DNA from: an uncultured virus (IMG/VR IMGVR_UViG_3300021958_011310) | Taxonomy: Duplodnaviria > Heunggongvirae > Uroviricota > Caudoviricetes | Strand: one strand, 5' to 3' | IMG/VR virus record: IMGVR_UViG_3300021958_011310 | DNA length: 64,000 nucleotides | Part shown: positions 1 to 64,000 of the stretch, one piece after another | How positions within the stretch are numbered: position 1 is the stretch's first letter | How the letters are laid out: each line of letters opens with the position of its first letter | The notes under the pieces: generated by a model | Databases searched by the model: none | What the model saw: the letters and a program-made list of their open reading frames with translations, nothing else | Told to the model about the DNA's origin: nothing | Program-made: the position numbers and the translations under genes

Positions 1-1
1 C

Positions 2-2428
2 AACACAATTGTCGGGACATACTCTTTAGATGCTCATACTTCGCCTGCTGGTCATACGACGTTGGGTTACGCTGCGTTAACAAACCTGACAACTGGTAGT
101 TATAACATCGCCATAGGTTATGCAGCGGGATCACAAAGAGTTGCTACGGGAGATTTAACAAATTCGAGCTACGGGATTTATTTAGGGTATGCAGTTGATG
201 GAACAGAAGGGGCAAGTGGTGAGATCGTCATTGGTAAGGATGCACAGGGTTTAGGTTCTAATACAACACGACTTGGTGGAAGCAATATAACAAAAACAGT
301 CATTGAGTACGGGAGTGTTGGTATAGGTACTACAAGTCCTTCTCAAAAACTTCATGTTCAAGGAAATTTAAGAGTAACTGGAGCTTATTACGATTCTAAT
401 AATGAATCTGGAACTAGCGATCAAGTTTTAACATCAACTGGATCAGGGACTGATTGGAAATCTTTAAGCGATATAGGTGACACGGTTACGGGGTGCGGAA
501 CAACCAATTATGTTACAAAATGGTGCAATGGCCCAAATTCAGATTTAACCGATTCTATAATTTACGATGATGGAACTAATGTTGGTATAGGTAATCCAGC
601 TGATAGTGGAGGTAATGGTGCATTATCGTCTTTAGTTACATTGAGAATTGGAGGAACAGGGACAATAGACTCAGATGCAGGTCAGGGACTGCTTCAACTT
701 AGAGGGTATTCTGCGAATGTTAATCAAAATGTTGGGACGATAGAGTTTGTGGATGATAGGAATGGGACAGATGACATTATTGGTAGAATTAATTCAAGCA
801 GAGATACATCTATTGGTGATGGTAATCTAAAATTCTCCACTGCAACTAGTGCAGGTGTTCTTTCTGAAGCGATGCGTATTGATTCATCTGGTAATGTTGG
901 TATAGGTAATGACGACCCACAAGTCAAACTCCACATCACTGGAAGCGGTAGCGCAGGGTCCGTAGACAATGTATTGGTACTACAGTCCGATGTTAGCAAC
1001 GCACCTGCTATCCAGTTTTCAGAAAGCACAGGAGCAGGTTTTAATAACGGAATGAACATCGCCTACAGAGGCGATTTCGGAGGTGGGTCTGATAACGCAA
1101 TAGTGATCGCTGGGATTTCTACATCATCCAGCAGTGTTGGAGATGCAGTTGCAACATTCAAAAATGGAGGTAATGTTGGTATAGGTACAGCAAGTCCGGG
1201 TTATAAATTAGATGTTACAGGAAACGCAAGAGTTACAACTGATTTATTTGTTAACGATCAGTTAGCTGTAAAAACAACAACTTTGGCCACTTCTAACAAT
1301 TTTCATGTGTCTAGTGGTACAACAGGTAGCGCCAGTAAATCTAGTATAGCTCTTGTTTCTGTGGCGGATAATTCTACATTTTATAATGGCCCTGCGGCGT
1401 TACATGTTATTAATTCTGGTAATAGAGGGACAAAGGGTAATTCCAGTGGTTCTGATTTATTAAGGTTGGAGTTTAGTGATAGTATTCATACGATATTTGA
1501 TAAAAATGGTAATGTTGGTATAGGTACGTCAACTCCTGTTTATAAATTAGATCTTTACGATGATACTGATAGCGCATCAAAAATAGGCTTTCATAATGCA
1601 GCTACCGGCACACTTGTATCAGATGGAACTAGAATAGGTTTAAATCAATCGGAGTTATTTATTAATAACCAAGAAAATGCCGCGATTAAAATTTATACTC
1701 AGTCCACTAAAACAAATGGTATAACTATACTAGGTGATGGTAATGTTGGTATAGGTACTACAAGTCCTTCTCAAAAACTTCATGTTCAAGGAAATTTAAG
1801 AGTAACTGGAGCTTTTTATGACAGCAATAATTCAACTGGAAGCTCTGGCGAAATACTGTCTTCAACTGGGTCTGGTACAGATTGGGTGAGTTTATGTCAG
1901 ATAAGCGGGGTAACAGCTAACGGATCACAAACAACTTGCTACATTCCTAAATGGACAGATGGAACAAATGAAGTTATTGGGAACTCTGTTATTTACGAGA
2001 ATGCTTCTGGAAATATTGGTATTAATTGTACCACTCCGTCTTATAAGCTTCATGTTAACGGGTCTTTCGCTGCCACTTGTAAATCATTCGTAATCAATCA
2101 CCCAACAAAATGTGGTCACATGCTTCGATATGGATCTCTTGAATCTCCTTATCATGGAGTTCGTTTAACTGGTAAAAGTTGTGCTGTGTGCGGCGAAGCA
2201 AAAGTTGCATTGCCTGATTATATGTGCGGACTTGTTCATGAGGAGGACATTAATATTCAAATAACAAATTACCGTCATGGCTGCACAATGTGGGTGGAAG
2301 ACGTAGATATTTCTAATAATAATTTTAAAGTAAAAACAGGCACAGAGGAAACAAAAGAGTTTTACTGGACATTTACAGCTGAAAGAAAAGATGTTGATAG
2401 AATGCAGACGGAATACAAAAATGTTTAA
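2..2428 (+). CDS. Tail fibre/adhesin-like protein (5' truncated by window)
   Basis: Frame is open from base 2. Contains repeated GNVGIGT modules and a C-terminal KSFVINHPTK...LRYGSLESP...LPDY domain typical of phage fibre C-termini. Confidence 0.8.
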   Translation, partial: NTIVGTYSLDAHTSPAGHTTLGYAALTNLTTGSYNIAIGYAAGSQRVATGDLTNSSYGIYLGYAVDGTEGASGEIVIGKDAQGLGSNTTRLGGSNITKTVIEYGSVGIGTTSPSQKLHVQGNLRVTGAYYDSNNESGTSDQVLTSTGSGTDWKSLSDIGDTVTGCGTTNYVTKWCNGPNSDLTDSIIYDDGTNVGIGNPADSGGNGALSSLVTLRIGGTGTIDSDAGQGLLQLRGYSANVNQNVGTIEFVDDRNGTDDIIGRINSSRDTSIGDGNLKFSTATSAGVLSEAMRIDSSGNVGIGNDDPQVKLHITGSGSAGSVDNVLVLQSDVSNAPAIQFSESTGAGFNNGMNIAYRGDFGGGSDNAIVIAGISTSSSSVGDAVATFKNGGNVGIGTASPGYKLDVTGNARVTTDLFVNDQLAVKTTTLATSNNFHVSSGTTGSASKSSIALVSVADNSTFYNGPAALHVINSGNRGTKGNSSGSDLLRLEFSDSIHTIFDKNGNVGIGTSTPVYKLDLYDDTDSASKIGFHNAATGTLVSDGTRIGLNQSELFINNQENAAIKIYTQSTKTNGITILGDGNVGIGTTSPSQKLHVQGNLRVTGAFYDSNNSTGSSGEILSSTGSGTDWVSLCQISGVTANGSQTTCYIPKWTDGTNEVIGNSVIYENASGNIGINCTTPSYKLHVNGSFAATCKSFVINHPTKCGHMLRYGSLESPYHGVRLTGKSCAVCGEAKVALPDYMCGLVHEEDINIQITNYRHGCTMWVEDVDISNNNFKVKTGTEETKEFYWTFTAERKDVDRMQTEYKNV

Positions 2429-2467
2429 CTTTAAAAAGGTATTTTTCAGTCTATAATATTTTACATT

Positions 2468-3400
2468 ATGGAAAAAATAATTAAACAAGCAAAAACAGAA
2501 AACGATAAATATTTAATTTTTCATGTTGAGGGCGGTTTAGGTAAAAATGTTGCATCTACAGCAGTGGTTACGCATTTAAAAAAGAAATATCCTGAAAGAA
2601 AGATTGTCGTGGTTTGCTCTTATCCTGAGGTTTATTTAAATAATGAAAATGTATTTAGGGTTTATAGGGTGGGGGTAACACCGTATTTTTTCGATAATTA
2701 TATTAATGGTAAAGATACGCTAGTTTTCAGAAAAGAACCGTATTATGAAAATAATCATATCATGCGAAAAACTTCGTTGTTTGAAACTTGGTTTAATATG
2801 TATGGTATACAATATGATAAAAAAAATATAAAACCCTATATCCCTATGAATGCTATGCAAAAAACTCACATTCATGAATGGAAAAGGCAAAAGCCATTAT
2901 TAGTTATACAGACTAACGGGGGACCTGTAGCAAAAGATATGCAGCCACATAGTTTTGCTTGGACTAGAGACATGCCTGCAATGGTAGCGCATGAAATCGT
3001 TAAGCAAGCCGGAAATAAATATCATATTATTCAAATTTGCAGGCAAAATTCTTATAGATTAGCAGACCATGTAGAAAGAGTTGATAAAAACATGTCTAAT
3101 TTTCAGCTTTTTGCTTTACTTTTGGCTTCTAGCAAAAGAGTTCTAATAGACTCTTGCTTGCAGCATGCGGCAGCAGCTTACTCTTTATCTTCGACTGTTA
3201 TTTGGGTGGGCACGGACCCCAAAATGTTTGGTTACGATATTCACTCTAATATTAGCGCTCAAATGCCCTCAGGCAATGTTAAGTTAGTAGATAGTTATCT
3301 TTTTGATTTTGATTTTAATGGGACTTATCACGAATTCCCATATTTTGAAAACGATGTCATTGTGGACACTAAAAAAGTATTAAACACCCTTAGACTGTAG
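2468..3400 (+). CDS. GT9-like (heptosyltransferase-like) glycosyltransferase
   Basis: EGGLGKNV N-terminal motif and DSCLQHAAAA motif. Confidence 0.65.
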   Translation: MEKIIKQAKTENDKYLIFHVEGGLGKNVASTAVVTHLKKKYPERKIVVVCSYPEVYLNNENVFRVYRVGVTPYFFDNYINGKDTLVFRKEPYYENNHIMRKTSLFETWFNMYGIQYDKKNIKPYIPMNAMQKTHIHEWKRQKPLLVIQTNGGPVAKDMQPHSFAWTRDMPAMVAHEIVKQAGNKYHIIQICRQNSYRLADHVERVDKNMSNFQLFALLLASSKRVLIDSCLQHAAAAYSLSSTVIWVGTDPKMFGYDIHSNISAQMPSGNVKLVDSYLFDFDFNGTYHEFPYFENDVIVDTKKVLNTLRL

Positions 3401-3416
3401 GTTAAAGCTAATTAAG

Positions 3417-3429
3417 GTGTAATATATTA
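3417..3429 (+). promoter_or_regulatory. Putative phage late promoter, GTGTAATAT motif
   Basis: Intergenic, upstream of a fibre gene; the motif recurs at 12851, 23369, 26135, 29892 and 40582. Confidence 0.55.
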
Positions 3430-3451
3430 ATAAAAAAAAATAAATAAAATT

Positions 3452-6331
3452 ATGGCAAGAGACGTTTTAATTACACCAGCATCAGGTTTAGTTGATTTTT
3501 TAGACAGTTCCGTGTCTAAGGCTAGTATGACTTTAGGCACTGACGGAATTTTAACTATTAATAACATCGAAAATAGTGCTATTAAAATATACACCCAGTC
3601 TACTCAAACTAATGGTATAACTATATTAGGCGATGGTAATGTTGGTATAGGTACAACAAATCCAGAATGCAAGCTTGATATACATGACCATACTTCTGCC
3701 ACAACTTTTATCGCTGATAATAATGCTGGGGTCAGAATTACTAATTGGGGTGGGGACACTGGCTGGTCGCTGCTTGGGTTTGGTGGGTATTCAAGTATCT
3801 ACACAAAGAATCTTTCCCAAATTGGCAGTCTTTCCACTAACGCTGGGACTTATCTAGCTTTTGGCACCTCAAATAATTATGGTACAGGTATTACCAATCA
3901 AGCTATGACCATAGACCCTTCTGGTAATGTTGGTATAGGAACAACTAACCCTGATTCTTCGTTAATGGTTTATAAATCAGCAGCAGATTCAATAATCCAC
4001 GTAAGAGGAGCGTCTAATGGCGCAGATGCTAGAGTCAGGATTAACGGCTACAACAGCTCAGAGCTTTATATTGACAGAAATGGATCTGGTAGATTTGCTT
4101 TTAGAAGAACAACTGGGACTGACGACCTTTCGCTGCTTAAATTAAACAATGATTATACAGATAATTCCACGATTATGTTTTGGGATTATAGCAGCGGTAA
4201 TGTTGGTATAGGAGGTACCCCTAACAGTAGTTACAAATTAGATATTGCTGGGGATACGTTGATACAAGACAGTGAAAGCGGTGATTTAAGATTATTAGTA
4301 AATAATATTTCAACTTCGACGCTTGCACGAACAGCTATCTCGTTAACTAACAACACCGGATCTTTAGCAGGGTTAACTCTACCTTCGACAAATTATACAG
4401 GGATTACTAATTGGGCTAACCGGTTAATAGTAAATACAGATTCAGGTATTTCAAATGGCATTTTAGTTAGGCCTGCTACTGGAGGATTTACTGTAAGTAC
4501 AACAGGTTTAGCAAACAATGATCTACGGGTCGATACTTCAGGTAATGTTGGTATAGGTACAGATGTTCCAGATGGTAATCTTGAGATTTGGGAAAGTGCA
4601 GTAGATACTGCAGCGAGTTTAAGGCTAACAGGTGATCCAGATGCAGGTGCAAATACGGAATATGCAAATATAATATTTCATTCTAGAGATTCTAGTACTG
4701 GGGCCAATGGTGGTGAGGCTCAAATAAGAGCTTACCGTGGAGGAGATAGAGACGCTCCTTACTTAAATTTTGATCTTGCCGATGCAGTAGGAGTTTTACA
4801 ACAAGTAATGACCATTAATGGCAATGTTGGTATAGGTACTACAAGCCCTTCAGAAAAGCTGGAAATTAGTATAGGTAACGTTTTCGTTAATGGGAACAAT
4901 GGCCAAGGGATCAAGCTTGGATCTACTAATGGTATTTTCCGGCAAGCCTCCAATGAGCTAGGTTTTAATACAAACAACTCCGAACGGATGCGTATAGATA
5001 ATATTGGTAATGTTGGTATAGGTACTACAAGTCCATCTTACGAATTACAAGTTTCCACCTCTTCTAATTCTAGGATCACGGCGAGTAATACTGGTTATGG
5101 TGTTGTCAATCATTTACAAGCAGATAGTACAGGTGGATGGGTTGGAACATTAAGTAATCACCCATTGATAATAAAAACTAATAATACTGAAAAAGTAAGG
5201 GTTACAACTGCTGGTAATGTTGGTATAGGTACTACAAGTCCTCAAGGTAAATTAGATATTAACACAGAAACCGCTGAACCGACTCATGTTTATATTAACG
5301 GAGAAGTAAATCAAAATAAACTTTTATATTTCAGACACTATGCTAATAGCGAAGCTGCTGCTAACAATGTAGCTTTAGGGTATATAGGTTCTAATGGAAT
5401 TGACAACCTACTTAGTTTAGGTCATTTAAATTCTAGTGGAACAGATGTCCCTATCATGCATCTGACTGAGGCGGGTAATGTTGGTATAGGTACTACAAGT
5501 CCTTCAGAAAAGCTGGTAATTAGTATAGGTAACGTTTTCGTTAATGGGAACAATGGCCAAGGGATCAAGCTTGGATCTACTAATGGTATTTTCCGGCAAG
5601 CGTCCAATGAGCTAGGTTTTAATACAAACAACTCCGAACAGATGCGTATAGATAATATTGGTAATGTTGGTATAGGTACAACAAATCCTGCTGAAAAATT
5701 GGAAATACAGAAAAATGGTAATTACCAATTGAAATTAACCAATGGAAGTATCGGGGGAGGAAATGTAAGAATTGCTTATGCAGACAATTCTTTTGGTTCA
5801 GGTGGCAGCAAAGTAATATTTGATTTAGATAACGGTGGGTCGGCAAACGCAGAATTTGTTATACAATCTAACGGTAATGTTGGTATAGGTACAACAAGTC
5901 CAAGTGCTAAATTAACAACTGTAGGAATAACAGGCACAACCATAATACAAGCATTAGGCGCTGACTCTAGCGGCTTTGCTGATGTAGAGATTAAATCTAC
6001 AGGTACGACAGGGGCTTCTCGCCTTTTCTTCTCTGATACTGCTGCACAGTCAGGTTTTATAAAGTATAACCACAGTGACAATTCTATGCAGTTTGGTACT
6101 AGTGCATCAGTGGCGGCAGAAATTACAAGTGCTGCCGAAGTTGGGGTGGGAGGAGCTGCTACAGCCAGTAGGACTTTAACAATAAACAGTGTAAATAGTG
6201 CTAGTAGACCAGCGGTCAAAGTGGTTAATCCTAATCTCGACCTCTCTACGGCTTCTGATGGAAGAACTTTTGTCGGATGGATGCCTATTGATTTGGACGG
6301 AACCACTCGCTGGATACAAGTATATGTATAG
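3452..6331 (+). CDS. Tail fibre-like protein with 10 GNVGIG repeats
   Basis: Modular GNVGIGT-delimited blocks; internal duplication 4823-5027 vs 5477-5681. Confidence 0.8.
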   Translation: MARDVLITPASGLVDFLDSSVSKASMTLGTDGILTINNIENSAIKIYTQSTQTNGITILGDGNVGIGTTNPECKLDIHDHTSATTFIADNNAGVRITNWGGDTGWSLLGFGGYSSIYTKNLSQIGSLSTNAGTYLAFGTSNNYGTGITNQAMTIDPSGNVGIGTTNPDSSLMVYKSAADSIIHVRGASNGADARVRINGYNSSELYIDRNGSGRFAFRRTTGTDDLSLLKLNNDYTDNSTIMFWDYSSGNVGIGGTPNSSYKLDIAGDTLIQDSESGDLRLLVNNISTSTLARTAISLTNNTGSLAGLTLPSTNYTGITNWANRLIVNTDSGISNGILVRPATGGFTVSTTGLANNDLRVDTSGNVGIGTDVPDGNLEIWESAVDTAASLRLTGDPDAGANTEYANIIFHSRDSSTGANGGEAQIRAYRGGDRDAPYLNFDLADAVGVLQQVMTINGNVGIGTTSPSEKLEISIGNVFVNGNNGQGIKLGSTNGIFRQASNELGFNTNNSERMRIDNIGNVGIGTTSPSYELQVSTSSNSRITASNTGYGVVNHLQADSTGGWVGTLSNHPLIIKTNNTEKVRVTTAGNVGIGTTSPQGKLDINTETAEPTHVYINGEVNQNKLLYFRHYANSEAAANNVALGYIGSNGIDNLLSLGHLNSSGTDVPIMHLTEAGNVGIGTTSPSEKLVISIGNVFVNGNNGQGIKLGSTNGIFRQASNELGFNTNNSEQMRIDNIGNVGIGTTNPAEKLEIQKNGNYQLKLTNGSIGGGNVRIAYADNSFGSGGSKVIFDLDNGGSANAEFVIQSNGNVGIGTTSPSAKLTTVGITGTTIIQALGADSSGFADVEIKSTGTTGASRLFFSDTAAQSGFIKYNHSDNSMQFGTSASVAAEITSAAEVGVGGAATASRTLTINSVNSASRPAVKVVNPNLDLSTASDGRTFVGWMPIDLDGTTRWIQVYV

Positions 6332-6343
6332 TAAAAAAATTTT

Positions 6344-6598
6344 ATGAAAATTACAATAGCAAAATACGACAGAAGAAAAGAGGACCTTATCGTTGGTTTT
6401 AATTTATCTGATGATTATGAAAATTCGGCATACACAGAAATCGCTTTAGAAATAAGTGACACTGACGGAAAAACCCAAGAAGAAGTTTGCCAATTAGCAT
6501 ACGAAAAAAACAAAACCAAAATAGCAAAAATTAAATCTAGTTTCGAAGAAAAGGTTGAATCTATTATAGGCAAAGTTTTTGTGCCTGTTGAAGAATAA
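6344..6598 (+). CDS. Hypothetical protein (possible fibre chaperone)
   Basis: 84-aa ORF directly after the fibre gene. Confidence 0.55.
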   Translation: MKITIAKYDRRKEDLIVGFNLSDDYENSAYTEIALEISDTDGKTQEEVCQLAYEKNKTKIAKIKSSFEEKVESIIGKVFVPVEE

Positions 6599-6637
6599 AA
6601 AATGAAAAAAAACATCAACTCTTTATTATAAAGATAA

Positions 6638-8065
6638 ATGAACGAAAAGATATCTTATAAAAATGTTTTATATATCAGCCCCCAAGGAGATTTCGACGAG
6701 GCGATGTATGCAAAAAGACACCTGTATAAGTTAATCCGAGACAAAATAAATGTTGTTTGGAAAACCTACAAAACAGAAGATCCCACGGAAGAGAAAAATA
6801 ATTTTAATAAGTTACTGTTTAAGCATAAACACAAACTACTTGCTTATACAGAGGTAGTTGTAGATGGTGACCCTGAGTTATGGGAAAGCATTGTTGAAGA
6901 TTTCAAAGTAAAGACTGAAAACAAAACCATAATAGGCAGGTGTTATTGTAATTTGGATATTGTTCCTGTTGATTTAGTAAAATCAATTAACTCTAGCCCT
7001 GTTGATGTTATCAGCGTAGAAAGCGAATTCAATAAAGCAACTTTCGAAGACTATGGGGTAACCAAACCTATAATTATAGAGCAATGTCCTGATTTAGATC
7101 TTTGGACTTTTGGAGTAGATATAAAAAATGAAAGCGCCGCTTCAGAAGCTTATTTGAGCAAAAGTATTTTTGACCAAGGCCAAGATGTTCAAATATTAAA
7201 TTTCCCTTACTCTCAAGAAGACTTCTTTTTTAATCCGTGCATATTTGCTAAAGATGACAAAGTGCTAATGCTAGCTAGGTATGCTAATTTAACCAATGAT
7301 AACCCATATGAGTTCACAAACACTATAAGGTTATTTGAATTAGATGATGATTTTCAGCCTTCAATAGAATTACCTTTTAAAATTAAAGACGAGCTGGAAA
7401 AAGAACAGTACGAAGATCCTAGACTCCTTTATTATAAAGATAAATATTATTTGAGCTGCGCTAATTATATGTTGAATAGAGGTGGTTTTATTCATCAAAA
7501 GGTTTTAGTTTTTGATAAAAATTTTAATCATATTGATAATTTGCATATTAATTATGATGGGAACGGAACTTTTACAAATTCAAACACTGTTCATCAAAAA
7601 AATTGGGCTTGGTTCGTGCATGAAGATAAATTAATGTTGGAATACAGGATGAATCCTCATGTGGTTTTAGAAGTAGATTCTATTACAGGGGAAGTAATTG
7701 CGGAGCATAAACATTTTCAAGATTTAACTAAATTATGGAAATTTGGAGAATGTAGAGCTGGAAGTAATCCTATTTTAAAAGACGATGGATTTTATCATGG
7801 CTTCTTTCATAGTAGTTTACCTTGGAAGAATCATAAAAGAAGATATTTTATGGGGTATTATAAATTTGAATCTAAACCCCCATTTAAAATAGTAGAAATG
7901 TCAGAAAAACCAATTCTGTACGGAAATGAATATGATGAACGAACTTTAAAGGATCTCAGCCCATTGGTAGTATTTCCTTGTGGAGCTGTTGAAAAAGACG
8001 GGGAATTTATCGTGAGCTTTGGGTTTAATGACGAAAAAATAGGAATTATAAAATGGAAAAAATAG
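6638..8065 (+). CDS. Fusion of a GT-like N-terminal region and a GH130/GH43-like beta-propeller glycosidase
   Basis: FFNPCI, YEDPRL, QKNW and VVFPCGAV...VSFG motifs. Confidence 0.6.
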   Translation: MNEKISYKNVLYISPQGDFDEAMYAKRHLYKLIRDKINVVWKTYKTEDPTEEKNNFNKLLFKHKHKLLAYTEVVVDGDPELWESIVEDFKVKTENKTIIGRCYCNLDIVPVDLVKSINSSPVDVISVESEFNKATFEDYGVTKPIIIEQCPDLDLWTFGVDIKNESAASEAYLSKSIFDQGQDVQILNFPYSQEDFFFNPCIFAKDDKVLMLARYANLTNDNPYEFTNTIRLFELDDDFQPSIELPFKIKDELEKEQYEDPRLLYYKDKYYLSCANYMLNRGGFIHQKVLVFDKNFNHIDNLHINYDGNGTFTNSNTVHQKNWAWFVHEDKLMLEYRMNPHVVLEVDSITGEVIAEHKHFQDLTKLWKFGECRAGSNPILKDDGFYHGFFHSSLPWKNHKRRYFMGYYKFESKPPFKIVEMSEKPILYGNEYDERTLKDLSPLVVFPCGAVEKDGEFIVSFGFNDEKIGIIKWKK

Positions 8066-8865
8066 AGACAGAAGAACAATTTAAGCGTTTCAATGATAAG
8101 TATATCCTTGCAGAAGGCGAGGTTATAACAATTATGCCCTGCACATCTAACAATATAAACACAATTACTGTTGCTCAAAAAGCCTTAGAATCACATAAAA
8201 AAACTTGCGGGGCGATTGTCTTAGTTATGGACAACAATAGCCCAGAAATAAAAAATAGACAGGCTTTGCGAAAAATAACAGAAGATTTGGGTTATGTGTA
8301 TAAATATTTTGATATTGAGTTTTCTTTGAACGGCTTTTGGAACTTAGGAACTTTTTGCACCAAATCTAAATATATTGTGCATTCTTCTTCTGATGTTATT
8401 TTTCATGATGAGTGGTTAGACGAAATGCTTTATATCCAAAGCAAATACCCTAACAAATATAATTCTTTGCACCCTTATTCTTACCCTAAGTTAGGAGACT
8501 ATCCTATGGGCGAATCCGCTTATATGAGGTATACCAGAGAACCTAAAAAAGTCTCGGACCAATCTATTGAGATTTGCACATATTTAAATTTCTTTAAAAG
8601 GGAAAAGGTTTATTATTGGGATGAGGCGTTTCCTCTATGGTGTAGCGACAATGACTACAGAACTTACTTGTATGTAAATAATTTAACAGCAGGGATTTGC
8701 AAAGGGTCTAGGGTCGATACTGTTTTATCTGGGGTTTATAAATTTTTAAAAAATTCACCTAATCACGACACTTATACAAAATGGGCCGTCTCTAGATATT
8801 ATAGAAAATGGTTTAATAAAATAAAATTTCCAGACGAGGCCATGTCTGAATTTTTAGGAATATAA
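8053..8865 (+). CDS. GT2-like glycosyltransferase
   Basis: VMDNNS, SSDVIF and WDEAF..WCSDND motifs. Confidence 0.65.
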   Translation: MEKIETEEQFKRFNDKYILAEGEVITIMPCTSNNINTITVAQKALESHKKTCGAIVLVMDNNSPEIKNRQALRKITEDLGYVYKYFDIEFSLNGFWNLGTFCTKSKYIVHSSSDVIFHDEWLDEMLYIQSKYPNKYNSLHPYSYPKLGDYPMGESAYMRYTREPKKVSDQSIEICTYLNFFKREKVYYWDEAFPLWCSDNDYRTYLYVNNLTAGICKGSRVDTVLSGVYKFLKNSPNHDTYTKWAVSRYYRKWFNKIKFPDEAMSEFLGI

Positions 8866-8868
8866 GTT

Positions 8869-9531
8869 ATGAGTATTTTTCCTAAAACTTTTTGTATCAC
8901 ATTGAAAAATTATCCTAAGAGGACTAATTATGCTACAAACCATTTTAAAGAACACGACTTAGACGTTGAGATGTTCGAAGGAATAGACGGAAAAGGGTTC
9001 GGTCTCCAAACAAGAATCCCTTATACAGATGACAACCCTGACTGGAATTGCGATCACGGTTCGCCTTATTTTATTTCTCAGGGTCACGTTGGATGTATTC
9101 TGTCTCATTATATGCTTTGGAGGATTTTGGAATACTTACCTTATGGAGAGTATTTGATTTTTGAAGATGACGTTGTTTTATGCGAAGGCTTTAAAGAAAA
9201 ATTTATTGATATAAAGTCAAAGTTGCCCGAGGATTGGCAGTATTGTTTTATTGGGAATTGCTGTTTAGATAGAACCGACTCTTTACAGGTCGCCGATGGT
9301 ATTATTCAGACTGTTTCTCCTCCTTTATGTACTCATGCTTACCTGATCAAAAAAACAGCTCTGCCTACTTTAATAAAAACCAATAGCGTTGCTTGGGTTA
9401 ATATAGATATACAAATTCAAAAAAGATCTCTAAAAGAACTTCCTTATTATGTTTTCGACCCTTCTTTAGCTCTCCAGCGATCAATCGACCCTAATGATTG
9501 CGACTTTAAATCTTTAACTTATTATGAATAA
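8869..9531 (+). CDS. GT25 family glycosyltransferase
   Basis: GCILSHY..W, IFEDDV and THAYLI motifs. Confidence 0.8.
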   Translation: MSIFPKTFCITLKNYPKRTNYATNHFKEHDLDVEMFEGIDGKGFGLQTRIPYTDDNPDWNCDHGSPYFISQGHVGCILSHYMLWRILEYLPYGEYLIFEDDVVLCEGFKEKFIDIKSKLPEDWQYCFIGNCCLDRTDSLQVADGIIQTVSPPLCTHAYLIKKTALPTLIKTNSVAWVNIDIQIQKRSLKELPYYVFDPSLALQRSIDPNDCDFKSLTYYE

Positions 9532-10333
9532 TTCAACTTTTCATTTTATATTTGGCCTTTCGGAGGATTTTGCGGAAAAACCTTTTTGTTATTTTCATTA
9601 TCTTAATATTAAAAGTTGCTATTTAACACAGGGAAGCCCGAAGATTATAATTCATTACATATACGAGCCTAAAAATAATATCTGGTGGGAAAAAGCTAAG
9701 GAATTTTGCGAGATAGAAAAACACAAAAAACTTCCAGATCTAGCGTATAAATGCAACGATCAAAAAGTCTGGAGAATAGAACATCAAGCTGATATTTTCA
9801 GACTGCTTTTACTCAAAGAAAGAGGAGGTGTTTATGCGGACATAGATACTTTGTTTTACAGGTCGTTTTTTCCTACTTTTGAAAACGAGAATTTTGTTAT
9901 GGGGCAAGAGGGTATTTATCATATAAACCATGATGCGTATCAGATCACTGGTTTGTGTAACGCATTAATCATTTCAAAATTAAAAGCTATTTTTTTGGAT
10001 ATTTGGCTTGAATCATACAAATCCGAATACGATAATTACGACTGGAATAAAATGTCGGTAAGAGTTCCCTATCGACTGGCAAAAGAAAACCCAAGTTTAA
10101 TACATATAGAACCAACAGCTTCGTTTCATAAATATAACTGGAATAAACTTTTTTACTTAAAAGACTCAGAAAATCTATCGTTTTCTTCTAATATGTCAGA
10201 TAGCGAGATATACAGTAAGCATATGGCGGAATCCAAAGTTTTCGAGATAATCAAAAAAATAACCCCAGCTTATTTTAAAGATAACAATAGTCTGTATTCT
10301 AAGATATGCAAAAATATAAAAGGACTGCTGTGA
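9524..10333 (+). CDS. GT32/OCH1-like DXD glycosyltransferase
   Basis: ADIFRL...GGVYADID motif. Confidence 0.8.
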   Translation: MNNSTFHFIFGLSEDFAEKPFCYFHYLNIKSCYLTQGSPKIIIHYIYEPKNNIWWEKAKEFCEIEKHKKLPDLAYKCNDQKVWRIEHQADIFRLLLLKERGGVYADIDTLFYRSFFPTFENENFVMGQEGIYHINHDAYQITGLCNALIISKLKAIFLDIWLESYKSEYDNYDWNKMSVRVPYRLAKENPSLIHIEPTASFHKYNWNKLFYLKDSENLSFSSNMSDSEIYSKHMAESKVFEIIKKITPAYFKDNNSLYSKICKNIKGLL

Positions 10334-10899
10334 AAGAAATTTTTGAAAACATATACAAAAATAAAGTATGGAGCGATAAGTATGGGACAAAAAGCGGGGA
10401 AGGGGCAAGCATCGAATGCTCTAAGGATTTTCTTGTTTGGCTTCAGACGTTCATCTGCAAAAACAAAGTTGAGTCAATTTTAGATTTGGGTTGCGGAGAT
10501 TTTAATTTGTTGAAATTTTTGAATTTTAAAAAAGTTGCTTATTTAGGGGTAGATATAGTCGATTCTGTAATAAAGGAAAACAAAAAAAAATATAGTAATT
10601 CAAATATAACTTTCATAAACGAAAATATTTTGAATTTTGCTGCTCCGAAAAAATTTGATTTGGTAATAATTAAGGATGTTTTACAGCACTTAAGTAATGA
10701 ATCTATAATACTCTTAATGAGTAAGGTGGATTATGGTCGCGATATATTGGCAATAAACGACTTTGCCGAGTTGAATACTGACACAGACGACGGAGGCTAT
10801 AGAGGGTTAAATTTAAACTCGAATCCATTTTATTTTGGTTATAAGGAATTATTTGATTTCGATTCTTGTGGGTTTTTAAAACGAGTGTATAGCAAATGA
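10330..10899 (+). CDS. Class I SAM-dependent methyltransferase
   Basis: ILDLGCGD, GVDIV and KDVLQHL motifs; GTG start overlapping the upstream stop. Confidence 0.8.
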   Translation: MKEIFENIYKNKVWSDKYGTKSGEGASIECSKDFLVWLQTFICKNKVESILDLGCGDFNLLKFLNFKKVAYLGVDIVDSVIKENKKKYSNSNITFINENILNFAAPKKFDLVIIKDVLQHLSNESIILLMSKVDYGRDILAINDFAELNTDTDDGGYRGLNLNSNPFYFGYKELFDFDSCGFLKRVYSK

Positions 10900-11846
10900 A
10901 AATTTTAGTTAATTGCGACGTAAATCTGTTCGAGGCAAAAAGAGATGTTACGGCTTTGAAACAAATTAAATTTATGCAAAAGCTACATCCAGATATAATG
11001 TATGTAGGTAACGGGTGTAAAAATACAAATTTTGAGGAGGCAATAATAAACTTCAAACCTGATGTGGTATTTTTTGCCGCAGATTTTAAATACAATCAGA
11101 TAAGATGGTCTAAAAACATCAGATGCGTTAAAGTTGCGTGTTATCAAGATTTTTGGGACGAATTAGAAATTAGATGCAAAATTCTTCAGGATAATAATAT
11201 TCACGGGCTTATAACAAAAAATTATATTCCAGAAAAATATTCTTTGTTAGCAAAAAATATCATACATAAGGTCAATCCGTCTGGCTACGACGAAGAGATC
11301 TTTAAACCAATTTATACTGAAAAAAAATATGATATCTTAATGAGCGGTTACACATGGAGAGAAAGGTATCCTGCGAGACATAGACTTTTTAATATTATCA
11401 ATAGTATTTCTCACAAAATAAAAGTTCACTATCGGTGCCATAAAGGTTATCATTACAAAGATCCGAAGGAAAAAAGAAACGAACAGGAAAAATATAATGC
11501 AGAAATAAATTTAGCAAAATTTGCGTTAGCCGGTACAGCTTTAGATGAAAATCTTCACATGCAAAAAACGTGGGAAATACCGGCAACTTCGGCTATCTGC
11601 ATAACAGACGGAAACGATAACGAACCTGACGCAGAAAAAATAAAAAAACACTCTATTGTTCTTGATTTAAATTCAACAGATAAACAAATATCAGACAGGA
11701 TATTAAGCATGGTGAAAAATTATGATTCGTCGTTTTCAAAAAAAGCGAATTCTATCGTTGAATCATACGCTTCCTTATCTCACAGGACCCAGCAGCTTCT
11801 AGACTCCATTTATTCAATATATGAAGAATCAAGCCGTTTTATCTAG
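10896..11846 (+). CDS. CgeB-like/GT1-fold glycosyltransferase
   Basis: GYDEEIFKP..KKYDI, YPAR and KTWEIPA motifs; lies in the GT cluster. Confidence 0.55.
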   Translation: MKILVNCDVNLFEAKRDVTALKQIKFMQKLHPDIMYVGNGCKNTNFEEAIINFKPDVVFFAADFKYNQIRWSKNIRCVKVACYQDFWDELEIRCKILQDNNIHGLITKNYIPEKYSLLAKNIIHKVNPSGYDEEIFKPIYTEKKYDILMSGYTWRERYPARHRLFNIINSISHKIKVHYRCHKGYHYKDPKEKRNEQEKYNAEINLAKFALAGTALDENLHMQKTWEIPATSAICITDGNDNEPDAEKIKKHSIVLDLNSTDKQISDRILSMVKNYDSSFSKKANSIVESYASLSHRTQQLLDSIYSIYEESSRFI

Positions 11847-12840
11847 TTTATTTAATTTTAAATCCGGTTACCAAGTTATACTTGACCAACTATTAAGCGA
11901 CGATTTTAAAGATGTTTTTACTTACAAAAGGGCTTACAGCACTGTTCCTAAAAAATACGAACATCATTTTGATAATTTGCCGGAATTTCCACATGGAGCA
12001 ACAGAATTATTTTTGACTCCTGCGGCCAATGAACTGTCCGCAAGCAATCCTCTATGCCATATACCAGATAACAAAAATAGAATTATTTTTACAATGTGGG
12101 AAAGTTCTAGAATTTATGATATTTTTATAGATATACTTAACAAGCAGCGATCTGTTATTGTTCCTAACAATTGGAATAAAGAGAACTTTATTCGACAAGG
12201 GGTAAAGGTTGATATTGATGTTTTACCTTTATTCGTAGACAATTCCTTTTGTTACAAACCCCCTTTTAAGAAAAACACTTTTGATTTCGGATGTTCTAAT
12301 AATGACCCTAGGAAAAGATTAAAAGATGTTATCCATTGCTTTCAAAAAGCTTTTCCCAGCCAAAAAGACGTAAGGCTAAATTTAAAATTATCAGAAAGAG
12401 ATTCCCCTATCGATTCTTACATGGACAATAGAATTAGTATAATAAAAAAAGATTTAAATGACGAATCTTTAAGACAATGGTATTGTGGCAACGATGTTTA
12501 TGTTTCGTGCGTTGCCGCAGAAGGGTGGGGCTTGATGCAACACGAAAGCATGGCTTGTGGAAGACCCGTTATTGCAGCAAGATACGCTGGGCTAAAAGAA
12601 CTTATGACAAGTCAAAATTCGTTTCCTGTTGATTATTTAGAAGTCCCAAGCGAAGGTTTTTGGAAATCTCCGTGTGGCAAATGGTCAAAATATGACGAAA
12701 ACCATATGATAAAAACGATGAGATATTGTTATAAGAATCAAAAGGAAGTGAAAAACAGAGGCCTCTTAGCTAGCAAAGATGCTTGTAAATTTTCCAAAGC
12801 ATTCTTTAAATCGCAATTATTGTCTATATTAAAAAAATAA
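11821..12840 (+). CDS. GT4 family glycosyltransferase
   Basis: TMWES, PRKR and EGWGL..HESMACG motifs. Confidence 0.8.
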   Translation: MKNQAVLSSLFNFKSGYQVILDQLLSDDFKDVFTYKRAYSTVPKKYEHHFDNLPEFPHGATELFLTPAANELSASNPLCHIPDNKNRIIFTMWESSRIYDIFIDILNKQRSVIVPNNWNKENFIRQGVKVDIDVLPLFVDNSFCYKPPFKKNTFDFGCSNNDPRKRLKDVIHCFQKAFPSQKDVRLNLKLSERDSPIDSYMDNRISIIKKDLNDESLRQWYCGNDVYVSCVAAEGWGLMQHESMACGRPVIAARYAGLKELMTSQNSFPVDYLEVPSEGFWKSPCGKWSKYDENHMIKTMRYCYKNQKEVKNRGLLASKDACKFSKAFFKSQLLSILKK

Positions 12841-12865
12841 CTAGATTTTAGTGTAATATTTAACA

Positions 12866-14158
12866 GTGAGAAAAAGAATAACATACGGCCAGAGTTTGGT
12901 TTTGTGCTCTCAGCCGCCTGCGTTTCAGAGTAATACTCTCAACGTTTCAGGTTTAAAGAGGGTGCAAAATTGTGATATAGAATTTTCTTTCGCAAGAGAG
13001 AGGTTTAAGCAGGTTGGTAGTGAAGATTTCGTTGGAGATGTTCATCTACGCAACGCTGATATACGTTTTGGTTTAAATTATTATTATTCTAACGGTGCGA
13101 ATGAAGCTTTAATGGGACTCAATGTTGATGGTAATAGTGGTCACGCATTAAAATACATCAAAAAAGAAAATCAAGACAGAAATTATTATATCGTGCAGGG
13201 TAGCGGGGAAAACTTTGAGCCTTTAAATGAAACAAGTTTTCTTGATAATTACAATGTAATGGGTTTAGGCAATGTTTTTTTAGATAGTTATTCTTTTTCT
13301 GCGTCTGTAGGGGCACCAATAAGCGTAAGCACTTCTTTATCTGCATATAATATGCAACTTGATGATTATAACGAAAGCAACGGTGAATACATACCAGCAA
13401 TAGATTCCTCAAATGGAACGACATCTTCAACACACAAGTATAAAATACTAACAGGTAATATAAAAAATGTTACAAATCTAGACGGATATATAGATGCAGC
13501 GCTTTCCCCTAATGATATAGAGTTAGTTTTGCCTTCTGACATTAATGTTGCTGGTATGGAGTTTACTGGAGATGGGCAAATGGCTCATATTCAATCTTTT
13601 GAATTATCATTTAATATTGATAGACATGATTTATATGGCTTCGGTAGTATGTATCCCTACGGTAGAAGAGCAATACTTCCAATATTAGGATCTTTGAATT
13701 TTTCTGCTATAGCCAGCGAATTTACAACAGGAACATTACACACAATAATAAATTCAGGAGAAAAAGAATTTGATTTCACTTTTAACTTTTTAAATTGCAG
13801 CGGTCAAACTGGATTGCAATTAGATATAGAGAAAGCAAAAATGGACTCCCAATCTTTTGGAGAGTCCATAGGAGACAATGCCGCCGTGGATATTAGCTTT
13901 TCTTTTCCTATGTCAAGTACGACAGGGTTTAGAGTAAGCACTCCACCTTTAATAATTGACCAACCAGAAGATTCCGCTGCAGCAATGACTACGACTGCTA
14001 CAGGTAAAACTCCTATTACTTATAAGTGGTTCGATGCAAGTGATGATTCGCAAGTAGCGACAGGTCCCAGTTATAACCCCACAGTAGAAGGGGATTATTA
14101 TTGTGTAGCTTATAATGATTTAGGTTCAGGTGTAAGTAAAACCGCGCATGCTACTTAA
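12866..14158 (+). CDS. Tail tube-like structural protein with C-terminal Ig-like domain
   Basis: Beta-rich sequence; C-terminal TYKW...GDYYCVAYN Ig signature; preceded by a GTGTAAT motif. Confidence 0.55.
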   Translation: MRKRITYGQSLVLCSQPPAFQSNTLNVSGLKRVQNCDIEFSFARERFKQVGSEDFVGDVHLRNADIRFGLNYYYSNGANEALMGLNVDGNSGHALKYIKKENQDRNYYIVQGSGENFEPLNETSFLDNYNVMGLGNVFLDSYSFSASVGAPISVSTSLSAYNMQLDDYNESNGEYIPAIDSSNGTTSSTHKYKILTGNIKNVTNLDGYIDAALSPNDIELVLPSDINVAGMEFTGDGQMAHIQSFELSFNIDRHDLYGFGSMYPYGRRAILPILGSLNFSAIASEFTTGTLHTIINSGEKEFDFTFNFLNCSGQTGLQLDIEKAKMDSQSFGESIGDNAAVDISFSFPMSSTTGFRVSTPPLIIDQPEDSAAAMTTTATGKTPITYKWFDASDDSQVATGPSYNPTVEGDYYCVAYNDLGSGVSKTAHAT

Positions 14159-14553
14159 AAGTCTATTTTAACATTTTTTGTTTCAATACTTTTAGGTTTA
14201 TCAGCTAGATGTTTTTTGCCAGTTTTCTTTTCGTATTTGTCAAAATAACCTCTTTTAACTGGGTCTTCACCTGTAGCCGATTGCGCCGCTCTTTTTTCAC
14301 TTAATTCTTTAGCGTGATTTTCTATATCACCGTAAGTACCTTTCATTTGAGCGCTCCTATTAACAAAAGAATTTTGATCCCAAGGGTCAACGGATTTAGT
14401 GCTAGTTAAGCCCATATTAATTTCAGGCAGATCATACAATCTTTCCCAACAATCTTCATTTCCGTTTTCACCTTTGTAATGCTGATAATCTTTCATCTTC
14501 ATCACAATGTCTCGAATCTCTCCTGTTTCGGTATTTTTAAAACTGTATATCAT
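14155..14553 (-). CDS. Hypothetical protein, FmdB-like N-terminus
   Basis: MIYSFKN..TGE pattern; conserved-looking phage ORF. Confidence 0.5.
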   Translation of the reverse strand: MIYSFKNTETGEIRDIVMKMKDYQHYKGENGNEDCWERLYDLPEINMGLTSTKSVDPWDQNSFVNRSAQMKGTYGDIENHAKELSEKRAAQSATGEDPVKRGYFDKYEKKTGKKHLADKPKSIETKNVKIDF

Positions 14554-14933
14554 TCTATTTTAATTTCTACACCTATTTGTTCTTTCTTTTTAGGTAAGCT
14601 TAAGGATAGGACTCCATCCTGAACTTTAGCGGAGATATTTTTGATATCAACTTTTTCGTTAATCTTTAATCTATGTAAAACTTGCCCGTCTTCGTTATCT
14701 TTTTTTGAAGATACCGATACCACGTTTTTTTCTACTTTGATAGCAACGTTACTTTTATTATAACTGGGAACATAAAGGTCCATATTATAGCTATCGCTTA
14801 GTTCTTCATAGTTTCGAATATTACTTTCGTTACTGTAGCTTAAAGGTAAAAAACTTTTTGCACGTTCTAAACCAAATGATTTATCAAGATCATCTAAGAT
14901 CTTGCCTAATGATAATGTCACACTGTTATCCAT
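14550..14933 (-). CDS. Small heat shock protein (Hsp20/alpha-crystallin)
   Basis: ISAKVQDGVLSLSLPK motif; likely start MDNSV. Confidence 0.85.
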   Translation of the reverse strand: MDNSVTLSLGKILDDLDKSFGLERAKSFLPLSYSNESNIRNYEELSDSYNMDLYVPSYNKSNVAIKVEKNVVSVSSKKDNEDGQVLHRLKINEKVDIKNISAKVQDGVLSLSLPKKKEQIGVEIKIE

Positions 14934-14946
14934 ATGATACACTAAG

Positions 14947-14963
14947 AGAAAGAATTGTGCCAA
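14947..14963 (-). promoter_or_regulatory. Putative sigma54 -24/-12 promoter of hsp20
   Basis: Minus strand reads TTGGCACAATTCTTTCT against the consensus TGGCAC-N5-TTGC. Confidence 0.45.
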
Positions 14964-15078
14964 CTTAAAACTATTGATTTTACTAGTGTTTTTGGCTATT
15001 AGTGCCATAGTGACACTAAATAATTAATTAAATTTGTGTCATTTATGTACGACATAATGTCTCAAATAAGATTTTTAT

Positions 15079-16164
15079 TTAACTATTTTTTATGATCTCT
15101 TTTAGCGAATCAACAGTTTTCTTGTAGGTGAATTTTTTCGCCATACCCAAACCGCCTTCATTTGTTACATCATGAAGATCTGTGGCCTTATCCATTGCCT
15201 CTGAAACCTGATCTTCATCAAAAGTACATATGCTTCCTTGATTCCATTTAGACTCTCTATTGAAAAATAATCCATCATGAGCCTCTTCTTTTCCTTGAGG
15301 TTCTAAAAGAATACTGTTTTCTTTTGTTGCCCATGAAGAATGCCCTGTATGGTTATAAACTATAGACCATTTTCCGAGTGCAGTAGCATTAAATGCTGGC
15401 AAGTTCCATCCTTCAGCCCCGCTAAGTCCAGTTAAGTCAATATGAGCAGAATTAAGTAAATGGTTTACTTCTGAGTTAGTTTTTAAGTGAGGAAGGAAAT
15501 TTAAGTTGCTATAATGCTTACCTTGGGTAATAGAACCTAAAACGTTCTTCATATCATTTTCTTTAAGGAAGGGATTATTAACACAACAAGAAAGTAGGTA
15601 CCTATTATCATTACCGTATTTTTTGAGCCAAAGCTGAATAATTTCTTTAGTGTGTTTTCGTTTTTCAAACTTACCCATTAAGACAAAATGTATTTTATTT
15701 TTAATTAAGGGTTTGTCTATTACGTGAAAATCTTCATCGAACCCTAAATTAACTTTATGTAGGTTTTCACACCCTTCATCAGAAAAAGCTTTCATTGAAG
15801 ATGAGGTTGTGAAAATAGTAGATGTTTGCATATCTACTATTTTTTTCTCTGTAAAAGTTGGCTCGTCGAGTTCATGAAACGTTAATAAGTGATTATTATT
15901 ACCAATACTTTTCTCCGCTCCGTTTAAATGCCACAAAGTTAAAGTAGGATATTCTTTACTTAGGTTGTGATACCGATATTCTACAGAGTTATCAATCCAA
16001 GATTTAAAATCTTGATCTATTTTATCAAATGAACTGAAGTCAACATTTCCACCTATAGGAAAAATGATAACTTTATCGTCTTGTTTATAAAACTCACGAA
16101 GAATATTGTAACTAACATTGCCAAAAGACAAATTATTGATTGGTGCGTTAAATATTAAATTCAT
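15079..16164 (-). CDS. GT4 family glycosyltransferase
   Basis: GKFEKRK and EGWNLPAF motifs. Confidence 0.75.
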   Translation of the reverse strand: MNLIFNAPINNLSFGNVSYNILREFYKQDDKVIIFPIGGNVDFSSFDKIDQDFKSWIDNSVEYRYHNLSKEYPTLTLWHLNGAEKSIGNNNHLLTFHELDEPTFTEKKIVDMQTSTIFTTSSSMKAFSDEGCENLHKVNLGFDEDFHVIDKPLIKNKIHFVLMGKFEKRKHTKEIIQLWLKKYGNDNRYLLSCCVNNPFLKENDMKNVLGSITQGKHYSNLNFLPHLKTNSEVNHLLNSAHIDLTGLSGAEGWNLPAFNATALGKWSIVYNHTGHSSWATKENSILLEPQGKEEAHDGLFFNRESKWNQGSICTFDEDQVSEAMDKATDLHDVTNEGGLGMAKKFTYKKTVDSLKEIIKNS

Positions 16165-16820
16165 ACTTTTTTAAGGTTTTTCCTAATATAGGGTAAGGCT
16201 TGATTGTGGATATTTATGCAGCCTTGTATTGATAAGTTGAGTTTTTTACCTACAACTTTCCATGGTGTTAATTTGTTTAGCCGATTTTTAGTTTTAAAGT
16301 TCTCTTTGTCAGAATTCTTGTCAAGAGGGTCTAGATATCTTAACTTAAATATTTCTAAGACTCTTCGGTCTGGATGCCTTTCGAGTATTACGAATATTTT
16401 TTCTACTATTTTTGGTGACAGCTCTATTTCTTCGGGGGTGTGTGTCTCGGGGCTTTCTTGGTAAAGTTTTAATATCTGGTTTCGGTCTAGAGATGTTGCA
16501 TCTTCGTAATAGTTGTTGGTATACTTTTTATTTTTATTGTAAAAGTTTAAACAATGCCACTTAGTCTCGTTTCCTAGAAAGGTGCTGAATTTAGCCCCTT
16601 TATCTTTTTCGTAACGTAAACATGCTTTATAAAATAGAAACTCTATATCTTCAAGCATCTCTTCTCTGTGGTATGAATTTTTATAACATACAGTGTAATT
16701 GTTAACCATATCATAAAATATACCACTATGCCTGTTGATCAACTCATACAAGCAGTCTTGAGTATATTTATCTTCTTTAAGGCTATATACCAATTCTGTA
16801 TCGCTTTTATCTTCAAACAT
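16161..16820 (-). CDS. Phage-encoded sigma70-family sigma factor
   Basis: Region-2-like YEKDKGAKFSTFL and C-terminal HTH (IFKLRY...WKVVGKKLNLS). Confidence 0.75.
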   Translation of the reverse strand: MFEDKSDTELVYSLKEDKYTQDCLYELINRHSGIFYDMVNNYTVCYKNSYHREEMLEDIEFLFYKACLRYEKDKGAKFSTFLGNETKWHCLNFYNKNKKYTNNYYEDATSLDRNQILKLYQESPETHTPEEIELSPKIVEKIFVILERHPDRRVLEIFKLRYLDPLDKNSDKENFKTKNRLNKLTPWKVVGKKLNLSIQGCINIHNQALPYIRKNLKKV

Positions 16821-17359
16821 TATTCAATCTTACTTACGAAATCTTTTACCATTTGCAAACCTTTTTTTTCAAAGTTTTTCATCTGTGGCCATTCGAAGAA
16901 ATGCGATGCCTTTCTTTTTAAGGTTAAGGTCTCTTTTTCTATATAACCTTTAGGCTCGCATCCATCCTGATGAATATAAACAGAAAAACCGTTTTTATTT
17001 ATCCACTCTATTTCGTTTGAAAAACGAACATCTGGAATTATTGTTATAAAACCTTTTTCGTAATTTTCAACAACTTTTTTCTTAATTTTTTTTATCCAGT
17101 GATCTTTATCAAACTTTTTGCGTATAACATCCGTTCCCCAGCAAATCAACATAGGCCTTATAATTTCTTTTTCCGTAGGCTCCTCAGTGAAAGCGGAAAT
17201 ACCAATATTTGATTTTAAGAAAGGGTCCAAATCTTTTTTTAACTCATAAGCAAAACTAGCTCTTTTATAAAGATTGGGATTAGTAGATTTAAGGAATGAA
17301 GCAAAGCTATCTTTACCGCACCTAGCTACCCCACATAAGCCTATAATTTTTCTTTTCAT
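16820..17359 (-). CDS. Deoxynucleoside monophosphate kinase
   Basis: GVARCGKD P-loop, SFAYELK and PDVRFSNE motifs. Confidence 0.8.
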   Translation of the reverse strand: MKRKIIGLCGVARCGKDSFASFLKSTNPNLYKRASFAYELKKDLDPFLKSNIGISAFTEEPTEKEIIRPMLICWGTDVIRKKFDKDHWIKKIKKKVVENYEKGFITIIPDVRFSNEIEWINKNGFSVYIHQDGCEPKGYIEKETLTLKRKASHFFEWPQMKNFEKKGLQMVKDFVSKIE

Positions 17360-17865
17360 ACTCCAGTACTACCGAATCCACCAAGACCTCGATCTGATGG
17401 AGGCAGATTAACAGAAAATTCCATATGAGGGTGAAAATGAGTAGTCCAAACAAGTTGACCTATTTTATCGCCCTTCTGATAAATCTTTTTGAGATCAATC
17501 TTAGTGAAAACTTTTCCACCGTCAACAACTAAATCTTGAGGCTGAGAAATATATTTGAATCTTACTTTAATAGTGTCTCTGTAACCGCTATCTACAACTC
17601 CTACAGAGTTGGCTAAAGCTAAGTTATACTTTGATACAGAGCTTCGAGGGTATACCAGAGCGTAAAAAGAATCTAGAGGTGCTACAGAGGCATTTGTGTC
17701 GTATTCAATATACGATATTTCTTCATACAGCGTTCTTGAGCTTTTCTTTTTAACTCCTACGATTTTAGGGTCTTTATAGGAAATCAAATCGTAACCTGCG
17801 TCGCCTTGGTATTCTGGTCTTTTTAAAGTTTGAAAATCTGGATCTGTTTTAATTTGAACTATCAT
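17356..17865 (-). CDS. dut: dUTPase
   Basis: DAGYDL, PRSS, GVVDSGYR and RGLGGFGSTG motifs. Confidence 0.95.
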   Translation of the reverse strand: MIVQIKTDPDFQTLKRPEYQGDAGYDLISYKDPKIVGVKKKSSRTLYEEISYIEYDTNASVAPLDSFYALVYPRSSVSKYNLALANSVGVVDSGYRDTIKVRFKYISQPQDLVVDGGKVFTKIDLKKIYQKGDKIGQLVWTTHFHPHMEFSVNLPPSDRGLGGFGSTGV

Positions 17866-17896
17866 AAAGTTTAATAAAGTATGTTTGTATATAGTA

Positions 17897-18036
17897 TACC
17901 TATAGATGGTACCTATAGATGGTACCTATAGATGGTACCTATAGATGGTACCTATAGATGGTACCTATAGATGGTACCTATAGATGGTACCTATAGATGG
18001 TACCTATAGATGGTACCTATAGATGGTACCTATAGA
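17897..18036. repeat. Perfect 13-bp tandem array (TACCTATAGATGG) x10 plus a partial copy
   Basis: Read directly from the sequence; intergenic. Confidence 0.97.
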
Positions 18037-18078
18037 GACCTTAATACTTAAGGTATTTTAATGTCACTTTAAACTTTG

Positions 18079-18390
18079 TCAACTCTTTTGTGATGTTTTT
18101 TTAATGATTGACTCTAGTGACCTTGATAAATCTGGAAATCCTGCATCAAGAAGCAATTCCGGCATATAGAAGATTTCACACTCATGCTCTACCTGAACAT
18201 CAAGATTAGAAAGGTCACATACAGATAGAATACTTGACAAATTCAAGTTTTCCTTGTAATGTGCATAAGCATCTTTAAAACCTTGAATAGCAGCCTCACC
18301 TTCAGAAGAAGATGATACAACAACTTGCCAATTACTAGACGAGACCGAATAAAACTTTTTTTTACTTGAAATTTTTCTTATCATAAACAT
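18079..18390 (-). CDS. Hypothetical protein
   Basis: ORF divergent from the GT2 gene; start uncertain. Confidence 0.45.
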   Translation of the reverse strand: MFMIRKISSKKKFYSVSSSNWQVVVSSSSEGEAAIQGFKDAYAHYKENLNLSSILSVCDLSNLDVQVEHECEIFYMPELLLDAGFPDLSRSLESIIKKTSQKS

Positions 18391-18397
18391 AATACCT

Positions 18398-19120
18398 ATG
18401 GCTAATAGAGAACAAAATAAACAAGTAGGCATATTCTGCACACTTTATAAAGGCTCTATTTTCATAGAAGAATATCTAAAAAATATCGTAAGTCAAACTT
18501 TTTTTAATAAAACTAATTTTTATATTTTGGACTGTGCGTCCCCTGACGGCGAATACGAGATAATAAAAAAATATCTTGATTACCCTAACATAAAATACAA
18601 AAAATTAGAAAAAGATCCGGGCTTATATGCAGGGTGGAATATTTGTGTTGACTGGACTCAGGAAGAATATATCGGAAACTGGAATGTTGATGATAGAAAA
18701 ACGCCTTGGTCGATAGAGGTTCTTACAAAAGCGTTATTGAAAAATAAATCTTTAGATTTGGTTTATGGTCAAACTTTAGTAACAAATAAAGCTAATGATT
18801 GCTGGGATAAGTGCAAATCCAAACAAATCTACCCATGCTTACCTCACAGCTTTGAAAATTTGTTAAAAAATAATTCTCCGCATTGTATGCCAATATGGAA
18901 AAAGGATCTCCATGATAGATTTGGATATTTTAACGAAGATTATAAAACGGCATCAGATACAGATATGTGGCTTCGGGCATGCGAAGGGGGTGCTAACATG
19001 AAATTTGTAAATGAGATTGTAGGTTTATATTATGATAACCCTGACGGGAGATCGACAAATACAGAGACTTTAAAAGAGATGATAAATGAAGTAAGTAAAG
19101 TTAGGAGCTTGTATAGATGA
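18398..19120 (+). CDS. GT2 family glycosyltransferase
   Basis: LDCASPDG, GLYAGWN, NVDD and ASDTDMWLR motifs. Confidence 0.85.
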   Translation: MANREQNKQVGIFCTLYKGSIFIEEYLKNIVSQTFFNKTNFYILDCASPDGEYEIIKKYLDYPNIKYKKLEKDPGLYAGWNICVDWTQEEYIGNWNVDDRKTPWSIEVLTKALLKNKSLDLVYGQTLVTNKANDCWDKCKSKQIYPCLPHSFENLLKNNSPHCMPIWKKDLHDRFGYFNEDYKTASDTDMWLRACEGGANMKFVNEIVGLYYDNPDGRSTNTETLKEMINEVSKVRSLYR

Positions 19121-19935
19121 ATATCGTTTCTTACAGCTTATTTGAACCTAAAACTCAACATGCTCACAGGTTCTGGGACGCAAACAATGGAGAAGAAAAC
19201 CGGTATTGGTTCAATATAGAATCTTTATGTATAATAAATAGAATTCTGTATCCTGATTTTACAATGAGGATATACGCTTCTGAAAATATTAAAGATAACA
19301 GGTCTTATTCTGTTTTAGAAAAGCTACAAGAGACAGGCTTGCAAGTTTACTTTTCAGATGAAGAATATTCTAACCATGAACCAGCTTCGTGGAGAATAAA
19401 GCCATTGTGGGATTCAAATGTAGACCATTTATTAGTAAGAGATTTAGATTCTGTGCCTAATATTGATGAGTATAAATCTACCAGATATTTTTTAGATTCT
19501 AATTATACTGTAAGCACTATCAGGTCCCATGAAAATCATTATCAATATCCCTGCAGGATGTTGATAGGACTATCTTCTTTCAAGCCAAAAGAAATACCGG
19601 AAGATATATTATGTTCTGATTTTGAAAACTTTAGGGCAAAATATACCCCAGATAAAAACAAATGGGATAATGATCAGATCACCTTGATTAAAGCATTCAC
19701 TGATACAAATTCTGTATTTGCAATGCTTAACTTTTTAGATTTTAAAATAAATAACCAGAATAATGATCCTGATTTTAGTTGTCAGTCAGGCTCACGCGAA
19801 GACATGGGTACAATAGAGCTAACAGACCAACAGAAACAACTATTCTGTTTGATAGATGAACACAAATTGTCGGATTGGGCCGGTCAACCGTGCGACACTA
19901 GGGGTTCTTTTTTTGATAAAATAAAAAATATATAG
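19117..19935 (+). CDS. Putative glycosyltransferase-like protein
   Basis: IVSYSL and VRDLDS motifs; lies in the GT cluster. Confidence 0.45.
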   Translation: MNIVSYSLFEPKTQHAHRFWDANNGEENRYWFNIESLCIINRILYPDFTMRIYASENIKDNRSYSVLEKLQETGLQVYFSDEEYSNHEPASWRIKPLWDSNVDHLLVRDLDSVPNIDEYKSTRYFLDSNYTVSTIRSHENHYQYPCRMLIGLSSFKPKEIPEDILCSDFENFRAKYTPDKNKWDNDQITLIKAFTDTNSVFAMLNFLDFKINNQNNDPDFSCQSGSREDMGTIELTDQQKQLFCLIDEHKLSDWAGQPCDTRGSFFDKIKNI

Positions 19936-19937
19936 TT

Positions 19938-20741
19938 ATGAAACTTTACATTGGAAATAAGACTGAAGGTCATTCGGGTGACACAAGTAGAGAGCTTGTG
20001 AGTATGTGGGAAGAATCAAAGTATTGCGAAATAATACACGGTAAAACAAATGATGTTTATTTATGGGCTAATGAACCCAATGATATACTTCTTTATGAAT
20101 ATCCCAGAACAGATTGTTATCCCGGTTTACCTAAAAAATGGAACAAGGGTCTTTTTGGCAACATGCAAGTTGATTCGCCTGACGCAATGCCTTGGATTTT
20201 TTGGGCTAGAAGACCAAGGTTGCTAGAAGCGAAAATAAAAGAGGGCGTCAAAAAGTTTAAAGAAAGAAAAATTAAATCTGTTTTTCTCGGTAAAATAGAA
20301 AACGCTATTCAATATAACAATAGGGCTTCTAACAATTGGGACTCTTTTGTTGAAAAATTTAGTATGCCTTTAGATAAACACGCTTCAGGTAAATGGCCAT
20401 ATACTCAAGAAGAATATTTAGATATATTAAGGGACTCTAAATTCGGTCTTTGTCTCGCTGGTTTTGGCCCTAAATGCAACAGAGAAATTGAATATTTGGG
20501 ATTAGGGGTTGTTCCGATTATGACTCCCGGAGTTGACCTGTCATACCACAATAAACTAAAAGAAGGCGTTCACTATATAAAAGTAAATTATCCAATAGAG
20601 ATATCAGATGCAGTAAACAGTATGTCAGAATCAGAATGGACATTGATGTCAGAAAATTGCAGAGAATGGTATGAAGACAATTGCTCAAGAAGAGGGTCTT
20701 TTGATACCACTTTAAATGTAATAGAAAACATTAAGCGATGA
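19938..20741 (+). CDS. Exostosin/GT47-like glycosyltransferase
   Basis: SKFGLCLAGFG..CNREIE..GVVP motif. Confidence 0.6.
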   Translation: MKLYIGNKTEGHSGDTSRELVSMWEESKYCEIIHGKTNDVYLWANEPNDILLYEYPRTDCYPGLPKKWNKGLFGNMQVDSPDAMPWIFWARRPRLLEAKIKEGVKKFKERKIKSVFLGKIENAIQYNNRASNNWDSFVEKFSMPLDKHASGKWPYTQEEYLDILRDSKFGLCLAGFGPKCNREIEYLGLGVVPIMTPGVDLSYHNKLKEGVHYIKVNYPIEISDAVNSMSESEWTLMSENCREWYEDNCSRRGSFDTTLNVIENIKR

Positions 20742-21652
20742 AAATTTTAATAACAGGGGCGTCAGGCTTCTTGGGCCGACATTTAACACCAAGGTTAGAG
20801 CGTGGCAATGAGCTACTAACGCCAACTTCTAAACAGTTAGATGTGTCAGACTATGATGCGTTGCAACAATATTTTTACGATCACGATTTTGACACCATTA
20901 TCCACCTAGCTGCCCGATGTGGAGGTATTGGCGCTAATAAAAATAACCCAGCGGTTTTTTTTGAGAAAAACCTTCAGATGTCAACCAATATTCTTAAGCT
21001 TGCTAGCGAATTTGACGCAATCAAAAAGATGATAACTTTAGGTTCTGTTTGTTCATACCCTAAATTCACAGAGGTGCCATTTAAAGAAGAAAACATTTGG
21101 AATGGCTACCCTGAAGAAACTAACGCTCCTTACGGTATAGCTAAGAGATCGTTAATGATGGGTTGCCAATACTACAACCAACAGTACGGTGATAATTTTG
21201 TCCACCTTATTCCTGTTAACATGTACGGAGAGTATGATCATTTTGATTTACAGAACTCTCATGTTATCCCAGCGCTAATTCGTAAGATGCACGAAGCAAA
21301 GATGTCTGGAGCTTCTAGTGTTACTGTATGGGGTGATGGCTCAGCATCAAGAGAGTTTCTTTATGCGGGAGACTGTGCTGAAGCTATCGAACTTGCATTA
21401 AAACTTTACAACTCTCCTGAACCAGTAAACATAGGGACGGGCCAAGAAATAACAATAAAAGATTTAGTAGAAAAAATAAAAAACGTAGTAGAATATAAAG
21501 GTGATATTGTATATGATACAACAAAGCCAAACGGTCAACCTCGCAGATGCTTAGACACTTCTAAAGCAGAATCTAAGCTTTGCTTTCAGGCTAGAACTTC
21601 TTTTGATATAGGGTTAAGAAAAACTTATAACTGGTTTCTAAAAAATGAATAG
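20738..21652 (+). CDS. fcl: GDP-L-fucose synthase
   Basis: GASGFLG, HLAARCGGIGAN, YGIAK, SHVIPAL and REFLY motifs. Confidence 0.93.
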   Translation: MKILITGASGFLGRHLTPRLERGNELLTPTSKQLDVSDYDALQQYFYDHDFDTIIHLAARCGGIGANKNNPAVFFEKNLQMSTNILKLASEFDAIKKMITLGSVCSYPKFTEVPFKEENIWNGYPEETNAPYGIAKRSLMMGCQYYNQQYGDNFVHLIPVNMYGEYDHFDLQNSHVIPALIRKMHEAKMSGASSVTVWGDGSASREFLYAGDCAEAIELALKLYNSPEPVNIGTGQEITIKDLVEKIKNVVEYKGDIVYDTTKPNGQPRRCLDTSKAESKLCFQARTSFDIGLRKTYNWFLKNE

Positions 21653-22265
21653 TTACGGATTAAACGAATTAGATTTAAAAATTTTCAATATTGTTAAGCA
21701 TATTGAAAATGGATTTTTTATTGAGGCTGGAGCTAACGATGGGGTAAGACAGAACAATACCCTTGTTCTTGAGCAATATTTAAACTGGAAAGGCTTATTG
21801 GTTGAACCTAACAAAAAACTATATAATATATGTAAAAAGTGTAGGCCAAATTCTATAGTTGAAAATTACTGTCTTGTTTCAGATAAAAAAGAGGACTCTA
21901 CAATCCAAGGTTTTTTTGGCGACACAGGTTACGCAGAAAGCTTAATGGCCCAAGTTGCAGACCTTGATGAAAAGCATGACATAAACAAAGGTGCAAAAGC
22001 GATATCAGTACCTTGCTGCACATTAAACTCTTTACTGCTAAAACACAGCATTAATAAGATTGATCTTTTCGTTCTGGACGTTGAAGGGTACGAAAAGGAA
22101 GTTTTAGAAGGTTTTGACATAAGGAAATACAAGCCTTCGTTTATAGTGATAGAAGTTTTTGACACTTCAAAGTATAAGGATCATATCTTTGAATACTTTA
22201 ACGAAGCTGGGTATAGCAACGAAGGGCTAATATCTCACCATGATTACTTATTTAAAATAAAATGA
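21645..22265 (+). CDS. FkbM family methyltransferase
   Basis: IEAGANDG, LVEPN and LDVEGYE motifs. Confidence 0.85.
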   Translation: MNSYGLNELDLKIFNIVKHIENGFFIEAGANDGVRQNNTLVLEQYLNWKGLLVEPNKKLYNICKKCRPNSIVENYCLVSDKKEDSTIQGFFGDTGYAESLMAQVADLDEKHDINKGAKAISVPCCTLNSLLLKHSINKIDLFVLDVEGYEKEVLEGFDIRKYKPSFIVIEVFDTSKYKDHIFEYFNEAGYSNEGLISHHDYLFKIK

Positions 22266-23365
22266 ACAATATTATCATAGTCACAGGTGTTACAGGGCAA
22301 GATGGTAGCCACATGGTGGATTACCTATTAAAAAATACTAATTACAATATAGTTGGTACAGTCAGAAGGTTATCAGTATCAAATCATGATAATTTAAAAC
22401 ATATAGATTCAGATAGGTTTGAGAAGGTTTATTTTGATTTAAACGATAATGAATCAATACAAAACGTAATTCAAAAATATAAACCTAAATACTTTATTAA
22501 CCTTGCTGCTCAAAGCTTTGTCGCAGCAAGTTGGGATATTCCAGTATCTACTTGGAACACTAACGCCACGGGGGTTCTGCATATTTTAGAAGCTATACGT
22601 AAGTATAGCCCTGAAACACGATTTTACAACGCTGGCACAAGTGAAGAATTTGGAGATGTTCAATATTCGCCACAAGACGAAAAACATCCGTTAAGACCAA
22701 GGTCTCCATATGGTGCAGCTAAAGCTGGGGCTAGACATCTAGTAAAGGTTTATAGAGATAGTTACGGAATCTATGCTGTACAGGGTTGGTTATTTAATCA
22801 CGAAGGAACTCGCCGTGGAGAAGAGTTCGTGACTCGTAAAATTTCTAAGGGTGTAGCAAAAATACACCAAAGCTTAAATAAATCACAAATCGTCGAACCT
22901 ATTACTTTAGGCAACCTTGAAGCAAAAAGAGATTGGAGCGATGCAGAAGATTTTGTGGACGGGATCTGGAGAATGTTAAATCAAGATAAATACCGTCAAG
23001 ATTGGAAAGATAATAGCAGTATTCGTGATTACGTTATATCCTCTGGAGAAACTCACACTATTAGAGAATTTATAGAGGAATCTTTTAAATGTATCGGTAT
23101 GGATAGTAGCTGCGTATATTGGCGAGGTAAAGGTACAGATGAGGTATTGTATTTTATGGATGATATCAGTTACACAACGGCGGTTGTCAAAACAAAACTG
23201 GTAACCATCAATAAAGATTTTTATAGGCCAGCCGAAGTTGAGTTATTGCTGGGCTCGCATGACAAAATTTTAAAAGAGTTAGGGTGGAGACCAAAAAACT
23301 CTTTTAAGGATCTTGTGAAAAAAATGGTGGACAATGACATTTTTTTACTTGAATCTTCCCCTTAG
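22262..23365 (+). CDS. gmd: GDP-mannose 4,6-dehydratase
   Basis: TGVTGQDG, LAAQS, PRSPYGAAK, FVTRKI and RPAEV motifs. Confidence 0.95.
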   Translation: MNNIIIVTGVTGQDGSHMVDYLLKNTNYNIVGTVRRLSVSNHDNLKHIDSDRFEKVYFDLNDNESIQNVIQKYKPKYFINLAAQSFVAASWDIPVSTWNTNATGVLHILEAIRKYSPETRFYNAGTSEEFGDVQYSPQDEKHPLRPRSPYGAAKAGARHLVKVYRDSYGIYAVQGWLFNHEGTRRGEEFVTRKISKGVAKIHQSLNKSQIVEPITLGNLEAKRDWSDAEDFVDGIWRMLNQDKYRQDWKDNSSIRDYVISSGETHTIREFIEESFKCIGMDSSCVYWRGKGTDEVLYFMDDISYTTAVVKTKLVTINKDFYRPAEVELLLGSHDKILKELGWRPKNSFKDLVKKMVDNDIFLLESSP

Positions 23366-23398
23366 ATGGTGTAATATACTTATCAGAGAAATTAAAGC

Positions 23399-23425
23399 AA
23401 CCTTATCATTTTGATAAGGTTTTTT
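23399..23425 (+). terminator. Rho-independent terminator
   Basis: AACCTTATCA-TTT-TGATAAGGTT hairpin followed by a T run. Confidence 0.7.
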
Positions 23426-23486
23426 ACTAACTTGAAACAGATATTCTCTCTCCCCTTCAGGGGTGTAACCTCTTTTACCTAAAATT

Positions 23487-24455
23487 ATGATTTTCGACGA
23501 ACAAATATCACGCAAACCTGATCACTATCCTTGGACTGAAGAGTTCAGGCGTTCTATGTGGGATGGCCACTGGACAGACAAAGAATTTTCATTTTCTTCT
23601 GATATTCAAGACTTTCACGTTAAACTTACGGATCAAGAGCAACAGATTATTATTAGAACTCTATCTGCGATTGGTCAAATTGAGGTTGCGGTTAAAACTT
23701 TTTGGGCTAAAATTGGAGATAATTTACCTCACCCATCTATTCGTGATCTGGGCTATGTCATGGCTAATATTGAAGTAATTCATAATGAAGCTTACGAGAG
23801 GTTATTAAAGCTTCTTGATTTAGAAGAGGTGTTTGAAGAAAACATGAAACTTGACTTTATCGAGGGTAGAGTTAAGTATTTAAGAAAATACACTCATAGA
23901 TTTTACAAGGATTCAAAAAAACAATTTGTATATGCACTAATATTATTTACTTTGTTTGTTGAAAACACATCTTTGTTTAGCCAATTTTATGTGATAAACT
24001 GGTTCGGTAAGAAAAATTTATTAAAAGATACTAATCAGCAAACAAAATATACTGCTAGAGAAGAAGATATTCATGCTAAGATTGGCATTAAGCTTCTAAA
24101 CACTATTAAAGAAGAGCACCCTGAGCTATTTGACGATGATTTAGAGCAGAAAATTTTACACGAAGCTAGGGAAGCATTCAAAGCTGAAGAAAAAATTATA
24201 GACTGGATAGTCAATGGTATTAAAAAAGATTTGCTTTCTGCTGACATTCTTAAAGAATTTGTTAAAAACAGAATTAATGAGTCTCTTGATCAAATAGGGT
24301 TTGAAAAAATCTTCGATATTAACGAAGAAACAATTTCACGTACAACTTGGTTCGATGAAGAGGTTTTAGGCAACATGATGACAGACTTTTTTGCCTCTCG
24401 CCCTACAGAATATTCAAAATCAAACAAAAGTTTTAGCGAAGCAGACTTATTCTAA
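23487..24455 (+). CDS. nrdB: Ribonucleotide reductase class I beta subunit
   Basis: EVIHNEAY, REEDIH and DFF...PTEYS motifs. Confidence 0.93.
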   Translation: MIFDEQISRKPDHYPWTEEFRRSMWDGHWTDKEFSFSSDIQDFHVKLTDQEQQIIIRTLSAIGQIEVAVKTFWAKIGDNLPHPSIRDLGYVMANIEVIHNEAYERLLKLLDLEEVFEENMKLDFIEGRVKYLRKYTHRFYKDSKKQFVYALILFTLFVENTSLFSQFYVINWFGKKNLLKDTNQQTKYTAREEDIHAKIGIKLLNTIKEEHPELFDDDLEQKILHEAREAFKAEEKIIDWIVNGIKKDLLSADILKEFVKNRINESLDQIGFEKIFDINEETISRTTWFDEEVLGNMMTDFFASRPTEYSKSNKSFSEADLF

Positions 24456-24459
24456 AAAT

Positions 24460-26106
24460 ATGGACAAATTTTACTGGTTAAACGAGGACTCAAGAAGGTT
24501 TCTCAAGAGGGGCTACTTAAAAGATGGTCAAACAGCAGAAGAGCGAATTAAAGAAATATCAGACAATGCAGAAAAAATTTTAAAAATTAAAGGTTTTTCT
24601 GATAAATTTTACAGCTACATGAGTAAAGGTTTTTATTCTTTAGCTACGCCTGTGTGGACAAATTTTGGAAACCATAGAGGTTTACCTGTTTCATGTTTTA
24701 ATTCTCATGTAGATGATACTATGGAGTCTATTTTGTATAAGGCTGCTGAAGTAGGTATGATGAGCAAAATGGGAGGAGGTACATCTGGCTATTTTGGAGA
24801 CCTAAGGCATAGAGGTGCTCATATAAGTGTCGGAGGAGAGTCTAGCGGACCAGTTCATTTTTTAGAAATATTTGATAAAATTTCGGAAGTGGTTAGTCAA
24901 GGTAGTGCAAGGCGGGGCAGCTTTGCCGCTTATCTACCTATTGAACATCCTGATATAGAAGAGTTTTTGAAAATTAGAGGCAGCGGCCACCCTATACAGA
25001 ACCTAAGTATAGCTGTAACGATAAAGAATGATTGGATGCAGTCGATGGTGGGGGGAGATTCTAAAAAAAGAGCTATTTGGGGTAAAGTTATACGTAAGCG
25101 TTTTGAAACAGGTTATCCTTATATTAGTTTTATCGATAATATAAATGATAATAACCCTAAAGTTTACAAAGATAAAGGGTTAGAAGTGAAGTCTCAGAAT
25201 TTATGCAATGAGATAGCTTTGGCCTCTGATAGCAACAACTCTTTTGTTTGTGTTCTTTCGTCTGTCAATTTGGTTCATTGGGATGAAATTGAAAAAACTG
25301 ATGCAATAGAGACTTTAACTTATTTTCTTGATGCTGTTAATGAAGAATTTGTCAAGAAAACCAAAGACATTCCTTTTATGAAGCACCCTCATAATTTTGC
25401 TAAAAACCATAGGGCTTTAGGGTTGGGTGTTTTAGGTTGGCATTCTTTGCTTCAATCAAAGAGTGTTTCTTTTGAGTCGTTTGAGGCTAAAATGCTTAAT
25501 AGTAAAATATTTGAAGTATTAAGAAAAAAATGCGACAAAGCCTCAGAAGAGTTGGCTGATTTATGTGGTGAAGCTCCAATTCTTAAGGGTTATGGTAGGC
25601 GAAACACTCACACAATTGCGATTGCTCCAACCACATCAAGCTCTTTTATTTTAGGGCAAGTTTCCCCATCGATAGAGCCTCTTAACTCTAATTATTTTGT
25701 TAAAGATTTAGCAAAGGGCAAATTTACTTACAAAAACCCTTATTTAAAAGATTTATTACAATCAAAAAATAAAGATACAGCTGATGTTTGGAAATCTATT
25801 TTGGTTAAAGGGGGATCTGTACAACATTTAAAATTCTTATCCGAAGAAGAAAAGGATATTTTTAAAACTTTTGGTGAAATATCTCAAAAAGAAGTTGTTA
25901 TACAGGCTTCCACTAGACAAAAACACATCGATCAGGGTCAGTCACTTAATGTAATGGTACCTTTAGAAGCTAGTCCTAAAGAAGTTAGCCAGCTCCTTAT
26001 AGAAGGATGGGAACTAGGTATTAAAGGTTTTTATTATCAAAGAAGTGCTAATCCTGCACAAGAACTTTCAAGGAGTATATCTAAATGTTCTTCATGTGAA
26101 GGGTAA
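24460..26106 (+). CDS. nrdA: Ribonucleotide reductase class I alpha subunit (short, no ATP cone)
   Basis: SCF, NLCNEI, APTTSSS and YYQR motifs; C-terminal CSSCEG. Confidence 0.93.
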   Translation: MDKFYWLNEDSRRFLKRGYLKDGQTAEERIKEISDNAEKILKIKGFSDKFYSYMSKGFYSLATPVWTNFGNHRGLPVSCFNSHVDDTMESILYKAAEVGMMSKMGGGTSGYFGDLRHRGAHISVGGESSGPVHFLEIFDKISEVVSQGSARRGSFAAYLPIEHPDIEEFLKIRGSGHPIQNLSIAVTIKNDWMQSMVGGDSKKRAIWGKVIRKRFETGYPYISFIDNINDNNPKVYKDKGLEVKSQNLCNEIALASDSNNSFVCVLSSVNLVHWDEIEKTDAIETLTYFLDAVNEEFVKKTKDIPFMKHPHNFAKNHRALGLGVLGWHSLLQSKSVSFESFEAKMLNSKIFEVLRKKCDKASEELADLCGEAPILKGYGRRNTHTIAIAPTTSSSFILGQVSPSIEPLNSNYFVKDLAKGKFTYKNPYLKDLLQSKNKDTADVWKSILVKGGSVQHLKFLSEEEKDIFKTFGEISQKEVVIQASTRQKHIDQGQSLNVMVPLEASPKEVSQLLIEGWELGIKGFYYQRSANPAQELSRSISKCSSCEG

Positions 26107-26154
26107 ATACTTTTTTCATTTTGAGCTCTTTTCAGTGTATAATTATTTGTAATC

Positions 26155-26736
26155 ATGGATAAAAAGCAAATAAACCTAGCAGAAAGATCTGGACCAAAAA
26201 GTTCAGCTCAAACCCCTGCAAAGCCAGAAGAAAAAAAGAAGGGCTCTAAAACGAATCCTCCCGGATCTGCTGGAACCAAACCTGATGCCAAAGAAAAAGC
26301 GCAAAAAAACTTGGAACGCAAGGATGATAAAAAGTTAGTTAGTGCAGCTATTACTTTTTCAGAAAGGGTAACTAAAGCTTTAAAAAATAAAGTTTCAGAG
26401 CATAACAAAAAATATTCTAAAAAAGTTTCACTTACTCAGCTTAAAAAGGTTTATCGTCGTGGTGCAGGAGCATTTTCTTCTTCTCATCGCCCCGGCAAAT
26501 CTAGAGATCAATGGGCTATGGCTAGAGTGAATATGTTTTTAAAAATGATGCGTGGAGGCAAAGTAAAAGACGCTTACAAAAAAGCGGACCAAGACATTGC
26601 TAAAAGTAGTACAGATTTTTATAAAAACATTGATAAATTTGGAGACCCGTTGATGGATGTGCAAAGAGTTGGAGCATCTGTAGAATTTACAAAAGTAGAG
26701 CTTTATAATGCCGCAGAACACTTAAACAAATTTTAA
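26155..26736 (+). CDS. Conserved phage hypothetical basic protein
   Basis: LKKVYRRGAGAF..SHRPG..QWAMARVN motif. Confidence 0.6.
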   Translation: MDKKQINLAERSGPKSSAQTPAKPEEKKKGSKTNPPGSAGTKPDAKEKAQKNLERKDDKKLVSAAITFSERVTKALKNKVSEHNKKYSKKVSLTQLKKVYRRGAGAFSSSHRPGKSRDQWAMARVNMFLKMMRGGKVKDAYKKADQDIAKSSTDFYKNIDKFGDPLMDVQRVGASVEFTKVELYNAAEHLNKF

Positions 26737-26737
26737 T

Positions 26738-27406
26738 ATGAATATTAAAGTAAATTTAACCGACAGTATAGCAGCAGACAAAGAGAATAAAACTCTAAAT
26801 AAACCTTTTAGAACACCTAAAGGTCCTAAAAAATTTGCTGTTTATGTGAAAAATGAAAAAGGCAATATTGTGATTGTACGCTTTGGGGACCCTAATATGG
26901 AAATCAAACGCGACGACCCACAACGCCGTAAAAACTTTAGGTCAAGGCATAATTGCTCTGATCCGGGGCCTAAGTGGAAGGCTCGATACTGGAGCTGTAA
27001 AATGTGGGAAGCAGGTAAATCAGTTACAGATTATATTAAGGGGTCATGGGACGGCAAAGAGTTATGGGACCATCAGCAACTTTTATCAATAAACCCGAAT
27101 TTATCATTAGCTAAAGAAGAAGATGACTGTGATTGCGGCGGAGGTTGTGGCTGCGATGTTAGTGAAGCTAGTGATTATGAGTTGGGTATGGCAAAAGCTC
27201 AACTTAATAAAGCCCAAGCTCAAATAATAGAACTGCTTAAAATGATGGAAGGCATGAAAGATGATGCTGAAATGGAAGCGTGGGTCCAATCAAAAATTAC
27301 TAAGATTTCTGATTACGTGAACTCTATTCACGGTTATCTCATTTACTATAATGATACCGAAGAAGAAGGGGTCATCGAAAGCTCTAATAACAAAACGATA
27401 ATTTAA
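26738..27406 (+). CDS. Conserved phage hypothetical protein
   Basis: KKFAVYV..VRFGD..RKNFRSRHNC..ARYWSC motif. Confidence 0.6.
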   Translation: MNIKVNLTDSIAADKENKTLNKPFRTPKGPKKFAVYVKNEKGNIVIVRFGDPNMEIKRDDPQRRKNFRSRHNCSDPGPKWKARYWSCKMWEAGKSVTDYIKGSWDGKELWDHQQLLSINPNLSLAKEEDDCDCGGGCGCDVSEASDYELGMAKAQLNKAQAQIIELLKMMEGMKDDAEMEAWVQSKITKISDYVNSIHGYLIYYNDTEEEGVIESSNNKTII

Positions 27407-27407
27407 A

Positions 27408-27914
27408 ATGAAAGATCACAAACAAAATTTAGAAGTCTCATTTGCCGATTACGGCAAAGATGAAATGGAAATTAAAGGCGAATTCATGAGTTCTTGCGCT
27501 ATGGATGATAAACTTTATGTCAACACAGCCGGATTAAGCAATAAAGACACTGCTTCTATGTGTGCTATGCAATATATGAAAATGCGCCCTGAAATACTTG
27601 AAACAGGAAAAGGAGGTCTTACAGAGAAACAAAAAAAACTTCCACCCGCTCTTCAAAAAGCTATTCTTAAAAGAATGGAAAAGAAAGGCGAGCTTGGGGA
27701 AGAAGGTCAAAAAGAAGCAGAAGGGCTTGAAGCGACCCAGATTGCAGTTTTCCCTGATAAAAAAATTCCTGTTGAAGAAGTAGGAACCCCTTATCAAGAT
27801 ATGAGGCCAATTAATAAAGATGGCTACAAAATAGATGAAGAATTAAAAGACAAAGCAAAAAAAGAAAAACTTAAAAACCCTGATTTACAATCTGTTTCCC
27901 CGCCTCAATCATAA
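27408..27914 (+). CDS. Hypothetical protein
   Basis: 168-aa ORF in the same operon. Confidence 0.6.
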   Translation: MKDHKQNLEVSFADYGKDEMEIKGEFMSSCAMDDKLYVNTAGLSNKDTASMCAMQYMKMRPEILETGKGGLTEKQKKLPPALQKAILKRMEKKGELGEEGQKEAEGLEATQIAVFPDKKIPVEEVGTPYQDMRPINKDGYKIDEELKDKAKKEKLKNPDLQSVSPPQS

Positions 27915-27957
27915 GCCTATTGGTGTATAGGTAATACCAGCAATTCATCTTGCTACT

Positions 27958-27984
27958 AAAAGAGCCCAAAGGGGCTCTTTTTTT
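27958..27984 (+). terminator. Rho-independent (likely bidirectional) terminator
   Basis: AAAAGAGCCC-AAAG-GGGCTCTTTT hairpin. Confidence 0.85.
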
Positions 27985-27985
27985 A

Positions 27986-28013
27986 TTGACTTAATGGTTC
28001 GATGTGTTAATAT
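27986..28013 (+). promoter_or_regulatory. Sigma70-type promoter of the replication operon
   Basis: TTGACT-16 bp-TAATAT, 8 bp before the ATG at 28021. Confidence 0.55.
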
Positions 28014-28020
28014 TGTTTAC

Positions 28021-28353
28021 ATGCCTAAAGTAGCCTTCAGTAAAATTATCGAAAAACATATCGAAGTAACAAAGGCTAGAGGTTTTTGGTCAAAAGAAAC
28101 CAAGCTCTTAAAAAAACTTATAGAGAAATATCCTAATTTAGAATTCTGGCAAAAAACTGAATTTAGACCTAAGTTAAAATCTTTCGCTCAACTTATGGCA
28201 GAACCTCTAGAGGAACATTTGAGAGTAAAGTATAGAGATTTTCATCGTGTTTCCCGTAAAGATGAAGATATAATAATTTACGATAAAAAATTCGGCAAAG
28301 ATATAACCAGAAAAAATAAACCACAATCTATTAGAAGTTTTTTAAATGGCTAG
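28021..28353 (+). CDS. Hypothetical protein
   Basis: First ORF of the replication operon. Confidence 0.6.
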   Translation: MPKVAFSKIIEKHIEVTKARGFWSKETKLLKKLIEKYPNLEFWQKTEFRPKLKSFAQLMAEPLEEHLRVKYRDFHRVSRKDEDIIIYDKKFGKDITRKNKPQSIRSFLNG

Positions 28354-29485
28354 AACTAAATCAAAAACATCAAATTCAACCCCTCTCACAGTGAACGATA
28401 AGCTTTCAAATTTTTTGAAAACTAATCAAGAGAATCATTATAATTTTGAAGAAGACATAGATTACAAAGTGTCTTACGGGAGCCTAGTTGTAGACTTTGA
28501 ATTGCAAGGCGGCATTGGCCCCGGATTACATCGGTTTACAGGCATGAACGAAGGGGGTAAAACCTCTGCTGCATTAGAGGTGATGCGCAATTTTCTTAAC
28601 ACAGTGCCTAATTCTAGAGGCTTTTATATTAAAGCTGAAGGCAGGTTGTCCCAAAACATGAAAGATCGCTCAGGAGTAGAGTTCACAAATAAACCTGAAG
28701 AATGGCAAAATGGAAATTGTTTTGTATTTGAATGCAATGTTTACGAAACAGTTGTCGAGGCAATGCGCAATCTTGTTTATGATAACTCTGAAGGTATTAG
28801 ATATTTTTTCTTATTAGATAGTGTAGACGGTCTAATCACAAAGAATGACGCAGAAAAAAGTTTTGAAGAGTCTTCTAAAGTCGCTGGAGGGGCAGTTATT
28901 GCTGCGACATTTATGAAAAGAGTTAGTATAGCTCTTGCTAAACGAGGGCATATGGCGGTTTTCATTAGTCAAGTCCGTGCAGACATAAAATTAGACCCTT
29001 ACAGTAAAGCTCCTATAAGGCAAACTACAGCTACGGGAGGTAATGCTTTATTGCATTTTGCTAATTATATCTTTGAATTTGAGCCTAGATTTAAAACTGA
29101 TATGATCCTACAAAAGCCTTTAGAAAAATATGACCCTCAAAAAAACCCATACATAGGTCACTATGCAAAAATTACGGTAAAGAAAAGTCCAAATGAAAAA
29201 ACTAATTCTGTAATTCGCTATCCTATTATTTATGGTCGTATTGGAGGAAAGAGTATCTGGAACGAGAAAGAAATATTAGATATGCTATATTTGTGGGGTC
29301 ACGCTGAAAAGAAGGGGGCGTGGATATCTATCTCTACAGACTTAAGAAACGAAGCGCTAGAGCACAAAATTGAAATACCAGAAACAATACAAGGCGAAAA
29401 TAAGTTTAATACTTTAGTGGAAGAAGATGAAAAAATCAAAAACTTTTTCATAAAATACTTCAGAGACTTAATTTTGTCTGAATGA
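28346..29485 (+). CDS. recA: RecA/UvsX-like recombinase
   Basis: GMNEGGKT Walker A, LLDSV, FISQVR and TGGNALLH motifs. Confidence 0.85.
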   Translation: MARTKSKTSNSTPLTVNDKLSNFLKTNQENHYNFEEDIDYKVSYGSLVVDFELQGGIGPGLHRFTGMNEGGKTSAALEVMRNFLNTVPNSRGFYIKAEGRLSQNMKDRSGVEFTNKPEEWQNGNCFVFECNVYETVVEAMRNLVYDNSEGIRYFFLLDSVDGLITKNDAEKSFEESSKVAGGAVIAATFMKRVSIALAKRGHMAVFISQVRADIKLDPYSKAPIRQTTATGGNALLHFANYIFEFEPRFKTDMILQKPLEKYDPQKNPYIGHYAKITVKKSPNEKTNSVIRYPIIYGRIGGKSIWNEKEILDMLYLWGHAEKKGAWISISTDLRNEALEHKIEIPETIQGENKFNTLVEEDEKIKNFFIKYFRDLILSE

Positions 29486-29889
29486 TATTTAAAACACTAT
29501 TCGGGTCTACAAAAAAACTAAAGAAAGCATCTTCGTATAGGGTTGCTTGGGCTAAAGATAGTCGAAGCAAATTTCAAAAGAAAGTAAAAAATATACTTTA
29601 TGCTTACTGGGAGAATCATATAGTATTTGAAGAATTCCCTATTGTAGGCACTCGCTTGACATTGGACTTCTACAATGCTACATTAAATATAGCTATTGAA
29701 GTTCAAGGGAGGCAACATACTGAATACGTTGAATTTTTCCATGGCAAAAGTAAGATGAACTACCTTAAGCAACTTAAGAGAGATCAAGATAAACTTAATT
29801 TTTGCGAAATCAATAATATTATGCTAATAGAAATCCACGATGAAGAAGATATGGATTATTTACGCCAAATGTTAGCTGAAGGAAAGTAA
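29482..29889 (+). CDS. PD-(D/E)XK/Vsr-like endonuclease
   Basis: LDFY..IAIEVQGRQH and RDQDK motifs. Confidence 0.7.
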   Translation: MIFKTLFGSTKKLKKASSYRVAWAKDSRSKFQKKVKNILYAYWENHIVFEEFPIVGTRLTLDFYNATLNIAIEVQGRQHTEYVEFFHGKSKMNYLKQLKRDQDKLNFCEINNIMLIEIHDEEDMDYLRQMLAEGK

Positions 29890-29905
29890 TAGTGTAATAT
29901 ATATT

Positions 29906-30157
29906 ATGGATCACACAGATAATAATAATGGGGTGCCAGAAGTCATAATGGATAAGCTTTATGAGTTTACTAATAATGGCCAATATGGAGGGTTTATTTT
30001 GGCTTACGTAGATAATAGCGGTAGCGTTTCGATAAACTGCAAAGTAGGATCTCAGGTGGTTGAATTAGGTTTAAGAAAATCTTTAGAAAAATTTCTTGAT
30101 CAAATTGAGCTGAGCGAGACAACTATGCCCCAACAAGACCCGGACGAATTAGAGTAA
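29906..30157 (+). CDS. Hypothetical protein
   Basis: 83-aa ORF preceded by a GTGTAAT motif. Confidence 0.6.
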   Translation: MDHTDNNNGVPEVIMDKLYEFTNNGQYGGFILAYVDNSGSVSINCKVGSQVVELGLRKSLEKFLDQIELSETTMPQQDPDELE

Positions 30158-30158
30158 G

Positions 30159-31694
30159 ATGATATATAACTTAGAGCTTGAGCATCGATTGCTAGCTGGC
30201 TTATTAAAACACCCTGATCAATACGGGGCTATAGCCGATTTCATATCTGAAAAAGATTTTGCTTCTACCGAAGAAAACATTACAGGGACTGTATATATAG
30301 CTCTTAAATCTTTTTGCGAAAACAATAAAGGTGTAGACTTAATTGTTTTAAGTGAAAAAATTAAAAGTTTAGGAGTTTCTTTTGCTAACGGCATAGATAT
30401 ATCAAAATATTTACATTCTTTATCTATGCAAGCTATATCTGCCAATCAGGTTGTGCAGGTAGCCCAAGCTCTCAAAAAAGTTAGCGTAAGAAGAGAGATT
30501 TACTTAGCTTCAAAGAATACAGCTGAGCAAATGAAAAAGATGCATGAAGATTGCTCTTTTAACGAAATTGTTGAGGTTGCTGATAAATCTTTTAATGACA
30601 AAGTAAACATTTTTGATCTATCAGAAGATAGTTTTAGTAATATTTGCGGAGATGAAATGAGGGAATACATTGAGTTTTTAGGTGAAAATCCTAAAGATGA
30701 AATGGGATTAATGGGGCCTCACCAAATGATTAATGATTTATACGGTTCACTTTTAAGGCCGGGAAATATTACAGTTATTGTCGCTAGATCAGGAGTAGGG
30801 AAAACGACTTTCTGTTTGGATTATTGTGTTAAGGTAGCATTGCAACACAAAGTACCTGTACTTCATTTTGATAATGGCGAAATGAGCAGAAATGAATTAA
30901 TGATCCGTCAATGTTCAGCTATTTCTGGTGTTAGCCCTCATCTACTTGAAACAGGAAAATGGAGACAGGCGGGAGATGAAATAGTTAAAAAAGTTAGAGA
31001 TGGTTTTGATAAGGTTAAAAATCTCAAATTTCATTATCACGGTGTAGGAGGTTATTCTTTAGAAAGAATGATTAATGTTCTTAAAAGATTTTATTATAAA
31101 GAAGTGGGCAGAGGTAACCCGATGATATTTTCTTTTGATTATATTAAACCAACAGAAGAAACAAATAAAGCGGAATGGCAAACAATAGGAAAAATGGTTG
31201 ACACATTCAAAAGAACGATTCAGAGAGAAATTGTTTTTGAGGGTGAACCAATTATTCCTATGATAACCAGCATACAAAGCAATAGGTCAGGTATCGTTAC
31301 TAACCGTCAATCTAGAGATGTTAATGATGATGAAGGTATTGTTAGTGGATCAGATAGAGTTACTCAATATTGCTCCCATCTTTTTATCTTAAGAAGAAAA
31401 ACTGCTGACGAAGAGGTTCAGGAAACAGAGCGTTTTGGCAATCATAAATTGATAGCAGTTAAAACTCGACATCTAGGAAAGATGCCCCAGAGGGCTAACG
31501 CTTTAATACAAATGCCCGACAGAACTGTAAAGAATAGTATTCAGCTTGATATTAATAATTTTAATGTAGAGTGTAGAGGAGATCAGCAAGATATATCAGA
31601 CTTCTTAGACGCCCAAGATGAGTTTGTCCAAAACGATGAGCCAGAAGAAGACTTAAGGTCTTTCGAGAGAGGTGAAGTCCCTAACACAATATAA
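30159..31694 (+). CDS. dnaB: Replicative DNA helicase, DnaB-like
   Basis: ARSGVGKT, GEMS, FDYIK and QSNR motifs. Confidence 0.9.
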   Translation: MIYNLELEHRLLAGLLKHPDQYGAIADFISEKDFASTEENITGTVYIALKSFCENNKGVDLIVLSEKIKSLGVSFANGIDISKYLHSLSMQAISANQVVQVAQALKKVSVRREIYLASKNTAEQMKKMHEDCSFNEIVEVADKSFNDKVNIFDLSEDSFSNICGDEMREYIEFLGENPKDEMGLMGPHQMINDLYGSLLRPGNITVIVARSGVGKTTFCLDYCVKVALQHKVPVLHFDNGEMSRNELMIRQCSAISGVSPHLLETGKWRQAGDEIVKKVRDGFDKVKNLKFHYHGVGGYSLERMINVLKRFYYKEVGRGNPMIFSFDYIKPTEETNKAEWQTIGKMVDTFKRTIQREIVFEGEPIIPMITSIQSNRSGIVTNRQSRDVNDDEGIVSGSDRVTQYCSHLFILRRKTADEEVQETERFGNHKLIAVKTRHLGKMPQRANALIQMPDRTVKNSIQLDINNFNVECRGDQQDISDFLDAQDEFVQNDEPEEDLRSFERGEVPNTI

Positions 31695-31697
31695 CAA

Positions 31698-32777
31698 ATG
31701 AATACAGAAGATATTCAAGATGTGCTTCATAATTTAGGGTTCAAGCTTTTAGATAAAGGCGATTTCTGGACAACAAATGCTATATGGAGAAACGGAGATA
31801 ATAATACTGCTGTTCAAATATATAAGAATTCTGGCGTCTGGAGGGATTTCGTAGAAGGTATCCCCCCGAGCCCATTCGCAAGACTAGTGTCAAAAGTATT
31901 AGGGACTTCAAACCCCGATGTTTTAAAAAAATATGACATAACTAAAACAAAAACTAAAGACATATTTGAAAACGTTGACCGTAAACATAATATAAAAATG
32001 CCAAAAACATACGATACGTCTGTCATAAATAATTTTTTACCTCATTACAAGTTTTACAATAGTAAAGGTATATCTTCTGAAACCTTAAAGTCTTATAAGT
32101 CAGGATTTTCTACATTAGGAAGCATGAACAATAGATATGTTTTTCCTATTTTTAGTTTCGAAGACCCTAGCTCTTTAATAGGTTTTTCTGGTAGATCAAC
32201 CTTATGGAAACCTAATCAAGATAAAATACCAAAATGGAAGCATGTCGGACAAAAAAGAGACTGGGTTTATCCTTTGTGCTTAGGCAAAGACTTTAAAGAT
32301 AGTGTCAAGGAAAAAGAGGTTATTTATGTTGTTGAATCGATAGGGGATAGTTTAGCTTTAACTGAAAATGGGTTTAAAAATCATATAGTGACTTTTGGTC
32401 TAAGCTTAAGCGGCAACCAATTGGCATCAATATTAGCATTTAATCCTAAAAAAATCATTATTGTTATGAATAATGATAAAAGCAGCAAAGTGAACTCAGG
32501 CCTAGAAGCTTCAATTAAAATTTACATTTCTTTATTAGACTTTTTTGATATAGATAAAGTCTCAATAAAATTGCCTAAGTCAGGAGACTTGTCAGAGATA
32601 CATCAAAACAAAACTTTTAATGAGTGGACTGAAAAACAAATAAATGAAAAAGATCAGCGCAAACACATATTAGATTTTATTAAGAACCCTTTCCATAAAA
32701 AAATATTTTTAAAAAAAGCTAACTTGCATAAAAAAATAGAGTTGCTGTCTGCGCATTTAAACGAGGATACTTTTTAA
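31698..32777 (+). CDS. DNA primase (Toprim)
   Basis: RYVFPI, GFSGR, VVESIGD and NND motifs. Confidence 0.8.
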   Translation: MNTEDIQDVLHNLGFKLLDKGDFWTTNAIWRNGDNNTAVQIYKNSGVWRDFVEGIPPSPFARLVSKVLGTSNPDVLKKYDITKTKTKDIFENVDRKHNIKMPKTYDTSVINNFLPHYKFYNSKGISSETLKSYKSGFSTLGSMNNRYVFPIFSFEDPSSLIGFSGRSTLWKPNQDKIPKWKHVGQKRDWVYPLCLGKDFKDSVKEKEVIYVVESIGDSLALTENGFKNHIVTFGLSLSGNQLASILAFNPKKIIIVMNNDKSSKVNSGLEASIKIYISLLDFFDIDKVSIKLPKSGDLSEIHQNKTFNEWTEKQINEKDQRKHILDFIKNPFHKKIFLKKANLHKKIELLSAHLNEDTF

Positions 32778-33814
32778 TGAGCAAAATAGTTAAATTATCA
32801 GCAAGTAGAGTAAAAACTGCGCGAAGTTGCAGTTGGTTATATTGGGCAAAATATCACATGATGTTACCTGATAAAAAAAATGACGGTTCCTCTAGAGGTG
32901 ATATATGTCATGCTGTATTCGAATGTTTAGGCAAAGCAAATAGAAAAAGATACTACAATAAGATTATTAAAAACAAAGACTCCTTTTGTGTTCCATCTAT
33001 CAAAAGAATGGTTTTAAAAAAAGCCATAGGACACGGAGTCAATGACGAAGAAAATCTCACCATGATCAATGATATGATTGTGGCAGGATTAGAATATGAT
33101 TTTTACGGCAAAGATCTACAAAAACCGACAGAAGCATATTCTGAGTATGAGTTCGATTTAAAAATAGAAGAGCAAGGTAAACAATACCATATCAAAGGGT
33201 TTATTGATAAACTTTTCTTATACAAAAGTAAAAAGTTAGCTGTCATTAGAGATTTTAAAACTAGTAAAGCGGTTTTTCAAGGAAAAGAAGTTTCTGAAAA
33301 CTTGCAAAATTATATTTATTGCTTAGCTGTAAAACATTTGTTTCCAGAATATAAAGAACGAAGAATCGAATTTGTTTTTCTTAAGTTTGATTTGAAAAAC
33401 TCAGAAAACCCAGAAGGATTATTGAAGATGGAAAAAATTCCTTCCGATGATCTTGAAAAGTTTGAGCTGAATCTAAGTGAAGCTCAAAGGGATCTTGAAA
33501 AGTTTAACAAAGTCAGAGCTAAAAAAAGTTATGCTGCAGATAAAAAGGTAACTAAAGAAGACGGTTTTGCTGGACCAATTATGTGTGGGTTTGCAAGGTA
33601 TAGAGGTCAGCCTAAAAAAAACGGTCAACCGATGTGGCATTGCATGTACAAATTCCCTTTTGAATATTATGCTCTTTACAACGATTCGGGTAAACTGATT
33701 AAAAAAGTTTTTGCTGAAGATTATTTTGAGCTTGTCAAACTACAAAAAGAATGCTATACTATAGATAAGGAGCGCTACCAAGGTTGCCCTAGATGGAATA
33801 GAACTGATTATTGA
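32777..33814 (+). CDS. RecB/Cas4-like PD-(D/E)XK exonuclease
   Basis: LSASR..C, G...H, GFIDKL and RDFKT motifs; C-terminal cysteines. Confidence 0.8.
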   Translation: MSKIVKLSASRVKTARSCSWLYWAKYHMMLPDKKNDGSSRGDICHAVFECLGKANRKRYYNKIIKNKDSFCVPSIKRMVLKKAIGHGVNDEENLTMINDMIVAGLEYDFYGKDLQKPTEAYSEYEFDLKIEEQGKQYHIKGFIDKLFLYKSKKLAVIRDFKTSKAVFQGKEVSENLQNYIYCLAVKHLFPEYKERRIEFVFLKFDLKNSENPEGLLKMEKIPSDDLEKFELNLSEAQRDLEKFNKVRAKKSYAADKKVTKEDGFAGPIMCGFARYRGQPKKNGQPMWHCMYKFPFEYYALYNDSGKLIKKVFAEDYFELVKLQKECYTIDKERYQGCPRWNRTDY

Positions 33815-34563
33815 ATATGATACCCTTGTTCACAACCGATCATAGTATAGGAAAATCTATACTAAAATTTAAACCAACGAGACCAAATGGCCCCGATAGT
33901 GTTATAGATATTGCTAAACAACATGGTTTGGAAAAAGTCTTTTTATTGGAAAACAGAATGCATGGATTCCTTGATTACTTGAGATATTCTGAAAAAAGCG
34001 ATTTTGATTTTGTTTTTGGTTTAAGGCTTCAGGTAGCTAGTGATTTCGAGAAAAAGAGCTCACACAGAATAAATATATTTGCAAAAAATAATCAAGGCAT
34101 AAAACTCTTATATAAGATATACTCCTTAGCTTTTAGCGAAAGGGATGGTAGAGTTTGCGAACAAGATATTTTAAAGTTTTGGAGTTCTGATGATTTGCTG
34201 TTAGCTATACCTTTTTATGATTCGTATGTTTATTACAATAACCTAACTTTTGAAAACTTTATCCCTGATTTCAGTAAATTCGGTAGCGTTACAATGTTTA
34301 CGGAAGATAATGGTCTGCCTTTCGATAACATTCTTAGAGAAAAAGTAAAGGTAGCTGCTAATTATTACGGAGCAACAACGCAAGAAGTAAAATCTATATA
34401 TTATAAAGATAGAAAAGATTTTGCCGCATACCAAGTCCGCAGAATTATTGACGCAAGGCAAGGAGCTAGAACAAGCAGCTTAAGTAAGCCGAATTTAGAA
34501 TCGTGCGGAAGTGCAGAATTTAGTTTTGAAAGTTGGCTTGATCATGAAAAAGAAACTGTTTAA
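33811..34563 (+). CDS. Stand-alone PHP domain of DNA polymerase III alpha
   Basis: HSIGKSIL, FGLRL and FAKNNQGIKLLYKI motifs resemble the DnaE N-terminus. Confidence 0.7.
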   Translation: MNMIPLFTTDHSIGKSILKFKPTRPNGPDSVIDIAKQHGLEKVFLLENRMHGFLDYLRYSEKSDFDFVFGLRLQVASDFEKKSSHRINIFAKNNQGIKLLYKIYSLAFSERDGRVCEQDILKFWSSDDLLLAIPFYDSYVYYNNLTFENFIPDFSKFGSVTMFTEDNGLPFDNILREKVKVAANYYGATTQEVKSIYYKDRKDFAAYQVRRIIDARQGARTSSLSKPNLESCGSAEFSFESWLDHEKETV

Positions 34564-34966
34564 ATCTGAAAAAATATATATCGGTCAATCTCAAACTCAT
34601 GGATATGGGGTTTTTTGCAATCAGGATATTAAAAAGGGAGAGTTAATAGAAGAATGTTATTATCTAACACCTAATAGATCAAAGTGGCAAGATTTAGACG
34701 AAACATTTTTAAATTATTTTTTTGCTATCCCCTGTTTACAAGATGGCCACGCTGAGTTTGCAGACAAAAACGGAGGCGTCAATATTGGTCACATTACTAG
34801 ACCGGTATGTGTTTTAGGCTCCGGTATGATTTTTAACCACTCTAAAAATGCTAATGTAGACTATACGTATTTTGAACCAAGCCAAATATTTTCCTATAGG
34901 GCTAATAGGTCAATAAAACAAGGGGCAGAACTTTTTGTAGAATACAACGAATACTCTAAATTTTAA
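34544..34966 (+). CDS. SET-domain protein (lysine methyltransferase-like)
   Basis: HGYGVF..IKKGELIE, IFNHS..AN and IKQGAELFVEY motifs. Confidence 0.85.
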   Translation: MKKKLFKSEKIYIGQSQTHGYGVFCNQDIKKGELIEECYYLTPNRSKWQDLDETFLNYFFAIPCLQDGHAEFADKNGGVNIGHITRPVCVLGSGMIFNHSKNANVDYTYFEPSQIFSYRANRSIKQGAELFVEYNEYSKF

Positions 34967-34967
34967 A

Positions 34968-35603
34968 ATGACAAATAACTTGCTAAGATACAAAAAAGAC
35001 CAAAAGTATATAGTCTTCGACTATGAAACAGAAGGTCTTAACTTGTATTACTCCAAACCTTTTCAACTATCTTTCGTTATAGCGCAAAATAAAAAGATAA
35101 TAAAAAAGGTAGATAACTATATAAATTGGCCTAATTTTAAAATTAGCGACGAAGCCGCTAAAGTTACTAAGTTTAACATCAACGTATACAATAAGCTGAA
35201 AAAAGACGCGAAAGAAGTTTTAAAAGAATTTGACCAGTACCTTTATGATCCAGAATACATGGTTGTGGGTCATAACATAGCAAATTACGATGTATATATA
35301 CATAACACTCACAGAAGGCTTACAGGGCACTCTACAGACTACAGTTATATGGATAGAGTTTTAGACACAAACTGCTTGGCTAAATCTTATAAATGTGATA
35401 TACCTAAAGACGTAAATGATAACCTACTTCAATGGCAACAAAAGCTTATAAGCTTTCGTAAAAAAGGAGTAAAAACTAATCAAGCCGCTATGCTAAAAGA
35501 ATTTAATATAGATTTTGATCCAGATAAGCTTCACAATTCGCTGTATGATGTAGAAAAGAATGCTGAAATGTTTTTTCAACTTTTATGGAAGGTGGATATA
35601 TGA
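34968..35603 (+). CDS. DEDDh 3'-5' exonuclease (DnaQ-like)
   Basis: FDYETEGL, GHNIANYD and LHNSLYDV motifs. Confidence 0.85.
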   Translation: MTNNLLRYKKDQKYIVFDYETEGLNLYYSKPFQLSFVIAQNKKIIKKVDNYINWPNFKISDEAAKVTKFNINVYNKLKKDAKEVLKEFDQYLYDPEYMVVGHNIANYDVYIHNTHRRLTGHSTDYSYMDRVLDTNCLAKSYKCDIPKDVNDNLLQWQQKLISFRKKGVKTNQAAMLKEFNIDFDPDKLHNSLYDVEKNAEMFFQLLWKVDI

Positions 35604-38161
35604 GCTTTAGTGATAATTTTTCAAAATACGATGATTGTGCCCCTGCAGGAGTAGTGTTACCTGTGATTGAGATAGAAGAAAAATGGTACAATAAACTCAA
35701 TATAGATAAATCTTCATCTAATGACACTTTTTTATTGCACCTTTGTTTAATGTGTTTCAAGCAAAAAGGTTTAGATAAAAAAGAAAATAAGCAAGTCTAC
35801 GTAGATAGGATAAAAAAGGAATACAAAATTCTACAAAAATTAGGTTTTATCGATTATATCTTGCTTAATTGGGACATTTTAAACTGGTGTCATGAACAAG
35901 AGATTCCTACTGGAGCAGGTAGGGGTAGTGCTGCAGGATCTTTGATCCTGTACCTTTTAGATGTTACAAAAGTTGACCCAGTAAAACATGGTTTATTTTT
36001 CGAGAGGTTTGTTTCTGAGAGCAGAGCTAGAAAAATAGAAAAAAACGGTATAACATATCTAGATGGAAGTTTGCTTGCAGATGTTGATAACGATATTGCT
36101 TTTGACCGAAGGCAAGAAGTTATAGATTATATTGGTAAAAGGCACCCAGAAAGAACAGGTCGAATTTTAAACTTGGTGACCCTTAGTGGTAAAATATGTA
36201 TCAAAGAAGTAGGTAAAATAGTTGGAGATTACACGGAACAAGAAATGAACGGTGTTAGCGATTTAATACCGTCTCATTTTGGTAAGGTAGCAAAGTTAGC
36301 GGAAGCTTTCGAGGAAAGCGAGCACTTTAAAAAGTGGGCAACGGAAAATCCTAAAGTTTTTACTGTGGCTCAAAAATTAGAAGGCTTAATTAAAAACACT
36401 GGAGTACATGCTTCGGGTATAGCTATTTCAAGCGAAAAATTAACAAATATATGCCCCACCCAAAGCACTAAAGAAGGTCACCTCATAACATGTTACGATA
36501 TGAATTCCACCGCTGATCTTAGTGTTAAATTTGATATTTTAGGTCTTAAAACTTTATCTGTACTTAAAGATGCTTGTGATAATGCAGGGGTGAATTTAGA
36601 TTCGATAAATGTAGAAGAGCCTGATTTATACAAGCATTTTCAAGAGCTTGATTGCTCTCAGGGGCTCTTTCAAATTGAAGCGGATACAAATTTACATGTT
36701 TGCAGAACAGTTAGACCCAGAAACTTAGAAGAGGTTTCAGCTGTGGTAGCTATAGCCAGACCCGGAGCCTTACAGTTTAAAGATGACTTTGCTGAATATG
36801 TTCAAACTGGAGATTTTCAAACTCAGCATTCTTTGTTTAATGATATTTTATCTTATACAGCTGGCATCCCCCTTTATCAAGAGCAACTAATGCAAATGGC
36901 AGTAAAAATTGGCTTCAGCCTTGACGAAGCAGAACAACTTAGAAGAATTGTTGGCAAAAAAAAGGTTGATCAAATGCCTGCGTGGAAGCAAAAGATTTCA
37001 GATAAAATTAAAGAGAATGGTATAGATGAAATAGCTGGTAAAATTTTATGGAAGGTTGCTGAAGATTCAGCGAATTATTCTTTTAACAAATCTCACTCTA
37101 TTGCTTATGCTATCTTAGCTATGAAAACTGTATATATGAAATTCAATCATCCTTTAGATTTTCATATTGCCTTGCTTAGAAACTCCAAGCACGAACAAGA
37201 TCCTTATGACATTATAGATAAAATACAAAAAGATCTATCCATGATGAACATAAAGCTTCTTCCTCCTGATTTAGCAAAAAGTGAAATGGATTTTAGCAAA
37301 GAGGATAATAATATTAGATATGGTTTAAACTCCATAAAAGGCATAAGTGAAAAAACCTTACAAGCAATAATAGATTTCAGAAAAGAAGAGTGCCCGGATT
37401 TAATGAGCATGTTTGTCGCAGCAAAACAAGCTAAAATTAATATTGCTGTATTAAGCAGCTTGATTCAAGCTGGTGCTTTAAATAGTTTAGTTGACGGCAA
37501 AAGAAGTAAAGCTGCGCTGGAAGCGCAGTTATTTAACACTCTTACGGACAGGGAAAAACGAATATTTATGAATCTCGGTTCTAAATATGATTATAGTTGC
37601 ATAAAAATCTGGGAAAAAGAAATCGTAAATGGTCCCAACATAGGGGACGATGGTAAACCTTTGATTAAACCCGGCAGGCAAGAAACTATAAAAAATAAAA
37701 TGGCTCCTTGTATCGAGATATATAAACATAACAAATCGAATCCTGATTTTGCCAATTGGTTTTTTGAAAAGAAATTGTTAGGGTACAATTATTCCTCTAG
37801 ATTAAAAGATTGTTTATCTAAAAAATACCTAACTAGAGGTTTAGAGGAGTTAAGAGGCGAATCTGAGAAGGTTAATTTTAGGTCAGTCGGCATAGTAAAA
37901 GAATCTTCTTTAAAAAGAACTAGAAGTAGCAACAAAAGATACTTAACATTTGTATTATCTGATGAGAGAAACGAGGCTAAGTGTTTCCTTTGGCAAGAAG
38001 GGCTAGAAAAACTAGAAAAAAACAATCAAAAAGTGCCGCAAAAAGATGATATTGTTGTAGTGGTGGGACAAACAATGCCGGACCAAGCCTTAACCGTGCG
38101 TGACATAAAAGTATTTGATACAAAAATTTACATGAAAATGAAGGATTTGAAAAGCTCATGA
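35600..38161 (+). CDS. dnaE: DNA polymerase III alpha subunit (lacking the PHP domain)
   Basis: GRGSAAGS, FERF, DVDND, KFDILGL and FNKSH motifs. Confidence 0.93.
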   Translation: MSFSDNFSKYDDCAPAGVVLPVIEIEEKWYNKLNIDKSSSNDTFLLHLCLMCFKQKGLDKKENKQVYVDRIKKEYKILQKLGFIDYILLNWDILNWCHEQEIPTGAGRGSAAGSLILYLLDVTKVDPVKHGLFFERFVSESRARKIEKNGITYLDGSLLADVDNDIAFDRRQEVIDYIGKRHPERTGRILNLVTLSGKICIKEVGKIVGDYTEQEMNGVSDLIPSHFGKVAKLAEAFEESEHFKKWATENPKVFTVAQKLEGLIKNTGVHASGIAISSEKLTNICPTQSTKEGHLITCYDMNSTADLSVKFDILGLKTLSVLKDACDNAGVNLDSINVEEPDLYKHFQELDCSQGLFQIEADTNLHVCRTVRPRNLEEVSAVVAIARPGALQFKDDFAEYVQTGDFQTQHSLFNDILSYTAGIPLYQEQLMQMAVKIGFSLDEAEQLRRIVGKKKVDQMPAWKQKISDKIKENGIDEIAGKILWKVAEDSANYSFNKSHSIAYAILAMKTVYMKFNHPLDFHIALLRNSKHEQDPYDIIDKIQKDLSMMNIKLLPPDLAKSEMDFSKEDNNIRYGLNSIKGISEKTLQAIIDFRKEECPDLMSMFVAAKQAKINIAVLSSLIQAGALNSLVDGKRSKAALEAQLFNTLTDREKRIFMNLGSKYDYSCIKIWEKEIVNGPNIGDDGKPLIKPGRQETIKNKMAPCIEIYKHNKSNPDFANWFFEKKLLGYNYSSRLKDCLSKKYLTRGLEELRGESEKVNFRSVGIVKESSLKRTRSSNKRYLTFVLSDERNEAKCFLWQEGLEKLEKNNQKVPQKDDIVVVVGQTMPDQALTVRDIKVFDTKIYMKMKDLKSS

Positions 38162-40572
38162 AAAATTATTCTTTTACAAATAGATCACAATGGCTTTATA
38201 ACAAAGCTGCAAAGATATGTAGTGAACTAAAACAAAAGCAAGTAACCGTAGAGCATCTGATCGCAGCGTTTTTCTTTTGTGAAGAATCTAAGTCTATCAG
38301 GATCTTATCAGAAATAGGTTTCGATTATGAAAGCTTTAGAACATGGATTGTTGAAGATTTTTTTCAAGAGCCGAGCGATGAAGCTAAAAAAAATAAAATC
38401 CTAACTGTAAGTGCATCCAAAGAGATTATAGATATTTTCCAAACCGCAAAGGAGTTTTCTCAGGAATGTGATGACGGGTGGGTATCTATCGATCATATTT
38501 TTATAGGTATTATTTCTAATATAGATTCCGTCAATACTGCGGTTGCAGAAAAAATGGACTTTGATTATGAAGAATACGAAGAACGAATAATAAAATATTT
38601 TAATAATGAGACCTTTGTCGAAGAGCCTTTAGAACAAAAGGCTGAATCAAAAAAGAATAAAGGCAGCAAAAAAAACATTCTTGACCGCTGTTGCATTAAT
38701 CTGACATCTAAATGTCAAGAGTTAGAATACAGAATAAAAGGCAGAGATCAAGACCTTGAAAAAATGCAATACATCCTCAATCGCAAAACAAAAAATAATG
38801 TTTTGATAGTAGGTGATTCAGGTGTCGGTAAAACAGCCTTAGTCGAATATCTCGCCCACTCCATAGCCTCTAACTCATGCAATGTTTTATTGTCAGACAA
38901 ACAAATTTATTTGCTGAATTTGAATTCTTTAGTTTCAGGAACTAAGTATCGTGGGGATTTTGAGAGAAAAATGCAGAGTGTTATTGACGAATGCAAAAAC
39001 TCTAATATCATTCTTTATATTGACGAAATTCACACCTTAGTTGGCGCAGGAGATGCCGAAGGAGGCTTAGATGCAGCTAACAGTTTAAAACCTTATTTAT
39101 CAAATGGCGAGATAACTGTAATAGGATCTACCACATACGAAGAATATCGTAAAAAAATACACAAAGATAAAGCTTTAAGCAGAAGGTTCGATTTAATTAA
39201 CCTCAAGGCTCCATCAGCAAAAGAAACTTTAAACATATTAAGAAATAAAAAAGATTATTTCATTGATTACCATGGTGTTTCTATTGATGATCAAATTTTG
39301 ATTGATATTATTGATCTCGCAGATAAACACATAAGAGATACTAATTTCCCAGATAAAGCAATCGATCTTTTAGATTTGGCATGTAGCCACTGTAAAGTAC
39401 AAAAGACCCATAAACCAAAATCCCTTTTAGAAAAGGAGGCTGAAGTTGTAAATGTCTTGGTTGATATGGCATGCAAAAACAAAAAAGAACAAAACAAAGC
39501 ATTAGAAAAACTTTCTGTTTCAGGCTTTAAACAGGAATACGAAAAATGGCTTGCTAAAATTGATTCATCTAACGTAATAGGTAAGTTATCAATAACTCAT
39601 GTTATAGATGCTCTATGCCATAAGACTGGAATACCAAAAGATAAGTTTAGCAAAAAAAACAAGAACAAATATATTAATCTAGAAAAAGAGATTAAAAAAG
39701 ATATTGTCGGCCAAGACGAAGCGATCTCTAAAATAACCAAATGTTTATTGCGTTATAAAAGCGGCTTAAGAGATATCAAAAAACCTATAGGTAGTTTTTT
39801 ATTTTTAGGCTCTACTGGCGTAGGTAAAACTTTTTTAGCAAAAACTTTAGCCAATAAAATGTTTATAGCTGAAGATAATTTTGTTAGATTTGATATGTCA
39901 GAATTTTCAGAAGAGCAGAGTATTTCTAAGCTGATAGGGAGTAGTCCGGGTTATGTTGGTCACGATAGAGGAGGGTTACTTATTGAAAAAGTTTGCCAGA
40001 ATCCTCATACTTTAATTTTATTTGACGAGATAGAAAAAAGTCACCCTAAAGTTCAAAAGGTTTTGTTGCAAATTCTAGAAGAAGGGGAGCTCACAGATTC
40101 TATAGGGAGAAAAGCTGATTTTAATAACTGTGTTATTATTGTTACAGGTAATATAGGATCTAGCCAACTATCACAAAAAACAATGCTTGGATTTAAGCCT
40201 AATATACCAAGTGAAGACATTAAGGAAGAAGCTTTTAAAACTTTAAAAAAACATATGGCCCTTGAACTTATGAACAGGTTTGATGAAATCGTATTTTTTA
40301 ACGACTTTACGGAGGAAGGGGTGAAAAAAATAATTAAAAAAGAACTTAACTTTTTTTCTCAGGTCAATGGTACAAAAATTAATTATAATGCATCTTTGAT
40401 AGATTTTATTCACAAAAAGAATAATAAAAAAGAGTTTGGCGCTAGGCAAATTAAAAGAATTATACAGAATGAAGTATTAGACCTTTTATCTATTTTTCTT
40501 TTAAATTATTCCGGCAAGAAAAGCGTGTCAGTTTATTTTTCACCAAAAACTAATAAAGTGGAGATCAAATAA
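38158..40572 (+). CDS. ClpA/ClpB/ClpC-family AAA+ ATPase
   Basis: Two Walker A motifs (GDSGVGKT, GSTGVGKT), IDEIH, FPDKAIDL and GARQ. Confidence 0.92.
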   Translation: MKNYSFTNRSQWLYNKAAKICSELKQKQVTVEHLIAAFFFCEESKSIRILSEIGFDYESFRTWIVEDFFQEPSDEAKKNKILTVSASKEIIDIFQTAKEFSQECDDGWVSIDHIFIGIISNIDSVNTAVAEKMDFDYEEYEERIIKYFNNETFVEEPLEQKAESKKNKGSKKNILDRCCINLTSKCQELEYRIKGRDQDLEKMQYILNRKTKNNVLIVGDSGVGKTALVEYLAHSIASNSCNVLLSDKQIYLLNLNSLVSGTKYRGDFERKMQSVIDECKNSNIILYIDEIHTLVGAGDAEGGLDAANSLKPYLSNGEITVIGSTTYEEYRKKIHKDKALSRRFDLINLKAPSAKETLNILRNKKDYFIDYHGVSIDDQILIDIIDLADKHIRDTNFPDKAIDLLDLACSHCKVQKTHKPKSLLEKEAEVVNVLVDMACKNKKEQNKALEKLSVSGFKQEYEKWLAKIDSSNVIGKLSITHVIDALCHKTGIPKDKFSKKNKNKYINLEKEIKKDIVGQDEAISKITKCLLRYKSGLRDIKKPIGSFLFLGSTGVGKTFLAKTLANKMFIAEDNFVRFDMSEFSEEQSISKLIGSSPGYVGHDRGGLLIEKVCQNPHTLILFDEIEKSHPKVQKVLLQILEEGELTDSIGRKADFNNCVIIVTGNIGSSQLSQKTMLGFKPNIPSEDIKEEAFKTLKKHMALELMNRFDEIVFFNDFTEEGVKKIIKKELNFFSQVNGTKINYNASLIDFIHKKNNKKEFGARQIKRIIQNEVLDLLSIFLLNYSGKKSVSVYFSPKTNKVEIK

Positions 40573-40685
40573 TTAAAAAAAGTGTAATCTATATTAAATG
40601 TTATTCGTCATAATAGCTATAGCGCTTTCAACAATATTGGGGGCGTTAATTTTTAAACAAGCAACAAAACATTACTTAGATTAAT

Positions 40686-40952
40686 ATGAGTATAGAATAT
40701 GCGGGAAATAATCCGATGATATTGTCTAGTATTATTCACGGAGAAACAGATACAGGATTTTTAGCTACAGGTTATAAGCCCCAAATTACAGGTTTACTTT
40801 CTACGGGTAATATTGGTGACGAAGCTGTTTTAAGGGATCATATAGGCAGAGAATACTTTAAAAAGCTTCATTATAATAATTTGGGCAGCTTTATTACAGA
40901 TGATTATGACGAAGGATTTAGACCTTTAACTTTCACAGGACTTTACGCATAA
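40686..40952 (+). CDS. Hypothetical protein
   Basis: ORF downstream of a GTGTAAT motif. Confidence 0.55.
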   Translation: MSIEYAGNNPMILSSIIHGETDTGFLATGYKPQITGLLSTGNIGDEAVLRDHIGREYFKKLHYNNLGSFITDDYDEGFRPLTFTGLYA

Positions 40953-41779
40953 TGACACCCCCTAACATAACGAACGGTTTTGAGACTTCCCCTAACAGAA
41001 ATCATGCTGTAAATTTTAATTACGTATGGGACGAAGCTAACGAATATTGGACTTCAGAAAAGGGAAGTTCTTTAGGTTATAATTCAATTGTTGGCCAAGC
41101 AAAAGATTATATACATAAATTTGGAAGTAATCCTGACGTATCTAACACAGTTAGCGCAACTGCTCCAGAAACAGTATGGGACGGCTCTATTGGGTATACT
41201 TTCCCCCCTGATGCAGGGACAGGAATACAAATAAAATCATCTCAAGCGACAGATTCACAAGAATTCATTGTCCAAGGTTTAGATGAAAATTTTGAAAACC
41301 AATATTGGACAGGTAATTTAAATGGCACAAATGATGTAAATATAGATGGAACTTGGAGTAGGGTTTTTAGAGCTTTTAATAATGGAACAAGCGGCATCGC
41401 AGGTAGTATTGATATCCACGCTAGTGGCGACGCTTCGACTGTTTATGCCAAAGTATTAGCAGGAAATGATCAAACATCAATGGCTATTTATACTGTGCCT
41501 GCAGATTGCACCGGTTATTTATTAGGGTATCATATGTCCGCCAATAATCCGAGCAGCTCAAGTGAAATTGGGTACGCAACCCAAATCAAAACAAGGCAAT
41601 ACGGAAAAGTGTTTCGTGTTCAAGAAGTTACATCTGTGACTACTAACGCTTTTTCTAAAAATACTTATCCATTTCCATTACAACTGCCTCCAAAAACAGA
41701 TGTTATCGTAAATATTACATCATCAAATGGTAATAATGGTGCTATCAATGCTGATTTTGATGTAGCTTTACTTTATTAA
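40952..41779 (+). CDS. Hypothetical, probable virion protein
   Basis: IHKFG.N..V...ETVW and YTVPA motifs; T/S/N/G-rich. Confidence 0.55.
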   Translation: MTPPNITNGFETSPNRNHAVNFNYVWDEANEYWTSEKGSSLGYNSIVGQAKDYIHKFGSNPDVSNTVSATAPETVWDGSIGYTFPPDAGTGIQIKSSQATDSQEFIVQGLDENFENQYWTGNLNGTNDVNIDGTWSRVFRAFNNGTSGIAGSIDIHASGDASTVYAKVLAGNDQTSMAIYTVPADCTGYLLGYHMSANNPSSSSEIGYATQIKTRQYGKVFRVQEVTSVTTNAFSKNTYPFPLQLPPKTDVIVNITSSNGNNGAINADFDVALLY

Positions 41780-41898
41780 ACGTAAAAAAACTTGAATTTT
41801 TAAAACGAAAATGTATTATAGTAAATAAAGGTGATCAGGTTTAAAATTAACCAAAACACTATTATAAAATATTGAACAATATATAAAAAGTTAAAGAC

Positions 41899-42240
41899 AT
41901 GTCAGAAGAACAAAACACAGATACTATTGGAGCCCTAAAGAACCGTCTCGCAAATATGCTAATCAATACTGTTTCTTTAAGTGAAACTATTAATATTTTG
42001 AGAGATTTTTGTGTTAAACGAGGAGAAGAGATTGTAGATAACGCCTCAGAAGAGCAACTTGAAAACATTAAAAAACAGGTTAACGATTATGAGGATTCCA
42101 TCAAACAGCAGCAGGAGGTTGAGCAGCAAGCATCGGCTGCAGACCCATCTGGCCCCGCTTCTGGACCCACAACCGGACCAGAGATCGTCCCTAATCCCTC
42201 AGGGCCAGATCCTTCAGGAGGATGTCAAGCAGGCTGCTAA
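41899..42240 (+). CDS. Hypothetical protein with a Pro/Gly-rich tail
   Basis: ORF bounded by a promoter-like site and a terminator. Confidence 0.6.
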   Translation: MSEEQNTDTIGALKNRLANMLINTVSLSETINILRDFCVKRGEEIVDNASEEQLENIKKQVNDYEDSIKQQQEVEQQASAADPSGPASGPTTGPEIVPNPSGPDPSGGCQAGC

Positions 42241-42260
42241 TAAGCTAAAAAATTAAGAAT

Positions 42261-42288
42261 AAAAAGGCCCTCTAAGAGGGCCTTTTTT
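42261..42288 (+). terminator. Rho-independent terminator
   Basis: AAAAAGGCCCTC-TAA-GAGGGCCTTTTTT hairpin. Confidence 0.88.
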
Positions 42289-42326
42289 AGTTGAAAAAAC
42301 AGTTTGTTTACATATTATTATAGAAT

Positions 42327-42881
42327 ATGAATTTACAGATCTACAAACCAAATGCAAAAAATACAGGTTCAGCTTTTAACTTTTCAATTGACACAAGAAA
42401 TGAAAAACCAGTTTTTTATGTCAATGCCATTCTACAGCACTCTTGGAACAGCACAACTAAAACGGGCAGTTTTTCTGGCAATAAAGATAATCCTGACAAA
42501 AAACTTGCGATTAAGCTTAATGAATTTGAGTTAGGAGAAATGTTGTCAACCCTTAATACACGGATTCCTTGGTCTGGGTTTCATGATTTTAATGATAATA
42601 AAACATCTATAGGATTAACCCCTTGGGATAAACCTAAAAAAATAAAAGATAAAAACGGCAACTATCATGAGTTTACATCTCCAGCTTTTGGTTTTGTTGT
42701 GACTCGTAACGGTAGTCAAACTTTTAGGATTTCACTTGAACCCGGAGAGATAGAAGTCTTAAAAAGACTGGTTACCACTTTTTTTGATTTGTTTTTAGCG
42801 TCAACCTCTAAAGCGAATAATAATAAAAACCCAAACTATACTAAAAAACCAGAAAGCTCCCCAGAAGAAGCACCATTTTAA
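42327..42881 (+). CDS. Hypothetical protein, possibly ssDNA-binding
   Basis: Acidic EEAPF C-terminus resembles SSB tails. Confidence 0.45.
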   Translation: MNLQIYKPNAKNTGSAFNFSIDTRNEKPVFYVNAILQHSWNSTTKTGSFSGNKDNPDKKLAIKLNEFELGEMLSTLNTRIPWSGFHDFNDNKTSIGLTPWDKPKKIKDKNGNYHEFTSPAFGFVVTRNGSQTFRISLEPGEIEVLKRLVTTFFDLFLASTSKANNNKNPNYTKKPESSPEEAPF

Positions 42882-42943
42882 AAATGGCAACACTGCACGA
42901 ATATTCGAATATAAAATCTAAAAGTAAACATAATAATAAACAT

Positions 42944-44101
42944 ATGAGCGAAGAAGAAAACACAGAAAATCAAGATTTAGAAGATACAGAGTTACAGGAA
43001 ATTGATGACTTAGGAGTGGATATGCCTGATATCCCGTTACCAAGCGAAGAGGAGCCTGAAGAAGTTATTGAAGATGAGTTTACTTCTGCTTACAAGTTTG
43101 CTGTTGTTGGTGTAGGGCAAGGTGGCTCTAGATTAGCTGAAACCTTTTGGAAATTAGGCTATAGGCGAGTCGCAGCCATCAATACTGCTGCTCAAGATTT
43201 GAAGCCTTTAAAGATTCCAGAAAATAATAAATTGCTTATCGGGGGCTCAGGCGCAGGTAAAAACAGAGAAGTGGCGAAAGAAATTTTTCAATCACATAGA
43301 GAAGATATTTTAGATTTTCTTAAAAATGTTTTTAAAAGTGATTTTGATAGGGTTTTAGTGTGCATTGGTGCTGGAGGAGGAACTGGCGCTGGAGGTGGCC
43401 CTATTGTTGTTGAGATTGCTCACGATCTCTGTGAAAGCTTTGGGATTGAGACTTCGGATTTTCAAGCTAAAGTTGGGTCAATTGTAGCATTACCAACTAA
43501 AGCTGAAGGATCTAGGGTCATTTCTAATGCTAAAGAAACCACAGATGCTTTAATAAATTTTTGCAATAATGGTACGCTTTCCCCTTTGGTAATCCTTGAT
43601 AATGAAAGGATTAAACAAATTTATCCAAGATTATCTGTTAATAAATTTTGGAATACTGCTAATGCTAGCATTTGTTCTTTGTTCCATTTATTCAACAAAG
43701 TCTCAGCTCAAGATTCAGAATACACAGCCTTTGATAAGGCTGACTTAGATACAGTTTTATCTTCTGGAATTATTTCTTTTGGAGCAGTGCCTGTTAGGAT
43801 GAAGGAGGAAGAGGTTCAAGAAACGGACATAAGTTATGCAGTAAGAGATAACCTAAAGAAAAATATTTTAGCTAACATTGATGTGGCTTCAGGTAAAGTA
43901 GCTTCATGCGTAGTTATTGGCGATAGAGGTATCCTTGATAATACTCCGCAAGAATATCTTGAGCATGGGTTTGAGCAACTAAGCAGAATCTTGGGCGATG
44001 GTTCAACTGTTCATAGAGGGATTTACCATACATCTAAAAAAGGTTTAGTTGTCTATACTATTATTGGGGGAATTGAAGCTCCTGAGCAATTATTTAAGTG
44101 A
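42944..44101 (+). CDS. Tubulin/FtsZ-family GTPase (TubZ/PhuZ-like)
   Basis: VGVGQGG, AINTA, GAGK, GGGTGAG, LDN and FDKAD motifs. Confidence 0.88.
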   Translation: MSEEENTENQDLEDTELQEIDDLGVDMPDIPLPSEEEPEEVIEDEFTSAYKFAVVGVGQGGSRLAETFWKLGYRRVAAINTAAQDLKPLKIPENNKLLIGGSGAGKNREVAKEIFQSHREDILDFLKNVFKSDFDRVLVCIGAGGGTGAGGGPIVVEIAHDLCESFGIETSDFQAKVGSIVALPTKAEGSRVISNAKETTDALINFCNNGTLSPLVILDNERIKQIYPRLSVNKFWNTANASICSLFHLFNKVSAQDSEYTAFDKADLDTVLSSGIISFGAVPVRMKEEEVQETDISYAVRDNLKKNILANIDVASGKVASCVVIGDRGILDNTPQEYLEHGFEQLSRILGDGSTVHRGIYHTSKKGLVVYTIIGGIEAPEQLFK

Positions 44102-46011
44102 TGAGGAAAAAGAAGATTCTTATTCATAGCAATTTCTGTAAAGCTTTTACAGGGTTTGGCAAACACAAGAAAAATTTACTAAAATATTTATATCAAACAG
44201 ATAAATATGATATTGTAGAACTTGTAAACGCAAAAAAAGAAAAAGATGAAGCTTTATCTCTTTTACCTTGGAAAGCTATAGGTACTTTACCTGAAGATCC
44301 GCTTGTTCTTCAGCAAATTAGTAAAGATAAAACTAGATACAGAAATGCTGGATATGGTCATGAATCTATACAGAATATCATAAAAAAAGAAAAACCTGAT
44401 ATTTACCTCGGCATAGAAGATGTTTGGGCTTTTTCAGGGTTTACGGAAAAAAATTGGTGGAGCAAAATAAATTGCATCGTTCATACTACTTTAGATAGTT
44501 TACCTCTTTTGCCAGATGCTGTTAAAATGGCTCCAAAGATAAAGAATTATTATGTTTGGGCAAGTTTTGCAGAAAAAGCTATGTCCGAATTAGGTCACGA
44601 ACATGTTAAAACTATAAGAGGAACATTGGACACTGATAATTTTTATAAAATTAACGATCAAAAGAGGCAGGCTTTAAGGAGAAAATTTAATATATCAGAT
44701 GACTTTATCATTGGTTTTGTGTTTAGAAATCAATTAAGGAAAAGTGTTCCTAATTTATTGGAAGGGTTTAAACTTTTTAAAAGTAAAAATCCAAGCTCAA
44801 AAGCAAAATTGCTTTTGCATACGCATTGGGCAGAGGGGTGGGATATCCCTAGACTCATTAAAGAAAAAGATATTAAAAATGAAGATGTTTTAACGACTTA
44901 TTATTGTAAAATCTGTAAACAATATGTGGTTTCATCTTTTTCCGGTCAGAAGCGCCCGTGCCCATATTGTTCCTCTAAAGATTCCCTTGAAACCACTAAT
45001 ATTGCTAATGGCGTAAACGAGGTTCAGTTGAATGAGATTTATAATTTAATGGATGTTTACTGTCACCCTTTTACCTCAGGAGGGCAAGAAATTCCTATCC
45101 AAGAAGCAAAATTAACAGAGCTGATTACTTTAGTTACTAATTATAGTTGTGGTGAAGACTTGTGCACTACCGAAAGTGGAGGCCTAGCTTTAGATTGGGC
45201 AGAGTATAGAGAACCGGGCACTCAGTTTATAAAAGCTTCTACAAATTCCAATTCGATATGTAAACAGCTCACCAAGGTTTTTAAAATGAAACCTAGTGCA
45301 AGAAAAAAGGCTGGTAAAGCTGCTCGCAAATTTGTTATTGATAATTTTTCTATTGAAGTTGTAGGCAAACAATTCGAAGATATTTTTGACGGTTTTGATT
45401 TTGTTGATTGGGATAATGTCTCGGTTGACGATTTTAAATTAAGAGATAGCGAATACGCCCCTAATGATAACTTACCTTTAAAAGACTGGCTGATTGACCT
45501 TTATAAAAACTGCTTAAGGATGGAAGTTGATGAAAATGACAGCGGTTATAAATATTGGGCTTCAGAAATTTCAAAAGGCAAAAGTAAAAGTCAAGTATTA
45601 GACTATTTTCATAAGACGGCTAAAAAAGAAAATATAGAAGGAGAAGCTAAATCATTAGATGACATTATTGATAGAGACAGGCCTAATAAAAGGATTGCTT
45701 ATGTAATGCCTGAGCATGGTGAAGATATTTTAGCATCAACAAGTATTGTTAAATCCTTGAAGAATAATTACCCTAATCACGACATTTATTTTTTCACTAA
45801 AAAGATGTATTACGATTTAATTGATCACTGCAATAGTATATACAAAATGTGCGAATATAAAGAAGAGATGGACTTAGATTGTTTTTATTTTATTGGTAGG
45901 GCTAATAAAAAAGGTTTATTTGATTTAGCATTTTTCCCTTACAAAGAAACTAAAAAATCTATAGACTATGCAAATCACGGAAGAACAAAAATAGAATACC
46001 AATTAAGATGA
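44098..46011 (+). CDS. Multi-domain GT4 glycosyltransferase with a Zn-ribbon insert and GT9-like C-terminus
   Basis: TGFG, RNQLRKS, CKIC..CPYC, GQEIPIQEA and GEDILAST motifs. Confidence 0.7.
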   Translation: MMRKKKILIHSNFCKAFTGFGKHKKNLLKYLYQTDKYDIVELVNAKKEKDEALSLLPWKAIGTLPEDPLVLQQISKDKTRYRNAGYGHESIQNIIKKEKPDIYLGIEDVWAFSGFTEKNWWSKINCIVHTTLDSLPLLPDAVKMAPKIKNYYVWASFAEKAMSELGHEHVKTIRGTLDTDNFYKINDQKRQALRRKFNISDDFIIGFVFRNQLRKSVPNLLEGFKLFKSKNPSSKAKLLLHTHWAEGWDIPRLIKEKDIKNEDVLTTYYCKICKQYVVSSFSGQKRPCPYCSSKDSLETTNIANGVNEVQLNEIYNLMDVYCHPFTSGGQEIPIQEAKLTELITLVTNYSCGEDLCTTESGGLALDWAEYREPGTQFIKASTNSNSICKQLTKVFKMKPSARKKAGKAARKFVIDNFSIEVVGKQFEDIFDGFDFVDWDNVSVDDFKLRDSEYAPNDNLPLKDWLIDLYKNCLRMEVDENDSGYKYWASEISKGKSKSQVLDYFHKTAKKENIEGEAKSLDDIIDRDRPNKRIAYVMPEHGEDILASTSIVKSLKNNYPNHDIYFFTKKMYYDLIDHCNSIYKMCEYKEEMDLDCFYFIGRANKKGLFDLAFFPYKETKKSIDYANHGRTKIEYQLR

Positions 46012-47156
46012 ATGTTTTAGAGAAATACGCTTCAAGTTGCGGTGTTAAAATTTCCAACCCAGATGTTGGCATTTCATATTTTCCGCTACCATATGAAAAA
46101 TATATCGTTGTAGATAACAGGAACAGAAATGGTATGAACGTATATGATATTTACTCTGACGTTATAGCTTACATCAAACCAGAATTACAAAAAGAAGGAA
46201 TTGAAATAATTTCTTTCTGTAAAGATTCAAAAAGTATTCCAGAAAGAACTAAACCCTATATTAATTTAAATAAAAAACAAGAGGCATATATTTTAGAAAA
46301 TAGTTTGTTGAGCATTTGTTCTGATAATTTATCTTCATATATCTCTAATGCTTTAGGAGTATCTTGCATTAGCCTTTATTCTATTTACCCTTCAGCAATA
46401 AATGAACCCATTTGGAATACCAATCATTTTTCTATCGATAGTGAACGCACAGGCAATCTGCCTGCATACGGTGTAAAAGAAGACCCTAAATCTATTAATT
46501 TTATTGAGCCAGAAAGAATAGCTCAAGCGATATTTGATAAGCTTAAAATAGATAAAAAAATACAATATGAAACTATTTTTATAGGAGACCTTTATCCTGT
46601 TAAAATTGTAGAAATAATTCCAGATTTTGCCGCTCACCCTTCTTTTATGAAAAATCGAGCTCTTAATGTTAGAATGGATTATCATTTTGATGAGCAAATT
46701 TTAACTCATTGGCTGAAAGATAGATTTTTAAATATCGTTACAGAGAAACCTATAAGGATTGACTTACTAAAATACTTCAAAAAAAATGTAGCCCAATTCA
46801 CAGTTAACATTAATAATGATTTTACAGAAGATTATTTAAAACAAGTTCAAGAGATAGGTATAAAAACAGAAATTTACTGTGAAGATGAGTCTCAAATAAA
46901 TAAATATAGATTTAAGTTTTTTGATTTTGATGTTCAAACTGCAGATTGGAAAACAAAAGAAGATGCTGGAGAAAAAGTTTCTAATACTAAAACTAAATTT
47001 ATTAGTAGTAAAATCTTATTGAGCGAAGGGAAGAAGTATTCTTGCCACGAATCCAAGATACAAAAAAAAGAGTTGACAGGTGAACCTGAGTTGGTTTATA
47101 GTTCCAATGAATTTTGGAAAGAACTGGACCATTACAGGTTAATCAATGAAATATAA
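46008..47156 (+). CDS. GT9-like protein
   Basis: Degenerate heptosyltransferase-like motifs (SDNLSSYISNALG). Confidence 0.45.
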   Translation: MNVLEKYASSCGVKISNPDVGISYFPLPYEKYIVVDNRNRNGMNVYDIYSDVIAYIKPELQKEGIEIISFCKDSKSIPERTKPYINLNKKQEAYILENSLLSICSDNLSSYISNALGVSCISLYSIYPSAINEPIWNTNHFSIDSERTGNLPAYGVKEDPKSINFIEPERIAQAIFDKLKIDKKIQYETIFIGDLYPVKIVEIIPDFAAHPSFMKNRALNVRMDYHFDEQILTHWLKDRFLNIVTEKPIRIDLLKYFKKNVAQFTVNINNDFTEDYLKQVQEIGIKTEIYCEDESQINKYRFKFFDFDVQTADWKTKEDAGEKVSNTKTKFISSKILLSEGKKYSCHESKIQKKELTGEPELVYSSNEFWKELDHYRLINEI

Positions 47157-47868
47157 AAGAAATGAATTCGGTCTCGTTGAAGACGTAGAATATAAATACA
47201 ACGAAGATGGCTCAATTAACTGGAGAGCCATGATTCCTACAGAACACCTTTACCCTAATAAAGGTTGGTTTGAGGCAAGAAATCAACCTATGCCAAACTC
47301 AACAGAAGGTTTAGAAGATTATCAGCTTTTAATCAAATTATCTGGCATCAAAGAATTAGCAAAACTAAGAGGGTTTTCAAATGTAAATTATGATGTCGTA
47401 AAATGCGAAATGGATCATGTAGCTATCAAATGCTCCATTGATTGGCTTGGTAATTTTGAATCAGGAAATCAACCTATTGCATTTCAAGATATTGCTAACG
47501 CAACAGCTTACAACACTAGTAATTTTGCTCAAAAGTTTCTAGAAACCATCGCTACCAATAGGGCTTTTGTTAGATGTGTTCGTAATTTTCTAAATATTCA
47601 CATCGTTGGTGCTGATGAAATTGATACGTCGAACAATAAGAGCGCCCCCATGCAGCAAGAAAGCGTTGCTTATGGGCCTTTAAATGTTTTAATGTCTCAG
47701 GTTAAATTGAGCGGTTCAGATCAAGATTTTGAAATTTTTAAAGAGATTCTTAGGGGTCTATATAAAAATAACGCTTACAAAAATAAAGATGTTAAAAACT
47801 GGAAAACTTGGGGGGATATACCAAAAACAGAAATAACAAAATTAATAAAAGTCCTCAAGGCTAACTGA
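47146..47868 (+). CDS. Putative ssDNA-annealing (Rad52/Sak-like) protein
   Basis: ETIATNRAFVRCVR..LNI motif. Confidence 0.4.
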   Translation: MKYKRNEFGLVEDVEYKYNEDGSINWRAMIPTEHLYPNKGWFEARNQPMPNSTEGLEDYQLLIKLSGIKELAKLRGFSNVNYDVVKCEMDHVAIKCSIDWLGNFESGNQPIAFQDIANATAYNTSNFAQKFLETIATNRAFVRCVRNFLNIHIVGADEIDTSNNKSAPMQQESVAYGPLNVLMSQVKLSGSDQDFEIFKEILRGLYKNNAYKNKDVKNWKTWGDIPKTEITKLIKVLKAN

Positions 47869-48064
47869 TGTTAAAAAATATTTGGTTGATTTGGTGCAGG
47901 ACCGTTGATCATCGTATTGGCAAAACTGATGATGATGAACCTAATATTCCTATCCTGACAATAAAACAGGCTCAATTAAGTTTACTAATACGTAGTTTTA
48001 TTATTATTGTAAATTTAATTACCTGTTTTTTTATTTGTGCCAACATAATACATAAGTGGTAAAT

Positions 48065-48559
48065 ATGGCTAATCAAAATAAATTAGATCAAAGGTACATG
48101 GCTATGGCTACAGAATGGTCATACATGTCAAACGCACAAAGAAAAAAGGTTGGTTGCCTAATAGTAAAAGACGGACGAATTATTTCTGATGGTTTTAATG
48201 GCACTCCCTCGGGTTTTGATAACGACTGTGAAGAAGTTTTTTATACTTGCGATGAACGTGATTTTTACAGGGATCAGGGTTGGCAGTTAGACAAAGGTAA
48301 GGATAAGTTTTTTAAGCTTAAAACTAAACCTGAAGTATTACATGCTGAAAGCAATGCTCTCATGAAGTTAGCTTGCTCCACAAATAGCAGCGAAGGAGCT
48401 ACAGTTTATTGCACATGCTCCCCTTGTTTTGATTGTGCTAAATTAATTATTCAAGCTGGAATTAAGAGGGTGGTTTATGATGAGGTTTACCGTTGCGAAC
48501 AAGGTTTAGATTTATTAAAAAAAGCAAACATAGAAATTTGTAAAATAAGCGATATATGA
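48065..48559 (+). CDS. dCMP deaminase
   Basis: VGC, GFNG, HAESNA and PCFDC motifs. Confidence 0.92.
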   Translation: MANQNKLDQRYMAMATEWSYMSNAQRKKVGCLIVKDGRIISDGFNGTPSGFDNDCEEVFYTCDERDFYRDQGWQLDKGKDKFFKLKTKPEVLHAESNALMKLACSTNSSEGATVYCTCSPCFDCAKLIIQAGIKRVVYDEVYRCEQGLDLLKKANIEICKISDI

Positions 48560-48762
48560 AAAATAAAATATTATTAGCATTAAAAGCTCATTACGAAGCG
48601 TTAGTAGCAAAGAATGAGGCTCTTTTAGAAAACTACCTGCAAAATTCCGCTGGTATCGGAGAGCACCCAGATATTGTAGAGGAATGCGTCAAAATTGTTG
48701 ACAATTTAGTTGCTGCGAAAGATTCGCTAAGCGAAGTATTAAACCAAATCGACAGGGGATGA
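48556..48762 (+). CDS. Conserved phage hypothetical protein
   Basis: GIGEHPDI motif. Confidence 0.6.
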   Translation: MKNKILLALKAHYEALVAKNEALLENYLQNSAGIGEHPDIVEECVKIVDNLVAAKDSLSEVLNQIDRG

Positions 48763-49030
48763 GTTCACAAAAAATATTAAATATATTAAATGATCTTTAT
48801 GATAAAGATCCTGTGTCAATTATGGCTCTAATATCTTTAACAGTCCCAACTTGCAAAGAGGTCTTGCAGGACTACGATATAAAAATCCATAAAGGTTATG
48901 TTGAGATAGGCTTGCTGAGTATCCTTAATAAAATCATTGAAGATGAAGGTAAAAAAATAGCACTTTCTTATTCTATAGATTCGAATGCAGTGATGCAGCC
49001 TGAAAAATTCTTACTTAGAGATAAATAAAA

Positions 49031-49207
49031 ATGTTTAAAAAAATAGATTACTTCTTTTTGGTGGCAGCTTATTTAAGTTTTGTGATAAGTGTTGCTCTTT
49101 GGTTTTTGAAAGATCAAGACGCCGGAATGTATGTTGGCTTATGGGTGCCGAGTATACTAACATTATGGGTTGGGTTGAAACAAATAATTTATAATAGGAA
49201 AAAATAA
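49031..49207 (+). CDS. Small membrane protein (not in ORF track)
   Basis: 58 aa with two hydrophobic segments (GMYVGLWVPSIL); followed by a 28-aa hydrophobic ORF at 49210-49296. Confidence 0.6.
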   Translation: MFKKIDYFFLVAAYLSFVISVALWFLKDQDAGMYVGLWVPSILTLWVGLKQIIYNRKK

Positions 49208-49297
49208 TTATGTATTTATTTCCAATATTTTGTTTTGGAGTGGTAATCGTAGGAATTGTTTTTCTTGGAGTAATTGAAGCTACTAAAGAAGATTAAT

Positions 49298-50476
49298 ATG
49301 AAGATAGGGACACCATATTCAAAAACAGCAACTAGAGTAATGTTGCTAGGTAGCGGAGAGCTAGGAAAAGAAGTAGCAATTGAGCTAATTCGACTAGGTG
49401 TTGAAGTTCATGCATGCGATAGTTATCCTAACGCACCAGCCATGCAAGTGGCGCAAAATTCCCATGTGTTCGATATGCTTGATGAACGATGGCTGAATGA
49501 ATATATCAATTTAATCAAACCACATTATATAGTTCCGGAAGTAGAAGCTATTGCGACGCAAGCACTTACAGTTGCTGAAAAAGAAGGGGTTACTGTTATT
49601 CCAAATGCAAAAGCGATCCAATTAACAATGAATCGTGAAGGTATTAGAAAGCTCGCTGCGGAAGAGTTAAAGCTGCCAACTAGTAAATACAAATTTGCAT
49701 CAACTGAGCAAGAATTTGCTAAAGCCGTTCATGAAATCAGTATGCCGTGTATCGTAAAACCTATCATGTCTTCAAGCGGTAAAGGCCAATCTGTAGTTTC
49801 GTCATTTCCTAAAATTGGTCACCATTGGAAAAAAGCTCAAGAAGAAGGGCGAGCAGGAGGAGGTAAAGTAATAGTAGAGGAGATAATTGATTTTGATTAT
49901 GAAATAACTTTATTAACTGTTCGACATAAAAAAGGAACAATATTTTGCGAGCCAATAGGTCATAGGCAAGTCGATGGAGATTATGTAGAATCTTGGCAAC
50001 CTTGTTCAATGAATGTTGTGCAACTTAAAAAAGCAAAAGATATAGCTAGTAAAATCACAGACGCTTTAGATGGTTATGGAGTATTCGGAGTAGAGTTATT
50101 TGTTAAAGGTGATGAAGTTTACTTTAGTGAAGTGTCTCCAAGACCACACGATACTGGGCTTGTTACCATCGTTTCTCAGGATCAGTCAGAATTTGAATTA
50201 CATGCAAAAGCTCTTCTAGGGTTACCTATTAATTCTGTTAAGCTCAATACGGCTACTGCGTCTGCGGTTATTAAGCCGTTAGGAGTTAGTAATCAAGTCG
50301 AATACGATAATTTGGATGAGGCGCTGGATGAAGATAATGTCAAACTCAGGTTATTCGGTAAACCAAGTATTAATGGTAAGCGACGAATGGGTGTTATTGT
50401 AGCGGGAGATGAGTTTGTTAATCTAGCTAAACAAAAAGCTAAAAGGGTTGTTGATAAAATTAAAACAATAATGTAA
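49298..50476 (+). CDS. purT: Formate-dependent GAR transformylase
   Basis: [35 protein letters not shown] and SEFELH motifs. Confidence 0.95.
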
Positions 50477-50565
50477 TATGCAAGAAGAATTAATAATCAA
50501 ATATTTAATACCATTTGTAGCGACTTTAATTTTAATTACTATAGCTACTAGCAAAAAATAAAATT

Positions 50566-50787
50566 ATGAAAAGAAGATCATTTATAAATAAGTTGGTGCA
50601 AGGCACAGCGATTGTCGGTGCAGGTTTGTCAGAAAAATCATTGTTAAGTGAAACAAGCATACCTGAACCATACCATTGGGTAGGTGATCAATATACTCTT
50701 CGTCAGGGTAAGATTGGTTATTTTGGAGCTCTTGAAGAAGGCCGTATGGTTCTTGATAATCGTGCTCTTGTCGGACTTATCGTTTAA
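50566..50787 (+). CDS. Small protein with a twin-arginine-like N-terminus
   Basis: MKRRSFI followed by a hydrophobic stretch. Confidence 0.5.
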   Translation: MKRRSFINKLVQGTAIVGAGLSEKSLLSETSIPEPYHWVGDQYTLRQGKIGYFGALEEGRMVLDNRALVGLIV

Positions 50788-51153
50788 TAGAAAAACGTTG
50801 GCATGGTACTTGAACGGTAAGCGATTAACTGAAGAAGAATTTAATAACAAAATCAAAGAGTTAGGATAAGAAAGATATAAGAGATGAAAAAAGTTAAATT
50901 TAATGTAGAACTAACTGCGCCGAATAACGCATTAACATTCAAACTTAAACGGCGAAGTATGAGTTATCCCGATATTATTGGTGGAGATTTTTATGACGAG
51001 TTGTCTAAAAAAGAAAAAGAGTTATTTGAGTTGATTGATTTTATTGATTTGTTAAAAAACGCTAAAAGTAAAAGAATTTTTGATTTTAAAATTGATTAAA
51101 AAAACTGCTAAACCTGTTGTAAAAGTTAGAAAAACCGGAATATTAAAATAGTT

Positions 51154-51624
51154 ATGGGAATGTTTGATGATGTAATTCTAGATAAAAAAAGCCTTCAATG
51201 TTTAACAAAAGAAGAAGTTAAGATTTTAGAAAAACAGGACAATGGCTTCCACTTTCAGACAAAAAGTTTGGATAATTTGTGTTATACTTTTGAGATTATG
51301 AACGGTAAGATATACCGTTTAAAGAATAAAATGGCCGAATTTAGACCTGATATTAGTGATTATAATATTAGAGTATACAATTATATAGATTTAGGTGATT
51401 TAAAATATTTAGATTGTGAACTCAAAATACATATTAAAGAAGGAGAAGTACAAGAAATCTCAAAAGAGATTTTTAAAATAGAGGAAAGTATTCCATTTAA
51501 GTTTCCTGAATATCATTACAAATTTGGATATAAGTTTTTAAATTTTTTAGCTAGCACATTCTCAAGTATTTCGTCTTTTTTTAGACTATGGTCATTTAAA
51601 CGGCGTACAATTAAGGAAGAATAA
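51154..51624 (+). CDS. Conserved phage hypothetical protein
   Basis: MGMFD...FQTKSLD motif. Confidence 0.6.
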   Translation: MGMFDDVILDKKSLQCLTKEEVKILEKQDNGFHFQTKSLDNLCYTFEIMNGKIYRLKNKMAEFRPDISDYNIRVYNYIDLGDLKYLDCELKIHIKEGEVQEISKEIFKIEESIPFKFPEYHYKFGYKFLNFLASTFSSISSFFRLWSFKRRTIKEE

Positions 51625-51882
51625 TATTATCAACATGAAAAATTTTCGCTTAATATATGTTAAAACAAAAATATATAACACTTTGAAGAAAATTCGTATA
51701 TCTTGTCCAAATTATAAAATTAGAGATTATTCTAATATAAAATTAAATAAAATTTAAACCTTCCGAAAGGATAAAAAAAATAAGGACTGAGAGTACTCGG
51801 TCGAGGTAAGCCAACTGAGAGCGGGAGAAATGATGGATACAATGTTTCCTTACTCAGAGCAAAAAACCCGCGCATTTAATAT

Positions 51883-52497
51883 ATGAAAGTTTACATAGGA
51901 CCATACCCTGAACGTTTATGTTGTAATATCCATTCACGTTATATAAATAAAAAATATGGGTATTGTCAATGGGAAGACAAGAATCAAACAAAATATGAAT
52001 CTATCCTTGAATGGCTAGAGGATAAGATTCAATCCTTTTATAATATTTTTAATCGGATTTGGTTTGATAGACGCAAACAAAAAATAAAAATTAAGATAGA
52101 TCCTTGGGATACATGGGGTCTGGATCATACTCTTACTCTTATTATTATCCCGTTACTTAAACAATTAAAAGCAACTAAACATGGAGCTCCACTTGTTGAC
52201 CATAAAGATGTGCCAGATCATTTGCTTCCATCAGATGAAGAAAAGAATCTTAAGGAATGGGAAACAGATAGCAATTTCCACCTAAGATGGGATTGGGTCA
52301 TTTCTGAAATGATATGGACATTTGAACAGTTACGAGACGACAATTGGCAAGAACAATATATTAAGTTTAAAGATTCTGATAACTTGCTTAATATGGAACT
52401 TGAACATGAGGATAAGATAGGTCTTAAAAAACATCAAGAACGAATTAATAACGGATTAAGATTATTCGGAAAGTATTATACCAACTTGTGGGACTAA
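51883..52497 (+). CDS. Conserved phage hypothetical protein
   Basis: DTWGLDHTL..GAP and GLRLFGKYY.LWD motifs. Confidence 0.65.
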   Translation: MKVYIGPYPERLCCNIHSRYINKKYGYCQWEDKNQTKYESILEWLEDKIQSFYNIFNRIWFDRRKQKIKIKIDPWDTWGLDHTLTLIIIPLLKQLKATKHGAPLVDHKDVPDHLLPSDEEKNLKEWETDSNFHLRWDWVISEMIWTFEQLRDDNWQEQYIKFKDSDNLLNMELEHEDKIGLKKHQERINNGLRLFGKYYTNLWD

Positions 52498-52673
52498 GAA
52501 TAAAAGAAAATATGTTATAATCAACCAGATGTCTGACGGTTTTTGGATCACAATTTTAACGATTTTTTTCCTTGTGTTCGCTGTTGTTATGAATTATAAT
52601 TACGGTGAACATAAAAACCGGATGACAAATCCGAACGAACTATTAAACCCTCAATTGGTAAATCAATAAAAAT

Positions 52674-53132
52674 ATGAGAGAAATAAAATTTAGAGTGTGG
52701 GATAAAATTAATAAAGAATTTAGCAACCATACAAATCGAGATCCATTTATGGACCTTTCTATGGGAGATATTTTTTATTGGGAACGACGGCGGAATGAAG
52801 ATGGGGTATACGAGGGTGATATAATTCTGAAGGACGAAAATAAAAACAGGTTCGTTTTACAACAATATACCGGATTAAAAGATTCTTCTGGAAAAGAAAT
52901 TTATGAGGGAGACATTCTTAAATGGGAATACCCTGAAAAATTTTTAAATTTAGTAACTGTTCGATGGACAAATGAAGAAGAGGATTATGATGGGTGGGTA
53001 ACTACTAATTTGATCGGTCAAGGTGGAGAGTGTAAAATTATTGGGAATATTTTTGAAAAACCATGTAAATTTGACCACAATGGAGAATGTTTAATATGTG
53101 ATAATTATGAAAGGGACTGCGCAATAACATAA
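52674..53132 (+). CDS. YopX family protein
   Basis: [26 protein letters not shown] and IIGNIFE motifs. Confidence 0.9.
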
Positions 53133-53347
53133 TGAATGTACATGTACCAGATGAATTGAAATTAAAATACCCGCAAATGGAATTTCGTGGAAAACCCCGG
53201 ATTATTTCCGGAAAAAAAGTAATTGCAGCAAAGAATAATGCAACCGATCAACACTTTTATTATTCTTTTGATGAAGACTTTTTTTGGTTTAAAAATTGTG
53301 AGATACCAGATTGGCATATAATATAATGTATAATTTAAACAAAAAGA

Positions 53348-54076
53348 ATGAAACCACATTACCACATAGTTATAATTCCAGATATTCATTTAAAACATGA
53401 ATCTGTAGGAGATTTTTTGAGTTCATGTACATACGATAAAGCTATATTTATTGGAGATTATTTTGATGATTTTGGAGATTATCCATGGCAGAATAAAATT
53501 ACTGCCAAATGGTTGAAAGAATCCATTTACGTTAATAATCATATTCATTTAATTGGGAATCACGATTTACCGTATATGTTTAATGGGAAAGGGTATCTGT
53601 GTTCTGGGTTTGATTATGATAAAAATAAAGTTATCAATAAAGTTCTAAGGAAATACGATTGGGCTCAATTAAAATTATTTCATATTGAACAAATAAACGG
53701 TGAAAATTGGTTGTTTAGTCATGCAGGATTTACAAATAGTTGGATTACAGAAAATACTGATAACCCTATCACAATGCTTATTAATGAGGAAGAATGGTTT
53801 GATCATGTTTTATCAAAACAATTAATTGTCGAAAATTCATTATTTCGTAATGTAAGTCCTCGATCAGGTGGGTCTCATAAAAGATCTGGTTTGTTGTGGT
53901 GCAGAACTTCTGAATTTACCCCAATTAAAGATTTAAATCAGGTGTTTGGGCACACCCCAACCCTTGATCTTATTCCGGTTGAAATATATCCGAAAAATTG
54001 GGCTATTGATACTCACTTAAATTATATTTGTACGATGAATGAACAAGGAGTAATGACAACTCATGAAATTAACTAA
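53348..54076 (+). CDS. Calcineurin-like metallophosphoesterase
   Basis: DIH, GDYFD, GNHD, SHAG and GHT motifs. Confidence 0.9.
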   Translation: MKPHYHIVIIPDIHLKHESVGDFLSSCTYDKAIFIGDYFDDFGDYPWQNKITAKWLKESIYVNNHIHLIGNHDLPYMFNGKGYLCSGFDYDKNKVINKVLRKYDWAQLKLFHIEQINGENWLFSHAGFTNSWITENTDNPITMLINEEEWFDHVLSKQLIVENSLFRNVSPRSGGSHKRSGLLWCRTSEFTPIKDLNQVFGHTPTLDLIPVEIYPKNWAIDTHLNYICTMNEQGVMTTHEIN

Positions 54077-54586
54077 AGAACATCTAAAACCAGTCTGGTA
54101 TCAAGTCGAGGATCAAGTCAGTAATCAAGTCTGGGTTGAAGTCAGGGATCAAGTCTGGGTTCAAGTCAGGGATCAAGTCTGGGATCAAGTCTGGTATCAA
54201 GTCTGGTATCAAGTCAGGAATCAAGTCAGTTATCAAGTCGAGGATCAAGTCGAGGATCAAGTCTATAATGAAATTAACTAAAGAACATCTAAAACCAGTC
54301 AGGGTTCAAGTCGGGGCTCAAGTCTATGATCAACTCTGGGTTCAAGTCTGGGATCAAGTCTGGGATCAAGTGTGGGATCAAGTCTATGATCAAGTCGGGT
54401 TTCAAGTCAGGGATCAAGTCAGGGATCAAGTCTGGGATCAAGTCTGGGTTCAAGTCGGGGATCAAGTCGGGGATCAAATCTGGGATCAAATCTGGGATCA
54501 ACTCTGGGTTCAAGTATATCATGAAATTAACTAAAGAACATCTAAAACCATTAAGTCTATTGGCAAGTCAGGCAAATTGTTTTTAA
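54063..54586 (+). repeat. Array 1 of chained [11 protein letters not shown](QVxx)n mini-ORFs: 54063-54281, 54268-54534 and degenerate 54521-54586
   Basis: 12-bp unit CAAGTC-NNNNNN with a conserved junction ATGAAATTAACTAAAGAACATCTAAAACCA. Confidence 0.9.
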
Positions 54587-54603
54587 AATAATGCAAAAAA
54601 AGC

Positions 54604-54632
54604 TTGTCAAGAGTGCAAAAATAGGTCATAAT
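54604..54632 (+). promoter_or_regulatory. Sigma70-type promoter of the DUF6745-like cassette
   Basis: TTGTCA-17 bp-CATAAT. Confidence 0.5.
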
Positions 54633-54696
54633 GAATTCAGAAAGTAAGAAAAACGATATACTGAAAACAACAAGTATAATATTATAGATATAAATT

Positions 54697-55017
54697 ATGA
54701 AAACAAACAAAGTTAAGCCAATGAGACAAGGTGATGTGCTAATTCTTCCAGTAAAGAGCATTCCAAAGAGCCTTGTTAAAACCGAAAAAGTAACCCTAGC
54801 GCTTGGTGAAGCCACTGGACACCACCACACTATTTTTGCTGGAGCTGTTGGGTTTGCTGAAAACACATCTGCTTTGTCAGATTATTTCGAAGTTACTACA
54901 AAAACTGCGGATCTGACTCATCAGGAACACACTACAATTACCATTCCGAAAGGGAAGTACCGGAAGGTGATTCAAAGCGAATATATTGAACAAGACAATC
55001 GAAAAGTGGTTGACTAA
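54697..55017 (+). CDS. Small His-motif protein, typical partner of DUF6745 genes
   Basis: RQGDV, LALGEATGHHH and HQEH..I.IPKGKY..Q.EY motifs. Confidence 0.7.
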   Translation: MKTNKVKPMRQGDVLILPVKSIPKSLVKTEKVTLALGEATGHHHTIFAGAVGFAENTSALSDYFEVTTKTADLTHQEHTTITIPKGKYRKVIQSEYIEQDNRKVVD

Positions 55018-55069
55018 TTTAAGATATTCCTATAATTAAACCATCGAAGAAATAACGAATAAAACGAAC

Positions 55070-56089
55070 ATGATTAAAATCAAAGAATTGACACCAGAGC
55101 AAGAAGCCTTATTTCCAGAATTTGTTGAAAAGTGGGTTTCTATTGGGTTGGACACGAGCGAGTGTAACATTATTGATATGGTTGAAGCTATCAAAGAAGT
55201 TTATTCCATTCAAAATTTGACACCACCCGAATTTTATATCGGCCCAGTGAACACTCCATATGAAGGTGCAATTGCAGAGAAAGTTCTTCATGAATTTGTT
55301 GCAAATGAAACGGAATTTCGCGATGCACAACACCTTAACGAACTCGTTTTGGCAGAAGTAGCTCAACGAGTTGCAAACAACAAAAAGGAGTCAGCATCAC
55401 TGAATAGTCAAATCTATGGTAATGCCGATTATTGGTTGAGCTTTTATGATTACTGGTTGCGTATCAATACCATGGTACCTGAAGAAAATCGTATCGAAGG
55501 TATTGATATTGTTAAGCCATTGATCAAGCTCGCTGAACATATCGGTTGGTGGACACCATTGCAAGGCGTTGCAATTCTCCAACACAAACCAGCAGAAATT
55601 CATCGCGATGAAGAACATCGATTGCATAATCCTGATGGATATGCTTTGAAATATCGAGGAGATTATACGGTATGTAATCTGTATAAGATTCATGGCGTTA
55701 CAGTTCCAGAGTCAGTAATCAAGAAAACGTTTACTGCACAGGATATTGAGAAGGAAGACAACGTTGAGGTTCGTCGAGTTATGCTCGACATTTATGGGAC
55801 TGAACGATTTCTTGAAGAAACGAATGCAATTGAAATTCATTCAGATGAATTCGGTGTGTTGTATAAGAAAGAATTCGGAGGAGACATTGAAGATATGTAC
55901 GCGGTGAAGGTTGTTAATTCCACACCTGAGCCAGACGGAACGTATAAAGATTATTTTCTCCGAGTGGACCCAAAGTGTTACGGTGGTATTACGACAGCAC
56001 GTGCTGCGGTGGCTTCGACATGGAAGAACGATGATGGATCGTTGGTATTCGAATCTCCCGAAGATTACGATTGCTCAATCGAAACATAA
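55070..56089 (+). CDS. DUF6745-like protein
   Basis: LTPEQEAL..W, WLSFYDY, GWW, HRDEEHRLH..DGYA, HGV.VP, NVEVRR and STPEPDG...YFLRV motifs. Confidence 0.75.
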   Translation: MIKIKELTPEQEALFPEFVEKWVSIGLDTSECNIIDMVEAIKEVYSIQNLTPPEFYIGPVNTPYEGAIAEKVLHEFVANETEFRDAQHLNELVLAEVAQRVANNKKESASLNSQIYGNADYWLSFYDYWLRINTMVPEENRIEGIDIVKPLIKLAEHIGWWTPLQGVAILQHKPAEIHRDEEHRLHNPDGYALKYRGDYTVCNLYKIHGVTVPESVIKKTFTAQDIEKEDNVEVRRVMLDIYGTERFLEETNAIEIHSDEFGVLYKKEFGGDIEDMYAVKVVNSTPEPDGTYKDYFLRVDPKCYGGITTARAAVASTWKNDDGSLVFESPEDYDCSIET

Positions 56090-56104
56090 TTGATATAAAC
56101 CTCT

Positions 56105-56136
56105 AAGAGCCTCTAGATTAATCTAGAGGCTCTTTT
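56105..56136 (+). terminator. Terminator formed by a perfect 30-bp palindrome
   Basis: AAGAGCCTCTAGATTAATCTAGAGGCTCTT followed by TT. Confidence 0.8.
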
Positions 56137-56157
56137 AATATATTGGTCTTTATTTAC

Positions 56158-56959
56158 GTGAAATTAACTAAAAAACATTTAAAACCAGTCGAGGATCAAG
56201 TCTGGGATCAAGTCAGGGATCAAGTCTGGGATCAAGTCTGGGATCATGTCGAGAATCAAGTCTATGATCAAGTCAGGAAACAAGTCAGGAAACAAGTCAG
56301 GGATCAAGTCTATAATGAAATTAACTAAAGAACATTTAAAACCAGTCTATGATCAAGTCTGGGGTCAAGTCTATGATCAAGTCTATGATCAAGTCGGGTT
56401 TCAAGTCAGGTATCAAGTCAGGGATCAAGTCTGGGATCAAGTCTGGGATCATGTCGAGAATCAAGTCAGGGATCAAGTCTATAATGAAATTAACTAAAGA
56501 ACATTTAAAACCAGTCTATGATCAAGTCTGGGGTCAAGTCTATGATCAAGTCTGGGATCAAGTCTGGTATCAAGTCGGGGCTCAAGTCTATGATCAAGTC
56601 GGGTTTCAAGTCAGGTATCAAGTCAGGGATCAAGTCTGGGATCAAGTCTGGGATCATGTCGAGAATCAAGTCTATCATGAAATTATTTAAAGAACATTTA
56701 AAACCAGTCAGGAATCAAGTCAGTTATCAAGTCTATGATCAAGTCAGGAGTCAAGTCTATGATCAAGTCGATAATCATGTCGATAATCATGTCTGGTATC
56801 AAGTCGGGGATCAAGTCGGGGATCAAGTCGGGGCTCAAGTCTATGATCAAGTCAGGGATCAAGTCTATTGGCCAGTCATGGATCAAGTCGATGATCAAGT
56901 CTATTGGCAAGTCTGGGATAAAGTCCATGATGAAATTAACTAAAGAATATGAATTATAA
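56158..56959 (+). repeat. Array 2 of chained (QVxx)n mini-ORFs: 56158-56328, 56315-56497, 56484-56690, 56677-56943 and stub 56930-56959
   Basis: Same 12-bp unit and junction motif as array 1. Confidence 0.9.
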
Positions 56960-57860
56960 AGAATCAGGAGTAGATATAAAAAAAACAGATAATCTTGTAA
57001 AACAAATTTCTGGGTTGGTAGATAATATCGGTGGATTTGGAGGTCTTTTTGATTTAGGGGATAGTTATCTTGTTGGTGCTACAGATGGCGTTGGCACAAA
57101 AATTCTTCTTGCCCAAGAATATGATATGCTTGATGGTATTGGGATTGATTGTGTCGCTATGTGTGTTAATGATATTATATGTACCGGCGCTAAACCATTA
57201 TTCTTCTTAGATTACTTTGCCTCCTCAAATATAGAAGAAAAACAATATTTAACAGTTTTAAATTCTATTAAAAAAGGTTGCGAAATAGCAGGTATCCCTC
57301 TTATCGGGGGGGAAACAGCAGAATTGCCTTCATTAGTAACTGATAATCATTTTGATGTCGCAGGTTTTTGTGTTGGCATAGTAAAGAAAAAAGATTTAAT
57401 TGACGGCAAGAAAATTAAAAAAGGTGATATAGTAGTTGCGTTTCCAAGTAACGGGTTTCACAGCAACGGCTATTCTTTAGTTAGAAGCATCTTCGACAAG
57501 GAAAAGCATGAGAAATATATTGACAAAATTTTAAAGCCTACAGAGATCTACGCAAAAGAAGTCTTGAATATATTAGAGGCAGGGGTTAATATTCATGGGA
57601 TAGCTCATATTACTGGCGGAGGATTAAGTAATTTAGATCGCATTCTTCCTCAAGACTTAAAAGTTAAATGGAAAAATGATATTACTAAGCCTTTTGTATT
57701 TGACTTACTTCAAAAAGATGGTAATATATCTGGCGAAGAAATGGAAAGAGTCTTTAATAATGGTATAGGTTTATGTATGGTTGTAGATCCTAAAGAAGTT
57801 AATAAAGTTTTCTTGCAGAAAATTAATAGGCCTGCCATGATTGTTGGGCATATAGAATAA
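56949..57860 (+). CDS. purM: AIR synthetase
   Basis: YKESGVDI, TDGVGTK, AMCVND, GGETAE, HSNGYSL and HITGGG motifs. Confidence 0.95.
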   Translation: MNYKESGVDIKKTDNLVKQISGLVDNIGGFGGLFDLGDSYLVGATDGVGTKILLAQEYDMLDGIGIDCVAMCVNDIICTGAKPLFFLDYFASSNIEEKQYLTVLNSIKKGCEIAGIPLIGGETAELPSLVTDNHFDVAGFCVGIVKKKDLIDGKKIKKGDIVVAFPSNGFHSNGYSLVRSIFDKEKHEKYIDKILKPTEIYAKEVLNILEAGVNIHGIAHITGGGLSNLDRILPQDLKVKWKNDITKPFVFDLLQKDGNISGEEMERVFNNGIGLCMVVDPKEVNKVFLQKINRPAMIVGHIE

Positions 57861-58420
57861 TAGTATGAATAAAACTGAGGTAGTACTTATATTTGTTGTT
57901 TTGGTGTTATTAGCATTATTTGTTGCTAACTTCACAATCCTTTTCAAAATACACGATGACCAACAGATAATTAAAAATAAAATAGATTTAATAACTAAAT
58001 GACAAATCAATTAAAAAGTGCTTTAACAGATATATTTGTAGATGCAGGGACAGGAGCTATAGTTACAGCAGTGCTTTACTTCGTATTCCTAGCAGGAGGA
58101 CATTCCTCTCCTCTTGGGGCTGCGTTTGGGCTAGGGGCTAGGGGCTTGGGTATTTTGCATTTTTACAGGAGTACACTGCATGTTAACTGATGGAGGAGCC
58201 ATCTTGATAGTGAGTTTATTATTAGGTTTTATCGGTATAGCGGCAGGAATATTGTATTTAGTTCTTCAGTTTTTTCTGGGATTATTAGTGTGAAAAATTA
58301 AATGAAAGAAGTTATAAAAAACATTTTAGATGAATACACTAAACATTCATTTCAAGTAAATCTTGACAGTGAGGCTTCAAGATACGCATTAGCGGAACAC
58401 ATAGAAGAAGGAATAAAAAA

Positions 58421-58561
58421 ATGGCAAAAAGAAAATCAAAAGAAAAACGAGGCTTAAATAAAAAAATATCCGACATGAAAGGGAGACATTCTAAAAATAA
58501 TTCTTCCCGAAATAAAAGTAGCAAAAATTACAAAAAACCTTATAATAGGCAAGGTAGATAA
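58421..58561 (+). CDS. Small basic protein (not in ORF track)
   Basis: 46 aa, K/R-rich, ends KNYKKPYNRQGR. Confidence 0.6.
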   Translation: MAKRKSKEKRGLNKKISDMKGRHSKNNSSRNKSSKNYKKPYNRQGR

Positions 58562-58642
58562 AAATTTAATGTGTTAATAGCAATTCCCCTAGTTATTACT
58601 TTTTGGTAATTCCCCTACTTATTGCTTTAGCACATAATTTAT

Positions 58643-58730
58643 GCCAGTGTGGTGAAATTGGCAAACACAACAGACTTAAAATCTGTCGCCCTTCTAAGGC
58701 TTGTCGGTTCGAGTCCGACCACTGGTACCA
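58643..58730 (+). tRNA. tRNA-Leu(TAA)
   Basis: GCCAGTG/CACTGGT acceptor, ACAGA-CTTAAAA-TCTGT anticodon arm, long variable arm, GTTCGAGTC T-arm, encoded CCA. Confidence 0.95.
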
Positions 58731-58742
58731 TTTAAATTTATT

Positions 58743-59249
58743 ATGCAGTTAGATTGCGAAACTCCCGTAGGAAAACAGTTCATAAAAGATCAACACGATG
58801 TTGAATCTTTGATTGAGAGACGTTACAACGTTACTGTAAAAACTAAAACTAATAAAATAGAAAAGTATGACGCAGACATTTATCGTAATGATAGTTTAGT
58901 AGGCGTTTGCGAAATAAAAACGAGACCTTTTTGGAACCGTAAAGATAAAACCCCATTTACTTTAGATTTACTCAAAAGAAACGGATACCTGATAACTGCT
59001 GAAAAACTTGATATTTTACAAGCTAAAAGCTTAAAAAAAGGTGTAATATCTTGTATATTTGTAAAAATACCCCATGAAAAAACGGTGGCTAGCATCAAAG
59101 TGACAGATAAAAAAGGTATTTTTTTAATCAACTTTAAAAAAATCTTCAGTAAAACAAAATATAGTTCTAACGATTATAAAGGAGACACCCTTAGAGAAAA
59201 CGCATTTATAAAATACGACCCTAAAACTTTTAACACTTTTAAATATTAA
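58743..59249 (+). CDS. Putative PD-(D/E)XK nuclease
   Basis: YDADI...CEIKTR motif; immediately after tRNA-Leu. Confidence 0.5.
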   Translation: MQLDCETPVGKQFIKDQHDVESLIERRYNVTVKTKTNKIEKYDADIYRNDSLVGVCEIKTRPFWNRKDKTPFTLDLLKRNGYLITAEKLDILQAKSLKKGVISCIFVKIPHEKTVASIKVTDKKGIFLINFKKIFSKTKYSSNDYKGDTLRENAFIKYDPKTFNTFKY

Positions 59250-59253
59250 TATT

Positions 59254-59637
59254 ATGAAATTCAACCAACAAGTATTACTAAAGCATAAATATGGTATCAC
59301 TGCACAATGGATCAGTGATGATTTTAGCTCCACAGCTATAGCAACTTATCAGCAAAACATAATCAAAACAAAAAACGCAGAAGGTGAAGATGTTATTATT
59401 GAAAAATGGTCGCTCACTAATTGTAGCGGTCCATGGACTGGAACAAGTGAAGACGGTAAAAGTTTAGTTATCATCCCCGGACATGAGGACTCTAGAAATC
59501 ATATATCAGGACAAGCGACTGTTATTCTAACCGCAATCAGTGCGTATGCAGGAGGTAAGAAAACAATTGAATCTTATTGGAAAGGGCAAATAATCGGTTT
59601 ATTTGAAGACCCTGAGATATTTGTTAACGATAAGTGA
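59254..59637 (+). CDS. Hypothetical protein
   Basis: 127-aa ORF. Confidence 0.55.
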   Translation: MKFNQQVLLKHKYGITAQWISDDFSSTAIATYQQNIIKTKNAEGEDVIIEKWSLTNCSGPWTGTSEDGKSLVIIPGHEDSRNHISGQATVILTAISAYAGGKKTIESYWKGQIIGLFEDPEIFVNDK

Positions 59638-59663
59638 GCAGAAAAAGAAAGCAGAATTAATTG

Positions 59664-59861
59664 ATGGCTCATTTAGTAAAATTAACAGACTACCAAACAG
59701 GAGAGGAAGTTCTATACAATCTGGATACGGTTGTCTCGATAGAGAGGGTTAAAGATTCAACAGTAATTACTACTAGGTGGGGAAGAAACCAAGTGAAAGA
59801 AAATCTTGATTTTATTTTTAAAGCATCTTTAAGTAATATTATGCAAAGCCCTTCTTGTTAA
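59664..59861 (+). CDS. FlbD-like small protein
   Basis: VKLT....YNLD.V.SIE...TVIT...G...VKE pattern. Confidence 0.4.
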   Translation: MAHLVKLTDYQTGEEVLYNLDTVVSIERVKDSTVITTRWGRNQVKENLDFIFKASLSNIMQSPSC

Positions 59862-59914
59862 TATGTAACATAAATGTAACGTGACTTTTTGCTTTCATAT
59901 TGTAATATATTTGC

Positions 59915-61102
59915 ATGAGAATATTATCTCTACTATTAATAGTTTGGGCTCACCCTACATTAGCCCAAGAACCTGAAAACTGGAATATATTTAACAAAAA
60001 CACTTTGTATAAGAGCGATAGCGGCTTCATCAGAGATGTTAAATTGAAAGGTAGGTACCATGGTCAATACATCAGCCAAGATGAGGATATCGGTGGTATC
60101 AAAGATAATGAATACGATGTCTACCACCATCGCCGTGCGCGAATCCAAATGGACTTCGATTTCGATCATAATTTTTCCTTTGGTTTCGATGCAAACATTT
60201 CGGATGGCCATGGTTCCAGAACAGCTCTTAGCGATGAGGGTTCTTTCGTAAACAACTTCCAAACGTTCAACCTCCAATGGAAACCCAGCGACAAATATTA
60301 TTTCATTATCGGTAAAGACAAGCAGGATATTACCCGTGAGGACATTCAATCGTCGAGATATATCAAAACGGTTGAACGTGCCCCTATCGTGAATGAAATC
60401 GGCCAGCAACGTCCATGGGGAGCTCAAGTGGGATTCTTTACTAAAGGTATTGAACATCGGCTTGGTGCTTGGGTTTATGGTGCCCATGAAGATGGTCCAG
60501 AGTGGGTTGACTTTCGCGCTAATAAAGGACTATCCTATAACCTCACCTATCCGGTAAAAGATGATCTTTCCTTTCACTTCGACTGGAACTTTGTGAATAA
60601 TGAAGGTGGTCGTGAACGAGCACGGGGTGATGCTTCTGTAGGTACTTTCGGATCTGCTTATGAACACGCATTCGCTTTGGGTTTTGATTACGAAAAAGGT
60701 CCATTCAAAGTCATTTCTGATGTGATCTACGGAGCCAACCGTGAGGGAGTTGCAGCAAGTAAGGGGTCTGCAGCTATTCCGGCTGGACATGATACATGGG
60801 GTTTCTATGTATTACCTTCTTATAAAATTACTGACAAGCTTGAAGGGGTTTTCCGCTACCAATACATGGGTTCAGGGCGTGAACAACGTACTCAGCGATT
60901 TGGGCATGATGGTGATGGAGACAGAAACGCGAGACTCAATGTTGAGAACTATCATTCAGTTTACTCTGGATTTCAGTATTTTCTAAGTGAAGAGAATCTC
61001 AAGCTCATGGCTGGTTATGAGTATGCATGGGGCGAGCTTTTGGGAAGCGATACAGAAATTAACACAGGAAGCTGGCAGTTGGCAATACGAACTTACTTTT
61101 AA
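59915..61102 (+). CDS. Outer-membrane porin, OprO/OprP (phosphate-selective)-like
   Basis: Signal peptide, RRARI and SSRYIKTVER motifs, beta-barrel with terminal aromatic RTYF. Confidence 0.75.
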   Translation: MRILSLLLIVWAHPTLAQEPENWNIFNKNTLYKSDSGFIRDVKLKGRYHGQYISQDEDIGGIKDNEYDVYHHRRARIQMDFDFDHNFSFGFDANISDGHGSRTALSDEGSFVNNFQTFNLQWKPSDKYYFIIGKDKQDITREDIQSSRYIKTVERAPIVNEIGQQRPWGAQVGFFTKGIEHRLGAWVYGAHEDGPEWVDFRANKGLSYNLTYPVKDDLSFHFDWNFVNNEGGRERARGDASVGTFGSAYEHAFALGFDYEKGPFKVISDVIYGANREGVAASKGSAAIPAGHDTWGFYVLPSYKITDKLEGVFRYQYMGSGREQRTQRFGHDGDGDRNARLNVENYHSVYSGFQYFLSEENLKLMAGYEYAWGELLGSDTEINTGSWQLAIRTYF

Positions 61103-61125
61103 AAATTTTTAATTAGAAATATATT

Positions 61126-62073
61126 ATGGAACTAATTACAATATGGATGGCGATAGGTTTCTTTTTAGCAGCCTATTCAGTTGTAGCAAACGATTCAGTA
61201 CAAACTTTAGGGACTTGGATAGCATCCAATAACGAAAAGTTTAGATGGACTACAATGTGGGCTGGAGCTTCAATTGTGCTTTTGTTTACATTGTGGTATG
61301 GTTGGACTGTAAACGGGGGAGACATTTCTTATGGAAGATTAACTAAAATACCTTTTGAGGAGGTCCAGTGGTATCACGCTTTAGCTCCTGCGGTTTTACT
61401 TTTATTGACTAGAGTAGGGGTTCCAGTTAGCACTTCTTTTTTAGTTTTATCAGCTTTTGCTTCTACTTTTGTATTAGAAAAGATGTTACTTAAATCAATC
61501 ATGGGTTATGCCGTAGCAGCCGTTGCAGCATATAGTCTTTGGTTTGTAATATCTAAATTACTTGATGAGAGCAAGGATGTAGACGTAAAGCATGAAACCT
61601 TTTGGCGGGTAGCACAATGGACTACTACAGGTTTTTTGTGGTATACATGGCTAGCTCATGACATGGCTAATATTGCTGTATTCTTGCCTAGATCTGTTCC
61701 TGCTGACTTAATGGTTATTATATCCATTGTTTTTGTTGTGGGTTTAGCTTTAATGTTTAAAGAAAAAGGTGGCAAAATCCAACAGATAGTTTTGAGTAAG
61801 CAAAGCACAAAATTTATTCGTTCTGCTACTATTATCGATTTTGTTTATTGGATTATTCTTTACATATTTAAAGAGATTAATAATATTCCTATGTCCACTA
61901 CTTGGGTATTTGTAGGTCTTTTAACTGGTAGAGAGTTAGCTATGGCAACAAGTAACCAAAAAAGAAAACTAAAGCAGGTTTTTCCTCTTGTGGCGAAAGA
62001 TTTTTTTAAAATGATGATTGGGCTTTGCGCTTCTCTAGTTATCGTAGTTTTAATTCATAAGATTCTAAAATAA
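61126..62073 (+). CDS. Phosphate/sulfate permease-like inner-membrane protein (PiT-related)
   Basis: Multi-TM; ANDSVQTLG, PVSTS, HDMAN and PMSTT repeat-domain motifs. Confidence 0.7.
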   Translation: MELITIWMAIGFFLAAYSVVANDSVQTLGTWIASNNEKFRWTTMWAGASIVLLFTLWYGWTVNGGDISYGRLTKIPFEEVQWYHALAPAVLLLLTRVGVPVSTSFLVLSAFASTFVLEKMLLKSIMGYAVAAVAAYSLWFVISKLLDESKDVDVKHETFWRVAQWTTTGFLWYTWLAHDMANIAVFLPRSVPADLMVIISIVFVVGLALMFKEKGGKIQQIVLSKQSTKFIRSATIIDFVYWIILYIFKEINNIPMSTTWVFVGLLTGRELAMATSNQKRKLKQVFPLVAKDFFKMMIGLCASLVIVVLIHKILK

Positions 62074-62287
62074 TAAATATGTCAGATTCAGGAGATAAAA
62101 GATGGGAAGAAAAAGACGATGGAATAAGCACTTTACTTAGGCAACAAAATGAAGAGTTAATAAAAAATTATGAGCAGCAGTGTCAAATTTCTAAAGATCT
62201 CGCAAAAGAAAACGAAGCACTTTTTGACAGCAGAAGAAAATATACTGTAGCCATAGATGAGATAAAGCGAATTCTAAAAAATTTATA

Positions 62288-62998
62288 ATGATAAACCAAA
62301 ACGTTTACATCTTTGATATTGATGGGACACTGACACCACCCCGACAAAAGATAAACACACAGTTTGCGTTGTTCTTCGCGTCTTTTTGTGAGCAAAAACC
62401 TGTTTTTTTAGCTACTGGCAGTGATTATAAAAAAGTAAAAGAACAAATTACTCCAGATATTATTTCTAAAGTAGATGGGATTTTTACTTGTATGGGAAAT
62501 GAGTTGTGGGTCAATGATGAAAAAGTTTACTTTAAAGAATTAAAGGTTCCAGCAGAAGTTGAATTGTGGCTAACAATACAATTGTACGAATCAAAATACC
62601 CAAAAGAAAAATGCGGGAATGTGAATTTTGAATACAGAACAGGCATGTTAAATTTTAGTATTGCAGGTAGAGATATAGATAAGGATAGGCGTTTAGAATA
62701 TTCTACTTGGGATAAAGATAAAAAAGAGCGCCAAAAAATAGTTAAAAATTTCAATAAACTTTTTAAACATCATAATTTAGAAGCTTGTATTGGAGGAGAA
62801 ATCTCGATAGACATTCAAAAAACAGGCTCAGACAAAGGACAAGTTTTTGATTACTTAAGCTTTTATAAAACAAAAGTTTTTTTTGGCGACAAATGTGAGC
62901 CTAGCGGCAATGATTACCCCTTGTATCAGAAATGTGAATTTAAATTTGCTGTAGATAACTGGCTTCACACATCTGCGATACTTAAAAATATTACTTGA
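62288..62998 (+). CDS. HAD-IIB phosphomannomutase-like enzyme
   Basis: FDIDGTLT, TGSD, GGEISIDI and FFGDK...GNDYP motifs. Confidence 0.85.
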   Translation: MINQNVYIFDIDGTLTPPRQKINTQFALFFASFCEQKPVFLATGSDYKKVKEQITPDIISKVDGIFTCMGNELWVNDEKVYFKELKVPAEVELWLTIQLYESKYPKEKCGNVNFEYRTGMLNFSIAGRDIDKDRRLEYSTWDKDKKERQKIVKNFNKLFKHHNLEACIGGEISIDIQKTGSDKGQVFDYLSFYKTKVFFGDKCEPSGNDYPLYQKCEFKFAVDNWLHTSAILKNIT

Positions 62999-63029
62999 CA
63001 CATATTGTTTTTACTTTATCATATTGTAA

Positions 63030-63269
63030 ATGAAAAAAGTGCATGTTGTCACAACCACAAAAGGGCAAACCTATGATCCTCAAGGTACAGTTATAAATAA
63101 AGCTGCAAAACAATTAGGTATTAAAGGTATAGCTGACGTAAAAGCTGGTAGACATTTTCTTTTGATTTTTGAAGATGCAGCGACAGAAGAAGAGATTAAA
63201 AAAGCAACCTTTGAAGCTGCAGAAAAATTATTACACAATAATATCATAGAAGATTACGAAATATTATGA
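63030..63269 (+). CDS. purS: FGAM synthase subunit PurS
   Basis: DPQG and V..G..F motifs; KLL.N.IIEDY C-terminus. Confidence 0.85.
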   Translation: MKKVHVVTTTKGQTYDPQGTVINKAAKQLGIKGIADVKAGRHFLLIFEDAATEEEIKKATFEAAEKLLHNNIIEDYEIL

Positions 63270-63499
63270 TTATGGAACCAAAAAAAGTATTATTATGGTG
63301 GTTCTTATACAACGTTGTAGGTACTTTAGCAGGAGCGGGGATTGGTTTAGCTGGAGGATTTGTCGGTGGATTTTTCGCCGCTATATTAGGCTTGCCTGAA
63401 GCTTTTCAAGCTTTAATTATAACCGCTATTGTTGTTTGTGCGGCTATCGCTAATTTCTTTATATTTAAATGGGCGGTAGGGAAAATCATCGAACCTTGA
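63266..63499 (+). CDS. Small membrane protein
   Basis: Two hydrophobic Gly-rich segments. Confidence 0.55.
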   Translation: MIMEPKKVLLWWFLYNVVGTLAGAGIGLAGGFVGGFFAAILGLPEAFQALIITAIVVCAAIANFFIFKWAVGKIIEP

Positions 63500-63578
63500 A
63501 AATTTAAAAAGCTGAATCATAATTCACATACTTAACATGTTTGACATGTTTCATACAGTCATTATGATTTAGTTTTTA

Positions 63579-63655
63579 GGGCTTTTAGCTCAGTTGGTTA
63601 GAGCATCCGACTCATAATCGGCAGGTCGCAGGTTCAAGTCCTGCAAGGCCCACCA
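63579..63655 (+). tRNA. tRNA with CAT anticodon (likely Ile2/lysidine type; Met possible)
   Basis: GGGCTTT/AAGGCCC acceptor, CTCATAA loop, GTTCAAGTC T-arm and CCA; upstream TTGACA-16 bp-TATGAT promoter at 63541. Confidence 0.93.
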
Positions 63656-63666
63656 ATATTAAAATT

Positions 63667-63906
63667 ATGACATATAGAGAAATCATTAGAAAAATGATGC
63701 TACGAGGAATGCTTTGTCCTACAGTAGATGATGAACGAGGTTTATTTTGGGTTAGTTTTAATGAGTTAGAATTGCTAGAAAAAGAATTTGACTTGAAGTA
63801 TTTAGAAGAAACGCCAGAAGCTAAAGGGAAAGATTTCTTTATAGATAAGCAAGGGCGGAAGCAGCTGATTCTATCCAATCCTTTAAAATTTACAAAAAAA
63901 GATTAA
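63667..63906 (+). CDS. Hypothetical protein
   Basis: 79-aa ORF after the tRNA. Confidence 0.5.
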   Translation: MTYREIIRKMMLRGMLCPTVDDERGLFWVSFNELELLEKEFDLKYLEETPEAKGKDFFIDKQGRKQLILSNPLKFTKKD

Positions 63907-64000
63907 TTATGGGTAAAGGCGACAAACCAAGAAACTGTTTTTCAACAGGATTTAAAAACAATTACGATGATATTAATTGGGGAGTAAGTGAAAACAAACC

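Follow-up and report, generated by a model that had tools for sequence, protein, structure and literature searches.

Diversity-generating retroelements focus amino-acid variation on defined codons of a phage accessory gene. To our knowledge, Tweety gp54 is the only tunable phage counter-defence protein built on tetrapeptide repeats that has been studied. One report describes gp54 repeat-number mutants that overcome the Phrann gp29/gp30 defence (PMC9262239). The gp54 unit is 12 bp long, its first two residues and first six bases being invariant, and its last two codons vary at their first and second bases, with W and G frequent at the third residue; copy number among Tweety gp54, Che8 gp57 and PMC gp51 is 48, 26 and 15, respectively (Pham et al., PMC2884959). 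The passage of the same paper dealing with Bordetella phage BMP-1 describes another in-frame tandem repeat, in variable region 2 of the non-essential gene bbp36 (PMC2884959).

The window analysed here, a stretch of 64,000 nucleotides from an uncultured virus (IMG/VR IMGVR_UViG_3300021958_011310), carries two arrays totalling six complete mini-ORFs (56-88 aa) and two stubs, placed on either side of a two-gene cassette that encodes a 106-aa His-rich protein and a DUF6745 protein (Table 1). The first-pass annotation had delineated these elements from the letters alone, and their coordinates were confirmed exactly. All mini-ORFs follow one plan, with an 11-residue head, a (QVxx)n tract of 10-18 Q-V-x-x units and a 5-residue tail, Y[NH]EI[NI], their length being 16+4n in six out of six. 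Within an array, the start codon lies 14 nt ahead of the stop of the preceding gene, in the common string ATGAAATTAACTAA, and the upstream metallophosphatase gene also ends inside this 14-nt junction, with its last residues (..THEIN*) and its stop. The 21-aa stub looks like a mini-gene remnant at the left edge of the cassette. The GTG start of the first gene after the cassette is also found in 5/5 relatives in which it is visible (L107-L111; DUF6745 95-96% identical), and mini-gene 6 is the most diverged, with the head MKLFKEHLKPV and with HV, PV and KV among its units. The mini-gene 2 protein is present in the ESM Atlas, where all the nearest clusters are viral hypothetical proteins. The cassette had been credited with its own promoter and palindromic terminator. 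The terminator is well supported (-23.8 kcal/mol, z -5.5), whereas for the promoter a matching site exists but such sites show no excess in the region (13 versus 9.8 in shuffles, sd 3.3).

Table 1. Features of the mini-gene arrays, the cassette and their borders in the window.
Feature	Position	Strand	Description
Metallophosphatase gene (context)	53348..54076	+	Pfam Metallophos, E 3e-8
Mini-gene 1	54063..54281	+	72 aa, 14 QVxx units
Mini-gene 2	54268..54534	+	88 aa, 18 units
Stub	54521..54586	+	21 aa; head intact, then degenerate out-of-register units
Promoter-like site, upstream of cassette	54604..54632	+	TTGTCA-17-CATAAT, 10/12 matches
His-rich partner	54697..55017	+	106 aa (RQGDV..GEATGHHH..HQEH); phrog_27831, E 2.4e-14
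DUF6745 core	55070..56089	+	339 aa, tract-less; Pfam PF20530
Intrinsic-terminator hairpin	56105..56134	+	13-bp stem, 4-nt loop, then U-run
Mini-gene 3	56158..56328	+	56 aa, GTG start; first after terminator
Mini-gene 4	56315..56497	+	60 aa
Mini-gene 5	56484..56690	+	68 aa
Mini-gene 6	56677..56943	+	88 aa
Stub	56930..56959	+	9 aa; terminal junction/head copy, overlaps purM start (56949)
purM-like AIR synthase gene (context, right border)	56949..57860	+	Pfam AIRS and AIRS_C

Tandem Repeats Finder returned a period of 12 for both arrays, with 35.2 copies at 54092-54515 and 55.9 copies at 56193-56866. The spaced motif CAAGTC-N6-CAAGTC occurs 56 times between 54102 and 56913, on the + strand only, and was absent from 100 shuffles. 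A profile of 90 units showed that positions 1-6 are near-invariant (CAAGTC in 70/90), that variation falls on positions 7, 8 and 10, and that position 12 is T in 86/90, most of the variation being borne by the two variable residues per unit. The early description of a near-invariant CAAGTC followed by two variable codons, with unequal copy number among the ORFs, therefore held up.

This design resembles that of Tweety gp54 in the 12-bp unit, in the invariant first half, in having its last two codons vary at positions 1 and 2, in the frequent W and G at the third residue and in a copy number that is unequal among related phages; the unit profile, with position 12 fixed, matches the one described for gp54 (PMC2884959). 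It differs in the dipeptide, which is AA in gp54, (AAxx)n, and QV in the window, and in its architecture, since gp54 is one polypeptide with N- and C-terminal domains and has no arrays of separate mini-genes, whereas the mini-proteins consist of tract, head and tail only. No Pfam family covers gp54, alignment of the DUF6745 profile to it with hhalign gave a probability of 0.05%, and the 12 kb around gp54 hold no homologue of the 106-aa partner. Judged by sequence, gp54 is the closest studied analogue and is not homologous; for this reason, and given the lack of a partner homologue around it, a counter-defence role for the mini-genes could be argued by analogy only. The locus had been put forward as a candidate undescribed diversification system: this agrees with the literature insofar as no paper naming DUF6745 or PF20530 was found, and nothing relevant for the repeat peptides QVWDQV, QVRDQV and QLGDQL, but the repeat design does have a published analogue in gp54 (PMC2884959). 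With BMP-1 bbp36 the locus shares, according to the passage concerned, an in-frame tandem repeat whose copy number varies between isolates, the bbp36 element differing in being 24 bp long and lying within a single gene (PMC2884959).

The likeness to diversity-generating retroelements lies in the focused variation at defined codon positions; in contrast to them, the window has no template/variable repeat pair, its variation is not confined to adenines, and it changes by gain, loss and shuffling of units and genes. Both this and a CRISPR-like reading were rejected because Pfam revealed no reverse transcriptase in 56 window ORFs with a length of 100 aa or more or in 8 local proteins, and because the units are only 12 bp long. 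An assignment of the mini-proteins to DUF4816 was also discarded (19.7 and 23.6 bits, below the cut-off of 29.4, and compositional), a macro domain guessed in an ORF of locus L015 was not borne out, and PADLOC gave no credible match.

The DUF6745 protein of the window matches PF20530 with an E value of 1.1e-44 (152.6 bits versus a cut-off of 27), in a family with 6,552 representative relatives or clusters at E <= 0.001. An internal tetrapeptide tract, defined as five or more four-residue units in tandem that separate the N-domain from the YG..WL.FYDF segment, is present in 39 of the 150 best representative homologues; it starts at about residue 62-121 and, in the alignment, directly precedes this conserved segment. 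The statement in the first-pass annotation that many DUF6745 homologues carry internal QV/QL-xx repeats was thus correct, the 80 metagenome loci described below adding 26 cases, and so was its remark that the window copy has none. The latter falls outside the tract-bearing subgroup and holds at the tract site, in place of units, only a 3-unit relic helix, LNELVLAEVAQRVA (V93, V97, V101), at residues 86-102. With this helix of its own (H86-102), the window core is not obviously missing a piece that would need to be supplied in trans. Short array-adjacent DUF6745 copies lack profile columns ~76-112, which is exactly the tract site of the fused forms, and fused relatives encode the tract in frame with domains verified by Pfam. 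A QVYG ending, resembling the part of the core that follows the tract, is seen in some mini-gene tails.

The AF2 model of the window core has a pLDDT of 93.7; it gave no Foldseek match at E <= 0.001 (best VIA-align Z 4.6), and sequence search gave no meaningful PDB match. In the model of a fused relative (L027), residues 60-203, tract included, form one continuous helix with only moderate confidence over the tract (pLDDT 62-76), and a single straight helix of this kind would push the two domains far apart. A fused arrangement is found, for example, in the Mycobacterium prophage prophiGD102-1 (MW584211.1), whose gp38 is a DUF6745 protein (Pfam E 6e-29). Like the window core it has an upstream partner (gp37, E 4.6e-16 with the profile of the 106-aa family), and at the same site it carries a tetrapeptide tract of about 50 (QLxx) units; the tract is internal in gp38, whereas in the window it is encoded by six individual genes that flank the cassette left and right.

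The partner gene ends 52 nt upstream of the DUF6745 gene, and its homologues adjoin DUF6745 in 49/80 metagenome loci and 76/80 bacterial loci. Against Pfam at E <= 10 the 106-aa protein yielded sub-threshold noise only, and in the Atlas it superposes on part of a 366-aa DUF6745 cluster. The pair is also found in actinomycete chromosomes amid ordinary genes and is therefore not phage-specific.

A survey of IMG/VR keyed on the exact 21-mer of the 12-bp repeat alone found the repeat on 74 contigs. On 24 of them, a short DUF6745 without repeats (~290 aa) is found no further than 3 kb from mini-gene arrays; the tract is within DUF6745 on 9, and arrays occur without DUF6745 in the fetched flank on 41. 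When ten of these "array only" contigs were taken as whole records, DUF6745 was found elsewhere in four, including 3/3 records that are at least 61% complete, the six DUF6745-negative ones being only 12-19% complete. These numbers substantiate the proposed co-occurrence of QV ORFs with DUF6745. Adjacency is not obligatory, as seen from the 41 DUF6745-less flanks and from one contig (L022 vs L085) with a second array ~35 kb from its DUF6745.

Among 80 metagenome loci anchored on DUF6745, 26 were fused, 23 split and 31 neither, with 1 ambiguous; at least 13 of the 31 are cut 5' by a contig edge, and some have full flanks (L121, L160). None of the 23 split cores has a tract, and several lineages have arrays to the left and right of the core. 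The repeat module is thus found either inside DUF6745 or in external arrays next to a tract-less DUF6745, almost never both, and this mutual exclusion supports the earlier proposal that the repeat was externalised. At 14 other loci compared, as in the window, consecutive genes of a run mostly share a stop/start overlap of 4-17 nt. Heads (M-K-x-V/L..) and acidic-hydrophobic tails are specific to each lineage, and some lineages use SV, NL or QL units.

The mini-proteins match PHROGs 5189, 33514 and 34652 weakly (E 4.3e-5 to 6.7e-3), and none of the 108 small proteins retrieved at E <= 0.001 has an informative name. In contrast to the DUF6745 linkage seen on the IMG/VR contigs, tblastn matched only 2 of 50,697 phage records. 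Searches of the same 50,697 records with 53300-58000 (megablast) and 56140-56960 (blastn) gave no match, which is explained by low-complexity filtering and by the lack of close relatives in culture.

Comparison of near relatives revealed rapid change in the arrays: 12-bp units and whole genes are gained and lost, and chimeras arise between paralogues, while the adjoining core gene stays identical or nearly so. Five contigs with 100% identical DUF6745 DNA (four full-length, one partial) differ in their mini-gene numbers and hold a chimeric 89-aa gene. Short-read assemblies are error-prone at tandem repeats, and part of the variation seen from contig to contig may be artefactual. In six relatives with DUF6745 95-96% identical, the 11-residue head and the tail Y[HN]EIN are retained and the tracts are all different; their right array reaches 8 genes, versus 4 in the window, and 20 of their 25 complete ORFs have a length of 16+4n. 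Over the window itself, contigs assembled from short reads break at the arrays, and apparent "joints" between the arrays are repeat cross-matches. RNA-library contigs from two studies span the cassette together with parts of both arrays; these may stem from contaminating DNA and give a weak hint of expression. The cassette also exceeds its neighbours in RNA-library depth, which is a poor measure and was given no weight.

Whether the mini-genes matter as proteins has to be weighed against the possibility that the arrays arose when a 12-bp minisatellite, neutral or selfish, escaped from a DUF6745 gene, with the ORFs as non-functional by-products. Three of six frames are open across the body of array 1 gene 1, the part tested, and other frames also hold long ORFs over both arrays, so that ORF length alone is no proof of coding. 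Moreover, a 12-bp unit preserves the frame under slippage without selection, and the uniform Q and V codons within a lineage (CAA GTC in the window, 76 and 77 times) are what DNA-level homogenisation predicts. Such an origin is nonetheless improbable in view of the prevalent start/stop overlaps and lineage-specific heads and tails across the window and the 14 other loci, the constancy of heads and tails in the 95-96% relatives amid reshuffled tracts, and the absence of stops from the 6 window ORFs and the relatives' 25 complete ORFs. In addition, different lineages retain Q-V by three codon pairs, those outside the window being CAG GTA at L001, a locus found via its DUF6745 protein and not via the DNA motif, and CAG GTT at L011, which argues that selection acts on the protein; in both genes of L001 the QV frame is the only one open on the + strand. 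The same codon differences weigh on the idea that the repeats act as DNA, in the manner of iteron- or centromere-like sites for the adjacent proteins, coding being incidental. The strong conservation of CAAGTC within the lineage, third codon positions included, and the exact 21-mer common to 74 viral contigs would fit it, but no DNA word is conserved, since other lineages encode the dipeptide differently or have SV, NL or QL units, and the tract is part of the coding region in fused forms; we give this idea hardly any credence.

The first-pass annotation had also considered the arrays as recombination donors, that is, silent cassettes for an expressed repeat gene, comparable to cassette-based antigenic variation. 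Many diverged paralogous tracts with common flanking homology in head and tail, and the chimeric genes between paralogues, are in line with this proposal; it is disfavoured, and considered highly improbable, because split-type cores have no acceptor tract (0/23, nor is there one in the window), and the coupled start and stop of each cassette would be needless for silent donors. Somewhat less unlikely is that the mini-proteins are real but act independently, as decoys, sponges or host-factor inhibitors, being near DUF6745 through gene fission only. The 41 contigs without DUF6745 in the fetched flanks, the second array ~35 kb away and the helix retained at the tract site of the window core all speak for such independence, while the mutual exclusion of internal tracts and external arrays, the presence of DUF6745 in all three array-bearing records at least 61% complete and the arrays on both core sides in several lineages speak against it.

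The reading preferred here, to which a probability of about one half is assigned from sequence comparison, is that the mini-genes are real coupled micro-genes of a large phage, probably encoding free-standing DUF6745 repeat helices that act with the core in phage-host conflict. The mini-genes would be translationally coupled and would each yield ~56-88 residues, with a short head, 10-18 units and a short tail, every product being a putative free-standing copy of the tetrapeptide helix found between the N- and C-terminal domains of many DUF6745 proteins. The core is the conserved pair of the 106-aa His-rich protein and DUF6745. The mini-proteins may be helical rods acting with this core, by docking or via the same partner, so that one core could draw on a shifting repertoire of rods differing in length and surface; the analogy with Tweety gp54 suggests that the module works in phage-host conflict. 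A more elaborate version, proposed tentatively, is a combinatorial protein library, in which a two-protein core would be combined with reshuffled, separately encoded rods docking in turn or in mixtures. Because such rods would vary in length and surface, a single phage might simultaneously present many specificities towards variable targets, be they host defences or receptors, and the population might renew its rod set through 12-bp slippage and recombination between paralogues.

The repeat design described here forms the variable middle part of DUF6745, a very large and unstudied family with a conserved partner, and in many phages it is detached into arrays of fast-evolving micro-genes. Annotation and BLAST filters routinely overlook or mask simple-repeat micro-genes of 50-90 codons, as in the megablast and blastn searches above. 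If the rods act with the core, they would represent a new viral route to diversify a binding or spacing element, without reverse transcriptase or invertase, and would provide a handle on the role of DUF6745.

The array region of the window comprises two groups of small open reading frames (mini-ORFs), placed on either side of a cassette that encodes a His-rich protein and a DUF6745 protein. All complete mini-ORFs specify an 11-residue head, a (Q-V-x-x)n tract and a tail of the form Y/H-N/H/D-E-I-N/I, and all have a length of 16+4n residues. The start of each array gene lies 14 nt ahead of the preceding stop, within ATGAAATTAACTAA. The same 14-nt junction is found at the end of the upstream metallophosphatase gene, whose product terminates in ..THEIN* (54050-54081); the array apparently either entered the 3' end of an unrelated gene by recombination or arose from it. 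Tandem Repeats Finder reported period 12 repeats with 35.2 and 55.9 copies in the two arrays, and the motif CAAGTC-N6-CAAGTC occurred 56 times between 54102 and 56913, exclusively on the + strand, with no occurrence in 100 shuffles. Among 90 units, positions 1-6 were near-fixed, most variation fell on positions 7, 8 and 10, and position 12 was T in 86. The arrays are real and non-random, and the first-pass annotation had described them correctly in every particular. The left stub retains an intact head followed by CAAGTC-containing units out of register, while in L108, a 96% relative, the last left-array gene continues into the same downstream sequence and ends in ..KQIVFKIM, meaning that the array border is itself variable.

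Features of the array region and other genes of the window
Feature	Coordinates	Strand	Evidence or remark
SET-domain protein gene	34511-34966		
ClpB-like double AAA ATPase gene	38158-40572		
Tubulin/FtsZ-like GTPase gene	42884-44101		
Metallophosphatase gene	53348-54076	+	left border of array region
Left-array mini-ORF, 72 aa	54063-54281	+	ORF reading
Left-array mini-ORF, 88 aa	54268-54534	+	ORF reading
Left-array stub, 21 aa	54521-54586	+	ORF reading
Promoter-like TTGTCA-17-CATAAT	54604-54632		sequence match
106-aa His-rich protein gene	54697-55017		phrog_27831, E 2.4e-14
DUF6745 protein gene, 339 aa	55070-56089		PF20530, E 1.1e-44
Hairpin, 13-bp, then U-run	56105-56134		-23.8 kcal/mol, z -5.5
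Right-array mini-ORF, GTG start, 56 aa	56158-56328	+	ORF reading
Right-array mini-ORF, 60 aa	56315-56497	+	ORF reading
Right-array mini-ORF, 68 aa	56484-56690	+	ORF reading
Right-array mini-ORF, 88 aa	56677-56943	+	ORF reading
Right-array stub, 9 aa	56930-56959	+	ORF reading; extends into purM start
purM-like gene	56949-57860		right border of array region
Porin O/P-like protein gene	59915-61102		

The cassette had been proposed to carry its own promoter and palindromic terminator. The terminator is borne out by a stable hairpin, whereas the promoter is plausible but only a candidate, since similar sites are no commoner in the region than in shuffles. The window as a whole appears to come from a large phage and carries genes of nucleotide metabolism (ribonucleotide reductase, dUTPase, dNMP kinase, dCMP deaminase, purT and purM) and of replication and recombination (a Pol III alpha-like polymerase, a DnaB-like helicase and a RecA-like protein), and four other products are listed in the table.

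The length of the mini-ORFs is in itself no evidence for coding, because in the single gene body examined for this, three frames (two on the + strand and one on the - strand) were open. Four observations argue instead that the QV frame is the coding one. In fused relatives, that is, those with the tract inside DUF6745, the tract runs in frame between Pfam-verified domains. The codons change while the dipeptide is kept: CAA GTC in the window (76 and 77 times), CAG GTT in L011 and CAG GTA in L001, a locus retrieved via protein rather than by the DNA motif and in which the QV frame is the sole open frame on the + strand of both genes; in other lineages the fixed dipeptide is SV, NL, QL or SA. In the window and in all 14 other loci printed, most genes within a run overlap start/stop, by 4, 8, 11, 14 or 17 nt, and each lineage has its own heads (MKSVK.., MNSVK.., MTVKK.., MKLKSV..) and acidic-hydrophobic tails (DDIQ, EDLDD, EDIENE, ENIK, NEIN). 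Finally, among close relatives the tracts are reshuffled and the heads and tails remain constant. RNA-library contigs from two studies covered the cassette (54682-56188 and 54765-56100) and short segments of each array, which is a weak sign of expression as DNA may be present in such libraries.

The arrays vary strongly between contigs. In five contigs from different samples the DUF6745 DNA is 100% identical (full-length in four, partial in one) and the number of mini-genes differs; one gene among them, 89 aa long, is a chimera of two adjacent paralogues. Six metagenome relatives of the window lineage have 95-96% identical DUF6745 and a common head and tail, but no tract alike. Their right array reaches up to 8 genes, versus 4 in the window, and the first gene after the terminator has a GTG start in all five relatives in which it is visible. 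The 16+4n rule held for 20 of their 25 complete ORFs, the remaining five having in-frame indels or a changed end. Short-read contigs break at the window arrays, and part of the array variation could be artefactual given the difficulty of assembling tandem repeats from short reads.

The association of the repeats with DUF6745 was approached from both sides. A search starting from the repeat (exact 21-mer GATCAAGTCTGGGATCAAGTC) returned 89 stretches on 74 IMG/VR contigs. In nine contigs the tract was within the DUF6745 protein, in 24 the arrays lay at most 3 kb from a tract-less DUF6745 of about 290 aa, and in 41 the arrays stood alone in the fetched DNA. When ten of these 41 were searched as whole records, DUF6745 was found in four, 5-9 kb away, including all three that were at least 61% complete; the six in which it was not found are fragments, 12-19% complete. 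Two-sided arrays like those of the window also surround the core in the L017 and L065 lineage, L055 and L076. Conversely, among 80 metagenome loci picked by DUF6745 similarity alone, 26 (one ambiguous) had five or more repeat units inside the protein, 23 had external arrays without an internal tract, and 31 had neither; at least 13 of the latter are cut 5' by the contig edge, probably through assembly breaks in the tract. Of the best 150 among 6,552 representative homologues, 39 likewise contained an internal tract, beginning at residue 62-121. This verifies the first-pass statement that many DUF6745 homologues carry such repeats internally. Internal and external forms were mutually exclusive in the 80 metagenome loci, as expected if the mini-genes represent a tract that has become detached. 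The mini-gene tails add to this support: in some lineages (L021, L133) they end in QVYG, matching the Q-I/V-Y-G sequence following the tract site in the core (SQIYG at residues 113-117 in the window). The proposal that the repeat region was externalised from DUF6745 is thus supported. One 149-kb IMG/VR contig (L022 and L085) has a QV array next to DUF6745 and a second one, not adjoining it, about 35-39 kb away. In L015 (1191-2387, - strand), a 399-aa frame has a QV/QI tract near its C-terminus; the sequence on either side is not DUF6745 and gave no Pfam match above cut-off, and another protein may here have recruited the tract.

The short cores found beside arrays align to the family profile in two pieces, skipping columns of about 76-112, the exact place of the tract in fused forms; the 288-aa core of L017 is one split-type example without the helix. 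Unlike this simplest split type, the window core is full-length. As the first-pass annotation had noted, it has no internal QV tract; alignment placed only a helix, LNELVLAEVAQRVA, at the tract site, with V93, V97 and V101 spaced four residues apart. The AlphaFold2 model, confident overall (pLDDT 93.7), has a helix at residues 86-102, which can be read as a degenerate three-unit relic; a PDB fold search with this model gave no clear counterpart. In the fused relative L027 (32 units), residues 60-203 were modelled as one continuous helix with moderate pLDDT (62-76). By extension, the mini-proteins probably form helical rods some 8-13 nm long, assuming 1.5 Å per residue.

The 106-aa partner is a recurrent neighbour of DUF6745: its homologues adjoin it in 39 ORF matches among IMG/VR loci, in 49 of the 80 metagenome loci and in 76 of 80 bacterial genome loci (L187-L266), mostly actinomycetes, where the pairs are mostly without tetrapeptide tracts. 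The ESM Atlas assigns the partner to PF31129, which the Pfam version searched does not include. One part of a viral 366-aa DUF6745 cluster in that atlas superposes on the 106-aa protein (TM 0.70 by query), which suggests that natural partner-core fusions exist. In the Actinomadura madurae chromosome (L197) the pair sits amid ordinary genes (ThrE exporter, RecQ-like helicase, radical SAM), indicating that it is not phage-specific.

A literature search yielded no paper naming DUF6745 or PF20530. The closest studied case is gp54 of mycobacteriophage Tweety, which has 48 AAxx units of 12 bp each (26 and 15 in relatives), with the first six bases invariant and variation at first and second codon positions (PMC2884959). 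Escape mutants in which gp54 has gained or lost repeats are reported to overcome the defence provided by Phrann gp29/gp30 (PMC9262239). There is no homology between gp54 and DUF6745, and no homologue of the 106-aa partner was found in the 12 kb that surround gp54. The Mycobacterium prophage prophiGD102-1 encodes a genuine member of the family, gp38 (Pfam E 6e-29), whose internal tract has about 50 QLxx units; the partner, gp37, lies upstream of it. Most probably, the mini-ORFs are real, coupled micro-genes for free-standing and rapidly evolving copies of the tetrapeptide helix of DUF6745, with a genetic tie to a conserved two-protein core. By analogy, and also judging from their architecture, the mini-proteins would act in trans with this core, in phage-host conflict.
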